A program made the position numbers and the translations under genes. From positions 1 through 64,000 of IMG/VR virus record IMGVR_UViG_3300048583_000274: DNA of 64,000 bases. One strand, written 5' to 3'. Source of the DNA: a virus. How positions within the stretch are numbered: position 1 is the stretch's first letter; each line of letters begins with the position of its first letter. Under the pieces are notes generated by a model, which saw only the letters and a list, made by a program, of their open reading frames with translations, did not search any database and was not told the DNA's origin. Below, piece after piece: positions 1 through 64,000 of this stretch.

Positions 1-37
1 AAAAAAAAAAAATAAAGTGAGGCTTTGGCTTCACTTT
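1..37 (-). terminator. Rho-independent terminator at the end of the leftward gene array
   Basis: Inverted repeat aaagtgagg (14-22) / cttcacttt (29-37) with one imperfect pair. On the minus strand it is followed by a 12-nt U-tract (poly-A 1-12 on plus). It sits 5 nt past the stop of ORF 42..356. Confidence 0.65.
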
Positions 38-41
38 ATTT

Positions 42-356
42 TTATGGGTAATAGTAATGTAGTTTATTTAAGAAATTAGGGTCTTCTTTTGTCAAGTACT
101 CTTGTAAAGGTAAATGTACAGCCATCTCAGGAGTTAGTATCATGTACTTTGCTAATCTAAAGCACTCCCTTAAATGAGCTTTAATTACTAATTCTAGTTC
201 TGCTTTAGTCTTAGCCACATATAAACTTTCAATAGGATAAGAGTACACCTTAACCTTATCTTCTAGGTCTAAATGCAGATAGATAGAGCTGTTGATAGAA
301 TAATAATCCCCTTCTCTTGTAATCTCATACTGTGGGAATATTACATATTCATTCAT
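42..356 (-). CDS. hypothetical protein
   Basis: 104-aa ORF, co-directional and 1 nt from the next ORF in the leftward array. No recognisable motif. Confidence 0.5.
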   Translation of the reverse strand: MNEYVIFPQYEITREGDYYSINSSIYLHLDLEDKVKVYSYPIESLYVAKTKAELELVIKAHLRECFRLAKYMILTPEMAVHLPLQEYLTKEDPNFLNKLHYYYP

Positions 357-357
357 G

Positions 358-561
358 TTATTTTTGTTGGCTTTTAATGTACTCTAAAACTGCTTTAATT
401 TTTTGTTCTTCATCTAAGTCATCATAAGTGAGAAGATTTTGAATATGGTTTAAATGAAGTCTAACAAATTCTTCAAAATACTCTGTAATTTGCAATGGAA
501 CTTGATACGAATAATTTATTCTATTCCACTTCTTTACTATAATTTCTGCTGTTGGTATCAT
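358..561 (-). CDS. hypothetical protein with LLTYDDLDEE C-terminal motif
   Basis: 67-aa ORF. Its C-terminus HIQNLLTYDDLDEEQKIKAVLEYI is paralogous to the C-terminus of ORF 23282..23602 (HLRNLLTYDDLDEEEKINAAVEYI). Confidence 0.55.
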   Translation of the reverse strand: MIPTAEIIVKKWNRINYSYQVPLQITEYFEEFVRLHLNHIQNLLTYDDLDEEQKIKAVLEYIKSQQK

Positions 562-563
562 AA

Positions 564-875
564 CTACTGTTTTTTAAATTGTTCAAACCATTGTTCTAAT
601 TGTATTCTTCCATTTCTTAAATCAAAATTTCTCAAAGCATCGTACACAAATCTTTTGACTTCTTCCTCACTATACATTCTTTCAGCTTGCCATTTAGCAC
701 CATTTATAAAACCTAGTATCTCCCTATATTTTGTTGTATTATTTAATCCAAATTCTTCTTCCAGTAAATAGTCATTTTGAGAGCATTTACTCATTTTAAA
801 AAACAATTCTTTAGGAAAAAGAAATTGCTTCAATGCCAAATTTTCAGCAGTTTCTTCAAGTGTTTTTTGTTTCAT
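564..875 (-). CDS. hypothetical protein
   Basis: 103-aa ORF packed tightly in the leftward array. Confidence 0.5.
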   Translation of the reverse strand: MKQKTLEETAENLALKQFLFPKELFFKMSKCSQNDYLLEEEFGLNNTTKYREILGFINGAKWQAERMYSEEEVKRFVYDALRNFDLRNGRIQLEQWFEQFKKQ

Positions 876-1473
876 AAATTTGTTTTTTTTTTAATACATC
901 CATAACTTTACTTGTAGCTAATGCTTGGTTAATTATACCTTGTTCATTAGCTGCCAATCCTATTGCTTGATATATTGAATCTTCAAGTGTTTCTTGTTTA
1001 GATTCTTCTTGTGGGATGATTTTGTATTCTAATTTATCTTTTGATATTGGCTCATTTGATTTTACAAAACCGTTCATTCCTAAATAGCCTCTTTCGACCT
1101 CAATAAACTCACAACTTGGATTCTTCACAAACCATTCTAAAAACTCATCATCAATAGTTTGTACACCATCTTTAATTAAGTCTTGGTCTGTTGTTAGGAT
1201 AATTTTTCTCCAAAACTTCATATCTTTATCAACTTCTTCTATTTTACCTGAATTGTAATATTCATTGTTTTTTAAATGAAAATAGTACTCATCTGTTCCA
1301 ATTTCTTCATTATTAGTAATGTAGATGTTTTGAAATTTCATTATCTCGCTTGGAAATTTAGTAGTTGTGGTTAAGAATAAATTATTATTAATAGTTTCTA
1401 AAACTAATCTACTTGATTTTTCTGTTGGTAATATATGTATATTTTTCATACTTAAAATCTTATTATATTCCAA
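856..1473 (-). CDS. hypothetical protein
   Basis: 205-aa ORF with short overlaps to both neighbours, typical of phage operons. Confidence 0.5.
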   Translation of the reverse strand: MEYNKILSMKNIHILPTEKSSRLVLETINNNLFLTTTTKFPSEIMKFQNIYITNNEEIGTDEYYFHLKNNEYYNSGKIEEVDKDMKFWRKIILTTDQDLIKDGVQTIDDEFLEWFVKNPSCEFIEVERGYLGMNGFVKSNEPISKDKLEYKIIPQEESKQETLEDSIYQAIGLAANEQGIINQALATSKVMDVLKKKQIYETKNT

Positions 1474-2216
1474 TTAATACCTACTCCTACAAATACTTGA
1501 GAAGTAAATCCAGAACCAATACCATAAGATAGAGTAGGCCCTACACCAAATCTTTTAGGAGTAGGAGGAGTTATTTGAAAAGTTCGCATACTTTCTACTT
1601 CACTATAAGGATTGTTTAACCTGACTTCTGCAAATGATTTTCTTTTACCTAGTCCTAAAAATCCTGTTTTTTCTTCTCCTAAAACAAAAGTTAAATCTTC
1701 TTTATATTTTACTGAGATTCCTATGCTGTCTTTATTGGCTACTACAGTTCCCCATACCCAATCATTAAAATTATAGTCAGCTTTGTAAGTTGGATTAGCA
1801 TCCGGGCAATTCTTGTCTACATAAATAGTGTCAGTTTTGAATGTATCAGCAACTTTTCCTTCAGTAGTTATGACAGTCACAGAACTTCCAGGAGTAAGTT
1901 TTTTTTTGTATCTCTTTACTTCTTCTTTAAGTCTAATAATTTCTGCTTCTGAGGTCTCTAATTGAGTAAAAGCTCCTATGTTATCAGCTTGAAGTATAGC
2001 TATTTTAGCATTACTAAGGCTATCTTTGTCTTTCCAAGTAATTAATTTAGCATTTGCAGCTTCATATAATGAAGTAGTCTGAGCCAATTGAGCTTGAGAG
2101 TCACAAGCTTTAAATGTTGCAAGAATGGCAATAACTGCAAGTATTACAAGAATAACATTTTTAATTTTACCTCTTAATTCTTGTAAGTGTTTTTTATCTT
2201 CTTCTGAAATGTTCAT
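1452..2216 (-). CDS. membrane-anchored protein, function unknown
   Basis: N-terminal TM helix (VILVILAVIAILATF), then a coiled-coil-like segment. The C-terminal tail is rich in Gly and aromatic residues, beta-like, and ends in F. Confidence 0.5.
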   Translation of the reverse strand: MNISEEDKKHLQELRGKIKNVILVILAVIAILATFKACDSQAQLAQTTSLYEAANAKLITWKDKDSLSNAKIAILQADNIGAFTQLETSEAEIIRLKEEVKRYKKKLTPGSSVTVITTEGKVADTFKTDTIYVDKNCPDANPTYKADYNFNDWVWGTVVANKDSIGISVKYKEDLTFVLGEEKTGFLGLGKRKSFAEVRLNNPYSEVESMRTFQITPPTPKRFGVGPTLSYGIGSGFTSQVFVGVGINWNIIRF

Positions 2217-2226
2217 AGGTAATAGG

Positions 2227-2253
2227 ATAAAAATGGGAGATTACTCTCCCATT
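2227..2253 (-). terminator. Rho-independent terminator
   Basis: Stem aatgggag (2232-2239) / ctcccatt (2246-2253). On the minus strand it is followed by UUUUUAUCC. It lies between the stop of the MazG gene and the next start. Confidence 0.5.
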
Positions 2254-2262
2254 GATTAATAA

Positions 2263-2853
2263 TTATTTTTCAAGTTCTTTTCTTTCAGCATCTAGATTTC
2301 TATTTAGAGCTGCTTCTGTAGTGAATTTTTCAGGATATCTTACTTGAAGCTTAGCAATGTTATTTGTCAAAGCTTGCCAGAAATCAATCTCTAAAAGTTC
2401 ACAAATAGCTACACAAATTCCAGCTAATGCTAGAAAGTTTCCTCTTTTAGCATCTGTTACTTGTTTGTTAGCTAAAATGAAAGCAAGAGTAGCAGTTTCT
2501 AAATCTGTCTCTCCTTCTACAATAGTTTGTTTGATTTTAAGAGTAGCACTTTCTCTTTGAGCTTCTATGGCTTTTAAGACTTGTGGGTCTCCTAAACCAG
2601 ATCCATCTACACTTCCAATAGTTTCAGCTCCTGCTATGTACCACATAGTATCAGCCAACTCTTCAGCTAAATGTACCTTATCTATTTCTTTGTTGTAAGC
2701 AACTTTCTTTTTAAGAATATCTACAACTTCTCCAAGAAATTCTCCGGTAGCTCCGGCTTCCATGTGAAGGATATTTTTTTGCAAACTACCTAAATCAGGT
2801 AATGTTCTTGCAGCTAAAAGTTGGTACTCCTGTAATGTTTCAATTTTTTTCAT
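2263..2853 (-). CDS. MazG-like nucleoside triphosphate pyrophosphohydrolase
   Basis: All-alpha MazG signature: EAGATGEFLGEVVDILKK ... LAEELADTMWYIAG (ExxE...EExxD acidic metal-binding pattern). Confidence 0.7.
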   Translation of the reverse strand: MKKIETLQEYQLLAARTLPDLGSLQKNILHMEAGATGEFLGEVVDILKKKVAYNKEIDKVHLAEELADTMWYIAGAETIGSVDGSGLGDPQVLKAIEAQRESATLKIKQTIVEGETDLETATLAFILANKQVTDAKRGNFLALAGICVAICELLEIDFWQALTNNIAKLQVRYPEKFTTEAALNRNLDAERKELEK

Positions 2854-3061
2854 TGTGTTTTTTGTTAAAATATCTTCTTAAAAAATAACCTCTCAAAAAA
2901 GAAGCTACAAAAAAGATAAAAGTTAAAGTTAAGTTCTGCTTAAAAGTAACAGGAATACCCATTATTGGATAAACTATAATTTGAATAAGAAGACTCACTA
3001 AAAGGCCTACTACTACATTAACAATTGACTCTATAGTAGATTGTTTCTTAGTTTGCCCCAT
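2840..3061 (-). CDS. small membrane protein
   Basis: 73 aa with two hydrophobic helices. Its ATG overlaps the TAA of the ligase-remnant frame (TAATG). Confidence 0.5.
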   Translation of the reverse strand: MGQTKKQSTIESIVNVVVGLLVSLLIQIIVYPIMGIPVTFKQNLTLTFIFFVASFLRGYFLRRYFNKKHNEKN

Positions 3062-3093
3062 TACTTGTCAAATCTAAAACCAACACACACAGA
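3061..3093 (-). pseudogene. remnant of a DNA ligase 3' end (SVCVGFRFDK-stop)
   Basis: The minus-strand frame reads tct gtg tgt gtt ggt ttt aga ttt gac aag taa. It duplicates the ligase C-terminus PVCVGFRID-stop (3906-3935), with 14/15 nt identical over gtN tgt gtt ggt ttt followed by synonymous divergence (aga vs cgc for Arg). Confidence 0.55.
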
Positions 3094-3094
3094 A

Positions 3095-3847
3095 TCATTC
3101 TTTCCACCAATTAAGTACTTCTTTTGAGTACTGTCTAAATTCTTCATATTTTTCAATGTATTTAATTAAAGTTTGACATTTTTCTTTTTTTTCTATTAAA
3201 AAAGGCTCTACACTTTTTAAAAAAGGTAGTATAGATGCTGTAGTATTTTGCCAAGAATAGGTTTGTACATGAGATTGATAGTCATATACTTTACAGGTGT
3301 GGGTTTGGCTTCCTTCAAACCTATTCATATAGTCAATTAAAGGTTTGTATCTTTGTTGTAATCCTATTGAGTATTTGTTGTAAAAAGAAACCCCTTTACC
3401 TGCATTAAACATACTTAACCAACCATCTCCATCAATAATACCTGCTAGATATTGAAAAGAAAGTTCTCCATTAATAGAGTGTTCAAAATTTGTTTTAGCT
3501 ATTAGATACTTTCTATAACAAATCTCTTTATCTTCTCCTTCAATTAAACCTTTAATAGTTTCAAGTTGTAATCTTTTTTCATTTAAAAAAGGGAGCATAT
3601 CAGGAATAAAAGAACTTTCTCTTAACTGCTTACCATTAAGTGTAGCATAGTAAGCTGTTTGTCTATTTATCCCTCTTTCAGAAATTTTAATTTCAAGATT
3701 ATATTGAGAGGCAAATAATTTAACTATTTTAAAACTACACATATAAAGCCTACATTCATAAGTATAAGAATAGTTATTGCCACTCATTGTTTTTCTTATT
3801 CTGATGTATCCTTCAGAGTCAAAAATTCCTGCTAAATATTGTATCAT
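3095..3847 (-). CDS. LAGLIDADG homing endonuclease (double-motif)
   Basis: Two LAGLIDADG motifs: YLAGIFDSEGYI near the N-terminus and YLAGIIDGDGWL at about residue 133. It is free-standing between the ligase gene and the ligase remnant. Confidence 0.85.
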   Translation of the reverse strand: MIQYLAGIFDSEGYIRIRKTMSGNNYSYTYECRLYMCSFKIVKLFASQYNLEIKISERGINRQTAYYATLNGKQLRESSFIPDMLPFLNEKRLQLETIKGLIEGEDKEICYRKYLIAKTNFEHSINGELSFQYLAGIIDGDGWLSMFNAGKGVSFYNKYSIGLQQRYKPLIDYMNRFEGSQTHTCKVYDYQSHVQTYSWQNTTASILPFLKSVEPFLIEKKEKCQTLIKYIEKYEEFRQYSKEVLNWWKE

Positions 3848-3905
3848 AGTTTTTAATTTGATACAAATATAGCAAGAATCTTTTAATTTACCAAACCTCC
3901 CTCTT

Positions 3906-4964
3906 TTAATCTATGCGAAAACCAACACATACTGGAAAGCGAGGTAAGCCTCCATCAGTGTACTCAAAGAATCTTACTTCAGCAGTTTGCCCAATAAAGT
4001 TTTCTTTGTCTCTAAGAATTACTTCTCTAGATTCATGACTGAATTTCATTCCACAATTAAATCTAGTTCCGGCTCTTACAGAATAGCAAACTACAACTCC
4101 TTGTTCAGGTCTACTTTCAGAAGGAATTACATCAACTATTTCATAAGTTTCATCAATGAAATCTTTGTATTTCAACAATTGAGAGCTTCTCTTATTTACA
4201 GCATACCCTTCTTCAGAGTGTCTAATCATGGTACCTTCATAACCTTGAGCAAGGTATTGTTGATGAACTTCAATAAGCTCAGCTTCATTATGAATTCTCT
4301 GAGTATGTACTAATTCAACATGATTTAAACCTTGGATTAAGTTTGCTACTGTCAAGTATCTTTCAGCAAAAGGAGCATCCATAACCATATCATAAACATG
4401 GTATTTTACTTTTTCAGTCTCTCCTGTTCTGTATTTTTTGATAAGTTTCATATTCTCTTGGAAGGATATTCCATGTGCATATAATTCTCCATCTAAAACA
4501 CAGCCATCAAGGTCTCCAAGATTAATATGATTAAGAGTATCTATAACCTTACCGGTTCTAGAAATAAGGTGTTCCTCAGTCCCTAATGACCTCATACCAT
4601 CTAGCTTAGGTTGTACATAACAAGGAAACTTAACTTTTTTAGCTTCTTTTTTGTAATCCTTAGCTAGCATAGGAAGTAAGAAATCTACTCCTCCTTTTTC
4701 CTGAGCTTCTTCAATAGTATAAAAATACCCTAATCTTCTCTTTTCATCAAGCTTAGCTCTTGCTTCTAACATAGCTTGATGTTCAGGAGTAGTAGCATTG
4801 CTTTTACCTACATTCTTGGCTTCACAAGCACTCCTATTGATTACAGGATTATTTGTACCTACTACACCTGACTCTTGGACTACAAAATTACCTTCATGTG
4901 AAATATGAAGATATCTGATTTTACCACTTGAGTCTTTTTTATAAATTCTTTGATCTATAATCAT
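3906..4964 (-). CDS. ATP-dependent DNA ligase
   Basis: Nucleotidyltransferase motif I PKLDGMRS (KxDG), plus LDGELY, EGTMIR and LLKYK motifs. The 352-aa size is typical of minimal phage/viral ligases. Confidence 0.85.
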   Translation of the reverse strand: MIIDQRIYKKDSSGKIRYLHISHEGNFVVQESGVVGTNNPVINRSACEAKNVGKSNATTPEHQAMLEARAKLDEKRRLGYFYTIEEAQEKGGVDFLLPMLAKDYKKEAKKVKFPCYVQPKLDGMRSLGTEEHLISRTGKVIDTLNHINLGDLDGCVLDGELYAHGISFQENMKLIKKYRTGETEKVKYHVYDMVMDAPFAERYLTVANLIQGLNHVELVHTQRIHNEAELIEVHQQYLAQGYEGTMIRHSEEGYAVNKRSSQLLKYKDFIDETYEIVDVIPSESRPEQGVVVCYSVRAGTRFNCGMKFSHESREVILRDKENFIGQTAEVRFFEYTDGGLPRFPVCVGFRID

Positions 4965-4994
4965 TTATTAACTTTTTAAATTTGTTTTTAATAA

Positions 4995-5345
4995 TTATTC
5001 TATAGAATGTTTTTTACAAGTAAAAATTGTCCCTAAGCTTCCATTTTCAAAAGCTTCTGTCCCTTCTTTTCCACAAAGATAACATCTATTTTCAGGCACT
5101 TTTAATCCTAGTTGTCTGCTAGTTTCATCAATAGAATTTAAGAGAACTAATCTAGCTTCCATGATATTATCCCAAAGTTTTATTTCAGTAGGAGTAAGGC
5201 TTCTTTTTTGAATAGGCTTAGGAAGTCCTACAAGCACAAATTTAAAATAAGCCCTATCTTTTTGAAGTTGTTGTTTCTCTGTCATAATTAATGAATATAA
5301 ATTGGTAAAGGTTCTTCTCCAATAGTTACAATCATCCATTGGCAA
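4995..5345 (-). CDS. hypothetical protein with CxxC...CxxH cluster
   Basis: The probable real start is the internal Met (MTEKQQ, ATG at 5285), directly after the upstream stop. The C-terminus carries CYLCGKEG...FTCKKH. Confidence 0.45.
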   Translation of the reverse strand: MPMDDCNYWRRTFTNLYSLIMTEKQQLQKDRAYFKFVLVGLPKPIQKRSLTPTEIKLWDNIMEARLVLLNSIDETSRQLGLKVPENRCYLCGKEGTEAFENGSLGTIFTCKKHSIE

Positions 5346-5488
5346 TTCTGCTCTTTAAAAGTAGTTCCTTGCTCTGAAAAATGTTCAGTTAAAAAGTGTT
5401 CTCCATTTTCCCAAACATTAGGGTCATAAGAAAAAATATGGACTTCTCCAACAGAGAAGTCCATAATTATAATTTTCTGCATTTTCAT
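5288..5488 (-). CDS. hypothetical protein
   Basis: 66-aa ORF; its start abuts the stop of the GroES-like ORF. Confidence 0.45.
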   Translation of the reverse strand: MKMQKIIIMDFSVGEVHIFSYDPNVWENGEHFLTEHFSEQGTTFKEQNCQWMIVTIGEEPLPIYIH

Positions 5489-5775
5489 TAGTCAAGACTA
5501 ATAATATCTGCATAGTGTACTACCACTAGAGCAGTTTTAAAATTTGCTTGATTAGGAGGAGTAGTTACTTTCAAAGCTAAGAAAGTTACATTCTGAGAAA
5601 AGACAGGAGTTTTTTCTACTTCTAATCCCCATTCTACAGGCACTGTAGGCCCTATTTGTTTAATCTTAAAAGAAGAAACATATCCTTCTTTTTCTTTATT
5701 TCCGGTCAAGATAATTTTACTATCTTTCTTAGTATCAGTCTGTTCTACTAATACAAATTCCCCTGTTACTTTCAT
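5488..5775 (-). CDS. GroES/gp31-like co-chaperonin (putative)
   Basis: 95 aa. FVLVEQTDTKKDSKIILTGNKEKE parallels GroES [25 protein letters not shown], and the C-terminus VVVHYADIISLD parallels LIMSESDILAIVE. Confidence 0.5.
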   Translation of the reverse strand: MKVTGEFVLVEQTDTKKDSKIILTGNKEKEGYVSSFKIKQIGPTVPVEWGLEVEKTPVFSQNVTFLALKVTTPPNQANFKTALVVVHYADIISLD

Positions 5776-5826
5776 ACTGAATATTTTTAAATTAATTTAT
5801 TTACAAAGATAAAGAATTATCTTTAA

Positions 5827-6666
5827 TTAGAAGATGTATCTCACTGTTTCTAAAGGAAAATATTGAACATAAAGATTTAGAAAATCCTTAATCAAATCAT
5901 TCTTGAAGTGAGATTTATACCTGATGTTATCTGCGGCATACTCAGAATTTTTAGCTTCTTGAATAAAAGGTTTCCAAAGTAATGAGTTTACTAAATCAGA
6001 GTTTCTTTCATGTTGAATATTATTGTAAGTAAGAAAAATACACTCTGATTTAAAAGTCAATCCTTTAAGTTGTTCAAATAAATCTCTGTAGTCTTGTAAC
6101 CAATGCTCATAATAAACAATAGGACTAAAATTGATATGAACTTCCATGTGTCTTTGTAAAACTCCTATCATCTGAATTCTAGAATAAATTAGATCAGTTT
6201 TAGGCTCTAAAATATCTGAAATTCTTTGAGGCATTAAAGAAATCCTGATTCTGTGTTTTTCAGGCTTCAGGTTGTATTTTCTAAAAGATAAAGGATATTT
6301 AGTAGCAAAAGTACTTTTAAGCTTAGGATGGTCATTAAAATAATCAAAAACTACTTGCCAATCATAATGTTTACCATGTAAAGGAACATCTGTACTACAA
6401 CCTATATCAATGCAATAGTAAGTATCATCAACTTGATTAGGAACTTTAGGCCAAGGTTGTTTTTCTACCCATTCAGAAATAGATTTTAGAATGTCAGAAG
6501 TATTTTCATTGATATAAAGTTTATCATGGTTATACCTTCCTACATAACAATAAGAATTCATACATCCTCCAAGACAACCATAAATAAAATTAGGAGCAAT
6601 GGCATCACTGCTCCTAGAATTATCTCTTGTTTTAAGGGTTTTAGTTTTTTGCTTCTTGATTTCCAT
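5827..6666 (-). CDS. SplB/COG1533-like (radical-SAM-like) protein, putative
   Basis: The N-terminal Cys cluster YGCLGGCMNSYCYVGR resembles GCxHGCxYCYAR of spore-photoproduct-lyase-like proteins. The spacing is Cx3Cx4C rather than Cx3Cx2C. Confidence 0.35.
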   Translation of the reverse strand: MEIKKQKTKTLKTRDNSRSSDAIAPNFIYGCLGGCMNSYCYVGRYNHDKLYINENTSDILKSISEWVEKQPWPKVPNQVDDTYYCIDIGCSTDVPLHGKHYDWQVVFDYFNDHPKLKSTFATKYPLSFRKYNLKPEKHRIRISLMPQRISDILEPKTDLIYSRIQMIGVLQRHMEVHINFSPIVYYEHWLQDYRDLFEQLKGLTFKSECIFLTYNNIQHERNSDLVNSLLWKPFIQEAKNSEYAADNIRYKSHFKNDLIKDFLNLYVQYFPLETVRYIF

Positions 6667-6706
6667 TTTTATAAATTTTAGCTTTTAAAGCTAAAAAAAT
6701 CTTAAA

Positions 6707-7804
6707 TTAAATAGTTTTTTCATTATCTATTAAATACCTATAAGGAATAAAACCTTTAAAATTATTACACCATCCTTTACTTTTTTTATTAATGTAAACT
6801 TTATCATCTAAAGTTTGACCTTTAATAAAAGTATAATATTCCTCATGATTCATAGTCCTAGCACAATGCTCTAAAGGACTTGAATGTAGAGGAGTTTGAG
6901 CAAGAAGTCTATCATGTAAACCAATCATAGCCTCATAATTAACAGCTTTTTCTTCTCCTACAACAGTGTAAGAAGTTCTAGCTGCCATAGCTACTGAAAC
7001 TTTAACTAAAGTCTCTTCTTCAAATTTAGTAATACTTCCTTCAGGAGGAATACTTAAAGTGTTGTAATAATCATGTAATAATCCTAGATCCATTTTACTT
7101 CTAAAAGGAATATGCCACTCTCCTGCTTCTAATTTCTTAGGAGTACTTTCATTGTAAGCATCCCATATACATTCAGCTAAGGCCATCATATGAATTTCAG
7201 CTTGACCTGAATTAACTTTTAGCCAATCTAAGTCAGACATTCTTGCCACATTATTAGCTTCTTCTTTACCTAGAATACTTTCTACATGCTTTATATAATC
7301 TATTTTACTCTTAAATGTAGAGGTTTCTACAGGACTAATTAATCCATAACTAGGGCATCTTAAATGAAAGAAATTATCCCAACCTGATTTAGGCCCTGTA
7401 ATTAACATTGTAGTCCACATAAAAGGTTCTAAGAGTCTATTACAAAGTTGCTTAGTAACATAAGTAGAACTATTCATTTGTCCTGCAATAGATAAAGCAT
7501 AGTCTCTAGCAATTAACCATTCTTGTTCTGCTTGTCTAGCAAAAGCTCCCTCTAAATATTTAGTTCCTTGCATACCTTTGTGGTCTTCTTGCCAAGCAAT
7601 AGGAATAAAAGGGTCATTCTGAATAGTTTCTACCATTTTATTGAATGGAATAGCTCTTGAACTAGAGGTGTTCTTAGAAAGCATCCTATGAGTATTTACT
7701 TCAGCAAGGATAATTCTAGGAAATGTAGCAAGGACTGAAATAAGTTCATCTCCTTGTTCATTTACAGAGTGTGCAACAATAGTTGCATTAATTTTTGTTT
7801 TCAT
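6707..7804 (-). CDS. thyX: ThyX-like flavin-dependent thymidylate synthase
   Basis: ThyX signature (R)HRxxSxxxxSxR is present as NTHRMLSKNTSSSRA. At 365 aa it is longer than minimal ThyX. Confidence 0.6.
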   Translation of the reverse strand: MKTKINATIVAHSVNEQGDELISVLATFPRIILAEVNTHRMLSKNTSSSRAIPFNKMVETIQNDPFIPIAWQEDHKGMQGTKYLEGAFARQAEQEWLIARDYALSIAGQMNSSTYVTKQLCNRLLEPFMWTTMLITGPKSGWDNFFHLRCPSYGLISPVETSTFKSKIDYIKHVESILGKEEANNVARMSDLDWLKVNSGQAEIHMMALAECIWDAYNESTPKKLEAGEWHIPFRSKMDLGLLHDYYNTLSIPPEGSITKFEEETLVKVSVAMAARTSYTVVGEEKAVNYEAMIGLHDRLLAQTPLHSSPLEHCARTMNHEEYYTFIKGQTLDDKVYINKKSKGWCNNFKGFIPYRYLIDNEKTI

Positions 7805-7806
7805 AT

Positions 7807-8070
7807 TTACTTAATATTTTCTAAGAGGTAAGCATTTAAAATTGATTTTTCATCAATATACCAATCATCTCCATACTCTTCCAATCTCATTTTTGCTTTT
7901 TCTGATGCTTCTTTTAATGCTTTTTCTACATGAAGTTTAGCAAATTCAATCATTGCTTCTAAAGCATCATATTTTGAAACCGTAGAACATTCTGAATCAT
8001 AGGTTTCTTTACCTGTTAATATTAATTTTGCTGTTGGTATTTTACTCATTTTCTTTAAAATTAGATTCAA
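7807..8070 (-). CDS. hypothetical protein
   Basis: 87-aa ORF in the array. Confidence 0.45.
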   Translation of the reverse strand: MNLILKKMSKIPTAKLILTGKETYDSECSTVSKYDALEAMIEFAKLHVEKALKEASEKAKMRLEEYGDDWYIDEKSILNAYLLENIK

Positions 8071-8281
8071 CTACTTGAAAACAACCTGTAATTTTGATGT
8101 CTTCATTTTCAAATTGATAAAACTCTCCAAAATCAGTATCATCTAATCCATTGTTTATAGCTACTCTATCTTGAACAGTAAGAGGATGTCCCGGAATTTG
8201 AATTTGTTTTTTAGAGTTTTTGTCATACTGATTGAAAAAAGCTTCAACAGTTAGATTTCCTATTTTTAATCTCTGTGTCAT
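8042..8281 (-). CDS. hypothetical protein
   Basis: 79-aa ORF in the array. Confidence 0.45.
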   Translation of the reverse strand: MTQRLKIGNLTVEAFFNQYDKNSKKQIQIPGHPLTVQDRVAINNGLDDTDFGEFYQFENEDIKITGCFQVVESNFKENE

Positions 8282-8284
8282 ACT

Positions 8285-8938
8285 TTAAAGTTTAGGAGGA
8301 AATAATTCACTAATATGAAGATCTAAAGCTTCTGCCATAGCTTCTAAAGTAGATAGAGTAGGATTTCCTTCTCCTTTTTCAATCATGCTAATAGAACTAG
8401 AAACTAATTTATTATTACTTAAACTAACCATGTCACAGTTTCTCAATCTTTTTTTCAATCTAGTCTGTTGTATAACAACTCCTATGTATTGAATTAGATT
8501 AATAGGAACATCCTCATAAGTAGTAGTAATTACCGGAGTTCGCATAATATACCCTTTTTCTGTCCTAATAATTTTAGGTTCTCCGGATACCTCTGTCTCT
8601 AGAGGAATTTCTTTTTCTTCAGAAAAATCCTTAATAGGAACTTCTTCTTCAAGTGTTTCTTCTAATAACTTAGGTTGAGGGATGGGACTACTTTCCCATC
8701 TGTACATAAAAAGATTGTAAGTCTCTTCAGGATTTACAGAATATTTGTTGTCATAAGGCCCTGCAGTGTATACAGGTCTTATTAAATCTTCAGGAGAAAG
8801 AATAAGAGTTTCTCTGGGATAATCTTTACAAGTAACTTTAATAGGTACCTGAGCTTGAAGAGCTTTTTTTACAAGAGTGTCTGAAAGAGCAATAATACCT
8901 TCTCTAGAGGTTGAACAATGTTTTTCTAAGTAATGCAT
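8285..8938 (-). CDS. protein with C-terminal XRE-type helix-turn-helix
   Basis: The C-terminus NKLVSSSISMIEKGEGNPTLSTLEAMAEALDLHISELF matches the Cro/C1 (XRE) HTH pattern. Confidence 0.55.
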   Translation of the reverse strand: MHYLEKHCSTSREGIIALSDTLVKKALQAQVPIKVTCKDYPRETLILSPEDLIRPVYTAGPYDNKYSVNPEETYNLFMYRWESSPIPQPKLLEETLEEEVPIKDFSEEKEIPLETEVSGEPKIIRTEKGYIMRTPVITTTYEDVPINLIQYIGVVIQQTRLKKRLRNCDMVSLSNNKLVSSSISMIEKGEGNPTLSTLEAMAEALDLHISELFPPKL

Positions 8939-8964
8939 GTTATGAATAATTTTTAGTTTATAGT

Positions 8965-9150
8965 TTATTTATCATCAGTTTTGATAACCTTACATTTTAG
9001 TAAGGTTCTTCTCTTAGAAGGAGCTTGTCCTTTACCTGATGGAGTATCTTTATGTAGTTGAAAGACTAATTCTTTGTCTTCATCTTGAATGATAAGTTCA
9101 TCTCCAATCCAAAATTGGTAGATATCTTTAGGTGCATCAATGTTTGCCAT
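8965..9150 (-). CDS. hypothetical protein
   Basis: 61-aa ORF abutting the dNMP kinase stop. Confidence 0.4.
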   Translation of the reverse strand: MANIDAPKDIYQFWIGDELIIQDEDKELVFQLHKDTPSGKGQAPSKRRTLLKCKVIKTDDK

Positions 9151-10016
9151 TAGATTATTTTTTCTTCAATTAATACTTGTCTTACATTCTCAATTAAATC
9201 TTCAATAGTATCATTGTTATAGATAGTATGCTTACAATCATAATTATCCAAAGCTGTTTCAGATTCATGTTGATTAGCTAATTCTACCATACTCATACTT
9301 CCTCTGATTACTTTGATAGTAATTCCTCCTTTTTTCCTTACAGCTTCTAATTCATTAGGAAATCTCATATCAGTGATTATCCAGTTAGACTTTTTAACAT
9401 AATGATTAGATAATCTATCTTCTAACTCTTTTGTAGAAATCTCTGTCCAATCATTATTTAAAACTTCATAACCTTTTTCTCCTGCAAGAGAAATCAATTC
9501 TTCTCTAGATAATTCTTTGTTTATATATTTACTAAATAAAGCATTTACCCAAATATTAGGATGAAGAATTTCTCTCCCACACTCAGTCCCTAAGAGTTGG
9601 AGTAATAATCTAGGAGTCAGTGTTTCTTTTACATACCTTTTAGTTTGAGGATACTTAAAACAAATGTTAGCAGCTTCTTCTTGTGTAGATACATAATAAG
9701 GATAGTCTCCTTTTGTAATTATCCTATACTTAATCCATTCTTCTCCTAAAGGAGTTTCTTTAAACTCTTGGCTTTCTAATTGTTCTCTAGTACACCCTAA
9801 AAGAATACAAACCATGTCTTTAAGACTATCTGCAAATTTTCTGATTTTAAAAGAAGAAGATAATACTTCTCTATTTAAAAAATCTGCAACAGCTTTATTT
9901 GTAAAATGAGGAGAGCTTACAATTATTTGTATAATCTTTCCAATTGTATCTTTTCCGGATCCAATTTTTCCACTAATTCCTATTAAAGCCATACCACCAA
10001 TTTTGAAGTTTAACAA
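9150..10016 (-). CDS. deoxynucleoside monophosphate kinase
   Basis: P-loop GISGKIGSGKDT and ITDMRFPNELEAVRKKGG, the pattern of phage dNMP kinases. Confidence 0.65.
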   Translation of the reverse strand: MLNFKIGGMALIGISGKIGSGKDTIGKIIQIIVSSPHFTNKAVADFLNREVLSSSFKIRKFADSLKDMVCILLGCTREQLESQEFKETPLGEEWIKYRIITKGDYPYYVSTQEEAANICFKYPQTKRYVKETLTPRLLLQLLGTECGREILHPNIWVNALFSKYINKELSREELISLAGEKGYEVLNNDWTEISTKELEDRLSNHYVKKSNWIITDMRFPNELEAVRKKGGITIKVIRGSMSMVELANQHESETALDNYDCKHTIYNNDTIEDLIENVRQVLIEEKII

Positions 10017-10281
10017 TAAGATTTTGAAACCAATTTAATTTTACTCTAGTTTTTTGAATCCTTCTAGTCTTTTGAACAGGTTTTCCTGTAGGGACATACT
10101 CTGTACAATATTTATCATTTACCCATCTATTAAAAAGATGAGGATGATTAGTCCATGATAACAATAAGTAAATTTTTTTACCTCTCTTCTCTACTGCCTT
10201 TATTCTAGCAGGAGGAAAGTTTTTATAGATAGCATAGACAGGTTCTTTTTCTAGCATATCTTTTTGAACACTTGTTGGCAT
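9973..10281 (-). CDS. hypothetical protein
   Basis: 102-aa basic ORF overlapping the kinase start. Confidence 0.45.
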   Translation of the reverse strand: MPTSVQKDMLEKEPVYAIYKNFPPARIKAVEKRGKKIYLLLSWTNHPHLFNRWVNDKYCTEYVPTGKPVQKTRRIQKTRVKLNWFQNLIVKLQNWWYGFNRN

Positions 10282-10305
10282 AATATGTATTTAAAAAATT
10301 AAAAA

Positions 10306-10333
10306 ATCAGAGGAAGATTGCTCTCCCTCTGAT
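10306..10333 (-). terminator. Rho-independent terminator
   Basis: Stem atcagagg (10306-10313) / cctctgat (10326-10333). The minus-strand RNA is followed by UUUUUUAAUUUUUU. It lies 3 nt past the stop of ORF 10336..10950. Confidence 0.65.
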
Positions 10334-10335
10334 AA

Positions 10336-10950
10336 TTACATAAAAATTTCCTCTTGATTTATAGGAGGTATATCAAATTCCGGATTTTCTTGTCTAATAT
10401 CATAGTCTGTGATAGTTGTATCATAAGTTTCTTTGATTAAATTGACAAAAAATTGTTTTCCGGCAAGTGATTTAGTAAGAACTGCTTTTGTAGTAACTTT
10501 AGAATTATCTGAAAAGTAAGATTCAATCTCTTTCTTAGTGTACATTTTACTGTATTTACCTTCAAGAAATTTATCATATACATCTTCCATGATTAAAGGA
10601 AAGGCAATAACTACCATGTGTCTTCTACTTTCATTCCCTAGTACAGAGTCTGCTACATAATCAGTTACATAATAATCTTGGTGCCTAACCCAGTCTAAAA
10701 AATTAAAAAACAAATCAGCTCTTACAGCCATATCAATTAGCATATAAATATTCTTTTGACCTTCTAAGTGCGAACCTACTAAGTTCATGTCAAAGAGGCC
10801 AAAAGCTAACTTTTGTACTGTATTTAATTTGGCTTTAAAAGTGTCTCCATAATAGAGTAAAGCAGGGACAAGATATTTTAGGGTTTTATTAACATAGAGT
10901 TCTCCTATCCTAATCTGCATCCCCTCAACATTTTGTTTAATCAATACCAT
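10336..10950 (-). CDS. hypothetical protein
   Basis: 204-aa ORF followed by a terminator. Confidence 0.5.
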   Translation of the reverse strand: MVLIKQNVEGMQIRIGELYVNKTLKYLVPALLYYGDTFKAKLNTVQKLAFGLFDMNLVGSHLEGQKNIYMLIDMAVRADLFFNFLDWVRHQDYYVTDYVADSVLGNESRRHMVVIAFPLIMEDVYDKFLEGKYSKMYTKKEIESYFSDNSKVTTKAVLTKSLAGKQFFVNLIKETYDTTITDYDIRQENPEFDIPPINQEEIFM

Positions 10951-12118
10951 CCCAAGTCAAAGTTAAAGGGTTAATACCTGCCTCTTGGATCTTTCTTTCT
11001 TCACTGAAACCATTTTCAGAATGAAAAAGATATAAATCTAAAAGTTGCTCATACCCTAAAACTTCATACTGAAGAGTAATATTTTCTGTTTCTTTTCCTT
11101 CAGGAGCAAAGATATTCATATCTATTAAAGATACTCTTTTTCTACCATTTTCTCCCATATTAAGTAAACTATTATCACATACAAACCTTAGAGGTTTTCC
11201 TTGATAAGAAGTTGACTCTACAATGAATTGAAAAGGCATAATGTTAGCTCCTTCAGTAATAGCTTCTGCAAAATGATGCATCAAGGCCAATGTGTACCAT
11301 GCGGCTTGAATATCATATCTTCTAGTTCTAACACTACTTGGAAAATAATAAGTATTCCCATTCATAGTCTTTAAATCTATAGGAGTAATTTTCAAGAGCT
11401 TTCTAGTATCAGAATCAAATTCTAAAATTACTATGTCAAGTAAAGCTTTACAGCTTACTCCTCTGTAAGTAAAATAGATTGGAAACTGATAGAATACCTG
11501 TACATCATTTAAACCTTCTAGAAGCTCTCTATTGAAGTAAGAGGAGGTTCTATAATGAGTTCTTAAGGAAGCTACAATAGAATGTATTGTATTTGCCTGA
11601 GTTTGACTTAAAATAGTCTTACCAAAAGATTTGATAAGGTCATTAAAATAAGCTGCTCCGGGGCCTACAATATTATTCAATTTGGCTTCTGCTCCCCATC
11701 TAGGTTGCCACCCTGTTTTTTCACAAGCATCTAAAATGTATTGAGAATGGTTTGCTAATTCTCCTGCAAATTCTTCAAAAGTACCTGTGGTAGAAGGAGT
11801 TCCATCAGAAGGAACTACTTCTAGTGATTCTGCATAATCCTCTAATAAATCCTGTTGAACAAGCTTTATGATATCTATTACTGCTTCTGAAGGAAGTTTT
11901 TCAACTTCAGAAATATAATATTCTTCTTTAAACTTTTCTTCAGAATCAGTTAGAATAGTATCTACTGCAGAACCTATAATAAAATGTTCTTGTTTAAAAT
12001 CATCTTCTTTGTTAAAGGAGCTAACATCTCCTAATAACTTTTTCAACTTAGACTGACCTAATGCATCAGACTGATAGTACTCTTGTACTTGTTCCTTTGT
12101 GGCTAATATTACTGACAT
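10937..12118 (-). CDS. PD-(D/E)XK (RecB/Cas4-like) exonuclease
   Basis: LLDIVILEF ... ITPIDLKT (D ... DxK), followed by DIQAAWYTLAL (QxxxY). Confidence 0.5.
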   Translation of the reverse strand: MSVILATKEQVQEYYQSDALGQSKLKKLLGDVSSFNKEDDFKQEHFIIGSAVDTILTDSEEKFKEEYYISEVEKLPSEAVIDIIKLVQQDLLEDYAESLEVVPSDGTPSTTGTFEEFAGELANHSQYILDACEKTGWQPRWGAEAKLNNIVGPGAAYFNDLIKSFGKTILSQTQANTIHSIVASLRTHYRTSSYFNRELLEGLNDVQVFYQFPIYFTYRGVSCKALLDIVILEFDSDTRKLLKITPIDLKTMNGNTYYFPSSVRTRRYDIQAAWYTLALMHHFAEAITEGANIMPFQFIVESTSYQGKPLRFVCDNSLLNMGENGRKRVSLIDMNIFAPEGKETENITLQYEVLGYEQLLDLYLFHSENGFSEERKIQEAGINPLTLTWDGID

Positions 12119-12624
12119 GTTACATACTGTTTTAAGATTACTTCACTTTTAAAATGGTCAAGTGGCATGCCTATGATATATTTATAAGGAGAATCAAGGT
12201 CAAACTTAAATTCTTTAGCATAACTAATTTCTAAAGTAGTTTCAGGATAACTATTAAATTCTTCAAATTGTATCATAGACATATACACCATTTCCATACC
12301 CGGAGTTCTTTTACTTCCGGGCTTACCTTGTTTGTAGTGTATTAGCAAACAAGGTTTATTATGAACTTCATCTTCAAGGGGGAACATACTAGCAATAGAG
12401 GATGCCATCATAAACAACTCTTTGCCGGGATTCATATTCTTTTGAATACCGGCTTTAATTTGTAAATTAAAAGGAATGTACATCAAATCTATCTTAGCAT
12501 TGTCATGCTTTTTGCTTACAAATCTAGAGGTCTCACAGAAATTAAAGCCTAATTCTCTAAAGAATTTAGCATAATGTCTTTCTGCATTACTCCCTTTTCT
12601 TTTGTTTGTGGCTCCAACTCCCAT
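12109..12624 (-). CDS. Holliday-junction-resolvase-like PD-(D/E)XK nuclease (putative)
   Basis: GSNAERHYAKFFRELGF ... KIDLMYIPFNLQIK resembles the Hjc/RecU-type pattern G..ER...L...G ... D ... (E/Q)xK. Confidence 0.4.
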   Translation of the reverse strand: MGVGATNKRKGSNAERHYAKFFRELGFNFCETSRFVSKKHDNAKIDLMYIPFNLQIKAGIQKNMNPGKELFMMASSIASMFPLEDEVHNKPCLLIHYKQGKPGSKRTPGMEMVYMSMIQFEEFNSYPETTLEISYAKEFKFDLDSPYKYIIGMPLDHFKSEVILKQYVTCQ

Positions 12625-12664
12625 ATAAGATTTTTAAAATTAATAATATAAAAACTTACATACC

Positions 12665-13636
12665 TTATTCATCTAACAGTTCTATAACTACTCCTCTTAT
12701 TCTTCTTGAACTTCTCCAAATAACAACAGGAGAGTTTACTTCATGGGCATCTGCTGCCAATATGTGGTCTAAGTCAATTTCAAGAGTTTCTTCCTCTTCA
12801 TCCCAAATATCATAATCATAGTCTATATGGGTAGACTCTTCTTCTTCATCTGAGTAAAATAAAGCTTCCTCTTCAATACTTAATTCTTCTGTAGGTGGTA
12901 CAAAAGAAGGCACAGGAGGGGCAATAGGGTAGGGAATTTCTGTTACTATTTTTCTAACATTTAATTTTTCTTCAAAAGTGTCCTCTTCTTCTGAGCAAAA
13001 TATATTAGGTAAAACAGTATTTAAGTAGTCATGTAGACCTGTTAGAGTTGTGGTTTTCTTGATTTCAAAAACTCTTGCGAAGGTATTTTTTTCTATTTGA
13101 GCAGAGGGCATTAATTTGACCTCTATACCTTTTATAAAGCAAGTGTTAACAAGTAATTCGGGTTGAAGCTTTCTGCTTAATGGGCTATGTTTTTTCTCTG
13201 TGAGTAGTTCACTAGCATACAAAAGAACTAATTTAGAGTAGTCTATAGTATGAAGACTTCTTAACTCTCTAATTAAATCTTGGTCTAAAAAATCTTTTTG
13301 TCTAAGAGTAATAATAGCTAAAGGCTCTCCTTTGTCAGTAAAGATAGCATTAAACATAATAAAATAAGTCTGAGAACCTATTTTTATAGTTCTTGGATTA
13401 GATTCCATACCACTAAACAAAGAGATTATATTTTTTATTGTATTACTCCTTGTTCTTAACTCCGAAGAATTAAAAAGAGGTTTAGTATAATAAAAAAGAT
13501 CAGGATGTTTAGAAAAACGTCTTATATTAGAAACAACATAAGTAGGGACATATTTATTAAGTATAGCTGAAGTTACTGTATAAGGGTCTTCTTCAGGATA
13601 ATAATGATTAAACTGATAAGAATAAAAAAGTTCCAT
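12665..13636 (-). CDS. hypothetical protein with highly acidic C-terminal region
   Basis: 323-aa ORF immediately downstream of, and abutting, the ThiF-like gene. It contains DEEEESTHIDYDYDIWDEEEE. Confidence 0.5.
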   Translation of the reverse strand: MELFYSYQFNHYYPEEDPYTVTSAILNKYVPTYVVSNIRRFSKHPDLFYYTKPLFNSSELRTRSNTIKNIISLFSGMESNPRTIKIGSQTYFIMFNAIFTDKGEPLAIITLRQKDFLDQDLIRELRSLHTIDYSKLVLLYASELLTEKKHSPLSRKLQPELLVNTCFIKGIEVKLMPSAQIEKNTFARVFEIKKTTTLTGLHDYLNTVLPNIFCSEEEDTFEEKLNVRKIVTEIPYPIAPPVPSFVPPTEELSIEEEALFYSDEEEESTHIDYDYDIWDEEEETLEIDLDHILAADAHEVNSPVVIWRSSRRIRGVVIELLDE

Positions 13637-14325
13637 TATAACTCAAGATTAGTTAAACACATAGGTACCATAAACTCATAGTAAAAAGGAACATCTCTTA
13701 CAACTTCTCCCATATATTCATTAGTCAAATGATTAGTGAAGAAAGAAGCCATTAAAGAACCTATCATAGCAGCAGTATGAGAAGTTTGTTTCATAGTACA
13801 AGGAGCATCAGGAACATTACTATCTGCAAATAAGTGTTCTATTTGGTACTTGTTAGCAGTAGCAGGAGTAACACAAAATACTTGAAGTTGTTCCATTTCT
13901 AATCTACCATCTATAAAAATAGGAGTGATATGGCTAGGAGTATGAGGCCAAGACTTTTTCCATAAATGGAAAAGAGTGTGTCTAGCTTCCATATTATCAA
14001 AAGCTGAAAAAGCATAATAATGAGTAGTAGTATCAAAAGTAAGAGCTTCATTGATAGGAGCTATCTCTACATCACAAAACTCAGCAAGAATCTCAGCTAC
14101 AGCACTTACTTTAGGAGTTCCTATACTTTTTTGAAAAAATAATTGTCCTCCTAAATTATGATCTTCAACTGTATCAAAATCATATAAGTACACTTTAATT
14201 CCTATTTTAGCAAGGAAATAAGTTAACCATGAACCTATTCCTCCTGCTCCTCCCACTAAAGCTAGCTCCCCTTCTTTAGGAAGCCATGGAGCATCTTTAA
14301 ACCTCTGTCTTTGTTCTGTATTCAT
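13636..14325 (-). CDS. ThiF/MoeB/E1-like adenylyltransferase-fold protein
   Basis: Rossmann signature LALVGGAGGIGSWLTYFLAKIGIKVYLYDFDTVEDHNLGGQLF (GxGxxG ... DxDxV...NLxxQ). Confidence 0.75.
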   Translation of the reverse strand: MNTEQRQRFKDAPWLPKEGELALVGGAGGIGSWLTYFLAKIGIKVYLYDFDTVEDHNLGGQLFFQKSIGTPKVSAVAEILAEFCDVEIAPINEALTFDTTTHYYAFSAFDNMEARHTLFHLWKKSWPHTPSHITPIFIDGRLEMEQLQVFCVTPATANKYQIEHLFADSNVPDAPCTMKQTSHTAAMIGSLMASFFTNHLTNEYMGEVVRDVPFYYEFMVPMCLTNLEL

Positions 14326-15556
14326 CTTTAATAAATTTATCTAAGGTTTCTCCTAATACTTCTTTAGTCTTTAAAATTTCCGGGTAACTTTGAGCCTCTT
14401 CTTCTAAAACATCTAAAATCCATTCTGTAAAAAGAATAAAATGGTCTTTATCTCCATCAGGATAGAAATCATTGTAAAGAGTCATGTAATTTGAAATAAC
14501 TTTTTGAGCTATATCAAAAGGACTTAACCCTGCTAAAGCATTAAGCATGCTATAATAATTAGAAGCTTGGTCTCCTATTAAAGCAACATTCTTAAAGTTA
14601 AACAGATTAGTTACAAAAACATCAATTTCTAATTGTTGTTCTTGTGCTTCTAAATCTTCTATTTCTTCTTCTTCTAGAACTTGATGTAAAGGAATATCAG
14701 GATCTATTTTCCAACTGTCTTCATCAAAAACATTTTTAGGGTCAAAAGAAGCATTCCAAGATTCCATTTCTCTTTGCTCTTGAGTTTTTTTGAACTTATT
14801 GTATCCTAATTGTTTAGGATTTCCTTTAGTAGGAATTTGTAAATTAGTTCTAACAGGAAAAACATTGTGAACAGCTTTTACAGGCTTAGGTTCCATAATT
14901 TTAGCAACTCTTTCTGCAAAGATATCTTCCACTACAATTTCTGTTTTAGGAGAGATGATTTCACAATCATAAGTAAACAATTTTTGAGTCTTTACTTCAA
15001 AATTTTGTTTCTGAATTACATACTTTTTACCTGAAGAGTCCATAGCAAAATAAGATACATTAGGAATCTCTTTGTAAGCTTCTCCAATGAAAGCTACTTT
15101 AGCCATAAAATCCATGTAATTGTTTACAATTAAAGAAAGGTAAAAGTTATGAGAAGGAGCATTATCATTCAATTCTCCCATATCTACTCCTGAAAAGAAT
15201 ACTCTCATAACATTATGAGAATGAATGTGACCTAATTTCCAAGTACATCTTTCTTCAAAATCTTCTTCAATAAAATCAATAAATCTTTCATCTAAGTTAT
15301 ACTCAGTATAACCTGCAGTCCCCATATCTAAAGGGAGAATTGTTTTTAAGATTATCTTGAAAGTTTCCGGTTTGTCAATACTACCCTCTGTAGTATAAAA
15401 TAAAGCTCCGGACCACTCTACTTTAGGTATATTTTTACAAAGATATTGTATTTGATGAAATACTGTTTGATTCATTTCTATTGGAATTATAGGCTTTAAC
15501 TCTATAATTTTCAATTGTTTCTTTGTATATTTGATATTCGAGTTCTCTAATGACAT
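14297..15556 (-). CDS. JAB/MPN (JAMM) metallopeptidase-domain protein
   Basis: Exact JAMM motif HSHNVMRVFFSGVD (HxHx7Sx2D) with an upstream Glu (EWSGALFY). A ~250-aa acidic C-terminal extension follows. The N-terminus overlaps the upstream ORF by 41-122 nt, depending on which start is used. Confidence 0.75.
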   Translation of the reverse strand: MSLENSNIKYTKKQLKIIELKPIIPIEMNQTVFHQIQYLCKNIPKVEWSGALFYTTEGSIDKPETFKIILKTILPLDMGTAGYTEYNLDERFIDFIEEDFEERCTWKLGHIHSHNVMRVFFSGVDMGELNDNAPSHNFYLSLIVNNYMDFMAKVAFIGEAYKEIPNVSYFAMDSSGKKYVIQKQNFEVKTQKLFTYDCEIISPKTEIVVEDIFAERVAKIMEPKPVKAVHNVFPVRTNLQIPTKGNPKQLGYNKFKKTQEQREMESWNASFDPKNVFDEDSWKIDPDIPLHQVLEEEEIEDLEAQEQQLEIDVFVTNLFNFKNVALIGDQASNYYSMLNALAGLSPFDIAQKVISNYMTLYNDFYPDGDKDHFILFTEWILDVLEEEAQSYPEILKTKEVLGETLDKFIKDEYRTKTEV

Positions 15557-16670
15557 TTTCTATGAATTTAGGGTGTAATACAAGGTCTTGACTTTTTAAA
15601 TCAATAGTAGTATTAGGATTATTTTTTAAAACTTTAGGGTACACTTTTTTTCCTTTAAAAATAATGTAATCTGTAAAGGGATAGTGTTTTGGATCAGCTA
15701 GGGTTTTTTTAACATCTCCTCTTACATAACTATTACTATTAGGAACTCTGTAGACAACAATGTTTGAAGTAAAAGTAATATTGTTAGAAGTTGAAGTAGC
15801 TAATCTATACATAGAAAGAAAAAAAGTTTTTGCCTTATCATCATTGTAAATTTTATAATGATGATTTGAACAATAAAAATTCAAGTCAAGTTTTACTTTC
15901 TGATTTATTAGAAAAATAACAAAATCTTTTGCTTTTTCTTGAAAAAAACTATTTTGTAAATCATCAACAGGAGTATACTGACTTAAATGTACCCTAGACA
16001 TTCTATTGTAAGGAACTCCTTCTAAAGATTCCCATTTAAGCATACTATCTACAAGAAAAAAGAAAGCTTCATATTTTTCTAAGGAAAAGTTACTTGTTAA
16101 GTCAAATTCACAATTTCTTATATCTGTATCCGAACCTAAACAAAAGATATTTGGAACATTACACTCTGATAAAAAGTTACGAGAAGGTAAGTGGCTATGT
16201 AAATGCTGAGCTTGAAGTTCAGCTTGAGTTACACAAAATCTAAGTCCTTTCATACTTTCTAGTAAAAGATTAGCACGAGACTGTTTTACTTTAAAAGTAT
16301 ACACTACCAATAAATCCTTAATAGTATGTTTTTTACCTAGACTATTTACAACTTCTAATTTTGGGTATAGAACAGTAATAACAGGAATAAAAACTGCCTC
16401 TTCTTTGATAAAATTTACATCTACATTTTCTTTATGTTGAAGTCTTAAAATATCTAGTACTTGTAGAAACTGCTCTAAAACTTGTTTATCAACTTTTTCT
16501 GCATAAAATACAAACCCTGTTGAAGAAGGCTTAAAAGGAAAATTTATCAAGCCTAAATCAAAAGCTTTTGTAAGGAAATTAGAAGTAGAATGGAGATTAG
16601 TAAGTTGAGCATTATGAATAAGTTTTTCTGCAGGATAGGGAAACTCATTAAGATTATTTGTTAGTTTCAT
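15435..16670 (-). CDS. hypothetical protein (candidate E2-like component)
   Basis: 411-aa ORF directly upstream of the JAB/E1 pair. The segment HSHLPSRNFLSECNVPNIFCLGS faintly resembles the E2 HPN...C(L) region. This is inference only. Confidence 0.5.
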   Translation of the reverse strand: MKLTNNLNEFPYPAEKLIHNAQLTNLHSTSNFLTKAFDLGLINFPFKPSSTGFVFYAEKVDKQVLEQFLQVLDILRLQHKENVDVNFIKEEAVFIPVITVLYPKLEVVNSLGKKHTIKDLLVVYTFKVKQSRANLLLESMKGLRFCVTQAELQAQHLHSHLPSRNFLSECNVPNIFCLGSDTDIRNCEFDLTSNFSLEKYEAFFFLVDSMLKWESLEGVPYNRMSRVHLSQYTPVDDLQNSFFQEKAKDFVIFLINQKVKLDLNFYCSNHHYKIYNDDKAKTFFLSMYRLATSTSNNITFTSNIVVYRVPNSNSYVRGDVKKTLADPKHYPFTDYIIFKGKKVYPKVLKNNPNTTIDLKSQDLVLHPKFIENVIRELEYQIYKETIENYRVKAYNSNRNESNSISSNTISL

Positions 16671-16689
16671 TTTATAAGATTAAAAATTA

Positions 16690-16719
16690 AAACCCTTACC
16701 TAAGTTAAGATAAGGGTTT
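16690..16719 (-). terminator. Rho-independent terminator (possibly partial)
   Basis: Stem aaaccctta (16690-16698) / taagggttt (16711-16719). The minus-strand RNA is followed by UAAUUUUUAAUC. It sits between ORF 16730..17512 and ORF 15435..16670. Confidence 0.5.
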
Positions 16720-16729
16720 ATAAAAAATA

Positions 16730-17512
16730 TTATCTGTAACCTTGCATCATTTCTCTAGCTTCTCTCTCAACAATTTCTTGTTCAGTTTCTTCTTTTACTT
16801 CCGGAGCTTTGTTTTCCTCTTCAAAGTCTGTACAAGTCTCAAGGATAAAATCTTTTTGTTCTGAAGCAGGAAGAGTCTCAGCAATGCTTTTGATTAACTT
16901 GAATTTTTCTTCCTCTGACATATCAGAAACAACTTGAGTAGGCCCTACAGGAGAAGTAGCTTTAGGCTCTTTAGCTACAACAGCTTTAGGCTCTTTCTTT
17001 TCAGCTACTTTTTTCACTACCTCAACTACTTCAGCCACAGCAGGTTTAGAAGCTTTAAGAGTACCATTACTTGAAGTATTTCCTGAGTAAGAATTCCATA
17101 AGGTTCTTAACTCTTCTGTTCCTTTAGTAGTGTAGTTTTTTCCTTGATTAAAGTGAGCTTTTGCTTCATCCGGGTTAGAATTAACAGCTTCCTGAATGTT
17201 AGCTCTCAATTCTTTGTAACTTAACTCTGCTCCGGACTTAGTTTGTTTAGGTCTAAGGAATAATCTGAAGTTTCCTTCAGGTAACTTAGCTAAATCATTA
17301 ACAAGGTCAGCTCTATTGATGTTTTCAGCAGCAAGTAAGCTATTCAAATCAAAACCTTGTCTTTGAACTAGGGGTTTTAATTCTCCCCAAGTTGAGACAG
17401 CAGTTGTAATTTTTTTCATTTCACCACCTCTAGTGGCATAGATTGTTATCTCTCTTTCAAGAGTAACAGGAGTTTGTACTTCACTCATTGTTTTTGTTAT
17501 TAAGATTACCAA
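16730..17512 (-). CDS. hypothetical protein with beta-grasp/ubiquitin-like N-terminal pattern and charged low-complexity tail
   Basis: The probable start is MSEVQT (ATG at 17488). Residues ~20-95, ITIYATRGGEMKKITTAVSTWGELKPLVQRQGFDL...GNFRLFLRPKQTKSG, mimic the ubiquitin strand/helix pattern (compare LHLVLRLRGG). A K/E/P/A/V-rich region follows. Confidence 0.5.
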   Translation of the reverse strand: MVILITKTMSEVQTPVTLEREITIYATRGGEMKKITTAVSTWGELKPLVQRQGFDLNSLLAAENINRADLVNDLAKLPEGNFRLFLRPKQTKSGAELSYKELRANIQEAVNSNPDEAKAHFNQGKNYTTKGTEELRTLWNSYSGNTSSNGTLKASKPAVAEVVEVVKKVAEKKEPKAVVAKEPKATSPVGPTQVVSDMSEEEKFKLIKSIAETLPASEQKDFILETCTDFEEENKAPEVKEETEQEIVEREAREMMQGYR

Positions 17513-18048
17513 TTGATTGTTTTTTGTCCTTTCTTTTTCAGAATGACATTTACATATTCTAAGTTGTTAACATAAATTCCTCTGAATATGTAATTATAAT
17601 CTTCATTTAAAGGGATAAGTTGAATAGTTTCATCTGTATACCTTTGCACATTAAAAATAGATTTTCTAGGAAGATTAGCAATAAATCTTTGTGCTTCATG
17701 ACTAGGAAATAGCCAAATGCAAGGATTACTCCTAGCAATAAAATATAATACTGTCTTTAAGAAAGATTCCCAATATGGGGCATGATCTATAGTAACTCCA
17801 CTAGTTAGAGACAGAGGTAGCCAAAATAGGCCTTGTTCCTCTTTTTCCCTTATGTTGGGAAGCTTTGCAGATCCTACTAATACAACTTTAATTGAAGATA
17901 CCGGCATAGAAAAAACCCTGAAAACTTTATCAGCTTCAGGGTAATATTTTTCTTTAGGCAAGATTTCATATTTAAAGAAGAGGAATTCATCAGTATTTAA
18001 TTCTTTAAGGATAGGAGTCCAAGAATGATGAATTATGCTTTTATTCAT
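17506..18048 (-). CDS. uracil-DNA-glycosylase-fold protein with degenerate active site
   Basis: It aligns by eye to family 1 UDG: YYPEADKVFRVF (YPPxxDVFxAF), IKVVLVGSAKLP in place of VKVVILGQDPYH, GLFWLP (GLAFSV), and YWESF...WLFPSHEAQ (GWExF...LLWGSHAQ). Confidence 0.55.
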   Translation of the reverse strand: MNKSIIHHSWTPILKELNTDEFLFFKYEILPKEKYYPEADKVFRVFSMPVSSIKVVLVGSAKLPNIREKEEQGLFWLPLSLTSGVTIDHAPYWESFLKTVLYFIARSNPCIWLFPSHEAQRFIANLPRKSIFNVQRYTDETIQLIPLNEDYNYIFRGIYVNNLEYVNVILKKKGQKTINW

Positions 18049-19070
18049 AAAGTAAACTGCTTTATAAAATGTTGAAAGTACTGTGGCTCTTTAGCTCTAC
18101 AGTCTGAAGGGTCTTTTACTCCAAACTCTAAGCCCCTCTCAGGTAGCCATAGATTCTTAGCTTTCCCCGGAAACATGCTATTTATCTTTTGTTTGATTTT
18201 TTCTGAGGCTATTATCCCGGCTTGATCATTATCAAACCATACAATGACATTAACAAAATGTCTAACCAAAGAATAAAGGATTAAGTCATTGGGAATCATT
18301 CCCTCATTTTGAAACCAAACAACATTTTTACCCATGTTTTTAAGTACTCTGTAATCCTTGTAACCTTTAGTAATAATAAGTTCTTGCCCATACATAGGTA
18401 AAAGATGTATACCACCTATATCATCTTTTGTACAATTAGTTAGGAACCTTTTACTGCCGGTTTTTTTAGGAAAATAAACCTTCTTTCTACTATCAGCAAA
18501 CTCAGTATAAGTATAAGTGAAGGGATCACAATTTATTACATGACTTCCTGTTTTAGTATTGAGAAGGTATAATTTAGAGGTAGGGAAAACTTTGTCTTCT
18601 ATAAGATTTGGTTTTGTTATTCCATAAGGAGTGTAAAATCCTTTATCTAAGAGGTTAAAAGCTCTTGCTTCTATAATTAGCTTCACTCTCTTCTTTTCTG
18701 TTCTTACAGTGTCTTCTTTGACCACTATAGAAGGTAATCTGTCTTTACCTTGTATTAAGGTTGCATAGATATACTCTAGAGTCAAATAGAAGTTAGGAAT
18801 TTTGAAGTAGTCTTGGACTAAGTTAAAGCAATCACTATGAGTTCTAGTATGCCCAAAGTCTATAAAATAAAGAATACCATTTGTGTGATAACTAAACCAA
18901 CATCCCGGACTCTTATCTATTCTTAAAGGGGAAACTACATAATCAAACTCTTTTGGAATGTAATTAAGAACAAGAGAAAAGATTTCCTCTTGTGATACCA
19001 ACTGTAATATAGCTTCTTTACTAATAAAACCTCTTCTATGTATAACATCAGATGTATAGTTAAAAGTCAT
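18045..19070 (-). CDS. DNA primase (TOPRIM domain)
   Basis: TOPRIM pattern: ELIITKGYKDYRVL (conserved Glu) and VIVWFDNDQAGIIASEKI (DxD). It lies adjacent to other replication genes. Confidence 0.6.
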   Translation of the reverse strand: MTFNYTSDVIHRRGFISKEAILQLVSQEEIFSLVLNYIPKEFDYVVSPLRIDKSPGCWFSYHTNGILYFIDFGHTRTHSDCFNLVQDYFKIPNFYLTLEYIYATLIQGKDRLPSIVVKEDTVRTEKKRVKLIIEARAFNLLDKGFYTPYGITKPNLIEDKVFPTSKLYLLNTKTGSHVINCDPFTYTYTEFADSRKKVYFPKKTGSKRFLTNCTKDDIGGIHLLPMYGQELIITKGYKDYRVLKNMGKNVVWFQNEGMIPNDLILYSLVRHFVNVIVWFDNDQAGIIASEKIKQKINSMFPGKAKNLWLPERGLEFGVKDPSDCRAKEPQYFQHFIKQFTL

Positions 19071-19104
19071 AGAAGAGGTATTTTAAATATTAAAGATTAG
19101 CTAA

Positions 19105-19902
19105 TTAAGGAGTTGGAGCTGCAGCCCAAGGATTATTTGGATTTCCTGCTACTGCCGGAGCCATTGCAGTTGCTGCTGAAGTTCCTCCCATTTGGCCTAG
19201 AACTTGTTGCTTTCCTTTGTTTCCTGACATAAAGTTAACATCTCTGAAGAAAGGATGCTTTTGCCCATTTGAATTTTCATAAGACAAAGAACCATCTTCA
19301 GCAATTTTCTCTACCCAAATTCCGGGTTGAGCTTGAACAATGAAATAACCACCTTTCATGTTTTTAGGCAATGTAGGGAAAGTTTTATCATTCAAAGTTC
19401 CATCTTGTTTTTTACTGAAGTTCCATTGGTACTCAAGGAATAAATCCAAAGGTCTTTTCTCAAATCCAATAGGAAGTAAGCTAACTACTCTAGAAGCATA
19501 TTCACCAAAACCTCCTGTAATAGGGGTAGCAAATACAGCTTTCAAACTGTCTTCAGAAACTCCTACAGCTTTCAAATAATGAGTTACTGTAGCATTTTGT
19601 TGGGTCATTAAAGCATTGTATCCATCTTTATAAGCTTGAGAAGTCTTATCAGTGATTTCAACATTGTTTTTATCCACTACTTTAGTAACTGGATTGATCC
19701 ATTCATTGTACTTTCTTTCTCCAACTTGCACAATTATCTCAATAGCTTCTCTTGCAGGCTCTCCTACTTTAGCTACATTAGGGTTGTAAGCAAATTTAGT
19801 CAAAACAGCTACTCCAAAGTTTCCTCCAAATTTAGCTCCTGACTTTGTTTTTAAAGATTCATCTGAATCTGATACATATCCGTATCCTACTAATCCATCC
19901 AT
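19105..19902 (-). CDS. hypothetical protein (possible ssDNA-binding protein)
   Basis: 265-aa ORF between the primase and the recombination ATPase. The SSB assignment rests on position only. Confidence 0.45.
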   Translation of the reverse strand: MDGLVGYGYVSDSDESLKTKSGAKFGGNFGVAVLTKFAYNPNVAKVGEPAREAIEIIVQVGERKYNEWINPVTKVVDKNNVEITDKTSQAYKDGYNALMTQQNATVTHYLKAVGVSEDSLKAVFATPITGGFGEYASRVVSLLPIGFEKRPLDLFLEYQWNFSKKQDGTLNDKTFPTLPKNMKGGYFIVQAQPGIWVEKIAEDGSLSYENSNGQKHPFFRDVNFMSGNKGKQQVLGQMGGTSAATAMAPAVAGNPNNPWAAAPTP

Positions 19903-19965
19903 GTGTATAAAATTAAAAAATTTAAAATAAGTAATTTAGTTGTGTTGTCCTATTCTAAGAAAGAA

Positions 19966-20322
19966 TTATGGCCAAACAGTGTCAGTAGCTTCTGAAGTTA
20001 CAGCAGAAGCTTCTTCTCTTTCTTCTTGAGTAGGAGCAGCCTCAGCTAAAGCTTCTACAGTAGTAGAAGTTTCTACTACTTCTGCCACTTCTTCCACAAC
20101 ATCATCAATTAATTCAAATGCCGGCACATGGAATTTTCTGATTTTAAGTCCTGCAGCTTGCAAAACTTTAGTCATTTGAGCAGCATTTAACCCATAATGA
20201 GCCATTAAATCCTCTTTTTTCAATCCATCCTCTACTTGTTTAGCAAGGACACTTTTACTAATTTGCACTTTTTTTGGTGCTTCTTTTGTTGCAACTGCAA
20301 CTTCACTGGTTGTCTCAGACAT
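19966..20322 (-). CDS. hypothetical protein, acidic C-terminus
   Basis: 118-aa ORF in the array. Confidence 0.5.
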   Translation of the reverse strand: MSETTSEVAVATKEAPKKVQISKSVLAKQVEDGLKKEDLMAHYGLNAAQMTKVLQAAGLKIRKFHVPAFELIDDVVEEVAEVVETSTTVEALAEAAPTQEEREEASAVTSEATDTVWP

Positions 20323-20333
20323 ATTTAAAAAAT

Positions 20334-20516
20334 TTAATTGTTTTTATAACCTTTTTGTTGTTCTTTCCATTCTTCCTGAAGCCTTTGTTTTTCTAATTCT
20401 TCAGGAGAAGGTTCTTTTTTCTTCTTTTTCATTGCAGGATAAACTGCAACATATCCTAATAAAATTAAGACACTAAAACCAATAAGTAGAGCAAAGAAAT
20501 TACCCATAATACTCAT
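20334..20516 (-). CDS. small membrane protein
   Basis: 60 aa: one TM helix (FFALLIGFSVLILLGYVAVY), then a K/E-rich tail. Confidence 0.45.
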   Translation of the reverse strand: MSIMGNFFALLIGFSVLILLGYVAVYPAMKKKKKEPSPEELEKQRLQEEWKEQQKGYKNN

Positions 20517-21210
20517 TGATTTTATCTACAACTACTCCTAAATCATTAGGAATAAAGAGACTTGGAAACATTCCAATAGGAGATTTAGCAGAAGAAAACT
20601 GTTCATTTTCATTAGTCAAATACTCTTTTACTGCTTTTTTAGCAGTAGCATCATATCTACTAATTCCAATTAAAGTAATATCTACCTTACCCTCTACAGT
20701 CAAGTACTCATCTACCATTTTACCTGTAGCTTTATACTTCATGTAAGTTCTTCCATCAGCTCCCGGAATACTTTCTCCATGAGCTAAAATAAATATGTTC
20801 TTACCTGCAGAATCAAGTTTCTCAATAGCATCAAAGATTTTACCCATGAAGAAACCAATTTGTTTAGGAGCATCCCAACCTTTAGCAAGAGCATTGGCCA
20901 TAAACCAATTCTGCATTACATAGTTAGAATCATCCCAAACAATGTTCTTAAAAGGACTTCCTACAAGTTGAAGTAAAATAGTTTCAATATCTTTTGCATT
21001 ATCTGTCACAATTCTTCTTCCTGAAGCTAAGTCAGTTATAGAAGTAATAGGATAAGCAGTACCACTTCCTTTAAAAGGTAAAGGTTTGGAGGTTACAGAT
21101 ATTAAATAGGTTTCTTCAGGAACTAATCCTTTTATACCTAATTCCGGAATTTGACCTATACTTGTGGACTTACCAAAGCCACTTGGGGCTAATACTAATA
21201 TTTTTGGCAT
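20500..21210 (-). CDS. P-loop ATPase, Sak4/AAA_24-like recombination protein (putative)
   Basis: Walker A VLAPSGFGKST. Its 236-aa size and position next to the replicative helicase fit this family. Confidence 0.5.
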   Translation of the reverse strand: MPKILVLAPSGFGKSTSIGQIPELGIKGLVPEETYLISVTSKPLPFKGSGTAYPITSITDLASGRRIVTDNAKDIETILLQLVGSPFKNIVWDDSNYVMQNWFMANALAKGWDAPKQIGFFMGKIFDAIEKLDSAGKNIFILAHGESIPGADGRTYMKYKATGKMVDEYLTVEGKVDITLIGISRYDATAKKAVKEYLTNENEQFSSAKSPIGMFPSLFIPNDLGVVVDKINEYYG

Positions 21211-21217
21211 TTGTATT

Positions 21218-22480
21218 TTAAATTATTAAAGGTTCAAATTTCTTAATGTCTCCATACATGTTGACCCTAAAGTGCTGAGGACAAGCACAATGCCTTGATT
21301 CAACTAAATGAATAGTTCTCATATTTGGGTAGATCAAAGATTGATTTTGAGGTCTTCTTATCACTGTCCCAAAGTGTTTAGTCAAGGCAAATTTATCATC
21401 ATTTGGATTAAACATAGTGAAGATATAATTGCTGTCTTCACTAAGATTCCCTGTCTCTTTGATATCATCAGACTGAGGGAATATTCTATCATCATCAAGC
21501 TTTCTTCTTGCTACATCTCCAATTGCTCTATTAAGGTGGATAATATGAACAAAAGTAAAACCACAAGTATTTCTAAACTCTACAGCATATTCAGAGAACT
21601 TATCTACAATATCCTTTGTTTTAAAACCTCTTTCAGGAAGTAGCTTTCTTAAATGGTCAGTGATTATAATAGTGTACTTTTTAGGATTGTTTGGTTTATA
21701 CCCTATCATTCTAGTATAGGTTTGGCCATCTTTTATAGTACTTTTATAAAGGAACTCTCCATGTTCTTTAGCATACTCTACTAGATAGTTTCTTACTCCG
21801 GTAGGATTGTCTTTGTTTTCAAGAAATTTAATAAGTCCTTTGGATAGTTTATTGCCTTTTTCATCATACTCTCCAAACAAAGGAATAATCCTGTTTTTAT
21901 AAGTTTCAACAATAAGGTTAACCATATTCTCAGGAACTTTAATTATTTCTTTTGGCTCTCCTTCTTTACTGTCATAATGAATTTCTCCTCTCAAAAAAGA
22001 GGAAGACAAAGTTACAACATTTTTATCTTTATACAATTTTCCGGGAGGTAAAAGTATCTCATAAATACCATAATCTTTGTTAAGAAAATGAGCCATGAAA
22101 TCAAACTCTTTAGTGACTCTATCTATCTCATAGGAGTTATAGATAAATTCCACATCAAGAAGTTCATTTTGCAGAGCCTCAAATTCTTTATTAAGAGTTA
22201 ACCTCAAGGAAGCATCTGTAGTTACAGCTAATTTAGTTGTTATCTCTGTCAAAGAAGCATTGATCTGTTTATTGTGATTTAACACATAAAAAGCAGGTTC
22301 AATACAAAAACCAACATCTACTAATGTGGATTTTCCTCCTTTTGGAGCTGCAGCCACAGTATAGATTCTTGCTCTTTGAATATCATTAATAACTTGAGAT
22401 ATAGCTTTAAGGCCTTCCCCCATAGGAAGACCTTTATTTAAACCTTTTTGTCCTGCTAGAAATGCTTCTTTAAAATTCAT
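21218..22480 (-). CDS. DnaB/gp4-like replicative helicase (RecA-fold ATPase)
   Basis: Walker A AAAPKGGKSTLV, Walker B-like IIITDHLRKL, and VHIIHLNRA. 420 aa. Confidence 0.55.
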   Translation of the reverse strand: MNFKEAFLAGQKGLNKGLPMGEGLKAISQVINDIQRARIYTVAAAPKGGKSTLVDVGFCIEPAFYVLNHNKQINASLTEITTKLAVTTDASLRLTLNKEFEALQNELLDVEFIYNSYEIDRVTKEFDFMAHFLNKDYGIYEILLPPGKLYKDKNVVTLSSSFLRGEIHYDSKEGEPKEIIKVPENMVNLIVETYKNRIIPLFGEYDEKGNKLSKGLIKFLENKDNPTGVRNYLVEYAKEHGEFLYKSTIKDGQTYTRMIGYKPNNPKKYTIIITDHLRKLLPERGFKTKDIVDKFSEYAVEFRNTCGFTFVHIIHLNRAIGDVARRKLDDDRIFPQSDDIKETGNLSEDSNYIFTMFNPNDDKFALTKHFGTVIRRPQNQSLIYPNMRTIHLVESRHCACPQHFRVNMYGDIKKFEPLII

Positions 22481-22483
22481 AGT

Positions 22484-23053
22484 TTACTGCATTACTGATG
22501 TTATATCTGTCTCTTCCCCTAAAGAGGTATTAGACATGATTTCTTTATACCGGTTAACCCATAATTCTAGGTTAGAAACTCTGTCTCTACCTACTCCTTT
22601 TGAAATAAAATAATGAGAACTAGTCAAATACTCAGCACTATTTAAAGAGCTGAAATATAATTTAGTACCTCCTATTACTTCTTCTTTCCTTACATCAGGG
22701 TTATCTGCAAAGAAAGCTTTCATTCTCTTAATGACATCCTTATCAGGGGCTGTCCTTTTGCTATTCAAGTCCTTAAAACTCTTATTCCAAGCAATTACCC
22801 AATGCCATTTTTCATCTGCATTTTCATCAGCAAATAAAGGAACATTCCATAGAAGTTCTTTTTTACTTGAAATACCTAAGATATTAGTAACATTGATTCT
22901 TTGAATTAGATTAGGAGGAGTATAACTTGGCCGGCAATCAAAATGAATGGAAAGCAAGTAAGCTACTCCATCATTGACAGGTATTCCAAACTCTGTGAGT
23001 ACCTGATTAATTTGTGGATTTATTCTCATCTTCAAGTTTTTTAATTTGTTCAT
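22484..23053 (-). CDS. hypothetical protein
   Basis: 189-aa ORF in the array. Confidence 0.5.
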   Translation of the reverse strand: MNKLKNLKMRINPQINQVLTEFGIPVNDGVAYLLSIHFDCRPSYTPPNLIQRINVTNILGISSKKELLWNVPLFADENADEKWHWVIAWNKSFKDLNSKRTAPDKDVIKRMKAFFADNPDVRKEEVIGGTKLYFSSLNSAEYLTSSHYFISKGVGRDRVSNLELWVNRYKEIMSNTSLGEETDITSVMQ

Positions 23054-23279
23054 TAATCCATTCTATTCTAAAAGCTATATCTCCTCTAGGCCAACAATAA
23101 ATATCTGAAGGATGATTTTTAGGAGGAAGATGGCCATTTAAAAATCTAATTAAATTTATAGATTCCTCTAATGTAATAATATCATGATGCCATAGGACAC
23201 TTCTCCACCAACAAAGACCTGTTTCAAATAATCCCTTATGTTGAAGCATTAGTTCAAGTAATTCTTTTATTGTTCTCAT
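23007..23279 (-). CDS. hypothetical protein
   Basis: 90-aa ORF in the array. Confidence 0.45.
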   Translation of the reverse strand: MRTIKELLELMLQHKGLFETGLCWWRSVLWHHDIITLEESINLIRFLNGHLPPKNHPSDIYCWPRGDIAFRIEWINEQIKKLEDENKSTN

Positions 23280-23281
23280 AC

Positions 23282-23602
23282 TTAAAAGATTATATCATCA
23301 ATATATTCAACAGCAGCATTAATTTTTTCTTCTTCATCTAAATCATCATAGGTCAAAAGATTTCTAAGATGCCTAATATGCTCATGCATAGGTTTAATTT
23401 TAATGGCTAGAATTGGTTCAAGAAATTTTTCAATTTCTTTAACTTGAGCAATAGTAAAAGTTTTATCTGAAGTTTGATAAATCATGTGTCTACTCTTACT
23501 ATACATAGCTCCTGGATTAGTGAGAGGTTTGATAGCTGAACCTAAACCGAGAATTATTTTCCCGGTTTTGGTATATTCATAATAAGCTACAATATTATTC
23601 AT
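23282..23602 (-). CDS. hypothetical protein with LLTYDDLDEE C-terminal motif
   Basis: 106 aa. The C-terminal 25 aa are paralogous to ORF 358..561, and the similarity is also visible at the nucleotide level. Confidence 0.55.
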   Translation of the reverse strand: MNNIVAYYEYTKTGKIILGLGSAIKPLTNPGAMYSKSRHMIYQTSDKTFTIAQVKEIEKFLEPILAIKIKPMHEHIRHLRNLLTYDDLDEEEKINAAVEYIDDIIF

Positions 23603-24102
23603 TACAAGATATCTTTTAGTTTACTCAAAGTGTTGAATAGCTTGTCTTCATTAGAAAGAAATCCATACAACTCTTCTTTTGCTTTTTGTAAAGTAAGAAT
23701 TGTAGTTTGATTAGCTACAATTTTAATTTGAATCTCTAAATCATGTATCCAATCTTCTGCAGGAAGATTACACCAAATACAAGGAGTATACTCTAACTCT
23801 AACTTTTCTAAAGTAGCCTTATATGAAGTATTAAGTGCAGATAACATAGCATGAGCTTTTAATAGGTAATTTAGATTGGCTGCATTATGAATATTAACTG
23901 TATTAGAGTCTAATTCATTATACTTAAAACTTCCGGGATTCCCTATTTTATAAGGTCTTGCTTCTCCCGGAGAGGATACTCCTAATTTTTTAAGCTTTCT
24001 GTCAATAGTTGCAATAGCATTTTTAAGCTTTTTATTCAACTCTACATTAGTAGGAGGAGCTTCCATAAGAAGGCTAGTCCTAGTTGTTACTTTTTTTGTC
24101 AT
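23602..24102 (-). CDS. hypothetical protein
   Basis: 166-aa ORF in the array. Confidence 0.5.
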   Translation of the reverse strand: MTKKVTTRTSLLMEAPPTNVELNKKLKNAIATIDRKLKKLGVSSPGEARPYKIGNPGSFKYNELDSNTVNIHNAANLNYLLKAHAMLSALNTSYKATLEKLELEYTPCIWCNLPAEDWIHDLEIQIKIVANQTTILTLQKAKEELYGFLSNEDKLFNTLSKLKDIL

Positions 24103-24112
24103 TATTCCTAAA

Positions 24113-25486
24113 TTAAATTTTATAGTTTCTACTACCTGCTTGAATAACTTCTACTCCATTTTCTCTAAAAACACTAAGATTTTCTTGATGGTTAGGCATA
24201 TCTGCAAAAGAACCTTCAATCTGAGCTTTAAAGTTAGTAAATCTAATATGCTCTACTTTGCTTTGATCAAAGTTTTCAATAGCATTGTCAAGCCATACAG
24301 TGTCTTGAGTTCCTTCAGATACAATAATGTATAAATGAGCTTCATGTCCTGCTCTGTATCTGATAAGCCTACCAATTCTCTGAACTAAATCTTTCTCTTT
24401 AGAGTTAAGTTGTCCAATAATACCTGAATCTACTCCGGGAAAATTATGCCCTTCATTGACAGCTTTTACACAAGATAATCTATTGATACTTTCATTCTTA
24501 AAAGCTTTGTAAGCAACATCACTAGACTTAGAATGATACCAAGTAGGACAAACTTCTTCAGCTTGTTCTATATTACCACAAAAGATAAGAGTTCTATCAT
24601 TAGGAGGAATTACTTTATCAAGTAAGAATTTGATAGCTACAGTCTTAGAGGGAAGCTTATAAATAAACTGCATTCTTCCAAGTATAGCAAATTTCATTTT
24701 AGCCTTACCTTGAGGAGTAGTATTTCCAAAACATTGTTGTACTCTTCTATTCCAATAAGAATAAGTTGCAGCTTCAGTAGTCATAAAAGGCTTAGTTTTA
24801 GTTCCTCCGGGGATATTCTTAGTTACATTATCCAAAGGAACATATAATACAGTTATCTTATAAGGAGCCACAAAACCTAATCTTACTGCTTGATCCAATG
24901 TAAGTTGATAAACAAGTTTTATCTCCAACTGATTCAAAATATCTGTTTTCTCTTTCCCATCAGGAGGAGTAGCAGTCAATAAAACAGTTCTTTTAATTTC
25001 ATTGTTAATAAAGAACTCAGAAGCAAGGTCTGTAATATTATGCCCTTCATCAAGAATAAGAAGGTCAAATTCTCCTCCATGAATTTTAGAAGCAGAAGCA
25101 TAACAAAGGCTTTTAGTTCTTTTCCACAAAGATTCTGCTCCCCATTTAGAAAACTCTTCTTTCCAATTTTCATCTCTTAACTTTTCAGTAGGGACTATCA
25201 AAGAAAAACATTCATTTTCTAACATATCAGCATAATGTTTAGCCAATTCAACAGCTACTCTAGACTTTCCGGAACCTGTAGCCATAGCTATCATTCCTCC
25301 ATTATTGTCTATAACAGCTTGTATGGCTTCATGCTGTACCTTTTCCCGAACTTTATTTACAAATTCCTCTATTGCTAAAGGTTCAGTAATTTTCTCTCTT
25401 AGAGCCTCTATTTTGTCAATATAGGTTAAGATTGAATTTGGATTTTGTTGAAAGAGAGTTTCCAACTCTCTAAAATACTTTCTCAT
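24113..25486 (-). CDS. SF2 DExH-box DNA helicase
   Basis: Motif I MATGSGKS, motif II LILDEGHN, motif III LLTATP, motif VI QRIGRLIR. Confidence 0.8.
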   Translation of the reverse strand: MRKYFRELETLFQQNPNSILTYIDKIEALREKITEPLAIEEFVNKVREKVQHEAIQAVIDNNGGMIAMATGSGKSRVAVELAKHYADMLENECFSLIVPTEKLRDENWKEEFSKWGAESLWKRTKSLCYASASKIHGGEFDLLILDEGHNITDLASEFFINNEIKRTVLLTATPPDGKEKTDILNQLEIKLVYQLTLDQAVRLGFVAPYKITVLYVPLDNVTKNIPGGTKTKPFMTTEAATYSYWNRRVQQCFGNTTPQGKAKMKFAILGRMQFIYKLPSKTVAIKFLLDKVIPPNDRTLIFCGNIEQAEEVCPTWYHSKSSDVAYKAFKNESINRLSCVKAVNEGHNFPGVDSGIIGQLNSKEKDLVQRIGRLIRYRAGHEAHLYIIVSEGTQDTVWLDNAIENFDQSKVEHIRFTNFKAQIEGSFADMPNHQENLSVFRENGVEVIQAGSRNYKI

Positions 25487-25749
25487 GATAAATACGTGTT
25501 AGGTTTATAGTAGACAGATAAGACAATTACCTCAACTTCTATAGTAATGTTATGTTTTTTAAACTCTTTAAGAGTATTTTTAAAGATAATGTTCTCTTTG
25601 TCTGTGATATAGACTAAAGGAATATGGAATTGACTGTACATTTCTTCTTCTATTGCAGTTTGAGGGACTCCTTTTTCAAAAGCAAGAGGAATGCCTAAAC
25701 TAAATTGGAAAAAATCTCTGTAGTCATAAGGTTTAGTGAGCTTCGGCAT
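25483..25749 (-). CDS. hypothetical protein
   Basis: 88-aa ORF overlapping both neighbours by a few nt. Confidence 0.45.
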   Translation of the reverse strand: MPKLTKPYDYRDFFQFSLGIPLAFEKGVPQTAIEEEMYSQFHIPLVYITDKENIIFKNTLKEFKKHNITIEVEVIVLSVYYKPNTYLS

Positions 25750-26518
25750 AATCTATTGTGCTTATAAAATCTAAAGTTCTACATTCAGTAGATCCATTAA
25801 ATTCAATTAAAGGTTTATATTTTAAATTTTTAGAATTCTTAAGCATAATATTTTCAAGATCAAAGATATAACTAGGATTATCAGAAGAGATTACTTTTAA
25901 AACTTCATATTGATAAGGCATTCTATTAATTGTAGTGTATCTTCTTTTTAAACTTTTAGAAGTAATACCAATTTTAATAAACTCTTCAGTTTCACTCCAA
26001 CATCTAATAATATAAAGAATAGCAATTTTATCTTGGCATCTTTTTATCCAATTGGTTTTATTCCAACCAAGATTATTATTTAAAGATAATTTTCTTTTTC
26101 CTGTAATACTACTGCATTTCTTACAATTAGCTTTTTTAGATAGATGAGAGTTAGGAGAGATTAAAAACTCTCCGTGTATTCTACAATTGATTTTAACTTT
26201 ATCATGAGCAGAATTCCCATAATTTGTAACAGAATAATCATATCTATTTTTATGAATTTTTTTAGCTTTTTCAATAAAATTTTCTGTAGTATCTTTTTGT
26301 CTTTGTTGTTGTCTTTCAAAGGCACATTTAGAACATCCTTGTTTTCTAGTAATATGCATATGAGGACTAACCTGAAAATCTCCATGTTTATCACAAATTA
26401 CAATCACTTTAGTATGCATAGCTTTATAAGCTACTTTCTCATAATGATACAAATTTTCATGTATTTCTAGAAATAAAAGTATAATTGTTTCTGTAGTATA
26501 TCTTTTTCTTTTCATCAT
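25733..26518 (-). CDS. GIY-YIG-superfamily (T5orf172-like) endonuclease with duplicated zinc-ribbon modules
   Basis: Two repeats, CDKHGDFQVSPHMHITRKQGCSKC and CRIHGEFLISPNSHLSKKANCKKC, followed by ILYIIRCWSETEEFIKIGITSKSLKRRY. Confidence 0.6.
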   Translation of the reverse strand: MMKRKRYTTETIILLFLEIHENLYHYEKVAYKAMHTKVIVICDKHGDFQVSPHMHITRKQGCSKCAFERQQQRQKDTTENFIEKAKKIHKNRYDYSVTNYGNSAHDKVKINCRIHGEFLISPNSHLSKKANCKKCSSITGKRKLSLNNNLGWNKTNWIKRCQDKIAILYIIRCWSETEEFIKIGITSKSLKRRYTTINRMPYQYEVLKVISSDNPSYIFDLENIMLKNSKNLKYKPLIEFNGSTECRTLDFISTIDYAEAH

Positions 26519-26569
26519 TAGTGTTCTTTAGAATAATTTGTAAAATTACAAAAACTATTCTAATACTCA

Positions 26570-28477
26570 CTAATGACAATCAGCATAATTACTACCAAAA
26601 TCAATACTTATACCTAAAGGAATATTTAGTTTAAGTGTTTGGTTAGTTAATTGAATAGCTAAATTAAGCTTATTTTTAATAGCCTCTATATCAGATTTAA
26701 GAAAACTAAAGCCAATTTCATCATGGTATTGAAGATTAATTTTAATACCTTGTTTTCTTACATTAGAAATATGCATATCAAAGCAGTAAACTCCTGTTCC
26801 TTGATTAAGAGTTGAAAATTTATCTTTAGCTTGTCTAAGAGAATACCAAAACTTACTTACAGGGTTATACAACCACATTTGCCCTCTGACTACCTTTGAT
26901 ACAGTATCATTGGCAATTTGCTTTACAGCTTTATTTCTTTCCCAATAAATTGTATGCAGTAGAGTAGATTCTTGTAGAGACATACCTGTAGTTAAGGCTA
27001 TCTTAGGTGGCCCAGCACCATAGATTCCACTAAAATTCACAACTTTAGCTTTACTCCTAATCTTCTTAAGTCTAGCATGTTCTGCCTTTTCTTCAGCAGA
27101 CAAGGATTCAGATTTATCCAATTTCTTAAACAAATCCGCTTCTTCTTTAGACATCATGTTGGCTAAAATACCAATATCAATGTGAGGATCAAATCCCGGA
27201 ACTCTCATAGCTTGTACATACTCAGGGTCATAAAACATCATATAATGTTGTTTAGTTGTATCCTCTAAAGAAGACATATCAGAACCACAAAATAAATGAT
27301 TTTCATCAGGGGCTATAATGGCACCTCTAATTTCTTTTCCATAAGGTTTATCTACTCCGGGAAGATTAGCAATAGGCTTTTTATGTCTAAATCTAAGGGT
27401 ATTAGTAAATCCTGCTATTTCAGCTTTCATTCTACCTTTTTCATCAGAACACTCTAAGAAGCCTGTAAATACTCCTATTCTATGTTGAAGCATAAATAGT
27501 CCCTTTAATTCATTAAGAACAGGGTATGTATCAGCAAGAACAGTAATATTTCTACATAGCTTTTTATCTTTATCTTGAAGTTGAGGTATAGCTTTCACTT
27601 CTCCTGCTACATTCTTTTTGTAATCAAAAATAGTAGGTTGCCATCCTAAAGTAAATAGCCAAGCTTTTATTTGAGGAATTGAAGTAGGATTAGGCTCTTC
27701 TTTACTTTTGATAATACTAACTTCTCCTTCAAAATCTGCCTCTAGATCATTATCAGCCAACAGATTCAACCAACTTTCTCCGGCTTTAGTTAAGTCTCCT
27801 TTGACAGTAAACATTTTAGCCGGCTTTCTTTTAACAGTGTATTTGAGTATTGCCGGCATAGCTCCTTTAAGGATACTTTTTCTAAGCTCAACCTGTTCTT
27901 CTAAAGAAGTTAGGACAGTTTGACAATGCTCTCTATTGATAGTTAAAGGATTAGCTTCTTGTTCATAAGCACAATCTAGCTTCCAAGTAAGATAGGCCAT
28001 GACAGTATAATAATTTTCATAGCCATAAATATCCCTAAGATAAGCTACAAAATCTCCAAAAATAATGCTATTGATGATAACATCTTCTTCACATCTATGA
28101 AGATATTCTTGTAAGGTAAGATTTTGCCAATCTTTAATCTCAGGTTTAGCTACTCCTACAGTTACTCCCCATGATTCTAAACCATGTTCTGCTCTTTCAG
28201 GGTATAAGTACCAAGAGAGGGCTAAAGTATCTATTACAGGGCCTGTATGAATGTATCCTGTTAAAGCATAAATAGCAGGTAAATCAAATCTTTTGATATT
28301 ATGCCCTACTAAATAATCTGTCTGTCCTCTTAAAAATACTACTAAATCTTCTAGTGTAGTAATATGAATTTTGTGCATGAGCATATTATCTTGATAGATA
28401 TGAGCTACAAGACAATGTAATTTGGTCAAGGTGTCTAATAACCCATCTGTTTCTATATCAAAAATAGTATATCTCAT
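26570..28477 (-). CDS. family A DNA polymerase with 3'-5' exonuclease domain
   Basis: Exo I FDIETDGL; motif A SDMSSLED; motif B RSKAKVVNFSGIYGAG; motif C LQYHDEIGF. Confidence 0.9.
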   Translation of the reverse strand: MRYTIFDIETDGLLDTLTKLHCLVAHIYQDNMLMHKIHITTLEDLVVFLRGQTDYLVGHNIKRFDLPAIYALTGYIHTGPVIDTLALSWYLYPERAEHGLESWGVTVGVAKPEIKDWQNLTLQEYLHRCEEDVIINSIIFGDFVAYLRDIYGYENYYTVMAYLTWKLDCAYEQEANPLTINREHCQTVLTSLEEQVELRKSILKGAMPAILKYTVKRKPAKMFTVKGDLTKAGESWLNLLADNDLEADFEGEVSIIKSKEEPNPTSIPQIKAWLFTLGWQPTIFDYKKNVAGEVKAIPQLQDKDKKLCRNITVLADTYPVLNELKGLFMLQHRIGVFTGFLECSDEKGRMKAEIAGFTNTLRFRHKKPIANLPGVDKPYGKEIRGAIIAPDENHLFCGSDMSSLEDTTKQHYMMFYDPEYVQAMRVPGFDPHIDIGILANMMSKEEADLFKKLDKSESLSAEEKAEHARLKKIRSKAKVVNFSGIYGAGPPKIALTTGMSLQESTLLHTIYWERNKAVKQIANDTVSKVVRGQMWLYNPVSKFWYSLRQAKDKFSTLNQGTGVYCFDMHISNVRKQGIKINLQYHDEIGFSFLKSDIEAIKNKLNLAIQLTNQTLKLNIPLGISIDFGSNYADCH

Positions 28478-28480
28478 CTT

Positions 28481-28876
28481 TTAAAAATTAAATAGGTTAG
28501 CATCTTCCATCTCCTCTAAAGCTTTTTCTACCATAGGAGCAATCATGTTTTTACTTAAGATAGCTCTAGCCCTTTCTCTTCTTTCATCTACTGTTAAGAT
28601 GTATTGATTTCTTAAGGCTAATTCTACTCTTTCTTGCATTACAAGGAGTTTATTTGTACTATGAAGACTATCATTACCTTCTACACTTCCTTGATATTTA
28701 AAGACTTTTCCAATAAAATCTTCATACTTTACTTTACTATTTTTAAGGAAAGCCTTAATAGAACCAAAAACATATCCATGTTGTTCTAAAAATTCTATCC
28801 TCTCAATAACCAAAGTAAGAAGAACAATAAATTGTAAATTGTAATCATCTTTTTTAGTTTTATCTTCCGGAGACAT
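28481..28876 (-). CDS. hypothetical protein
   Basis: 131-aa ORF between the polymerase and the helicase. Confidence 0.5.
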   Translation of the reverse strand: MSPEDKTKKDDYNLQFIVLLTLVIERIEFLEQHGYVFGSIKAFLKNSKVKYEDFIGKVFKYQGSVEGNDSLHSTNKLLVMQERVELALRNQYILTVDERRERARAILSKNMIAPMVEKALEEMEDANLFNF

Positions 28877-29156
28877 AATCTATATCATTTATGAATAGGT
28901 TATTATAAGTTCTTCCATTCTTACTAGAGCCTATAAAAACAAAGCCTACTGAAACTTCATCTCCGGGCTGTATTCCTAGTTTCTCTATTTTAGCTATCAT
29001 TGCATCTCTAATTTCAAAGTAAGCTGTTTGTTCATCTTCTGTAGTAATAGTTACAATACTAGCTTTTTTAGTAGGTTTCCCGGGTACACAAAGTAACTCA
29101 GGTTTTTTCATTCCTTCAAACATACCTACAAATGTGGTCAGTCTTTTTCTTGACAT
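28860..29156 (-). CDS. hypothetical protein
   Basis: 98-aa ORF in the array. Confidence 0.45.
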   Translation of the reverse strand: MSRKRLTTFVGMFEGMKKPELLCVPGKPTKKASIVTITTEDEQTAYFEIRDAMIAKIEKLGIQPGDEVSVGFVFIGSSKNGRTYNNLFINDIDYVSGR

Positions 29157-29159
29157 GGT

Positions 29160-30479
29160 TTAAACGTTATATAAAATTAATAATTCACTTGATCTTGTCA
29201 CACCTGTATACAACAACCTTTCTTTTTCTTTAGGATTTTGATTCATAGCAATATTCCTAACATTTAAAACAGTAGTTTTATAAGTAGAACCTTGACTTTT
29301 ATGAACTGTAAGTGCATGATTGTATTTAAAATCAGCAAATAAATCATAGAAAGCATTTCTACATACAAAACTAAGTTTTCCTTCTTTAGCATTCTTATTC
29401 AAAAGATAAGTCATTTGTTTAAAAGCATACATAGAAGATTCTGCTACAACTACAATTTCATCAGCATTGATAAGGTATACTTCTAACTCTAAATCTTGAG
29501 ATACATACTTGTGAAAAGCATCTTCAACTAATACAGGAAATATTTTCTTAGTTTTTACTAAAGTTTCCACATAGACTTCTTCATTAGTATTATATTCTCC
29601 TGATCTATAAGGAGAATTCATAACCAAAGTTTCATCTAGCTCTATTTTAGCAGGATTATCTCCATAAAGTCTGTGTCTCACTAAAGAATTGACTTTATCT
29701 ACCTCTTCATTAGTCCAAGCAAGATACTTGAAATCATCTGTACCATTAACCTTAGCTAATTCTTCAATGATTTTAGCCATATTATCAGAGTACAGGTATC
29801 CGGTTAGATTTTCGGATTCTGTACCAAATAATTGATTTTCTTTAGACCAAATACTAGGAAGATTTCTACTAAGAGTAATTATAGGATTTCCTTCTCCTTG
29901 TCTGATAATTTCTGTAAGCTCTACTTCAGGAAAACCTTGTAAAAATACAGGACTATCATCTTCTCCAACAGGATTAATTTGTTTTTCATCCCCTACAAAT
30001 ATGACTGTTACTCTTTGAATTTTTGAATGATAAAGGATATTTTCTAACATGACAGTATCAATCATAGAAGCTTCATCTATAATCCAATATTTCATATACT
30101 TTAAAGGAGGATTTTTTTCATTAGGCATAGAAATAAATTCTTTACTTCCATCTCTCCTATTGGTAATAGCTTTATAATGTAAAGCTGAGTGAAGAGTATT
30201 GAATTTAATGTCTGAAGCTTTAACTTTAGTTCTAATAACAGATAAAGCTTTATGAGTAGGAGCAGAACATAAAATTGAAAAAGGCTTTACTATATTGCAA
30301 AGTTCTCTAATAATAGTGTCTACAAGCCAAGTTTTACCAACTCCGGCACTTCCTTTTAAGAGAATAAGATTCTCTCCTTGATTAATGAGTTCAAATATCT
30401 CATTAAATTTTTCTTCTTGATGTAATGTTAAATCTGTCATATTGTTATTAAAGTTAAAAAAAAGAGAAGAGTGAGGCAT
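29160..30479 (-). CDS. SF1 RecD/Dda-like DNA helicase
   Basis: Walker A LLKGSAGVGKTW, WIIDEASM, and C-terminal TVHKSQGSTY. The probable start is MTDLTL (ATG at 30440), because the annotated N-terminus runs into the upstream terminator. Confidence 0.8.
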   Translation of the reverse strand: MPHSSLFFNFNNNMTDLTLHQEEKFNEIFELINQGENLILLKGSAGVGKTWLVDTIIRELCNIVKPFSILCSAPTHKALSVIRTKVKASDIKFNTLHSALHYKAITNRRDGSKEFISMPNEKNPPLKYMKYWIIDEASMIDTVMLENILYHSKIQRVTVIFVGDEKQINPVGEDDSPVFLQGFPEVELTEIIRQGEGNPIITLSRNLPSIWSKENQLFGTESENLTGYLYSDNMAKIIEELAKVNGTDDFKYLAWTNEEVDKVNSLVRHRLYGDNPAKIELDETLVMNSPYRSGEYNTNEEVYVETLVKTKKIFPVLVEDAFHKYVSQDLELEVYLINADEIVVVAESSMYAFKQMTYLLNKNAKEGKLSFVCRNAFYDLFADFKYNHALTVHKSQGSTYKTTVLNVRNIAMNQNPKEKERLLYTGVTRSSELLILYNV

Positions 30480-30497
30480 AATACCTTACTCTTCTCT
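30455..30497 (-). terminator. Rho-independent terminator
   Basis: 10-bp stem agagaagagt (30463-30472) / actcttctct (30488-30497). The minus-strand RNA is followed by an 8-nt U-tract (30455-30462). Confidence 0.7.
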
Positions 30498-30503
30498 ATA
30501 ATG

Positions 30504-31214
30504 TTAAAGGACTTCTTGAGCCACTGTATGGCTAGTTTGCACTAAACCTAATTCAGCAGCAATAGTCGGTGTTGCAAAGAAATCAGAAGCATCTTCTGTT
30601 CTCATGTCTTGGTCAGCAGTAGCTACATTTTTGTAGAAAGTAGCTTTGTACTGAGGTTTACCATTGGCATCTGTAATCAGTTTACCGGCCATTTCATGTC
30701 CTACAGGATATCTTACAACTTGACTATCTGCAATGATAGCTTGAGTAGTAAGACCTTGCTCAATAGCATAAACTTGATCATTTGACAAAATTGGTTTGTT
30801 ACCAAGAATTCTGTAAATACAAGCATCTTTCAAGCTACTAATTTTAGCTTGAACACTTTCTGCTGTACTACCTGCTGGAACCGGAATCCATGCTACTCTA
30901 GTTTCTTGAGAAACATACTCTTGTTCTTTAAAATCAAATTCACTAGTCCCAAAAGGATTGTCCTTAAGATTGTTGCTTACAGATTTTGATGGATAAAAAC
31001 TCTTAGTTTCTATAATCTGTTTTACTTCAGCAGTTAAAGTACCTTCTTTTTGGTAATTAGCAGTGTACACTCTTGAAACTGCTAATGGGCTCTTTTGAAC
31101 TTCTTTTCTTACTCTTGGAGCTGTTGGTGTTGAAACTTGTGTTTCCATAATGTGTAATAAATAAATGATTGAATGCCTTAAGTAATTGATAGGAAGGTAA
31201 TAACCTATTATCAC
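30504..31214 (-). CDS. hypothetical protein (monocistronic unit)
   Basis: The probable start is METQVST (ATG at 31148, 214 aa). It is followed by a strong terminator and is the first gene of the leftward module. Confidence 0.55.
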   Translation of the reverse strand: MIIGYYLPINYLRHSIIYLLHIMETQVSTPTAPRVRKEVQKSPLAVSRVYTANYQKEGTLTAEVKQIIETKSFYPSKSVSNNLKDNPFGTSEFDFKEQEYVSQETRVAWIPVPAGSTAESVQAKISSLKDACIYRILGNKPILSNDQVYAIEQGLTTQAIIADSQVVRYPVGHEMAGKLITDANGKPQYKATFYKNVATADQDMRTEDASDFFATPTIAAELGLVQTSHTVAQEVL

Positions 31215-31415
31215 TTAAAGCTTTGATTTGAATTTTTGATTTACCTTTTTGTTTAAAAAAACTATAGAGGTTTTGATAAGACTGCTACGAGTTAACTTAC
31301 TTACTATAGCCCAAAATAAGGGAGCTTTACAGGGCTTTGCTGTCGGGCTCTAAAGTATTAAAATACTTTTTTGGCACTGCAGAGGTTACCTCCTAAGTAT
31401 TGCTTATTTTTGTAG

Positions 31416-31883
31416 TGGAGTAGCGGAGAGTTGAACTCCGGTCCAAACTACTTCCTTCTTAAGAATTTATACAGCTTTTTGTTTCCAAAGTAATTTTAGC
31501 TCTGATGGAAACACTGAAGAGCACTCTTGTATCTTTTAATTCTGCTAGAATAGTGCAAGAATGTGTCTAGTAAACTAGTCACTGAGGGTCAACTGTGTTA
31601 CGAGTTAACTTCCACCACCATAGTTTTTTACCCTAAGCTATGGAAAAAGGGAGTATTAATCATGCTTATCTAGGACTAAGCTGCCTCAGCTAACTCTACT
31701 TCTTGTGAAGCAGAAACTAAATCATCTTCTCCATTAAGGATATTATGAACTACAGTCATATTAGCTTGTACTTGGGAATTCTCTAAAATGTTGTCATTTA
31801 TTAAGTTCACCTTAGTTTTTAAGGGTTATCTCTCCCTGCTGATTCTTAAAAATTCACATAACCTGTCAAAACCTGTCTACCCC
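31416..31883 (-). ncRNA. ssrA: tmRNA (transfer-messenger RNA)
   Basis: The minus-strand 5' end is GGGGUAGACAGGUUUUGACAGG. The 3' end is UUUGGAC-CGGAG-UUCAACU-CUCCG-CUACUCC-A. The acceptor stem GGGGUAG/CUACUCC has a G3:U70 wobble and the T-loop is canonical. P2 pairing joins nt 32-42 with 31456-31466. The internal tag frame ends VELAEAA-UAG (stop at 31676-31678). CCA is not encoded. Confidence 0.85.
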
Positions 31884-32465
31884 AAAAATGCTTGTCTTTC
31901 CAAGCTGTCAAGCTACTTAGCTAATGATTTCACCCTGTTATGGAAATTTGTTTTCCCGCCATAAACCTTCAGGGCTTGGTGTGTGTCCTATCTGATTACT
32001 CCACACATTCACACTAGTCAGATGAATAATAAGATAAAGTTTTAATCTTGTTTATACACTACTTAGGGTATCAGTTTAGAAGGCTGAGCCAATTCAGTGA
32101 TCAGGAATAGTGATTGCAAGATTTCCTGAAGCTTTTTCTTGCTGATTAAAACTTTAAAAGGTAACCTTTAGAAATGTGGTAGCATAGCTCTCTTGTCAAA
32201 TAAGGATTAAGCCTTATAAGATGTAACAGCAATCTGCATCCACTCCTTCCATATCTAATAAGGTCTAAAGGTTAAAAGGTAAAACAATTCATATCCGGCT
32301 TTTATTACCTAGTGTATCACATGGCTTTCACATAGTCGGTTTTATTAGCTATTGGCTTCAATGAATTGTTTAAATTATTATGATATGGATTAATATAAGT
32401 ACCAAAGGGATGCTGTTAATTACAGTCTGACTCCCTTGGGATACTTACGTTTAATTTAATCCAAC

Positions 32466-32708
32466 TTAAATTCCTAGTCTATTCTTCAAGATTTTATAAT
32501 TTAATTTTAAATCTAAAAGTTCTTGTTCTTTTTGTTCAATATCATTTTTTCTCATTTCAGTGAGTTTAATTTCCACTTGGAGTAAGATATTGTTTTGTTC
32601 CTCTACTGTAAAACTTCTTCTTAGAAGATGTGCTACATGATCAACATACTCCTCCTGAACTTGAGGTTCAGGAGAAAGATATGCTAATACCTTTTGTTTA
32701 ATTGTCAT
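32466..32708 (-). CDS. hypothetical protein (coiled-coil)
   Basis: 80-aa ORF downstream of a small overlapping ORF and promoter-like motif copy 1. Confidence 0.45.
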   Translation of the reverse strand: MTIKQKVLAYLSPEPQVQEEYVDHVAHLLRRSFTVEEQNNILLQVEIKLTEMRKNDIEQKEQELLDLKLNYKILKNRLGI

Positions 32709-32868
32709 AGCGATTCTTTTTAATGCCTATAGGGTTAATTGATAAACATTGATTAGGAAATCCTAACTTATATCTCACTTGCATAATCAGCCTTTTAGCA
32801 CATATATTTTTTAGAGAATTGCTTGATGCTTCAAGAGTTCCGATTTTTATTCTTTTTCTTTGAGCCAT
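32698..32868 (-). CDS. small basic hypothetical protein
   Basis: 56-aa ORF (MAQRKRIKIGTLEASSNSLKN...), below the track cutoff. It overlaps the next ORF by 11 nt and starts ~65 nt downstream of motif copy 1. Confidence 0.35.
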   Translation of the reverse strand: MAQRKRIKIGTLEASSNSLKNICAKRLIMQVRYKLGFPNQCLSINPIGIKKNRYDN

Positions 32869-32933
32869 AATCTTTAAATTGGATTTGTTAAACTTACAAT
32901 AAAAACTGTAGTAAATGGAATTACTACTTCAAA

Positions 32934-32951
32934 TTAGTGAGGGTGTTGCGA
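32934..32951 (-). promoter_or_regulatory. conserved promoter-like motif, copy 1
   Basis: TTAGTGAGGGTGTTGCGA is identical over 18 nt to 39219-39236. The minus strand reads TCGCAACACCCTCACTAATTTGAAGTAGTAA. Confidence 0.55.
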
Positions 32952-33225
32952 TGAGGTTCTATAATAAAAAGAAGTAACTGATGTCCCTATAACAAAGGGG
33001 TTGTAGATTTTAACTAAAACTTTAACAGTGAAATATGTTAAAAAGTATTGACTATCTCAAAAAAAACAACTAACTTTGACGCAAAGAGTTTGCTCTTAAT
33101 CTATTGCATAGATAAAAAACAAAAGCCTCAGACAGTGTGTCTGCCGTAACTAAGTGTAGAGTTTTCTTTTTTTGGTACTTTTTTTCTTTGTAGGTACTTG
33201 AGTGATTGATTATAAACAACAGATA

Positions 33226-33250
33226 GGGAAGTCCACTCACAGGGCTTCCC
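33226..33250. terminator. hairpin, candidate bidirectional terminator
   Basis: gggaag(t)cc...gg(g)cttccc, followed by tttcttattgtt on plus. On minus it lies ~70 nt past the stop of ORF 33317..33739. Confidence 0.4.
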
Positions 33251-33316
33251 TTTCTTATTGTTCCTTCCGAGTTAATTAAGCCACTCTTGGAGCTAATTTT
33301 TAAAATGAATAAATGT

Positions 33317-33739
33317 TTATGATTCTGTTGGTTGTATTGGTTGGTAGTGTCTGTTAAAATCTCTTATTACAGAGTCTCTTTCAGATCTACTGAGTTTGGA
33401 CTTCTTTTCTAGAATAAGTTTATACTCATCTATTAGGCTTGAATAATTAGGAGTAATTACACTCTGTTGTTTTTTAGTAACAACAGAGCTTAGTCCTCCA
33501 AACATCATGGCCATAGCCATTAATCTTCCTATAGGTTTACTCACAGTAGGCCCGGTATTTCTTGGTCTTTCCTGATAGGTAACACCATTAAGTTCAAAAG
33601 TATTTTTCATAATCTTGTTTTTTAAGTTGGATAAAAAAATCTGCTTTTTACAGAAGCTGATAAGTATAACTGTCATAATTCCTACTGGAATATAAACTAT
33701 GAATGAAACATTGATTGTTAGCACCCTCTTTTTTAGCAC
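33317..33739 (-). CDS. hypothetical protein
   Basis: The probable start is MKNTFELNG (ATG at 33610, ~97 aa). The annotated N-terminal extension is hydrophobic read-through of intergenic sequence. Confidence 0.45.
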   Translation of the reverse strand: MLKKRVLTINVSFIVYIPVGIMTVILISFCKKQIFLSNLKNKIMKNTFELNGVTYQERPRNTGPTVSKPIGRLMAMAMMFGGLSSVVTKKQQSVITPNYSSLIDEYKLILEKKSKLSRSERDSVIRDFNRHYQPIQPTES

Positions 33740-34019
33740 ACCTAGGTATTAGAAGACCTTAGACAATAAAAAAGTAGGGTCGGATAGTCGATTAGAGTTA
33801 GCTACCAATTCTGACTACTTTGCTGAGAACTCATTTGTGTTTTGTAAAGTATTCATTTACATTTTAGTTCGGTCTTAAAATATCTCTATTCTAAATAACT
33901 AGCTTACTTTCCTTTCTCAAGGGAACAACACATTCAGACTCACATCTGACATTCTTATTTATACTTGAGTCAATGTTTTTCAAGTCTTACTCAAAAGAGT
34001 AAAGTTTTTATTTGTTTCT

Positions 34020-34547
34020 TTGAGAAACATTTATTATATTTGTTACATGAACAAAGATGTACTAATAGGATACATTAATCAAGGATTAAGTACCTGGAAA
34101 ATTGCTGAAGAGTTAAATACTACTCAACCTAACATTAGATATTGGTTAAAGAAATATAATCTTCAAACTTTAAGAAAAACTAATGATGACAATAATTTAA
34201 AATTATGTCCTAAATGTAAAACATCTAGACCTAAAGATGATTTTTATAAATCAATTAAATCTAGTTCTTACTGCAAGTCTTGTATTATTATTTCTAATAA
34301 AGAGAGACAAAGAAATACTAAACAACTAGCTGTAGAATATAAAGGCGGTAAATGTTCTAAATGTGGATACAATAAATGTATAGCAGTATTAGAGTTTCAT
34401 CATGTTGATCCAAACACTAAAGATAAAGATTACTTTAACTCAAGAGGTGGACTAACAGATAATCTTAAAACTGAGTTAGACAAGTGTGTCCTTCTGTGTG
34501 CAAATTGCCATAGAGAAGAACATCACTCATCAACTACTGACATTTAA
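34020..34547 (+). CDS. HNH homing endonuclease with N-terminal HTH
   Basis: The ATG is at 34047. HTH: LSTWKIAEELNTTQPNIRYWLKKYNL. Zinc-binding pairs: CPKC...CKSC. HNH core: KCSKCGY...LEFHHVDPNTKD...LLCANCHREEHH. It is the only plus-strand gene in the accessory region. Confidence 0.8.
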   Translation: MRNIYYICYMNKDVLIGYINQGLSTWKIAEELNTTQPNIRYWLKKYNLQTLRKTNDDNNLKLCPKCKTSRPKDDFYKSIKSSSYCKSCIIISNKERQRNTKQLAVEYKGGKCSKCGYNKCIAVLEFHHVDPNTKDKDYFNSRGGLTDNLKTELDKCVLLCANCHREEHHSSTTDI

Positions 34548-34833
34548 CTAGAATTACTCCGTTTAATACTTGGGTGAACCTACGTCACCAATTAAGAACA
34601 GTGTACCTATGACCAAAGAAACTTAGTAGGTATTTAGTCGCAACTTCATTATCTTTATTGCCACTTTGTAATGTTCAAATATAAATACCCTGTTAATTCA
34701 GGATTAGTATCTTTATGTGAATTATGCTGACTACTTACCTCGTTTCACTATTGTTAAGTCTAGCAGATTAATATCCTTTACGAGATTCTCTTTTTTATAA
34801 TTCACAAAGGTTCAATGTTTAGCCTTTTTGTTT

Positions 34834-35187
34834 TTACTTGTCTAAATTAGCAGATTGCTCTTCTAAGAAAGCCAAAGTTTTTTTGTGATTGACCAAATTT
34901 TCTTCAGCTTCAATCAAATTGTTTTGAGCAGCTACAAGGTTAGAAACATAAGCATTTCTGTCTTCAATTTGCTTCCCATTGTTTAATCTTGAAAGTTTTA
35001 GATTTTCTTTGGCACTTTCTACACGGTCTTCTAAGGAAATAGTATCTCCTGTCATTGAAGCAATACTTGTTTTCAAAGCTGAATCAGCTTGTCTTAAAAT
35101 CTTTTGCCCTGTGGCTTCTGCATCATCCCCTTTAAGGATTGCAACTACTTCTTTTACGAAACTACATGCTTTTTTTGCTGTGTCCAT
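34834..35187 (-). CDS. hypothetical coiled-coil protein
   Basis: 117-aa ORF, helical and heptad-like, abutting the upstream ORF. Confidence 0.5.
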   Translation of the reverse strand: MDTAKKACSFVKEVVAILKGDDAEATGQKILRQADSALKTSIASMTGDTISLEDRVESAKENLKLSRLNNGKQIEDRNAYVSNLVAAQNNLIEAEENLVNHKKTLAFLEEQSANLDK

Positions 35188-35189
35188 TT

Positions 35190-36359
35190 TTAAAGGTATT
35201 TAGAGTTATTGATAATTTTTAATTTAACCGGAGAAACTTCTACGGGAGTAAAAGTAAGGCTTTTATGATTAGATTTACCTAGTCTAGGAATAGCAGGAAC
35301 AGGAACACTAGTATTTTTTTTAAGAGATATTTCTCCGGACTCTGTTTTAAATGCTTCTTGTACAGTAACAGGATGCTCTGAAGTTTTAAGAGGAACCCAT
35401 CCTTCATGCATTAATTGCCAGTGAGAACTTGTAATATTATCTATAGTGTAAGTCCAATTTTTCTCAAGTTCATAAGTATTTTTACTTCTTAATCTTAAGA
35501 TTTTAACACAAGCTCCTTTTTTTAAAAGAGTTGATTGAGGATTATCTTTTAAAGCTATTAAGTATCTTCCCTCAAGGTTATTTCCATACTTATCAAGTTC
35601 AGTTAGTTTTTTTAAGGCTTCTTCTGATAGGATTTCCCAATCATCAGAATTAAAAGTATTTGGAAAATAATATCCTCCTTTAGTTAATTTACAAGAATTT
35701 GCATCTTGAGATAAAATTCTAACAATCTCTCCTTTTCTCACTGCTGATCCTTGAGGATTAGTTACTAAAGCTTTGAGATAAACTCCTACTAAATCAGGAA
35801 AAGAAGGATTAAATCCTACAGGCATTAGTTCATATTTATCTTTCTTCCTAGGAGATAAAGCTGCAGAACAAAGATAGTGGGGATCACTAGGAAATTCAAC
35901 TACTCCTCTATCTAGAATAAGACCATATTCTCCTGCTTTAACTGCTCCTCCATGAGGATAATCTACCAAAGCTTTAAGGTATCTCCCTTTGTATTTAGAA
36001 AGATCAGAAAAAGTGTTTGTAGAACATTCAGGATATGCTGAGGTTAAGTCAGGATGATAGCTAGGCAAATACAAATATAGTTCAGAAATAGACACTTCTC
36101 TAAAAGTATCCCATCTTTGACAATCTGTTCCTGTAGTTCCTATATATTCTCTTTTTTCCCATTTTTCTTTTATCATTTCATTAAAAGAGAATAGACCACC
36201 TGCAGAATCAATACCTTTACCTTGAAAACCTGCAAATTTTGCAGCTTTAATAGAATGCCATAAACTACTTACATACCACTTACCTATTATAAAATCTTCT
36301 TTTTTCATAATTAATTGTTTTAAAAACACACAATCCATCAAGATTGGGATAAACGTCAA
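35190..36359 (-). CDS. hypothetical protein with three internal repeats
   Basis: The probable start is MKKEDF (ATG at 36308). Repeats: GRYLKALVDYPHGGAVKAGEYGLILD, GVYLKALVTNPQGSAVRKGEIVRILS and GRYLIALKDNPQSTLLKKGACVKILR. Confidence 0.55.
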   Translation of the reverse strand: MTFIPILMDCVFLKQLIMKKEDFIIGKWYVSSLWHSIKAAKFAGFQGKGIDSAGGLFSFNEMIKEKWEKREYIGTTGTDCQRWDTFREVSISELYLYLPSYHPDLTSAYPECSTNTFSDLSKYKGRYLKALVDYPHGGAVKAGEYGLILDRGVVEFPSDPHYLCSAALSPRKKDKYELMPVGFNPSFPDLVGVYLKALVTNPQGSAVRKGEIVRILSQDANSCKLTKGGYYFPNTFNSDDWEILSEEALKKLTELDKYGNNLEGRYLIALKDNPQSTLLKKGACVKILRLRSKNTYELEKNWTYTIDNITSSHWQLMHEGWVPLKTSEHPVTVQEAFKTESGEISLKKNTSVPVPAIPRLGKSNHKSLTFTPVEVSPVKLKIINNSKYL

Positions 36360-36567
36360 CAGTTTTCATAAGTAGACTTACTATTTCCATTAAATAGGAA
36401 ATACCCTCATACAAATTACCTAATTTCCTAGTCTATCATACTCAACAAACATAACACTTCTTGATAGTATTTACAATACACTAAAATGAATCCTTGATAC
36501 TTGGTTCTCCCTTTAGTTTCGAGTATCCTATATTGTATTGTTTGTTTTTCTATTGTGTGTTTAATTT

Positions 36568-36771
36568 TTACTGATGAATAATATGTTTTATAGAGCTAGG
36601 ATATAATTCTAGAGTTGAATCTACCATGGGTCTTTTTATTAGAACACTTCCAAAAGAAGTTTGTTCAAATTTACAAGAATACACTGTTGTCTTTGTCTCA
36701 GAAGGTTGATTGAATTTTGGTTCAGAGGCAACAGTGTATTTAATGTTTTCTGTATGTACACAAAGTATCAT
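36568..36771 (-). CDS. hypothetical protein
   Basis: 67-aa ORF, 2 nt from the upstream lipoprotein gene. Confidence 0.4.
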   Translation of the reverse strand: MILCVHTENIKYTVASEPKFNQPSETKTTVYSCKFEQTSFGSVLIKRPMVDSTLELYPSSIKHIIHQ

Positions 36772-36773
36772 AG

Positions 36774-37112
36774 CTATTGTTTATAAAACATACCATAGTT
36801 AAGGTCTGTATCTGTCTGCACATTTATCACATCAGCTTGAGTAGTTTTACTTATTTTGTAGACTATTCCATTATGAGGAACATAAATAGAAGTTTCATCA
36901 ATGTCATAATCTGTGGCACTAAATAGCTGATATTCTATGTAGAGAGTAACTGTGCCATCATAATCAAATGTGACCCAATTATAGTCTGCATACAAAGAAA
37001 TGTAATTTCCCGGATTAAACTCTACATTGTTAGAGTTATTAGTTTTCTGTTCATCCTCTGCTGAGCAAGAGAATAATAAAGGGAGTAATAAGAGTAAAAG
37101 TAATTTTTTCAT
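36774..37112 (-). CDS. putative lipoprotein
   Basis: Signal peptide plus lipobox: MKKLLLLLLLPLLFSC. Confidence 0.6.
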   Translation of the reverse strand: MKKLLLLLLLPLLFSCSAEDEQKTNNSNNVEFNPGNYISLYADYNWVTFDYDGTVTLYIEYQLFSATDYDIDETSIYVPHNGIVYKISKTTQADVINVQTDTDLNYGMFYKQ

Positions 37113-37354
37113 TTTTTAAAGTTGTTTTTAGGTTTGTCAAAGAATTTGTTTTTTGGAGTATCTATAATCTTTGTTTCAGGGAGCTGTACAGTTCTCATCT
37201 CAAAGATAATTGGTTCAGGTTTAAATTGTGAATTCACAATATTTTTAGCTTCTAGGTTATTTACAACAACAACAGCTTGATCTATATTGTTATGGATTGC
37301 TTTAGCAACTGTTGAACCTAGGTCAATACTTCCTATTATGATTATATGTTTCAT
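37109..37354 (-). CDS. hypothetical protein
   Basis: 81-aa ORF overlapping the lipoprotein start by 4 nt. Confidence 0.45.
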   Translation of the reverse strand: MKHIIIIGSIDLGSTVAKAIHNNIDQAVVVVNNLEAKNIVNSQFKPEPIIFEMRTVQLPETKIIDTPKNKFFDKPKNNFKK

Positions 37355-37689
37355 AATGTCAGTTTTATTGATTAGTTAAAAATAAACTTCTAATAGCTGT
37401 AGTTTCTTCCACTCTTTACTAGGGCTGTGTAGACCTATATTAGAAGATTAAATGAGTGTCTATCTCAAGATTTATTAAGTTGAAGCATCTCACTTCTTTA
37501 CACTACTACTTGCTAGGAGCTACCTGCTTCATAAGTGTGGCTGTTCATAAACTAGGCTTAAGTAGTATTTTAAATAAACTCTACAAGGTTGCACCTTATT
37601 AACTAAATCAACAATATTGCTAAAAAGCTTCATCTTATAAAGATATATATTGTTCCAAGTAATTATCCTGTAATTGGATAGAGTTTATA

Positions 37690-38073
37690 TTATTTTAAAA
37701 TATGAGTTTTAAGCCAATTAAGGCCTGATGGATTCCAATCATTATCTTTTCTGATTAGAAGCTTATTAGCTTTAGGAAAATAATCTACAATACCAAATTT
37801 CTCAGTATTAATAGTTACTTTTCCTTGTCCTGCATTATAATCTAAAGATATGACATTTGAGCTATTCTCAAGCTCCTCATACCATTTACCAAAGTTATGT
37901 AGTCTTTGCTCTCTGAAAACCTTTTTATTGGCCCCCATGTAAGCTAAGTCATTGTCTTTGGAATTAGCCTCTTGTTTAAGAGCTAATACTTGATCTGTTT
38001 CACAACTAGTGCAAATACCTGTTAATTTGTTAGCAATGTAAATATTGCATTTAGGACAAATATTATGTTCCAT
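37690..38073 (-). CDS. hypothetical protein with N-terminal zinc ribbon
   Basis: CPKC...CTSC within the first 25 residues. 127 aa. Confidence 0.5.
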   Translation of the reverse strand: MEHNICPKCNIYIANKLTGICTSCETDQVLALKQEANSKDNDLAYMGANKKVFREQRLHNFGKWYEELENSSNVISLDYNAGQGKVTINTEKFGIVDYFPKANKLLIRKDNDWNPSGLNWLKTHILK

Positions 38074-38161
38074 GATTAAAATTGATTAATAATATGATAA
38101 AGAGAGTTATTTAGATTGCTCTTGAGTTCCCACCCTAACTCTCTTTATCAAAATTAAAGTC

Positions 38162-38665
38162 CTATTTAGATGCAGCCTTTCTCCCTGCCAAAAAACCTCT
38201 GTTATGTCCATCTTGGTAAGTGGATTGGTTAATTTTAGGTAAAGGAGCTATTGGAGCAATAGGACAAATAGCCAAATTACCTTTGATGTCTTTCCAACCT
38301 GCACAATAACCATCTTCCCATCCCTGAGAATAAGAGTTATTGATTACAGGAGAGTTATTTAAAGATACTGGTAAAATGGTAGAAGTTGATGTAGATGTTG
38401 TTTGTAGATACTTTTTGGAATAGTTTCCTTTGATATTTTTATATACAATAAACATCTTACCTTTTTCTGAAATGTAAACAGGATATTTGATTGTTTTGTA
38501 AATAGCAAAGTCTGAGGTCTTAGTGGCTTTGCCTATTAATTGGGCCTCTGTCTTTGGAGCATCAAGGTTATAGGTTTTTTGACTATAACTTACTGTAATA
38601 CACAATAAAAGGAGAGCTAGAATCAATATTCTAGTGAATACAAATGTTTTAAAAGCTGGTTTCAT
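38162..38665 (-). CDS. putative secreted protein
   Basis: N-terminal hydrophobic signal-like segment FVFTRILILALLLLCITVS, plus a TSTSTST linker. Confidence 0.5.
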   Translation of the reverse strand: MKPAFKTFVFTRILILALLLLCITVSYSQKTYNLDAPKTEAQLIGKATKTSDFAIYKTIKYPVYISEKGKMFIVYKNIKGNYSKKYLQTTSTSTSTILPVSLNNSPVINNSYSQGWEDGYCAGWKDIKGNLAICPIAPIAPLPKINQSTYQDGHNRGFLAGRKAASK

Positions 38666-38682
38666 AATGAATGAATTAAGAG

Positions 38683-38877
38683 TTATTTTTTATCTTTTGG
38701 TACTTTGACACCTATGTAAATACAGATTAATACATTGACTATAGAAGCTATTGCTGCTATTGGCCAATTAGGAAAAAAGTCTTTACTTCCATGAAATGTA
38801 CCTATAATCATAATGATTATAAAGAGAGTGCTTGAGGCTACTAGCCAAGCTTCCCAAAGGGTTTGATTTATTTTCAT
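38683..38877 (-). CDS. small membrane protein
   Basis: 64 aa with two TM helices. Confidence 0.5.
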   Translation of the reverse strand: MKINQTLWEAWLVASSTLFIIIMIIGTFHGSKDFFPNWPIAAIASIVNVLICIYIGVKVPKDKK

Positions 38878-39218
38878 TGGTTATATTATTAGAGTAAGAA
38901 AATGCTATTTAATAGCTTGAGATGCTCCCGGTGTTAAAAAAGGATATCATGGCCAAATGAAGAGATTTGGGAGCATCTGTGGGCTATTATAGTAGTCTAA
39001 TTGAGTATTTAAGTTCATTGGGACTTAGTTGCAACAATTACCAAATATGCTTATTTACTTAAAAGGCTATTATAGTATATGTGTGGTATTTAGTATTTTT
39101 TGGATATTGATGAAAATGGTGGTGTTTGACTTAGCACACACTCAACATTCACACTATCAACAAGTTAAGCCAACTTATTTAATAAATTTGTTTAACCTAA
39201 AGATATAAATACTATAAC

Positions 39219-39236
39219 TTAGTGAGGGTGTTGCGA
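39219..39236 (-). promoter_or_regulatory. conserved promoter-like motif, copy 2
   Basis: TTAGTGAGGGTGTTGCGA. The minus strand reads TCGCAACACCCTCACTAAGTTATAGTATTTA. Confidence 0.55.
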
Positions 39237-39273
39237 AAAGGTATCATAGATAAAAATAAGGAGAACCATGAGC

Positions 39274-39363
39274 TTATAGCCCATAGTCCTCAAGCAATTC
39301 ATTAGCTGTTTCTAGATCACATAAGATTGCATCTTGATATTGATCACAAAGTATATCACACAT
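39274..39363 (-). CDS. very small hypothetical ORF
   Basis: 29-aa ORF (MCDILCDQYQDAILCDLETANELLEDYGL) starting ~18 nt downstream of motif copy 3. The coding status is uncertain. Confidence 0.25.
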   Translation of the reverse strand: MCDILCDQYQDAILCDLETANELLEDYGL

Positions 39364-39380
39364 AGTTTAAAAGGTTAGAA

Positions 39381-39409
39381 GATTAATACTCTAACTAAGT
39401 GAGGGTGTA
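39381..39409 (-). promoter_or_regulatory. conserved promoter-like motif, copy 3
   Basis: GATTAATACTCTAACTAAGTGAGGGTGTA matches copy 4 at 27 of 29 positions. Confidence 0.55.
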
Positions 39410-39433
39410 TGAAGAGATGGGTTATTTATAATA

Positions 39434-39468
39434 TGCAGTTACTATCCCATATTATAGGGACAGCAACT
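39434..39468 (-). terminator. hairpin, candidate terminator
   Basis: gcagtt...aactgc outer stem with an inner tatccc/gggaca stem. It lies 10 nt past the stop of ORF 39478..39750. The tail is A/U-rich rather than a pure U-tract. Confidence 0.35.
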
Positions 39469-39477
39469 GCGGTATTA

Positions 39478-39750
39478 TTACAGTACTACATCAGGAGCTT
39501 GGCTGTATAGAACTATGGTCTTAGCTGTGTACAGTCCTTTAGGCCCTGTTTTCTCAGCTACAGAGATACCCAATGTGGTTGGGTTCTTAGTTTTAACAGC
39601 CTCTAATGTATCCTTGTGGATAAGTATTGCAGTTCGGGTATTATTGTCCCAATCTTTATACCACTCTGTTTTTTCATTTGTTTCAGTAACAACTTGATTA
39701 AGATTGATAGTTTCAACTCCTAATGTTTTTTTGATTTCTGCTAAGTTCAT
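39478..39750 (-). CDS. hypothetical protein
   Basis: 90-aa ORF whose start is 19 nt downstream of motif copy 4. Confidence 0.55.
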   Translation of the reverse strand: MNLAEIKKTLGVETINLNQVVTETNEKTEWYKDWDNNTRTAILIHKDTLEAVKTKNPTTLGISVAEKTGPKGLYTAKTIVLYSQAPDVVL

Positions 39751-39768
39751 AATGTTTATAAATTAAAT

Positions 39769-39797
39769 GATTAATACTCTAAATCAGTGAGGGTGTA
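39769..39797 (-). promoter_or_regulatory. conserved promoter-like motif, copy 4
   Basis: GATTAATACTCTAAATCAGTGAGGGTGTA. The minus strand reads TACACCCTCACTGATTTAGAGTATTAATC. Confidence 0.55.
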
Positions 39798-39870
39798 GTG
39801 ATATGTTATACATCCTGCAGGATTACCTTTGTTCCCAAAATCAAGGGGAGGGGTATTGTAATCCTAATAA

Positions 39871-39905
39871 TAAGTGGGGGTGTTGTCGCTAAGCACCCTC
39901 ACACT
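39871..39905. promoter_or_regulatory. inverted pair of motif cores at the divergent switch region
   Basis: TAAGTGGGGGTGTTG (a minus-oriented variant) is followed 8 nt later by CACCCTCACACT (plus-oriented). The pair lies between the leftward and rightward modules. Confidence 0.45.
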
Positions 39906-39989
39906 CTAAAAAATATCCAAAAAATTTATTTTGAACATGACCAAAAAATTTTTAGTAAAAAATTTTAGACCTATGTTAAATATTCTTCT

Positions 39990-39997
39990 TAACTTTG
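39990..39997 (+). promoter_or_regulatory. candidate Bacteroidota-type -7 box (TAnnTTTG)
   Basis: TAACTTTG lies 28 nt upstream of the first ATG (40025) of the rightward module. No clear -33 TTTG partner was seen. Confidence 0.3.
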
Positions 39998-40018
39998 TTT
40001 CAGATTAATCTTTAACAT

Positions 40019-40378
40019 TTGTATATGATATCCTCTAATGTATTTCCTACCAACCTAATTAATCAACAGTTACAGAAGATTAAACAAGCCTCTCCAAAAG
40101 AGCTTAAAGCTCAGTTTCCTTTATATCCTACTATTAAAAAGCAAGAGATTGGAGATGGTTTTAGTTTCATCACTTTGGTTAGAAAGTTCTACCAAGGCCG
40201 GTACTATTTATATGTGAAGCAAAGTTTTCATATATCAGAATCGAGAGCCATTCATGAATTGCATAAAGAAGTACATACTTTTCTTATGATAGGAGTTTGT
40301 CACTTTACAGATAAAGAAGATGATAATCAGATTTCAGAATTTAAAAGATTAGAAGAATTATCTAACCCTAAAAAATAA
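40019..40378 (+). CDS. hypothetical protein
   Basis: First ORF of the rightward module. The first ATG is at 40025. Confidence 0.5.
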   Translation: MYMISSNVFPTNLINQQLQKIKQASPKELKAQFPLYPTIKKQEIGDGFSFITLVRKFYQGRYYLYVKQSFHISESRAIHELHKEVHTFLMIGVCHFTDKEDDNQISEFKRLEELSNPKK

Positions 40379-40382
40379 AGTA

Positions 40383-40928
40383 ATGGCAGAAGAGCAAGGA
40401 GCTAGTTTCAACCCTGAAGAATTGGAACCGGCAAGAGAAATGATACAGACAGGAAAAGAGCTTAGGAAAACTTATGTTCTTAGAAAAACAGCTACTGAAA
40501 TAGGGCTTAGAGAAATAGCAGCCCTTCCTCCTTATACTGAGGCTGAGCTAGCTTCTCTTAGAGCTGATTGGAAACTAGAAGCTAATAGTCTCTATCCGGA
40601 TCAAGGAGATTATAAAGTGACTGTAAGAAATGAACTTGGAGACCCTATTCCTATAGGGAGTGAAGTAGTTTTTATAGGGGGCCCAATCAGAGAGAATGAA
40701 GGCTTTCCTAATTATCCTGAAGGATGTGAACAGTACAGTTGGAATGTTACTGCTATTCCTGATGCTACTGTGGTTAATTTATCTTATAGAGATTGTGATT
40801 TAATAGTGGTTAATGTATCCGGCCCTGCTAGTACTTATAAACCTTTGTTTCAGTTCTGTAGTATAGAGTTTGCCTCTATTGTAACTGCAGATGGAGTAGT
40901 AACACTTGTTGGACCTTGTAGCCTTTAA
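40383..40928 (+). CDS. hypothetical protein
   Basis: 181-aa ORF in the array. Confidence 0.5.
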   Translation: MAEEQGASFNPEELEPAREMIQTGKELRKTYVLRKTATEIGLREIAALPPYTEAELASLRADWKLEANSLYPDQGDYKVTVRNELGDPIPIGSEVVFIGGPIRENEGFPNYPEGCEQYSWNVTAIPDATVVNLSYRDCDLIVVNVSGPASTYKPLFQFCSIEFASIVTADGVVTLVGPCSL

Positions 40929-41289
40929 AATTATGAAGATAATACAGAAAAGTTTACTTGAGCTAAAAGAAGCTCAGTATTACATTTATCATTTGAATAT
41001 TATTAATTGTTTCCTACCTGTTGAGCTTACTCCTAAAGAAAGAGAAGTATTAGGAACTTTTATGAGTTTCAAAGGAGAGATTGCAGAAAAAGATAGATTT
41101 GGTACTTATTTCAGAAAGGAAGTAAAGAAAGCTCTTAATCTTTCTAGTGGAGGATTAGGTAATTATTTGAGACAACTCTCTGATAAGAAAGCTATCAAAG
41201 AGAATTTAGATGGTACTTATACTGTGGAAGAATTCCTTTTTCCTGAAGAGAAGCAACAATTTTATCAATTTAAAATAGTAAAAGCATGA
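40906..41289 (+). CDS. putative winged-helix DNA-binding protein
   Basis: The probable start is MKIIQK (40933). LSSGGLGNYLRQLSDKKAIKE is wHTH-like. Confidence 0.4.
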   Translation: MLDLVAFKIMKIIQKSLLELKEAQYYIYHLNIINCFLPVELTPKEREVLGTFMSFKGEIAEKDRFGTYFRKEVKKALNLSSGGLGNYLRQLSDKKAIKENLDGTYTVEEFLFPEEKQQFYQFKIVKA

Positions 41290-41606
41290 AGATTCTCCAT
41301 CAAGATTTAATTAGAGAGTATTATGCATCTATAAAGGAGAAATATCCTCATCTAACACAGGAGCAAGTTAATGAAATATGTTCTGCTCCTTTTAAGCAAG
41401 CAAGGAAAGGAATAGAATCAGGAGATTTTCCTACCATTAGATTAAAATATTTTGGTACTTTTGTTGTGTACAATAAAAAAGTAGAAGCTCTTCTTAAGAC
41501 TTATATTAATATGTTTGCTCAGCACAGGATAACTCCTAGTAATTTTTTTAAGAAAAAAGAACAACTTGAAAAATTTTTAAAAACAAGAAATAATGAGATC
41601 ACTTAG
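41286..41606 (+). CDS. hypothetical protein
   Basis: 106-aa ORF with a 4-nt overlap to the upstream gene. Confidence 0.5.
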   Translation: MKILHQDLIREYYASIKEKYPHLTQEQVNEICSAPFKQARKGIESGDFPTIRLKYFGTFVVYNKKVEALLKTYINMFAQHRITPSNFFKKKEQLEKFLKTRNNEIT

Positions 41607-41952
41607 ACAAAAAGCTACAGCCTTTATTGAAGGGAAATTTAGAAAGAAATTGTTTTACAGTAAATGGTTTGGAAGATTTCTTCCTCTTCATATTTTTGAG
41701 CAAATCAATTACAGAATTTTTGTGATGAACAGAGAGTGTTTATCTAAAGGAGCTTGTATAGAGTGTGGATGCCCTACTCCTGACCTGCAGATGGCTAATG
41801 GAGCTTGTGAAGGCAAGTGTTATCCGGATATGATGGATGCTACTGATTGGCATATCTACAAACAAAAAAGACAAATTGAATTCAGGTATTGGGACACTTC
41901 TAAACCTAGAGAGTTTGAACTTAGAATAACTCATAAACCTATTATATTATGA
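41593..41952 (+). CDS. hypothetical Cys-rich protein
   Basis: CLSKGACIECGCPTPDLQMANGACEGKC cluster. Confidence 0.5.
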   Translation: MRSLRQKATAFIEGKFRKKLFYSKWFGRFLPLHIFEQINYRIFVMNRECLSKGACIECGCPTPDLQMANGACEGKCYPDMMDATDWHIYKQKRQIEFRYWDTSKPREFELRITHKPIIL

Positions 41953-42242
41953 GTTATTGGTACAGCACTGAAGCAAGTTTTGGAACTATTCTTCAAGGAG
42001 GTTCTACAACTGTTAGGTTTAAAGCTAAAGTTGACATCCCTCCTATACTTGAAATAAAAGCAGGGTGTGGATGCACTCAGCCTCAATATAATCCTATCAC
42101 AAGAATATTGACAGTGAAATATCAAGCAGGACTTATTCCTGATCAACACATAGGAAATGAGCTTGTGAGTAGAAAATTAACTGTGCATTATGCAGATGGA
42201 AGTACAGAAAAATTAGTAATAACCGGAGTAAAAGTTAGATAA
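41949..42242 (+). CDS. DUF1573-like protein (putative)
   Basis: It contains the GCGCT motif characteristic of DUF1573 beta-sandwich proteins, which are common in Bacteroidota. Confidence 0.4.
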   Translation: MSYWYSTEASFGTILQGGSTTVRFKAKVDIPPILEIKAGCGCTQPQYNPITRILTVKYQAGLIPDQHIGNELVSRKLTVHYADGSTEKLVITGVKVR

Positions 42243-42244
42243 TT

Positions 42245-42817
42245 ATGGCTACAAAAGTAGAAGATTATGTTAGATTAGCTAAGGCCAATCCAACTACAGC
42301 AAAAGAATTTGAAGTGTTTAAAGAACATTTCTTTAATAAGACATTGATTTGGGAAGGAGTTCCAAATCCTAAGACAGGAGGAAATCTCCATAATGTTGCA
42401 GGAGACTCCGGAGGCTACACACTTTGGGGTATTGCTTACAATCATAATAAAGAGATGTTTAAAGACTTTGCTGATTTTAAGTATACAACTTATGAAGAAG
42501 CTGCAGCCATTGCTTACATTAGATATTACAAAGCCATCAATGCTTTTATTTTACCTCATGAGGCTAGATTGATGTATTTTGATATGGCTTATAATATGGG
42601 GAATTCCCGAGCTATTAAGATTATGCAAGAATGTGCAGGAGTTAGTGCTGATGGAGTAATTGGCCCGGTAACTAGAGAGAAGATGCAGTATGTAACTGAA
42701 GATTGTCTTTTTCAAAAAAGAAATACTTTTTACAATACCTTGGTTAGAAAAAATATCAAGCTACAAAAGTTCTTAAGAGGTTGGTTAAATAGAAGTAAAG
42801 CAATTTTTAAATATTAA
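42245..42817 (+). CDS. endolysin, GH108 N-acetylmuramidase with PG_binding_3-like domain
   Basis: WEGVPNPKTGGNLHNVAGDSGGYTLWGIAYNHN matches the GH108 EGG...D.GG.T..GI pattern. The C-terminal GVSADGVIGPVTREKM is a peptidoglycan-binding motif. Confidence 0.75.
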   Translation: MATKVEDYVRLAKANPTTAKEFEVFKEHFFNKTLIWEGVPNPKTGGNLHNVAGDSGGYTLWGIAYNHNKEMFKDFADFKYTTYEEAAAIAYIRYYKAINAFILPHEARLMYFDMAYNMGNSRAIKIMQECAGVSADGVIGPVTREKMQYVTEDCLFQKRNTFYNTLVRKNIKLQKFLRGWLNRSKAIFKY

Positions 42818-42818
42818 T

Positions 42819-43226
42819 ATGGTAATCTATAAAAATACAGAGGTACCTATTTATTGTGGAAGATTGCATATAGCTATCTCTACAGATTTTAAAGAAGATA
42901 TTCCTAAATTGAATAAACTCTTTAAAGAAAATTTTACTATGGAAAATGATGTATTAGGAATGTCTCAAAAAAGAGGACATCATAATTTGGTCATTATCAA
43001 TGTAGACAAACATATTAGAGCTTTTAAAAGTTCTAAACTATTAGAGACAGAAGTTATAGCTACTATTTCACATGAAGCTATTCATACTTGTAACACTATT
43101 TTTAGAGATAAAGGAATAAAACTAGATGTAGATAATGATGAACCTCAAGCTTATTTAGTAGATTGGTTAGTAAAACAAATTTATTGGGAATACTTAAAAA
43201 CAAAAGAAAATGGCAAAGTTATTTAG
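42819..43226 (+). CDS. putative HExxH zinc metallopeptidase-like protein
   Basis: A single HExxH motif (ISHEAIHTCN) in a 135-aa protein. Confidence 0.35.
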   Translation: MVIYKNTEVPIYCGRLHIAISTDFKEDIPKLNKLFKENFTMENDVLGMSQKRGHHNLVIINVDKHIRAFKSSKLLETEVIATISHEAIHTCNTIFRDKGIKLDVDNDEPQAYLVDWLVKQIYWEYLKTKENGKVI

Positions 43227-43358
43227 AATGTACATAGGACACTTATATATTAATTTTCAGATAGGAGTTAATATTATTGGACTACCTGAGTTTCATACTC
43301 ATGGTATCATTATTTCTAAACAGATAAAAGAAACTGATTTACACAAATACCAATAATT

Positions 43359-43928
43359 ATGAGTTTACTATTTACAATAGAGAATAAAGTAGTAAAGCCT
43401 TATACTGAGACCTTACTAATTTCTCCTTTTAAAGAGATATGGGAGAGAGACACAAATCCGGGAAAGTTTATTGCAATTGATGAGTTTACTTATATTGAGT
43501 TTATGACTTCAGTAAAGAAAAGTAATCCTTATAAAGGGTATCAAGAAGAGGAAAGGGCCCGGAGACTTGCTCTAGACATTATGAAGCATGAAGGATATAT
43601 TCCTGATGATCTAGTTAAAAAAGGCATGCAAGTTCTTGTAGACTTTCAAGCTTCTGCTTCAGTGACTTATAATTACTATATGTCAGTAAAGAATGCCATC
43701 TACAAAGTACAGACTTTCTTTAATACTTTTGACTTAAATGAGAAGAATGAAAAGACAGGGCTTCCTATTTATAAACCAAAAGATATTACTATGTCTGCTA
43801 CTGACACTGAAAAAGTTCTTCAAAACTTAGCTACTCTTCAAGAAAAAGTAGATAATGAACTTTTTGAAAGTGTAAAAATTAAAGGTCAAAAATCTGTTAG
43901 TATGTTTGCTAACCCTGATACTATGTAA
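43359..43928 (+). CDS. terminase small subunit (positional candidate)
   Basis: 189-aa ORF immediately upstream of the large terminase. No motif support. Confidence 0.35.
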   Translation: MSLLFTIENKVVKPYTETLLISPFKEIWERDTNPGKFIAIDEFTYIEFMTSVKKSNPYKGYQEEERARRLALDIMKHEGYIPDDLVKKGMQVLVDFQASASVTYNYYMSVKNAIYKVQTFFNTFDLNEKNEKTGLPIYKPKDITMSATDTEKVLQNLATLQEKVDNELFESVKIKGQKSVSMFANPDTM

Positions 43929-46158
43929 CATGGGAGATATTTATGATGATGGAAAGTTAGGAGCTATTAGAAATCCTCAAGGTATTTGGATTAATTCTCA
44001 AGTATTTAAAGAGGAGGCTACTAACTTTAAAAAATATGGGAAGTACTGTGCTGATCCTGAAGGCAGCCCTGATTGGGAAGCCTATTGGAAGCTTCAAAGA
44101 AGAAGATGCCGGGATGGTTATTCTGTTGGGGGAGTCAGAATTACAGGAGACCACTATACCTACTTAAATTTTTGTCCTATTCTTAAAGTTGATGAAAAAG
44201 ATGGCCCTAAAGCTAGAGGCCGGCAGGTAAGAAAAGGAGCTAAAGAGACTGACTTTCCTGACTTTTGGGATGGAGATTATAACTTTTATTGGGCTAGAGA
44301 AATAGCTAGAAATGGAGTTATTGAAAGTGGTTTGCTACCCGAAGAGGAGGCTTATGAAGTCTACAATCTTCCTGATGCAGAACAACTTTTAAAAGCTCAA
44401 CAACTTTTTGAAAGTCTTGGATTAGCTTTTACTATTGAACCTGATTACCTTTTTGGAGGATATAATCTTATTGTAGGTAAATCAAGACAGAGAGGATACT
44501 CTTATAAGAATGCTTCTGTAGGAGTAGGGAACTATTTGACTAGACCTAATTTATCTACTATTTTTGGAGCAGAAGATAAGAAATACCTTTATCCAAAGGG
44601 TATTTTTACCATGGCCAATAACATGTTGAACTTTATAGGACAGCATACTCCTTGGGTCTATCCCCGAGATGTAATTAACCAAGCATCAAAAGGCCACTAC
44701 AAAGCATCTACTTTAGAAACTAGGAGTGGAGTTCAAGTAGAGGTAGGTTTTATGTCTGAAATTATCTCTTTGACTTTCTCTGATAACCCTGATGCTGCAA
44801 GGGGTAAAAATGCCCATGACCTTATATTTGAAGAATCCGGTTCCTTTGGTACTCCGGGATTATTGAAAGATTCTTACAAAGCTTCTGAAGACTGTGTTAT
44901 GTCAGGAGATATGAAAACAGGATTGATTACAATCTTTGGTACTTCAGGGGATATGGAAGGAGGAACTGCAGATTATGCTGAGATGCACTCTGAGCCTTTG
45001 AGATTTGGACTTTTACCATTTCAGAACATTTGGGATAAAGACTCCTCTGATATGAAATGTGGATTCTTCCACCCTGTAAATTGGAATATGCAGGGATATT
45101 ATGATGCTCAAGGAAATTCTGATATAGAAGGAGCTAAACAAGCTGAACTTAATATTAGAAAGGTAAGGCTTGACCATGGTGCTACCTCAGCAGATATTCA
45201 AGCTAGGATGCAAGAGAAACCTCTTGGCCCCTTTGAAGCTTTTGGAATGGTATCTGTAAATAACTTTCCTGTACTTGAATTAAAAAGACAACTTGAGATA
45301 GTAAAAGCTAAAAATCTTCACATGATTATGGGAACTCCTGTAAAAATGTGGTATGATTTTGAGAAGAAAAAAGTATGTGTAGACCCTATTTTAGATGGTA
45401 CAGCTAATGTAATTTATAGACAAAAACCTGATAATACTTCCTTAGAAGGATGCCCTGTAATTTATGAATATCCTGCTGATACTTATCCTAGAGGAGCTTA
45501 CAAGATTGGATATGACCCTTACAGACAAGATAAAGGAACTTCCTTATCTGCTGTATATGTGTATAAATCTGTTATTGCCGGAGAAAGAACTAAGAGAGTA
45601 ATTGTTGCTGAATATGTTGGTAGACCTAATGAAGCTGATGATGTAAATTACATAGCTAGATTATTTGCAGAATTGTATAATACTACAATCATGCATGAAA
45701 ATGAGGTTACTCATGTTAAGGATTATTTTAGAAGAAGAAAACAATTGCATTTCTTGGCTTATCAACCTGATGAAGTTATTAAAAAGAATGTAAAGAACTC
45801 TAAGGTAAATAGGATTTGGGGATGTCACATGATTGACCAACTTAAAGATGCCGGAGAAAAATACCTTAAATCTTGGTTATTAGAAGTACTAGATTTTGAT
45901 GAAAATGGAGATCCAATAAGAGGGTTAGACCAAATTTATTCTATTGGATTACTTGAAGAGTTAATCAGTTACAATAGAAAAGGAAACTTTGATAGGGTTA
46001 TGGCTATGATGCAAGTTATGTTCCAAGACCAAGAGGACTTACATGAAAAAGTTTATGATAAAAATAAGCAAAATAAAAATGCTAAAGCTTTGCTAGATAT
46101 GATGGATGGTATGTATTCAAAAAATAATCAATCAAACCTAAGAAAAGCATTAAATTAA
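43906..46158 (+). CDS. terminase large subunit
   Basis: The first ATG is at 43930, right after the upstream stop. Walker-B-like HDLIFEESGSFG and nuclease-type YKIGYDPYRQDKG are present. The size and the position upstream of the portal fit. Confidence 0.65.
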   Translation: MLTLILCNMGDIYDDGKLGAIRNPQGIWINSQVFKEEATNFKKYGKYCADPEGSPDWEAYWKLQRRRCRDGYSVGGVRITGDHYTYLNFCPILKVDEKDGPKARGRQVRKGAKETDFPDFWDGDYNFYWAREIARNGVIESGLLPEEEAYEVYNLPDAEQLLKAQQLFESLGLAFTIEPDYLFGGYNLIVGKSRQRGYSYKNASVGVGNYLTRPNLSTIFGAEDKKYLYPKGIFTMANNMLNFIGQHTPWVYPRDVINQASKGHYKASTLETRSGVQVEVGFMSEIISLTFSDNPDAARGKNAHDLIFEESGSFGTPGLLKDSYKASEDCVMSGDMKTGLITIFGTSGDMEGGTADYAEMHSEPLRFGLLPFQNIWDKDSSDMKCGFFHPVNWNMQGYYDAQGNSDIEGAKQAELNIRKVRLDHGATSADIQARMQEKPLGPFEAFGMVSVNNFPVLELKRQLEIVKAKNLHMIMGTPVKMWYDFEKKKVCVDPILDGTANVIYRQKPDNTSLEGCPVIYEYPADTYPRGAYKIGYDPYRQDKGTSLSAVYVYKSVIAGERTKRVIVAEYVGRPNEADDVNYIARLFAELYNTTIMHENEVTHVKDYFRRRKQLHFLAYQPDEVIKKNVKNSKVNRIWGCHMIDQLKDAGEKYLKSWLLEVLDFDENGDPIRGLDQIYSIGLLEELISYNRKGNFDRVMAMMQVMFQDQEDLHEKVYDKNKQNKNAKALLDMMDGMYSKNNQSNLRKALN

Positions 46159-46192
46159 TTATTACTTTTGTGGATACTTATATTTAACTACT

Positions 46193-48607
46193 ATGAACAG
46201 ACCTAAGAAGATTGGCAACTACTCTACAGAAAGATTGAGTAGAAAGGAAAAAGAAGATCAGGACTTTCTTTGGTATAGAGAAAAGATAGATTCTTATGAT
46301 ACAGAGTCAAATTTATCTTCTATAGGTTATGGAGGAGTAGATGAGCATAAGAGAATGAAGGTTAACTATGACCTTTTTAATGATGTAGTTGACTTAGCTG
46401 AATTTGATTATGTTACTAAACCTTATGGTGAAGGACTTGGAGAGATGCCAGCTAACATTTCCAATAAAGATATTTCTTCTTATAGAATTAAAGCTATGAT
46501 GGGAATGGAAATGAGAAGACCTTTTGGTCACAGGTTAGTAGCTGTTAATAAAGAAGCCTCTAATAGAAGAATAGAAGAAGAGACTAACAAAGTCAAACAA
46601 TATGTTCTAGATTTTATCATGGCTCCTATTAAGGAGGAAATTGAAGCTAAGTACTTAGAACAAAATAAAGGTAAAAAACTTACTCAACAAGAAAGAGAGC
46701 AAATTCAAGCTCAAATAGCAGAAGAAATTGAAGCTAAAACTCCTGAGAAAGTAAGAATGTACATGAGAAGAGACCACAGAGATCCTTCTGAAGTACAGGG
46801 CCAACAGATTTTAAACTCCCTTGTCAAAAAACTAGATATCAGAAAGAAATTCAACTTAGGTTGGAAACATGCTTTACTTTCTGCTTATGAAGTATATTGG
46901 TTAGGGATTGTGAATGGAGAGCCAATAATGAAAGTGGTAAACCCATTAAGATTTTCTTGTGATAAGAGTTCTGACTTAGATTACATAGAAGATGGGGAAT
47001 GGGCAAAAGCTGAGTACAGAATGCATCCTTCTCAAGTGGTTCAAACTTTTGACCTTACTAATGATGAGATTGATAGAGTATGGGCTAACCATGAATACAC
47101 TGTTACTCAAAAAGTAGAAAATAGCCTGTTCAATTTTGAGTCTATTAACAATCCGGAAGATGATAATTGTGTTAGAGTTATCCATGTTGTTTTTAAAGGC
47201 CTTAGAAAAATAGGTTGGTTAGATTATATTGACCAAGAAGGAATTCTTCAAACTAAGTTTATGGTAGATGAAAATTATAAACTAAATAAAGAAAATGGGG
47301 ATGTAAAATTGACTTGGGAATGGATTCCGGAAGTTTATGAAGGATGGAAAATTGGAGCTGATATCTATAAAGATATGAGACCTGTTGCAGGACAATTCAA
47401 AGATAAAGACAAAATTTATACTTGTAAATTACCTTATTATGGAATTATCTATGATAACTTAAACTCTCAACCTACATCTATAATGGATAGAATGAAAGTA
47501 TGTCAATATCTTCATAATATCATTTGGTATAGAATTGAGCTTTTAATGGCTTCTGATAAAGGTAAAAAAATTATGATGAATATTAATGCTATTCCAACTG
47601 ATTCCGGAATAGACATTAAGAAATGGCAATACTTCTTTGAGAGTACTCCTTTTATGTGGTATAACCCTGATGAAGAAGGAATGACTCAAAGTGATGTAAA
47701 CACTATTGCCAAAACTTTAGACCTTTCTTTAATATCTGATATTCAAAAATACATTATGCTAGCTGAAAAGCTTGATCAAATGTGTGGTAAAATAGTAGGT
47801 ATTACAGACCCTGTTTTAGGACAAACTGCAGTTTCTGAGAGAGTTACCAACAATCAACAAAATCTAGTGCAGACTTCCCACATGTTGGAGCCTTATTTTG
47901 ATGCTCATGCCTCAGTGAAAAGGAATGTTCTTCAAGGATTAATTGATTTAGCTAAGATAGCTTATGTTAGCTCAGATAAAGAGTTTATTGTAAATACTCT
48001 AGATGATATGTCTTTAGAGCTTTTAAAACTTGATTTGAACCTATTAGAGAACTCTACTCTTGCTTTATTTATTGAAGACTCTTCTATGTCAGAAGAAATC
48101 AAACAAACCATACAGAGCCTTACTCAGGCTGCTATGCAAAATCAAAAAATTGAATTATCCGATGTATTGAAAGTTCTTAAACAAGATAGTATTCAAGAAG
48201 CTGAAGAAGCTTTATTGGTATCTGAAGAAATCAGAGAGAAAAAATTACAAGCTCAAGCTAAACAAGAGCAACAAGCTGAAGCTGAGGAAGCTCAAAAAGC
48301 TAGAGACTTTAAAGAAAGAGAACATGAAATGGCAATTGAAATAATCAATGTCAAAGAAGATAGACAAATGGAAAGAGAGATTGCTAAGCAAACTATCCTT
48401 TCATTAGGTTTTAATGAAGATAAAGATATGGACTCTGATGGAGTTCCTGATGTGTTAGAAGTAGCTAGAGATGGAGTAGATGCTGAAATTAAAAGAAAGC
48501 AGATAGCTAATGAAGCTAGAGCCCTTACACATAAAATTTTAGATGATAGAGCTAAGAATAAATTAAAAGAAAAAGAAATAGCTCAAAAGAATAAGAAAAC
48601 AAAATAA
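46193..48607 (+). CDS. portal protein
   Basis: 804 aa, immediately after the large terminase, with a charged coiled C-terminus. The call rests on position and size. Confidence 0.6.
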   Translation: MNRPKKIGNYSTERLSRKEKEDQDFLWYREKIDSYDTESNLSSIGYGGVDEHKRMKVNYDLFNDVVDLAEFDYVTKPYGEGLGEMPANISNKDISSYRIKAMMGMEMRRPFGHRLVAVNKEASNRRIEEETNKVKQYVLDFIMAPIKEEIEAKYLEQNKGKKLTQQEREQIQAQIAEEIEAKTPEKVRMYMRRDHRDPSEVQGQQILNSLVKKLDIRKKFNLGWKHALLSAYEVYWLGIVNGEPIMKVVNPLRFSCDKSSDLDYIEDGEWAKAEYRMHPSQVVQTFDLTNDEIDRVWANHEYTVTQKVENSLFNFESINNPEDDNCVRVIHVVFKGLRKIGWLDYIDQEGILQTKFMVDENYKLNKENGDVKLTWEWIPEVYEGWKIGADIYKDMRPVAGQFKDKDKIYTCKLPYYGIIYDNLNSQPTSIMDRMKVCQYLHNIIWYRIELLMASDKGKKIMMNINAIPTDSGIDIKKWQYFFESTPFMWYNPDEEGMTQSDVNTIAKTLDLSLISDIQKYIMLAEKLDQMCGKIVGITDPVLGQTAVSERVTNNQQNLVQTSHMLEPYFDAHASVKRNVLQGLIDLAKIAYVSSDKEFIVNTLDDMSLELLKLDLNLLENSTLALFIEDSSMSEEIKQTIQSLTQAAMQNQKIELSDVLKVLKQDSIQEAEEALLVSEEIREKKLQAQAKQEQQAEAEEAQKARDFKEREHEMAIEIINVKEDRQMEREIAKQTILSLGFNEDKDMDSDGVPDVLEVARDGVDAEIKRKQIANEARALTHKILDDRAKNKLKEKEIAQKNKKTK

Positions 48608-48681
48608 AGCTATTACATTTAATAGTAGGTAGCTTAAGATTAAACTGTAATTTATTAAATATTTAAACTTAACTTTGAACC

Positions 48682-49845
48682 ATGGGACAAGAGAAAGACA
48701 CCATTGACCAATTTGCAGGATGGGAAGAACCAAAAGATGTGGACTTCTTTGCAGAAAAAGATGTAACAAAACAAGTAGTAGAGACAGTTCTTGAAGATGA
48801 TGTGACAGCTACTCCTACAGTTTCTGAAGCTGATAAGCTATCAGCAGCAGAAAAAAAGATTGAAGAAGATTTATTCAAAGCTTTTTCTAATCCTGAAGTA
48901 GAAGAGGATGAAGATGAAGGAGAGGATAACACTACAGGCCCTAATGATACAGATAAAAATACTCCGGTAAAAATTAATTCTAAATCTACTTTAGAGTTCT
49001 TAAAAGAAAAAGGACTTGTAGAATATGAATTAGCTGAAGGAGAAGAATTAACTGAAACTTTAGCTGAAGAATTGCTTGAAGATTCTTGGGATAAAGCATT
49101 AGAACAAGAGGTAGAGGCTACTATCAAAGAGTTACCAAATGAAATTAAAGACCTTATTAAATATGCTGCTAAGGGAGGTAATGTAGGAGAGCTTTTAGGA
49201 AAGATGATACAAAATGTAACATCTCCTATTACTAAGACAAGTGATATTACTCAAGAAAGTACTCAAGTATTAGCAGTAACAGCAGACCTTAAAGCTCAAG
49301 GATATGATCAAGAGTACATTGATACTCAGATTGAATTCTTAAAAGAAAAAGGAAAGCTAGAGGATATGGGTAAAAAAGCTTATGATAAAATTATTGCTAA
49401 GCAAGAACAAGATATCAAAGCTCAAGTGGAAGCTCAAACTTCTTCCATAGAAGAGAAGAAGAAAAAAGCAAGAACTTATAAAGCTAATATTACTACTCAT
49501 ATTGATACTCTTACTGAAGTAAAAGGATTGCCGGTAAGTAAGCAAGATAAATTAGTTTTACCTTCTTACATTTCAGATCCTACAGTAGAATTAGAAGATG
49601 GTAGATTTGTAAGTGGCCTTCAAGCTGACCTTTTTGAGGTTATGGGAGATAAAGACAATATTATATTGTTAGCCAAATTGCTAAAATCCAAGTTTGATTT
49701 TAGTGCAATTGAAAGAAAAAAAGAAACTCAAGCTTCTCGAGGCATTAAAAATGAAATTCAGAGAGCTGAAAAAGATAAAACAGATAGAACTACAGGAGGA
49801 AGGTCTACTTCTAAAAAGAAAGCTATTTGGGATATGCTAGATTAA
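48682..49845 (+). CDS. scaffolding-like protein
   Basis: 387 aa, very acidic, helical/coiled, located between the portal and the capsid candidate. Confidence 0.45.
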   Translation: MGQEKDTIDQFAGWEEPKDVDFFAEKDVTKQVVETVLEDDVTATPTVSEADKLSAAEKKIEEDLFKAFSNPEVEEDEDEGEDNTTGPNDTDKNTPVKINSKSTLEFLKEKGLVEYELAEGEELTETLAEELLEDSWDKALEQEVEATIKELPNEIKDLIKYAAKGGNVGELLGKMIQNVTSPITKTSDITQESTQVLAVTADLKAQGYDQEYIDTQIEFLKEKGKLEDMGKKAYDKIIAKQEQDIKAQVEAQTSSIEEKKKKARTYKANITTHIDTLTEVKGLPVSKQDKLVLPSYISDPTVELEDGRFVSGLQADLFEVMGDKDNIILLAKLLKSKFDFSAIERKKETQASRGIKNEIQRAEKDKTDRTTGGRSTSKKKAIWDMLD

Positions 49846-49878
49846 AAACAATTATTAACAACTTAAATTAAATTAAAC

Positions 49879-51336
49879 ATGGCTACACTAGGAAGTAAGC
49901 TTATCGTAAAAGAGATGGAATGGAATGCTAACATGACAGAACAATCTCATTTAGGTGCTGCTTTAATTGCTAAACCATTTAGAATGGTAGGAGAAATGGA
50001 CAAGCTTTTCTCTAGTCAGAATTATTATTCTGACAACCCAATTTCAGCTATGCTGATGGGTATGCCTCACACTGAGGAAACTGTTGGGAATACTGAATGG
50101 GAATGGGAATTAAAAGGAGCAAACACAAGACCATTGGTTGTTGTGGAAAACATGGAAGTTTCAGGAAATTTAACTCCGGGAAAATTCAAGAAAACTTTCA
50201 AAATTAAACTTGATGAAAATTGGTATTTACCGGGAGATGTTATTAGTCCGGGTACATCTAATAAAAAATATCAAGTTCGTATTCAAAATCAAAGCATTAA
50301 GCATGGAGATGGATATGTGTATGTTGTAAGGTTAAATTCAGATGATCCTCAAGCATTTATGCCTGTGAAATATTTGAAACCGGGACAACAATGGGGTAAA
50401 TTATTTTCTCAGTATGAAGAAGCTGCAGAGCAATCAGGTTCAACTGTATTCAGTATGCCTCTTGCTTTTAGAAACAGAATGTCTAAATACAGAAAAGAAT
50501 ACCGAATCACTGACTATGCTTCAACTGAAGTATTAGCTGTAGCAATTCCTGACTCTAAAGGTAAATATCATAATTCATGGATGCGTTATGCTGAAGTAGA
50601 ATATTGGCAACAATGGTACAGAGAAGTAGAAAGAGGATACTGGTATTCTAGATCTGCAGACACTGTATTAGGAGCTAATGGAAGACCTGTAAGAATGGGC
50701 CCCGGAATCCAAGAGCAATTAGAAGATTCTCATGTACACCGTTATACACATTTAACTGCTAAATTGATTGAAGAGTATCTACAAGATATTTTCTATAGCC
50801 GAGTTAAACCGGGTAAAGGAAGACAAATCAAAGGATTTACAGGAGAGTATGGTATGTTACAGTTCCACAGAGCTATTCAAGATTGGCAAAATAAATCAGG
50901 GTTTATCAAAAACATTGAGATTTACACTGACAAAATCAAATCTGAAGTTCATACTAATGCCTTAGAAGCAGGGTATCAGTTTGTGAAATACAACATGGCT
51001 AATGGAGCTTCCTTAGAGTTAGTTCATAATCCATTGTATGATGATAGAGAAATCAACTTTGAAATTGATGAAGTTACAGGATTCCCTCTTGAATCTCAAA
51101 GAATCACTTTCTTAGATTTCTCAGGAGAAGCTAAAGCCTCTAACTTGAAAATTATGAATAAGAAAGATGGATTTGCCTTCACTTATGTAAATGGTATGTA
51201 TGGCCCTTATGGCCCTTCTAATGGAGGTAGCTCAGCTCATGCCGGTTCATACTATGAAATGCATGTTGAGAAATCTACAGGTATTCATATCCATGACATT
51301 ACAAAATGTGGAGAGTTGATTCTTTCTAGAAACTAA
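49879..51336 (+). CDS. major capsid protein candidate
   Basis: 485 aa, after the scaffold-like gene, followed by a strong terminator. Confidence 0.5.
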   Translation: MATLGSKLIVKEMEWNANMTEQSHLGAALIAKPFRMVGEMDKLFSSQNYYSDNPISAMLMGMPHTEETVGNTEWEWELKGANTRPLVVVENMEVSGNLTPGKFKKTFKIKLDENWYLPGDVISPGTSNKKYQVRIQNQSIKHGDGYVYVVRLNSDDPQAFMPVKYLKPGQQWGKLFSQYEEAAEQSGSTVFSMPLAFRNRMSKYRKEYRITDYASTEVLAVAIPDSKGKYHNSWMRYAEVEYWQQWYREVERGYWYSRSADTVLGANGRPVRMGPGIQEQLEDSHVHRYTHLTAKLIEEYLQDIFYSRVKPGKGRQIKGFTGEYGMLQFHRAIQDWQNKSGFIKNIEIYTDKIKSEVHTNALEAGYQFVKYNMANGASLELVHNPLYDDREINFEIDEVTGFPLESQRITFLDFSGEAKASNLKIMNKKDGFAFTYVNGMYGPYGPSNGGSSAHAGSYYEMHVEKSTGIHIHDITKCGELILSRN

Positions 51337-51356
51337 TAAAGTTTATAAAAACTCCT

Positions 51357-51395
51357 CTCTTTTACTAGAGAGGAGTTTTATTATAAAGATTTTTT
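51357..51395 (+). terminator. Rho-independent terminator
   Basis: actcctctc (51361-51369) / gagaggagt (51378-51386), followed by ttttatt. Confidence 0.7.
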
Positions 51396-51476
51396 GTATT
51401 TTTACAGAGGTTTTTAAAAGTTAAAAGCTCATTGAAATATTTAAGTTGAATCTAATAATTTTAAAAAGAAAAAATT

Positions 51477-52274
51477 ATGACAGTAGAAGTTAGACCACTT
51501 GAGTCAAAGAAATGGCACAGTAAAGTGGGACAAGAGTCTTTCACAAGACCTAAAAAAATTCAAGCATTAGTAAATGGGGAAACCATGAGATATGCTACAG
51601 GACTATCAGCAGAAGATATTAAATCCTTAAAAGCAAAAGGAGTAAAATATGATCTTTCTGATAATTATGATGATACCACACCACATCCTTTTTGGGATTC
51701 TAGTATGGCTGTTATTAAATTAGAAAACAATACTATGTTCTTTGATTTAACCAATAACTTAGATTTTATCAAAGTTAAGGTAATGAAGGAAAGTAAATAT
51801 GTAGCTAATTCAATGGCTGAGTATGATGAAGGGTTATGGCCGGAAGCAACTCATGTAATCCATGATGAAGCTCAACAAGCAGAGTTGATTGCTAGTAAAG
51901 TAGAGATGAAAAATCAAGCTATTCTTGAAGCAAGTAAACTATCTCCGGATAAAAAGATTCAATTGATTATGGTTTTAGAAGGTAAAAATTTGAAAAACCA
52001 ATCTCCTAGTTTTATTACAGTAGCACTAGATAAAACTATTAATAAAGATCCGGAAGCTTTCTTAAGACACTTAAGATTAGACTCTAATCAAATTGCAGCT
52101 CATGCTATGGTTATAGAAGGATTGCAAAAATCAATCTTAAGAAGAGAAGGACAAAGAATTTATCACATGGATTCTCCTCTAGGGGTAGATGAAATAGAAG
52201 TAGCTGAATATCTAGCTAAAGATGAAAATCAAGATATTAAGCTAATGATTCTTAATAAAATTAATAATACATAA
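51477..52274 (+). CDS. hypothetical virion-module protein
   Basis: 265-aa ORF in the structural array. Confidence 0.5.
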   Translation: MTVEVRPLESKKWHSKVGQESFTRPKKIQALVNGETMRYATGLSAEDIKSLKAKGVKYDLSDNYDDTTPHPFWDSSMAVIKLENNTMFFDLTNNLDFIKVKVMKESKYVANSMAEYDEGLWPEATHVIHDEAQQAELIASKVEMKNQAILEASKLSPDKKIQLIMVLEGKNLKNQSPSFITVALDKTINKDPEAFLRHLRLDSNQIAAHAMVIEGLQKSILRREGQRIYHMDSPLGVDEIEVAEYLAKDENQDIKLMILNKINNT

Positions 52275-52280
52275 TAGCTC

Positions 52281-52982
52281 ATGACAACTAGGGAAATGCA
52301 TCTTGATTTCAAGAGAAAGTTTAATAAAATAGACAGTCAAAAAAACAGAAACATTCTTGTTCCTGAGATTGACTTATATTTGAATGAAGCTGCTGAACTC
52401 TTTGTTAAAAAAGTTGCACAACCTAAAAAGTCAGTAGGGCTAGGATTTGAGCAAACTCAAAGAATGACAGAAGATATTAAGTCTATTGTAGTTCCCGGAG
52501 TTTGGCTTCCTGTAACAAATAATATTATAACTCTTCCTCTTAATTATTTATACTATGGTAGAGGAAGAGTTAGAATATCAAAAGGGACTTGCTTAAATCA
52601 AGAAGCAGTCCTTAATGTAGAAGAACATAGAGATTTATTTGAAGAGAGTTCTTTATATAGTAGTAATTTTGAGTGGAGAACTGTAAATGGAGTTTTTAGT
52701 CAAGAAGGAATTAATGTCTTTACAGATGGCACCTTTACAATTACAGAAGCAAAATTAACCTATATTAGAAAACAAAATTATTTTCATAATGCACAAGATT
52801 TTGGAGCCGGCTCATATAATCATCCTTCAGGAGTCACTTTAAGTGGTACTGTACAATGCGAATTACCTGAGCATACTCACAGAGAGATAGTAGATATAGC
52901 AGTAATGCTAGCAGCAAGTGAAGTGCAAACTTCAGATTTACAAGTGAAAGCTAGTAAATTAGGTTTTAATCAGATTGTTTAA
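52281..52982 (+). CDS. hypothetical virion-module protein
   Basis: 233-aa ORF in the structural array. Confidence 0.5.
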   Translation: MTTREMHLDFKRKFNKIDSQKNRNILVPEIDLYLNEAAELFVKKVAQPKKSVGLGFEQTQRMTEDIKSIVVPGVWLPVTNNIITLPLNYLYYGRGRVRISKGTCLNQEAVLNVEEHRDLFEESSLYSSNFEWRTVNGVFSQEGINVFTDGTFTITEAKLTYIRKQNYFHNAQDFGAGSYNHPSGVTLSGTVQCELPEHTHREIVDIAVMLAASEVQTSDLQVKASKLGFNQIV

Positions 52983-52998
52983 TTAAATAACAAAAACC

Positions 52999-54210
52999 AT
53001 GAATCGTAACAATGATGTGTACTCTGTACTAGTTACAAAAGGAAATGCTGCACTAGCAACTTCAGGGACTGCCCCTGATGCCTTAGCAGTAGGGCAATTA
53101 GGCTTTTTTAATCCTGATACCCATTTAGCTTTTGGAGCAACTGCTCCTGCTGATACTAAAGCTTTTTATATTGCTTTAGGTATTGATCCAAATGGAGTGG
53201 GTTCACTTCAAGACATTAGAACTTCTGCAGGTCAGTTTGTTCAAGTTAAGGGAGTTACAGGACTTTCTTATCAACCTCACACAGCAGGTAGACCTATGAT
53301 TGTAAGTGTAGGTAACTTTACTCCTGATTGTGATACTGAGTATGGAATTAGAGTTGAGTTCCGTAATTCTAGAATTAGTAGAATTCAAGGCTTTAACCAA
53401 TTCAGTAAAGCTTTTATTGTAAAAACTCCTTGTTGTGTAGCAGATGCTACAACTACAGATGCTAGTGAGTTGTCTAAATTATTTGTAAATGCTATTAATG
53501 CTGATGAGTCAGGATTAGTAATTGCTAAGTACATTGCTAGACAAGCAGTAACCACTGCCACTCACTTAACTTCTACTAACTATGCTCAAGGAGCTGTTAT
53601 GACAGAAGCTGATGTAAATGCATTAATTGCTTTCAACAAAACTGCCGGTACTCCTAAAGTTTATGCAGATTTCTCTTTGACTTCTGTTCCTGTAGCAATT
53701 GGCTCTTTCTGTCAAGTGAACTTAGCTTACCACAAATTACTTGAAACAGTTTTAGTTGTTTCTTTAATTGAAGGATTTAACTGTTCAGGTGCAGTAACTG
53801 TTAATCAATACCCAGCTTTTGAAGAAGGCTCAGGTACTAATGTACTACAAAAAGAATACCATGCATCAGGATGGGCAGGTTCAGGCCCTTACAAATTATC
53901 TGAAGTAACCGGTACTGCAAAAGGAGACATTGTATATCTTGCTGATAAAGCAATTAAGTATGATCAATTCATTTTGCAAAATGCCTTTACTTCTGAATCA
54001 GGGTGGTTAAACTATGAAAGTGTACTTTCTACAGTTATTGCTATCCCGGGCCCTGATACAGTAACAAGAAATGCTGTAGCTACTATGTTTAACTCTCTTT
54101 TAGCTAACTTTGGCTTTGAGACTTTAGTAGATGATGCTGCTGCTGCCAATGTTAACCCTGCTGTTGTAGAAGTTGATGTTGCAGATCCTTTACTTGATGG
54201 ATTAGCATAA
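52999..54210 (+). CDS. abundant structural protein candidate (second capsid or tail-tube-type protein)
   Basis: 403 aa, rich in Ala/Gly/Thr/Val, followed by a strong terminator. Confidence 0.45.
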   Translation: MNRNNDVYSVLVTKGNAALATSGTAPDALAVGQLGFFNPDTHLAFGATAPADTKAFYIALGIDPNGVGSLQDIRTSAGQFVQVKGVTGLSYQPHTAGRPMIVSVGNFTPDCDTEYGIRVEFRNSRISRIQGFNQFSKAFIVKTPCCVADATTTDASELSKLFVNAINADESGLVIAKYIARQAVTTATHLTSTNYAQGAVMTEADVNALIAFNKTAGTPKVYADFSLTSVPVAIGSFCQVNLAYHKLLETVLVVSLIEGFNCSGAVTVNQYPAFEEGSGTNVLQKEYHASGWAGSGPYKLSEVTGTAKGDIVYLADKAIKYDQFILQNAFTSESGWLNYESVLSTVIAIPGPDTVTRNAVATMFNSLLANFGFETLVDDAAAANVNPAVVEVDVADPLLDGLA

Positions 54211-54231
54211 GCTATTTACTGATAGATAAAT

Positions 54232-54268
54232 AAAAACACTCTTATTTTTTAAGAGTGTTTTTTTAATT
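54232..54268 (+). terminator. Rho-independent terminator
   Basis: aaaaacactctt (54232-54243) / aagagtgttttt (54251-54262) plus a T-tract. Confidence 0.75.
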
Positions 54269-54275
54269 TGTATAT

Positions 54276-55370
54276 TTGAACTTTGTAAATCCTATTACTA
54301 TGCTAAACTTTTTATATAATAAGTACAAAGATATTCATACTATAACCAACAACTCTGATATTCCTTTAGGATATACCATTAGTAAAGTTGTGTGTGAAAA
54401 TCTAATAGAAGTCCAAACTTCTAATTTAGCTCCGGGAGCTACAGTTACTCTTAATTTTAAAGTTGATGGGGATTATTCAATATTTCCTTATGATGCTGAT
54501 GAAAATGGAACTCCTTTTATAATTAAGTACTATGAATATCTTTTAGCTTCTTTTCTTACTAGTGCAGAAGCTCTTTTATGTAATTGTAAATCTTGTAGTG
54601 ATTGTGAAGAGTGTGATTCTTGTCAAGATTACTTAGATGCTTTTATGAAAGCTACTTCTTATAATGTAGTTCAAGGCTCTATTTATTCAGATTATATTAA
54701 GAAAGTAAGCATTGCTACTCAATGTGAATACACACATGCAATAGGATGTGAAATACTTACAGAAAGAGTAATGGGAAGCACTAATCTTCAAACTACTCTT
54801 AAAAAAGTCTTAGAGGTTTTCTATGCTTCTTTTTATTATAAAGATAAACTTGCTGCTACAGACTTAGAGGAACTCAACTACATTACTGCTAAATACAAAT
54901 GTATTTTAAAACTTAAAATTAAATTTGAAGATTTAGTACAGATATTTGAAGAAAGTCCTTATGTATACTTTTGGCAACTCCTTAATGAAGAATCTGATAT
55001 TTCTGATGTACAGCTAAGTATAGCTGCATCAGGACAATATTATTTAGATACTAAGAGTAAATTACCTTATGTAAATTTTGATTCTACAGTTGGGGGAGTA
55101 GTTACTTTATACTTTGGTCTTGCCGGCCCAATTTGTTTTGCTATCCAAGCTATTCCTAATAGTGTGTATAACATACTAAATTCAGCAAATACAAACTTGA
55201 ATATTTATTTTGATTCTTATTATGAACCAAACTTAAATGCTCTTGTTTTTGTTTCTAAACCTTCTTTAACTATTTTACCGGAAATGGAGTTTAAATTTTT
55301 AAAAGTGTCTAGTGAGCAGATACTTTATCCTTCTGCTTTCACAGACCCTTATAACCCTATATACAGTTAA
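54276..55370 (+). CDS. hypothetical virion-module protein with Cys cluster
   Basis: The first ATG is at 54300. It carries the cluster CNCKSCSDCEECDSCQD. Confidence 0.5.
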   Translation: MNFVNPITMLNFLYNKYKDIHTITNNSDIPLGYTISKVVCENLIEVQTSNLAPGATVTLNFKVDGDYSIFPYDADENGTPFIIKYYEYLLASFLTSAEALLCNCKSCSDCEECDSCQDYLDAFMKATSYNVVQGSIYSDYIKKVSIATQCEYTHAIGCEILTERVMGSTNLQTTLKKVLEVFYASFYYKDKLAATDLEELNYITAKYKCILKLKIKFEDLVQIFEESPYVYFWQLLNEESDISDVQLSIAASGQYYLDTKSKLPYVNFDSTVGGVVTLYFGLAGPICFAIQAIPNSVYNILNSANTNLNIYFDSYYEPNLNALVFVSKPSLTILPEMEFKFLKVSSEQILYPSAFTDPYNPIYS

Positions 55371-55373
55371 GCC

Positions 55374-55823
55374 ATGACTAGACCTGAAATTAATACTATT
55401 ATTGATAGTGCTATCACTAACAAAGTAACAAAAAACAGTATCACTCCTCAAATTGATGGAGCCAACAGAAAGAAAATGTTGGACTATGTAGATGAAAAAA
55501 GACCTTATAGTTCTTATTGTGTTTTTTTAACTCAATCAGGTACAAGTGCTCCTGTAGAAGCTTTAAAATTTGAAAACTCTATTGGAAACATAATATGGAC
55601 TAGAAGTTCTGTAGGTAATTATGTAGGGACTCTTGTAGGGGCTTTCCCTACAGGAAAAGTATTTTTTCCAAACTCTAAGTATTGTATTTTTGCTTCCGGA
55701 TCAGACCAAAGAAATATTTCTTTAGCTAGTCCTACTGAAAACACTATAACATTAGTACATGATGATGGTACTGTAGGTATTGATGTATTTGAAATTTATT
55801 TAGAAGTTAGAGTATATAATTAA
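55374..55823 (+). CDS. hypothetical virion-module protein
   Basis: 149-aa ORF in the array. Confidence 0.5.
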   Translation: MTRPEINTIIDSAITNKVTKNSITPQIDGANRKKMLDYVDEKRPYSSYCVFLTQSGTSAPVEALKFENSIGNIIWTRSSVGNYVGTLVGAFPTGKVFFPNSKYCIFASGSDQRNISLASPTENTITLVHDDGTVGIDVFEIYLEVRVYN

Positions 55824-55833
55824 AAGATAACTA

Positions 55834-56490
55834 ATGGTAGATTTAACAAAAATCAAAAAAGACATAAGTTGGCTTATAGAACAAGTCGAGTGTATTTTAT
55901 CTTTTGCTTTATCTGCTACTAAGTGGAGTCCTGCTCATGAATCTGCAACAGGAAACAAGTACTTAGAAGGTACTTTAGTTTATAATGAAGGTAAGATTTA
56001 TAAGTGTAGATTAGAGAATAATGGAGTCCCTACTTCAAATAGTTTATATTGGAAGTGTATTGGTTTAGGATGGCTATTGAGTCAAGAACAAGCTGATTGG
56101 AATTCTACAGGAGGAGATAATTTCATTAGAAATAAACCTACCAAGCTTTCTGATTTTATAAATGATATTACTATCAATAGTACAGAAAATTGGTTAGTAA
56201 TAACAGAAAACCAAACTTTAGCTTTAAATGTTTCTTATTTAACAAATAATGCTACTAAGCTTGAATTGACTCTTCCAACTATTAATTCTTTAAGTAAAGT
56301 AAGAGTTGCTTCAAAATTAGGGGGATGGAAATTAATTGTTCCTGTAGGTTGGAGTGTTTTACTAGCAGATGAAATAGTCACAGAAAGTATTGAAAGTACT
56401 TTAGACACTGATAGTATAGAACTAGTACCAACTTTAGGAAACAAGTATTTAGTAACAAATCTTTTTGGAAACGTAATCTTTAATAATTAA
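55834..56490 (+). CDS. fibre-associated protein with CBM5/12-like carbohydrate-binding motif (putative)
   Basis: KYLEGTLVYNEGKIYKCRLENNGVPTSNSLYWKCIG resembles the Y..G..V.Y.GK.Y....P....W aromatic pattern. Confidence 0.4.
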   Translation: MVDLTKIKKDISWLIEQVECILSFALSATKWSPAHESATGNKYLEGTLVYNEGKIYKCRLENNGVPTSNSLYWKCIGLGWLLSQEQADWNSTGGDNFIRNKPTKLSDFINDITINSTENWLVITENQTLALNVSYLTNNATKLELTLPTINSLSKVRVASKLGGWKLIVPVGWSVLLADEIVTESIESTLDTDSIELVPTLGNKYLVTNLFGNVIFNN

Positions 56491-56493
56491 AAA

Positions 56494-56991
56494 ATGAACT
56501 TAAAACATAACACAAAAATAGCTCAACATTACTATCTAGAATGTTATGGAGCAGATGGAAAGCTTAAGTGGAAAGATGATTTTGAGAATCTAGTTGTAAC
56601 AGCAGGTAGGAATCAATACTTAGATGCTACTCTTAAAACAGGAGTAACCTCTCCGGTATGGTATGTAGGGCTAAAAAATGCTGTAGCTGAAACTGCTGCA
56701 GATACTATGGCATCAAAAGCTTGGACTGAATTAACAGGATACTCTCAAGCCACAAGACCTCAATGGATTCCCGGAGTAATTGCATCAGGTTCTGTTGACA
56801 ATATAGCTTCTAAAGCAGTGTTTAATGTAAATGCAAATGCAACAATCTCAGGAGCTTTCCTAGTGAATAATAACACTAAAGGAGGAACTACAGGTATTCT
56901 TTTAGGGGCCGGAGCTTTTGCTCCTCCTAGAGATGTAATAATTGGAGATATTTTAAATGTAACAGTAATCTGTTCAGCAACCTCAGCATAA
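56494..56991 (+). CDS. hypothetical virion-module protein
   Basis: 165-aa ORF in the array. Confidence 0.5.
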   Translation: MNLKHNTKIAQHYYLECYGADGKLKWKDDFENLVVTAGRNQYLDATLKTGVTSPVWYVGLKNAVAETAADTMASKAWTELTGYSQATRPQWIPGVIASGSVDNIASKAVFNVNANATISGAFLVNNNTKGGTTGILLGAGAFAPPRDVIIGDILNVTVICSATSA

Positions 56992-57001
56992 TTTTTATAC
57001 T

Positions 57002-57181
57002 ATGATAACTATAGCTCTTAACCAAGAAGTTGCTGTAAACAAGAATTATATCACTTGTGTTGAAGGAGAATATAATCCAATTGATTATATTCCTTGTAAA
57101 CTAAAAGATGAACTAGAAGATAATACAGTAATGTTCCTTGCAATGCAAGTAAATACCACAGAAAATGAAAGTAGCAATTGA
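57002..57181 (+). CDS. small hypothetical protein
   Basis: 59-aa ORF (MITIALNQEV...), just under the track cutoff. It fills the gap and overlaps the next start by 17 nt. Confidence 0.35.
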   Translation: MITIALNQEVAVNKNYITCVEGEYNPIDYIPCKLKDELEDNTVMFLAMQVNTTENESSN

Positions 57182-59303
57182 ACAAATATTTAATGGTTCC
57201 TTAGATCAAGTAGCAGTAGGTGGAGCTTATGATGCTACTAAAATCAATAGAGGGAAACATGGTGGACAATATAATTTAGGCTCAGGGCCTATTGATAAAT
57301 TCATTGGCCCTTGTCCTTTAGGAGTTGCTAATTTTGGAGAAAGTTCTTTAGCAATTCCTTCCCAATTTGTACATCCTGTAAAAATTACTGATGATTTGTT
57401 TTGGATATTTGGTTCTGATGTTGCTACTGCTGCAGCTACTAGAAGAGTTCAATTATGGACGTTTGTGCCTTCAACAAACACATATACCTTTAGGGGAGCA
57501 ATAACTTGTACTTTTCCAACAGCAACAAATCACACAGTAAGAGGATTAAGAGCAATTTTAACCAATTACACAACAGGCACTGTAGCTGTAAGCGGAACAG
57601 GAGTTACCGGAACCGGAACAGCTTTTACAACTGGATTGTCAATAGGAAGTAGAATTGGTTTTGGCTCAACAGATCCAAACGAAATTGTAACATGGTATCA
57701 AATTTCTGCCATTGGTTCAGCAACAGGAATAACTTTGACAAGTTCTGCAGGAACTATTACTGCTGGAACTCCTTACGTAATTCAAGATTTAATGGTTGTT
57801 CAAGCTACAACCAACGCAACAGCAACAAATGGAGGTTTATTTATTACCAAAGGATTAAGATTTGAGGACTTTAATAATCCTGCAACGGCTATTCCTGCGG
57901 CTACAACAGTTGATAAAATTAAAGCTACTTATTGGTTGAGAGACGCTGCTACAATTACCAATGACGCAATTGGAGGATGTGCATTAGGAAATCTTGATTC
58001 TTTAACTCAACAGTATATCTATTGTACAGAAGGAGCTGCTTCTTCCTTACAAATGTATAGATATAATATAAGAACTCCTTTGACCTTAACAGCAGGTGCT
58101 CACACTTTAACTGGTAGTGATATTGTTATAACAGGGACTCAAGCAGTAACCGGTAATATTTCTCAAGCAAACAATGGTAGAGAAGCAATTCTTAATCATG
58201 GCCCGGGAGCAGGAGTTTCTTGTATCTATGCTTTTACAACTACAAGGATTTTAAGAATACCTATTGCTTCTATTACAGCAGGGAGTACTACCTTTGTTGC
58301 AGATTCTATGTCAGAAGTACCTGCAGGAGGAGCAAACACAAGTATATTAACAGGAGGATTTGTAGCTATGGATATTTCTCAAGCACTTGATAAATTAATC
58401 ATTGTTGGTAATACTTCTACAGGAACAATTTATATTACAGATTATTATACCGGGGGCCAACAAATAGACAGAAGAAGTGGATGTTTGACAGCACAGTTAC
58501 CTTCAGCAAATAGAGATACAGATAGTCCTATTTTTGTACATAGTGTTACAAATAACATTCCTTTTGTTTGGGCAGAAGATGGTTGGTTGTTTTATGTATT
58601 TGCACAAGCTGTAACAACAACTATTAACTCAATGGTAGCTTATCCTTTAGCAGCAGATTTAGAATTTGAAGCAGAAGTAACAAATAGAATTATTTGTCCT
58701 AAGATTCCTCTTGGAGCTGTTCCGGGAAGATTATATAGAGCTTTAGTAAATGCAGTAACAAATATTGGGGACAATACAATGGGAGTTTCTCCTGATATGT
58801 ATTTACTTGAAGTAAGAAGCTCAGGTATTGATGATAATACAGGTTCTTGGACACCTGTTCCTCAAAATGGGGATTTATCAGGTTTAGGAGTTCCTTTAAA
58901 TATACAATTTGCTTTTAGATTTAGAACTGCAGGAGTAGTAATGCTTCCAAGTAGAATCCTTTCATTAGCACTATTATATGAACTTGCAGATGCTCTTCCT
59001 TTCATGTATAGATGGAACTATGTAGATTTTAATACTACTAATGGAACATTTGGTTGGGTTCAATCTCAGTTATATGGAGGTGCTTTGCCTGTTCACACTA
59101 TAACTATTTACAGAGCAGATACAAATATTGGAGTATTAACTCAAGCAAGTTCAGGAAGTACAAATGGAACTTTTGAAAATTGGAATGGATCAGCTTGGGT
59201 AGCAGGGATTGGAGCTGACACAGTAGGCAGAAGAAGAAGATTTGTTCCTACTGCTTCATTACCGGCAAGTGTTGATTTATATGCATTCATAACTTTAAGC
59301 TAA
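57165..59303 (+). CDS. tail fibre/spike-like protein
   Basis: 712 aa, rich in Thr/Gly/Ala/Ser beta-type sequence, within the distal structural block. Confidence 0.45.
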   Translation: MKVAIEQIFNGSLDQVAVGGAYDATKINRGKHGGQYNLGSGPIDKFIGPCPLGVANFGESSLAIPSQFVHPVKITDDLFWIFGSDVATAAATRRVQLWTFVPSTNTYTFRGAITCTFPTATNHTVRGLRAILTNYTTGTVAVSGTGVTGTGTAFTTGLSIGSRIGFGSTDPNEIVTWYQISAIGSATGITLTSSAGTITAGTPYVIQDLMVVQATTNATATNGGLFITKGLRFEDFNNPATAIPAATTVDKIKATYWLRDAATITNDAIGGCALGNLDSLTQQYIYCTEGAASSLQMYRYNIRTPLTLTAGAHTLTGSDIVITGTQAVTGNISQANNGREAILNHGPGAGVSCIYAFTTTRILRIPIASITAGSTTFVADSMSEVPAGGANTSILTGGFVAMDISQALDKLIIVGNTSTGTIYITDYYTGGQQIDRRSGCLTAQLPSANRDTDSPIFVHSVTNNIPFVWAEDGWLFYVFAQAVTTTINSMVAYPLAADLEFEAEVTNRIICPKIPLGAVPGRLYRALVNAVTNIGDNTMGVSPDMYLLEVRSSGIDDNTGSWTPVPQNGDLSGLGVPLNIQFAFRFRTAGVVMLPSRILSLALLYELADALPFMYRWNYVDFNTTNGTFGWVQSQLYGGALPVHTITIYRADTNIGVLTQASSGSTNGTFENWNGSAWVAGIGADTVGRRRRFVPTASLPASVDLYAFITLS

Positions 59304-59304
59304 A

Positions 59305-59976
59305 ATGGCAAACAACTTAAACTTTGGAGGGGCAGAAGCTATACTTGTAAGAGATACAGGTATAGCTAATGCTGTACAAGGTTTTGTTACAAAAGAAATA
59401 ACTCAAGGAGCTAATGTTGTAGGATTACCTACAACAATTTTTTTTACTCTTGATAAAAGAGTTGTTACTCCTCAAGAAGTAGCTTTTACAGTTTATGAAG
59501 CAATTTTAAATCTATCAATAGAGACAGGTATTACAAGCTCTTTAAATTTAGAAATGAATCCTCTTCTTTCTTTGATTTCAGATACTTCTTTAGGAGAGAT
59601 AGGAAATCTAGATTTATTGACACAGATAAATTTATCTGCAATTAAGAACATAGCTTTGACTACAGAGATGATTATAGAGCTTACTAACCTCTTAGCAGTT
59701 AATCAAATAATATCTACTCAGATAGCCTTAGAAATCATTTCAACAATGTCTCTAAGTACAGATAATCAGATAAACACTGAAGCTTTTTTAGATATTATGA
59801 GTTCTGTTAATTTAGAGATGGATACTCAAATAAGTTTTGATAGTGATTTAACTGTTCCAATTGAAGTATTGTTAGAACTAAATATTGATGTAACTTTGTT
59901 CTCTGAGAGTTCTTATGGATTGCTTAGGTTAATAAACTTTTTGTACATGAAAAACTTTCATAAAATTATAGGGTAA
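59305..59976 (+). CDS. hypothetical virion-module protein with internal duplication
   Basis: ITSSLNLEMNPLLSL and IMSSVNLEMDTQISF segments lie ~90 aa apart. Leu/Ile/Thr/Ser-rich periodicity. Confidence 0.45.
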   Translation: MANNLNFGGAEAILVRDTGIANAVQGFVTKEITQGANVVGLPTTIFFTLDKRVVTPQEVAFTVYEAILNLSIETGITSSLNLEMNPLLSLISDTSLGEIGNLDLLTQINLSAIKNIALTTEMIIELTNLLAVNQIISTQIALEIISTMSLSTDNQINTEAFLDIMSSVNLEMDTQISFDSDLTVPIEVLLELNIDVTLFSESSYGLLRLINFLYMKNFHKIIG

Positions 59977-61784
59977 TGGGAAGAATAAATTCATTTGGAG
60001 CATGGTTTGAAAAAATAACAGAAGGTTGGGTTTTTGGGACTCAACTACATAAACTTATTTTCAAAGGAAATGCTGAAATACAAGGAAGAACTTCAGGCCC
60101 TCAATACATACATTTACTTCAAAACAAAAATGGCACTCTTGCTCATTTAGATGATTTAAGTGCTGCCGGAATTTCAGATGCTCCTATTGATGGAAGCTTA
60201 TATGGCAGAAAAAATGCTGATTGGGAAGTAATACCTTTTTTTGAGCCTGCTGATTATGATTTAGAACAATTTAATAATGGAGGATTAGATCCTTTTGCTT
60301 ATCAAAGTCAAATACCTTATGTGCCAACTGAACTAGATGAATTTGGAAATAGTGGAGGAGATCCTTATGTTAGAGTTAGTGGAATACCTTATGTCCCTAC
60401 TGACTTGAGTGAATTTACAAACTTAGACCTAAATAACCCTTATTTAAGACTGTATGACAGACCACATCCTTTGTTTAAGCTCTATGCAACTGATACAGAT
60501 GTTGACCCACTAGATTTATCTTTGATTGGTAAAAATTTAGTTTATACACAAACAACTACTTCTTTTAATACAGGTTTAATAGCTCCTAGTAGTAGTTTTA
60601 TTTTACCTTCTTTATCTATAAAAAGCCCTTTTACTCAAGGGCATGGACAAATTTGGGGGCAGATTAATGTCAATGTTTTTTCAACTATTGCTTTAAGTAA
60701 TATTCAAATAAATTATTACATTGAAAAAATAGATCCTTTAGGAAATGTTACTTCAATTAGCGGAGGCAGTGGAACAATAGATGTAGGTTTTATAGGGATT
60801 GCCTCCCCTATATACAATCTAAAATCTTTATTTATTTTACCCCCCAATACTTTTTTACCAACAGAAGGATTATTGTTTACATTTATAGTTTCAGCAGTAG
60901 GTATAAATTCTAATGTAAACATTCAAATTGGAGACACTAATTTAGGAGGTATTAATTTTTACATGCCTTTTAATGATTGGAAGTATAAAAAAATAATTGA
61001 TGATGCTCCGGTTCAAGCAGATATTGATGATTTACAAGTTCAAATAGATGCTCTTGATTTTAATCTAGGAGATATTGTTTCAAGAGAAATGATTGAAAAC
61101 GGATTAGCTTGGTTTTTACCTGCTTTAAATGGTATAGCTAGTGATGCAAGAAATAGTGCAAGAGTTAACACAAATCCAATTTATTTTGGAACAGTAAGTG
61201 TGGGAGCTTTACAGTTTAGTATTACTGCTCATAGTATTAATGGAGCAGGTCAAATTTCAGGAGTTAGGGCACACACAGGATTTAGTTTATCTCCTAGAAA
61301 TGGAATTGATACAGTAAGAGATTTCTATCCACCACCATTACCCGCAAGTTCTGATGCTAGATATACTGTTGGGTGGTCACAACAATTCAATGCTGCAGAC
61401 CCAACTAACACTGATCAGTTAACTCATATTAACTGCATGTATCTTTGTAAATTAGCTACATCTGACAATTTACATATAGTACATAATGACAATACAGGAA
61501 CAGCTACTTCTATTAATTTAGGTACTGATTTTCCTGCAAACTCAGCTTTATATAAATATAGGTTTTTTGTTAGAAAAACAACAAACTCAAACTATACTGT
61601 ACAAGCTATAAGAACAACCTTGTCAACAGGAGCTATTTTAGCTTCAACAGTTTATAATATTACTACAGACTTACCAAATCTTGCAGCAGATTTGAATCAG
61701 ATATTTTATATATCTTCAAATACACAAACAGGTTTCTATGTTTTTGGAGACTATGGTTTAATGGTTAAAAGAACACCAATATGA
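59976..61784 (+). CDS. tail fibre-like protein
   Basis: 602 aa. Short repeats IPYVPTELDEFGN and IPYVPTDLSEFTN are present. Its start overlaps the upstream stop. Confidence 0.45.
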   Translation: MGRINSFGAWFEKITEGWVFGTQLHKLIFKGNAEIQGRTSGPQYIHLLQNKNGTLAHLDDLSAAGISDAPIDGSLYGRKNADWEVIPFFEPADYDLEQFNNGGLDPFAYQSQIPYVPTELDEFGNSGGDPYVRVSGIPYVPTDLSEFTNLDLNNPYLRLYDRPHPLFKLYATDTDVDPLDLSLIGKNLVYTQTTTSFNTGLIAPSSSFILPSLSIKSPFTQGHGQIWGQINVNVFSTIALSNIQINYYIEKIDPLGNVTSISGGSGTIDVGFIGIASPIYNLKSLFILPPNTFLPTEGLLFTFIVSAVGINSNVNIQIGDTNLGGINFYMPFNDWKYKKIIDDAPVQADIDDLQVQIDALDFNLGDIVSREMIENGLAWFLPALNGIASDARNSARVNTNPIYFGTVSVGALQFSITAHSINGAGQISGVRAHTGFSLSPRNGIDTVRDFYPPPLPASSDARYTVGWSQQFNAADPTNTDQLTHINCMYLCKLATSDNLHIVHNDNTGTATSINLGTDFPANSALYKYRFFVRKTTNSNYTVQAIRTTLSTGAILASTVYNITTDLPNLAADLNQIFYISSNTQTGFYVFGDYGLMVKRTPI

Positions 61785-62542
61785 TATATGTAACAAAATA
61801 TAATCAGTACATTGATGAAAACAATCAACTTGTATCTGAAGCTGATTTACTTGCTTATTTAGAAGCTAGTGGAACTGTATTGCCTACAGATTTTGTGTTT
61901 CCAAATGAACCTTTACTAGTAGCAGAGCTAAAAGAACAGGCTATAAAAGACCAAATAGCTCTTGCTCAACAACTAGCTTTAGAAAGTGTAATAACACAAG
62001 CACAAACCTTGCCTGACACTGATGCTGTGGCTGTTCAAGCTGTCTATCCTTTATGGGATAGTTTTGCAGATAAAACTCCTCCTCATTGGTTTACTCCTAA
62101 TTTTAAAGTAAATGATTTTGAAGGTACTGAATTATGCTTATACAGAATTATTACTCCTCATGCTTGGCAACTAGATAGAAAGCCTAGTGAAACTCCTGCT
62201 CTTTGGAGTAAAATCATTATTGGAGGGGATGGCATTGAAGTATGGACACAACCTATTGGAGGAGATGGAAAATATCCTTTAATAGATCCACTCACTTCTT
62301 TACCCTATGAAGTAAAACACAACACTATTACTTGGAGAAATAGAAGAACTTTAAATACATCTGAACCGGGAACTGCAAGTTCAGGATGGTTACAAGTTTC
62401 AAATTTACCTGCCCCATGGTACTTTTTAGGGAATGAAGGTTATCCTTTAGATTGGGAAGTTACACATAATGGAAATACTTGGAAAAACAATAATGCTAAT
62501 AACACTTGGGAACCGGGTGTATTTGGTTGGAGTATAATTTAA
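61781..62542 (+). CDS. protein with repeated CBM5/12-like aromatic motifs
   Basis: VKHNTITWRNRRTLNTSEPGTASSGW and VTHNGNTWKNNNANNTWEPGVFGW repeats. Confidence 0.45.
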   Translation: MIYVTKYNQYIDENNQLVSEADLLAYLEASGTVLPTDFVFPNEPLLVAELKEQAIKDQIALAQQLALESVITQAQTLPDTDAVAVQAVYPLWDSFADKTPPHWFTPNFKVNDFEGTELCLYRIITPHAWQLDRKPSETPALWSKIIIGGDGIEVWTQPIGGDGKYPLIDPLTSLPYEVKHNTITWRNRRTLNTSEPGTASSGWLQVSNLPAPWYFLGNEGYPLDWEVTHNGNTWKNNNANNTWEPGVFGWSII

Positions 62543-62554
62543 AAACTAGAAACT

Positions 62555-62860
62555 ATGAAAAGATTAATTAAAATTTTGGATTTATTTAAGCTTGTTCCTG
62601 ACAAGCAATTACATTTTTCTTGGGGAGATAACATAGCTTTTATTGTTATGTGTGTATTGATGCTTGTACCAACAACTTTAAGGCTTTGGGAGATATGTCT
62701 TTTAGGAGTTATTGCTGCTGTGTTTGCCGGAATTGCAAAAGAAATTAAAGATGCTTGGGAAAAAGATAATAAGCCTGACTACAAGGATGCCATTGCTACT
62801 TCATTAGGAGGAGTATGGGCTGTAATAAAAATATTATTTTTATGTTTTTTATTACAATAA
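62555..62860 (+). CDS. small membrane protein (holin candidate)
   Basis: 101 aa with three hydrophobic helices. Confidence 0.35.
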   Translation: MKRLIKILDLFKLVPDKQLHFSWGDNIAFIVMCVLMLVPTTLRLWEICLLGVIAAVFAGIAKEIKDAWEKDNKPDYKDAIATSLGGVWAVIKILFLCFLLQ

Positions 62861-62904
62861 GATAGTGCTACATATTTTTAATAATCTTAAATTTACACAC
62901 TAAA

Positions 62905-63501
62905 ATGTTACTAATGTTTATCAAAGACCTCTTTTATAGTACTATCTTAGTAGGGTATGAGAATACTTCTGTACAAGATAAAGTTCTATATGCTAGTAAA
63001 GTAGTTATAACCTTTTCTCCTTTAGCCTATCTTTTAAGTGGCTTTGATACTTGGTTTGCAGATAACTCTCAATTTTTTGTAGGTATCATATATGCTCTTA
63101 TTGCTAATGTTATAATAGGAGGATGGTATCATTACAAAGCCGGCTCTTTTAAATGGAAACTTTTTTTCTATAAGAATATAGAAATGTGGATAATTATTCT
63201 TTTGACTTACCCTTTATTAGAAGTAATGAACTACATAGTAAAAGAATATGCCATAGGAGAATTGTTTAAAATTGTCATTCAATTAGCCACTTTACTTTAT
63301 CCTATTTCAAAAATTTTGAAAAATATTTATATCCTTTCTAATAGACAATTTCCTCCGGCTTTTATCATGGAAAGAATTTATAACTTTAAGAAAACAGGAG
63401 ACTTAGAATTCTTAATTAATGGAAGAAGAGATAATGATCAACATGATATTCCTAGAGCAGAAGACTATTCTAAAGCACCTGATATAAAGGATTTAGAATA
63501 A
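62905..63501 (+). CDS. polytopic membrane protein
   Basis: 198 aa with at least four hydrophobic helices and a charged C-terminal tail. Confidence 0.4.
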   Translation: MLLMFIKDLFYSTILVGYENTSVQDKVLYASKVVITFSPLAYLLSGFDTWFADNSQFFVGIIYALIANVIIGGWYHYKAGSFKWKLFFYKNIEMWIIILLTYPLLEVMNYIVKEYAIGELFKIVIQLATLLYPISKILKNIYILSNRQFPPAFIMERIYNFKKTGDLEFLINGRRDNDQHDIPRAEDYSKAPDIKDLE

Positions 63502-63540
63502 TTTAATTTTTCATAAAATATTTTCCATACATTTGTAGTA

Positions 63541-64000
63541 TGGAAATAGCTCAAAAAATACAAGTTCCCTTTAATGACCTTGCTTTTGAAGAAAAAGAGC
63601 ATAAATATTTTGTTAAGGGAACTCCTCTAAAAACTTCTGTATCAGGATTAATATCTAAATACTATTCTAAATTTGATGCAGAAGCTATTGCTCCTTACTC
63701 AGCTAAAAAACTAGGTATCTCTACTGAAGAAGTTCTTCAACAATGGAAAGATATAAATCAGGAATCTAGAGATAGAGGGCATAGAGTTCATACCTTTGGG
63801 GAAAGATATCCTTATGATAGGAGTTTAAAGCCATCTTGTCTTCAGGAAGAGGCTATTGTAAAATTTTGGCAAGAGCTTCCTTCTCATATAATTCTAGTAA
63901 GTGTAGAGCTTAGAATGTATCATTTTTTACATTTATTTGCCGGTACTGCTGATATTATTCTTTTTGATACTATAAAACAAGAATATATTATTGCTGATTA
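63541..64000 (+). CDS. PD-(D/E)XK exonuclease-like protein (3'-truncated by the window end)
   Basis: The open frame runs from ATG 63541 to the window edge (MEIAQKIQVPFNDL...). GTADIILFD...EYIIAD is the D...(D/E)xK core just before truncation. It is absent from the ORF track because there is no stop in the window. Confidence 0.5.

Follow-up and report, generated by a model that had tools for sequence, protein, structure and literature searches.

The most abundant viruses of the human gut are found among the crAss-like phages. In phi14:2, the only one of them studied in this respect, transcription of the entire genome arm diverging from the structural one is early and rifampicin-resistant, which has been attributed to the virion polymerase gp66 (10.1101/2020.03.07.982082). 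Packaging of a gp66-type polymerase in the virion is known only for this phage; the purified enzyme is reported to transcribe denatured phi14:2 DNA, the early transcripts have no common upstream motif, and no promoter has so far been defined for a virion polymerase of this type (10.1101/2020.03.07.982082). Our own search of the early arm of phi14:2 likewise found no repeated motif. The middle and late promoters of phi14:2 and the beta-crassvirinae are conserved intergenic motifs of the form TTG-N6-TCA-N11-TAnnTTTG; they are host sigma-A-like, are read by the host RNA polymerase and serve the structural arm. Among other phages, N4 has early promoters that form DNA hairpins (a stem of 5-7 bp, a loop of 3 nt) and are read by a single-subunit enzyme of the T7-like type; the promoters of T7, T3 and SP6 have a shared core and varying upstream bases; and the middle promoters of T4 consist of a MotA box and a -10 element, and depend on sigma appropriation.

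Judged by its genes, the phage represented by the window, which is the whole 64-kb stretch of DNA analysed here, is crAss-like and related to the Flavobacterium psychrophilum phages FpV4 and Fpv3. Its terminase, portal and major capsid protein are assigned to crAss-type PHROG families, the last of these sharing 82.7% identity with its Fpv3/FpV4 counterpart; gp29 of Fpv3 corresponds to the Crassvirus muzzle protein. Two arms diverge from ~39.9 kb, the plus arm with the structural genes and the minus arm with the early genes, the latter in the order motif cluster, small early ORFs, tmRNA, replication genes. The motif copies described below, which had been placed in an accessory region when the sequence was read on its own, are instead located at the head of this early arm, which corresponds to the rifampicin-resistant early arm of phi14:2: the two phages are alike in genome layout and in a homologous early arm that includes a tmRNA-like gene, and the virion polymerase of the relatives is homologous to that of phi14:2. 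The tmRNA gene of the window (31413-31883, minus strand; Rfam RF00023, 66.6 bits versus a gathering score of 47) lies ~1 kb downstream of the farthest motif copy on the same strand, and is to be regarded as part of the early arm rather than of the motif. A homing-type HNH gene is also found within the motif region. At the head of the plus arm the motif is replaced by a host-type TAnnTTTG box (TAACTTTG, a -7 element at 39990-39997, plus strand), which is similar to the block of that form in the middle promoters of phi14:2 and occurs as TTAACTTTG also in those relatives whose printed upstream stretch reaches that far. Host-type boxes are present there and at other intergenic sites, and are absent at the motif copies.

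The motif itself is well separated from chance. The 9-mer CACCCTCAC is found five times as an exact match, versus 0.11 occurrences expected from shuffles of the window, and none of 100 shuffles reached five; a 12-mer with two mismatches allowed is found 5 times versus 3.9 expected, and is not significant alone. The sequence-only reading had proposed that the copies be counted and oriented over the complete genome. For the 64 kb of the window this was done with a 37-nt position matrix built mostly from the sites of the relatives, which identified exactly five sites with scores of 25.6 to 42.6 bits, all on the minus strand and all non-coding, and no further site at or above 8 bits; the best score among 50 shuffles was 20.8 bits. 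The motif covers ~37 nt; counted from the A of ACCCTCAC, it begins at -12 and ends at +24, and it has three parts: a CAA(A/C)ACCCTCAC recognition block, whose upstream bases vary by lineage, an A/T-rich TnATTnn block, and a conserved AG at +16/+17 from the ACCCTCAC A.

Nearest the divergence point is a copy at 39857-39893 (minus strand, 25.6 bits) with the variant core ACCCCCAC followed by TTAGGATTACA. It had been described as a weaker copy, but it is a distinct variant (ACCCCCAC...TAGGATTACA) rather than a decayed site: among the 21 relatives examined, most keep the same or a close form in the same position, always nearest the divergence point. In the copy at 39770-39806 (minus strand, ACACCCTCACTGATTTAGAGTATTAAT, 35.0 bits) the core A stands 44 nt upstream of ATG 39750, the start of the first early ORF (39478-39750, minus strand; 90 aa, MNLAEIKK...), which has no Pfam or PHROG match and whose family recurs behind motif copies in the relatives, with a core-to-ATG spacing that clusters at 40-48 nt. 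The copy at 39382-39418 (minus strand, ACACCCTCACTTAGTTAGAGTATTAAT, 29.5 bits) has its core A 43 nt upstream of ATG 39363 of a 29-aa ORF (39274-39363, minus strand); in the relatives, a small ORF beginning ATGCAAGACATGAT (MQDMIND) is found behind a motif copy at ~41-43 nt from the core A. The unit of the 29-aa ORF is closed by a terminator-like hairpin with a T-run (39261-39291, minus strand), directly downstream of which begins the copy at 39205-39241 (minus strand, CGCAACACCCTCACTAAGTTATAGTATTTAT, 41.2 bits), which heads a 340-nt ORF-free leader and then an operon running from 38877 to ~33070, with 352 nt between the core A and the ATG. The far copy (32920-32956, minus strand, CCTCATCGCAACACCCTCACTAATTTGAAGTAGTAAT, 42.6 bits; core A 76 nt from ATG 32868) lies 6.3 kb downstream of the cluster and heads an ORF-poor segment that holds the tmRNA gene; its orthologues in 9 relatives form a conservation island after a T-rich or terminator tract. 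These five sites agree with the sequence-only reading in their number, common orientation on the minus strand, intergenic position, quoted sequences and distances to ORF starts, as well as in the 18 identical nt (TCGCAACACCCTCACTAA) of the far and 39205-39241 copies and in the 27 of 29 matching positions of the 39382-39418 and 39770-39806 copies; some of its coordinate ranges cover only part of the ~37-nt motif.

Conservation was studied in a set of relatives comprising 80 terminase-anchored loci and the complete genome of Fpv3. All of the matrix hits in this set (123/123) are on the strand opposite the terminase gene, and all are at least ~3.7 kb upstream of it; where an early-arm gene served as the anchor, 13 further hits were obtained, each of them pointing the same way as that gene, and 178 kb of sequence around virion-polymerase genes contain no matrix hit. 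In Fpv3 no copy lies beyond the initial ~5 kb of the early arm, and across genomes with a terminase identity of only 50-75% the position of the motif is kept. The sites do not lie in coding sequence (an open frame that spans one has a median length of 40 aa versus 389 aa in controls, and frames of at least 100 aa are found at 7% of motif sites versus 90% of controls), and the motif stands out as a conservation island between flanks that are diverged or unrelated among the relatives. A terminator-like hairpin with a T-run is present no more than 88 nt upstream in 31/97 sites versus 67/492 control positions (p 4e-5), with stems that mostly finish 20-30 nt ahead of the core. Within a genome, all copies carry the variant of that lineage: C at -1 in every copy of the window and of L129, CCCCCAC in every copy of L170 and L188, and, in the more distant lineage L198, AATTCTTCCTTCACTTAnnCTTG in four copies that occupy the same location. 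The TCACTnA core is common across lineages, while the upstream bases vary.

The motif therefore is non-coding, co-oriented, placed at the starts of units and conserved against diverged flanks, which is consistent with the general traits of a promoter; the promoter-like behaviour proposed earlier for the window (strand specificity, non-coding position, fixed short distances to ORFs, frequent occurrence after terminator-like hairpins) is borne out as a clade-wide feature. As for the enzyme, residues ~1893-3121 of Fpv3 gp32 match phi14:2 gp66 and include the DYDID catalytic motif, and a profile of this polymerase region has PDB 6VR4 as its sole hit. The motif (L126) and the polymerase (L209) occur together on one contig of 95,346 nt, Ga0326734_1000002. 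The gp66-like gene is thus known from the relatives, and in the phage of the window it would lie outside the 64 kb. The sequence-only reading, which had suggested looking for an RNA polymerase or a sigma factor elsewhere in the genome, did not consider this giant two-barrel virion polymerase of crAss-like phages, which is present in motif-bearing relatives.

On balance, we favour the view that the five copies represent a phage-specific class of early promoters, read most probably by a gp66-type virion RNA polymerase. That the copies act as promoters, which polymerase reads them and where transcripts start are inferred from the motif and its statistics, conservation, strandedness, non-coding position and terminator context, together with the polymerase gene of the relatives. 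Each copy would start one transcription unit, often straight after the terminator of the previous unit, and initiation would take place at or close to the conserved AG, with predicted starts at 39865/39864, 39778/39777, 39390/39389, 39213/39212 and 32928/32927. The reader would be a two-barrel RNA polymerase of the gp66 type, packaged in the virion and entering the cell along with the DNA, in which case early transcription would be independent of the host RNA polymerase, as in phi14:2. Some observations count against this view. A genome has only 5-6 copies, which are all close to the head of the arm, so that transcription of the ~30 kb of downstream replication genes would have to rely on read-through or on additional promoters. 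Furthermore, a strong 37-nt motif in the FpV4-like clade contrasts with the lack of one in phi14:2, and this lack, together with the reported activity of gp66 on denatured DNA, means that a sequence-specific promoter would be without precedent for this type of enzyme.

The comparison with other promoter systems narrows the possibilities. Like the early promoters of N4, the motif forms a small phage-specific cluster at the head of the early region, with a presumed reader that is virion-delivered and independent of the host RNA polymerase; such a cluster in a polymerase-packaging phage is an N4-type trait, and the gp66-like gene is seen in Fpv3 and Ga0326734_1000002. The N4 enzyme, however, is single-subunit, whereas the candidate here is of the two-barrel type, and folding of the DNA of the five copies on both strands gives, for four of them, minimum free energies of 0 to -2.5 kcal/mol (z -0.2 to +1.2). 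Since four of the five copies have no hairpin potential on either strand, an N4-type hairpin promoter is ruled out; only the copy nearest the divergence point forms a weak hairpin, with the neighbouring plus-strand 9-mer. The middle and late promoters of crAss-like phages, although they too are conserved intergenic motifs, are ruled out by their other sequence and other arm, and the window shows no enrichment of TTG-N6-TCA-N11-TAnnTTTG (with one mismatch allowed, 3 matches versus 1.1 expected). A Bacteroidota sigma-A promoter (-33 TTTG and -7 TAnnTTTG, ~19-21 nt apart) is rejected as well, there being no TTG at the required distance; the only near-miss between TnATTnn and TAnnTTTG is TAATTTG, in the far copies. 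In this respect the earlier statement that the motif does not fit the Bacteroidota consensus holds; boxes of that type head the opposite arm and are found elsewhere between genes.

A less likely explanation is that the host RNA polymerase is redirected by a phage-encoded or virion-delivered factor, either an alternative sigma or an activator combined with sigma appropriation as for T4 MotA/AsiA; the ACCCTCAC box would then replace the -33 element. The heptamer TATTAAT, found 10-11 nt past the core in many copies and frequent in many lineages, could be read as the -10-like element of a sigma-dependent enzyme, which also counts against a virion polymerase. The resulting arrangement of box, spacer of 10-11 nt and A/T hexamer resembles T4 middle promoters, where a box centred ~10-12 nt upstream of the A/T hexamer replaces the normal upstream element, and the absence of a shared motif from the early transcripts of phi14:2 may mean that the motif belongs to a system other than gp66. 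TATTAAT, however, is not kept in the Fpv3 copies, so the hexamer is not universal; the motif heads the very first genes rather than a middle class, and genes expressed first cannot need a phage-expressed factor unless it is packaged. Neither the early ORFs of the window nor the large proteins of Fpv3 have a Pfam or PHROG match to sigma, MotA or AsiA-like proteins, and the motif is unlike the Bacteroidota elements that the same genome uses elsewhere. It is also rather improbable that the motif is a cis element other than a promoter, such as an operator bound by a repressor or a shut-off protein of the phage, or an RNA leader element (a processing site or a translational operator). The fixed 40-48 nt to the start codons would suit a leader element too, and the 3' part of the motif, with GGAG or GAG in many copies, could be transcribed. 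On the other hand, the terminator-like hairpins and T-runs reach directly up to the 5' edge of the motif, and other conserved elements are lacking there, so a new start is needed exactly at the motif; moreover, the first copy is at the very head of the arm with no transcript upstream of it, no conserved secondary structure was found in the motif, and its C-rich 5' half is conserved as sequence rather than as structure.

That the copies are module boundaries or remnants of small mobile elements, kept by recombination rather than by function, seems to us very improbable. Phage early regions are mosaics, the HNH gene of the region is of the homing type, and the far and 39205-39241 copies are alike over ~51 nt at 75% identity, but the similarity among repeats stops at ~37-51 nt, with no terminal inverted repeats or longer repeat units around the copies; the flanks are unrelated, and both the single orientation (123/123) and the position are maintained in distant genomes. 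A true T3/T7-type promoter, read by a T7-like single-subunit polymerase encoded elsewhere in the genome, is scarcely credible. The core ACCCTCACTAA does equal positions -12 to -2 of the T3 consensus ATTAACCCTCACTAAAGGGAGA (PMC4283147), as had been claimed, with 11/11 identity in the far and 39205-39241 copies and 10/11 in the 39382-39418 and 39770-39806 copies. The likeness extends to the layout, a contiguous element of ~20-35 nt in which recognition block, A/T-rich block and purine-rich start follow one another, and to the pattern of a constant core (CACTnA, within TCACTnA) with lineage-specific upstream bases that is seen among T7, T3 and SP6. Positions -17 to -13 and +1 to +6 (GGGAGA), however, are unmatched, the bases after CACTAA are TTTGGAGTA versus AGGGAGA in T3, and the AG stands 4 nt farther from the core than +1 does in T3. 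When 20 of the longer window ORFs were scanned against PHROG (the window does not include the final 30 kb of the phage), no T7-like polymerase was found, in agreement with the earlier statement for the window; nor was one found by Pfam in the large Fpv3 proteins (including gp29, the 4287-aa gp32, and gp33), and none is listed in the Fpv3 RefSeq annotation. The resemblance to T3, drawn from the core by the sequence-only reading, therefore has no matching enzyme, and this interpretation is largely refuted by gene content; the wider search brought up a gp66-like polymerase in relatives, and neither a sigma nor a T7-like domain in the large Fpv3 proteins and the early ORFs of the window.

Returning to the virion polymerase, a bolder proposal, which we advance tentatively and to which we give slightly less than even weight, is that the motif represents the first sequence-defined promoter for a crAss-like two-barrel virion RNA polymerase. 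It would be a contiguous, modular element in the style of T7, co-evolving with its polymerase by lineage, that converged with the promoters of unrelated single-subunit polymerases to the extent of up to 11 nt shared with T3. Four modules would be distinguished: lineage-specific upstream specificity bases, the conserved TCACTnA, an A/T-rich melting block and the AG start. The crAss-like phages begin infection with a particle-borne polymerase. The choice of its start sites becomes a testable question, and the presence of the motif in cultivable pairs (F. psychrophilum with FpV4/Fpv3) offers a template for in vitro transcription, structures of promoter complexes and 5'-end mapping. The motif also provides a practical annotation rule for the earliest genes of the clade, in which functions of host takeover and anti-defence may be sought, and, if specificity follows the lineage variants, possible orthogonal polymerase-promoter pairs for Bacteroidota.

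A minor observation concerns the isolated exact 9-mer CACCCTCAC at 39894-39902 on the plus strand, a sixth match to the core that the matrix does not pick up. Together with the first copy it makes up an imperfect inverted repeat, which gives a modest DNA hairpin (z -2.1); at its position the relatives keep GTGTGA rather than the 9-mer, and it overlaps the conserved upstream element GAGTGTGA of the minus strand (39899-39906).

The large plus-strand ORFs of the window fall in crAss-type PHROG families (large terminase, portal, major head protein), and the major head protein shares 82.7% identity with its counterpart in the Flavobacterium psychrophilum phages FpV4/Fpv3 and shows a weaker likeness to those of Bacteroides crAss-like phages and of the Cellulophaga phage phi14:2; gp29 of Fpv3 is a Crassvirus muzzle protein. 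The sequence is laid out as two divergent arms: a minus-strand arm running from 39750 down to 1, with small ORFs of no known family, an ORF-poor stretch and then replication genes, and a plus-strand arm of structural genes that starts at 40019. Fpv3 (NC_031904) and phi14:2 have the same layout. In phi14:2 the arm diverging from the structural arm constitutes the early class, whose rifampicin-resistant transcription has been ascribed to gp66, a polymerase packaged in the virion, and host RNA polymerase transcribes the structural arm, using promoters that have host-like blocks (10.1101/2020.03.07.982082). On the strength of this shared layout, the arm headed by the motif copies of the window is the counterpart of the early arm that depends on the virion polymerase.

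All five minus-strand copies listed by the sequence-only reading are present with the sequences it quoted (32920-32956, 39205-39241, 39382-39418, 39770-39806 and 39857-39893, at the extent used here). The exact 9-mer CACCCTCAC occurs 5 times in 64 kb versus 0.11 times expected from dinucleotide-preserving shuffles; a sixth exact 9-mer, at 39894-39902 on the plus strand, matches in the core only, and a looser 12-mer with two mismatches allowed is by itself not significant in the window. When the copies and their flanks are aligned, also with the copies of relatives, the conserved span is about 37 nt, from −12 to +24 counted from the A of ACCCTCAC, with the consensus CCYYnnCtCAAAACCCTCACTnATTnn(G/T)AGtATTAAT. 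About 16 bits still come from positions outside the 8-mer used for collecting instances, so that the flanks of the core are conserved independently of site selection. The count and orientation of the copies held up in a scan with a position matrix derived from 61 unique instances, of which the window contributed 4: it yields exactly five sites there, scoring 25.6 to 42.6 bits, while no other position of the window reaches 8 bits and the best match in 50 shuffles is 20.8 bits. The loose pattern ACCCTCACTNANTTNNAG, used for a first collection scan, gave mostly chance matches and was discarded.

Since megablast of the 30-42 kb region of the window against GenBank phages returned no close DNA relative, relatives were sought through proteins. 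The DNA polymerase (26570-28477, minus strand) was unusable as an anchor because it is just 22% identical to its Fpv3 counterpart gp64, against 72-83% for capsid and terminase, a contrast that might be explained by replacement of the gene between close relatives. A 236-aa ORF used alone as anchor retrieved no relatives, and a search with a two-sequence alignment of it retrieved only Fpv3-like contigs. Anchoring on the terminase gene provided 80 related loci (terminase identity 39-87%), in which all 123 matrix matches of at least 15 bits lie on the strand opposite the terminase gene, beyond the divergence point and no less than about 3.7 kb upstream of that gene, typically 3-7 per genome. Loci anchored on an early-arm gene added 13 matches, all co-directional with that gene, and a scan of 178 kb around the virion-polymerase genes of relatives gave zero matches. 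Fpv3 carries the variant TCAAAACCCTCACTTATT solely at the head of its early arm; its motif copies are on the minus strand at positions 450, 333, 74, 88382, 87865 and 83767 of NC_031904, where the copies at 74 and 88382 form a tandem duplicate. A repeat of about 105 nt at both ends of this record (10-127 and 88309-88418) comprises one motif copy and its leader; it represents either a tandemly duplicated promoter unit, if the genome is circular, or else a short terminal redundancy.

The sites lie outside coding sequence: the frame that runs from stop to stop across a site has a median of 40 aa, compared with 389 aa at random positions. Ten orthologous far copies (the counterparts of 32920-32956), once aligned, stand out as a near-identical island within diverged DNA, with a T-rich tract or a terminator hairpin directly 5' of the island. 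Among unique sites, 31 of 97 have a terminator-like hairpin plus T-run within 88 nt upstream, as opposed to 67 of 492 controls (p 4e-5), and the stem mostly ends 20-30 nt before the core. Downstream, members of a recurrent family of 90-aa ORFs have their ATG at distances from the core that cluster at 40-48 nt. The motif is real, and it recurs across the clade, strand-specifically, where early transcription units begin. That the copies are the ends of a mobile element is improbable, as the repeat in the window is only about 40-51 nt long and has no mobile-element features.

Comparison of lineages shows that particular bases are common to all copies within a genome: C occupies position −1 in every copy of the window and of one related locus (L129), and A in most others, and CCCCCAC, in place of CCCTCAC, is found throughout two further loci (L170 and L188). 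In a more distant relative (L198, 1880-2736, minus strand; terminase 50% identical) four copies of a diverged AATTCTTCCTTCACTTAnnCTTG, with the lineage variant AATTCTTCCTTCAC, occupy the equivalent place. TCACTnA is thus left as the invariant part; the bases upstream of it differ between lineages and do so jointly in all copies of a genome. Such concerted variants are the pattern expected if the sites co-evolve with a genome-encoded reader; this is suggestive and not decisive, because hosts may also differ between lineages. The L198 copies likewise suggest a wider family of lineage-specific early motifs sharing TCACTnA. Three positional subtypes recur among the relatives: the one nearest the divergence point (window 39857-39893, minus strand) reads ACCCCCAC...TAGGATTACA followed by a C-run in most relatives, the typical one has the 3' end AGTATTAAT, and the far one (window 32920-32956, minus strand) carries CCTCCTCTCAAAACCCTCACTAATTTGTAGCA in most genomes.

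Judged from its sequence and placement, the motif very probably represents a class of promoter, and the question is which enzyme would read it. A promoter of the host type is at odds with the lack of the −33 TTG / −7 TAnnTTTG arrangement, a misfit to the Bacteroidota consensus that had already been recognized; a host-type box, TAACTTTG at 39990-39997, does head the plus arm, is found again in the relatives whose printed sequence reaches that far, and host-type boxes also occur in other intergenic gaps of both arms. The motif also differs from the middle promoter of phi14:2, taken as TTG-N6-TCA-N11-TAnnTTTG from four published promoter positions, and this tripartite pattern is not enriched in the window. 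A hairpin promoter of the N4 type fares no better, 4 of the 5 copies having no folding potential on either strand. The likeness to the T3 promoter pointed out in the sequence-only reading is genuine, with ACCCTCACTAA matching the T3 consensus ATTAACCCTCACTAAAGGGAGA (PMC4283147), yet no matching enzyme was detected: the domain search for a T7-like polymerase or a sigma factor, the latter having been proposed as another reader, found none in the early ORFs and none in the large proteins of Fpv3, a relative with a complete genome, including the 4287-aa gp32.

Given the poor fit of the host-type, N4-type and T3-type readings and the presence of a gp66-type polymerase in relatives, the most likely reader of the motif is the virion polymerase, whose gene in the window phage is inferred from those relatives. 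Residues ~1893-3121 of Fpv3 gp32 align with phi14:2 gp66 up to the catalytic DFDID, which in Fpv3 has the form DYDID, and a profile of this region matches only PDB 6VR4, the gp66 structure. A protein search with the Fpv3 polymerase segment gave only 4 matches; one contig of 95,346 nt holds both the motif and a gp66-type polymerase. Three observations weigh against this assignment: phi14:2 has no early motif in common, and a search of its early arm for a repeated one found none; purified gp66 has been reported to transcribe denatured phi14:2 DNA; and many copies contain a −10-like TATTAAT, although this is not kept in the Fpv3 copies, where the common part is CAAAACCCTCACTnATTnnnAG only. On balance we lean, by a small degree, toward a promoter read by a crAss-type virion polymerase. 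The single CCCCCCTCACTTATG of phi14:2, at 97922 on the minus strand, lies in the divergent intergenic region and points toward the structural arm; by a rough estimate, about one such 7-mer would be expected by chance in a genome.

The universal part of the motif probably comprises three elements: a recognition block, an A/T-rich stretch and a conserved AG. If it works like the contiguous promoters known from phage polymerases, the DNA would melt in TnATTnn and transcription would start at the AG or close to it (+16/+17 from the A of ACCCTCAC), so that genes beginning 40-48 nt away would have leaders of about 24-30 nt. The first copy was examined for a hairpin that pairs its 3' part with downstream sequence and would thereby include this part in the transcript; the hairpin is clear in the window and in a few other genomes and is not clade-wide: RNAalifold gave no consensus structure for this stem-loop, and its duplex energies are better than those of shuffles in some genomes only (mean z −0.76). 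The motif would belong with phage-specific early promoters and would be the first to be defined for this type of enzyme; the reading is directly testable in a cultivable phage-host system. The literature searched, with incomplete coverage, contained no earlier description of the motif, of FpV4 transcription or of crAss early promoters.

The ORF-poor part of the early arm contains a tmRNA gene (31413-31883, minus strand; Rfam RF00023, 66.6 bits for a gathering score of 47), missed by ARAGORN. Fpv3 has one at 38006-38420 (minus strand, 58.2 bits), and a tmRNA-like match in phi14:2 (4031-4502, plus strand; 46 bits, E 7e-16) falls within a long non-coding RNA, the 'g005-g006 junction', for which high transcription and no known function have been reported. 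In the window the tRNA-like domain has the G3:U pair, CCA not being encoded, and the tag frame (31676-31810, minus strand) apparently spans about 38 codons, ending in ...DNILENSQVQANMTVVHNILNGEDDLVSASQEVELAEAA*; the usual tmRNA tag, of about 10 residues, is much shorter.

Several other features of the early arm were recorded. The 90-aa ORFs (MxNLAEIK...; window 39478-39750, minus strand) number up to several per genome, each directly 3' of a motif copy, and have no match in Pfam or PHROG; a protein identical to that of the window is recorded for a 94,664-nt contig, probably the one from which the window comes, and is labelled 'ribosomal protein L11' by one source, a label that looks doubtful. 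The copy at 39205-39241 is followed by a 340-nt ORF-free leader (38878-39204, minus strand) that may represent a small RNA or a structured leader and contains a 10-bp inverted repeat, CAGATGCTCCC (38979-38969) and GGGAGCATCT (38929-38920), with 39 nt between. An HNH-type endonuclease ORF (34020-34547, plus strand) is inserted inside the early arm in the opposite orientation, with a host-type promoter-like match, TTG...TATATTTG, at 34012-34042 just upstream. The divergent intergenic region (39899-39970 and its equivalents in relatives) displays conserved A(n)T(n) tracts, AAAAATTTTTT-type units repeated 2-3 times and, about 18-25 nt upstream of the first motif copy, a conserved GAGTGTGA element, which in the window forms the 9-bp imperfect inverted repeat GTGAGGGTG-N11-CACCCCCAC; candidate roles for these elements are a divergent site recognized by the same reader, DNA bending, and an origin or packaging signal. 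At the other end of the arm, positions 1-48 consist of an A-run, a hairpin (AAAGTGAGGC TTTG GCTTCACTTT) and a T-run, and look like a bidirectional terminator, as expected where both arms converge.
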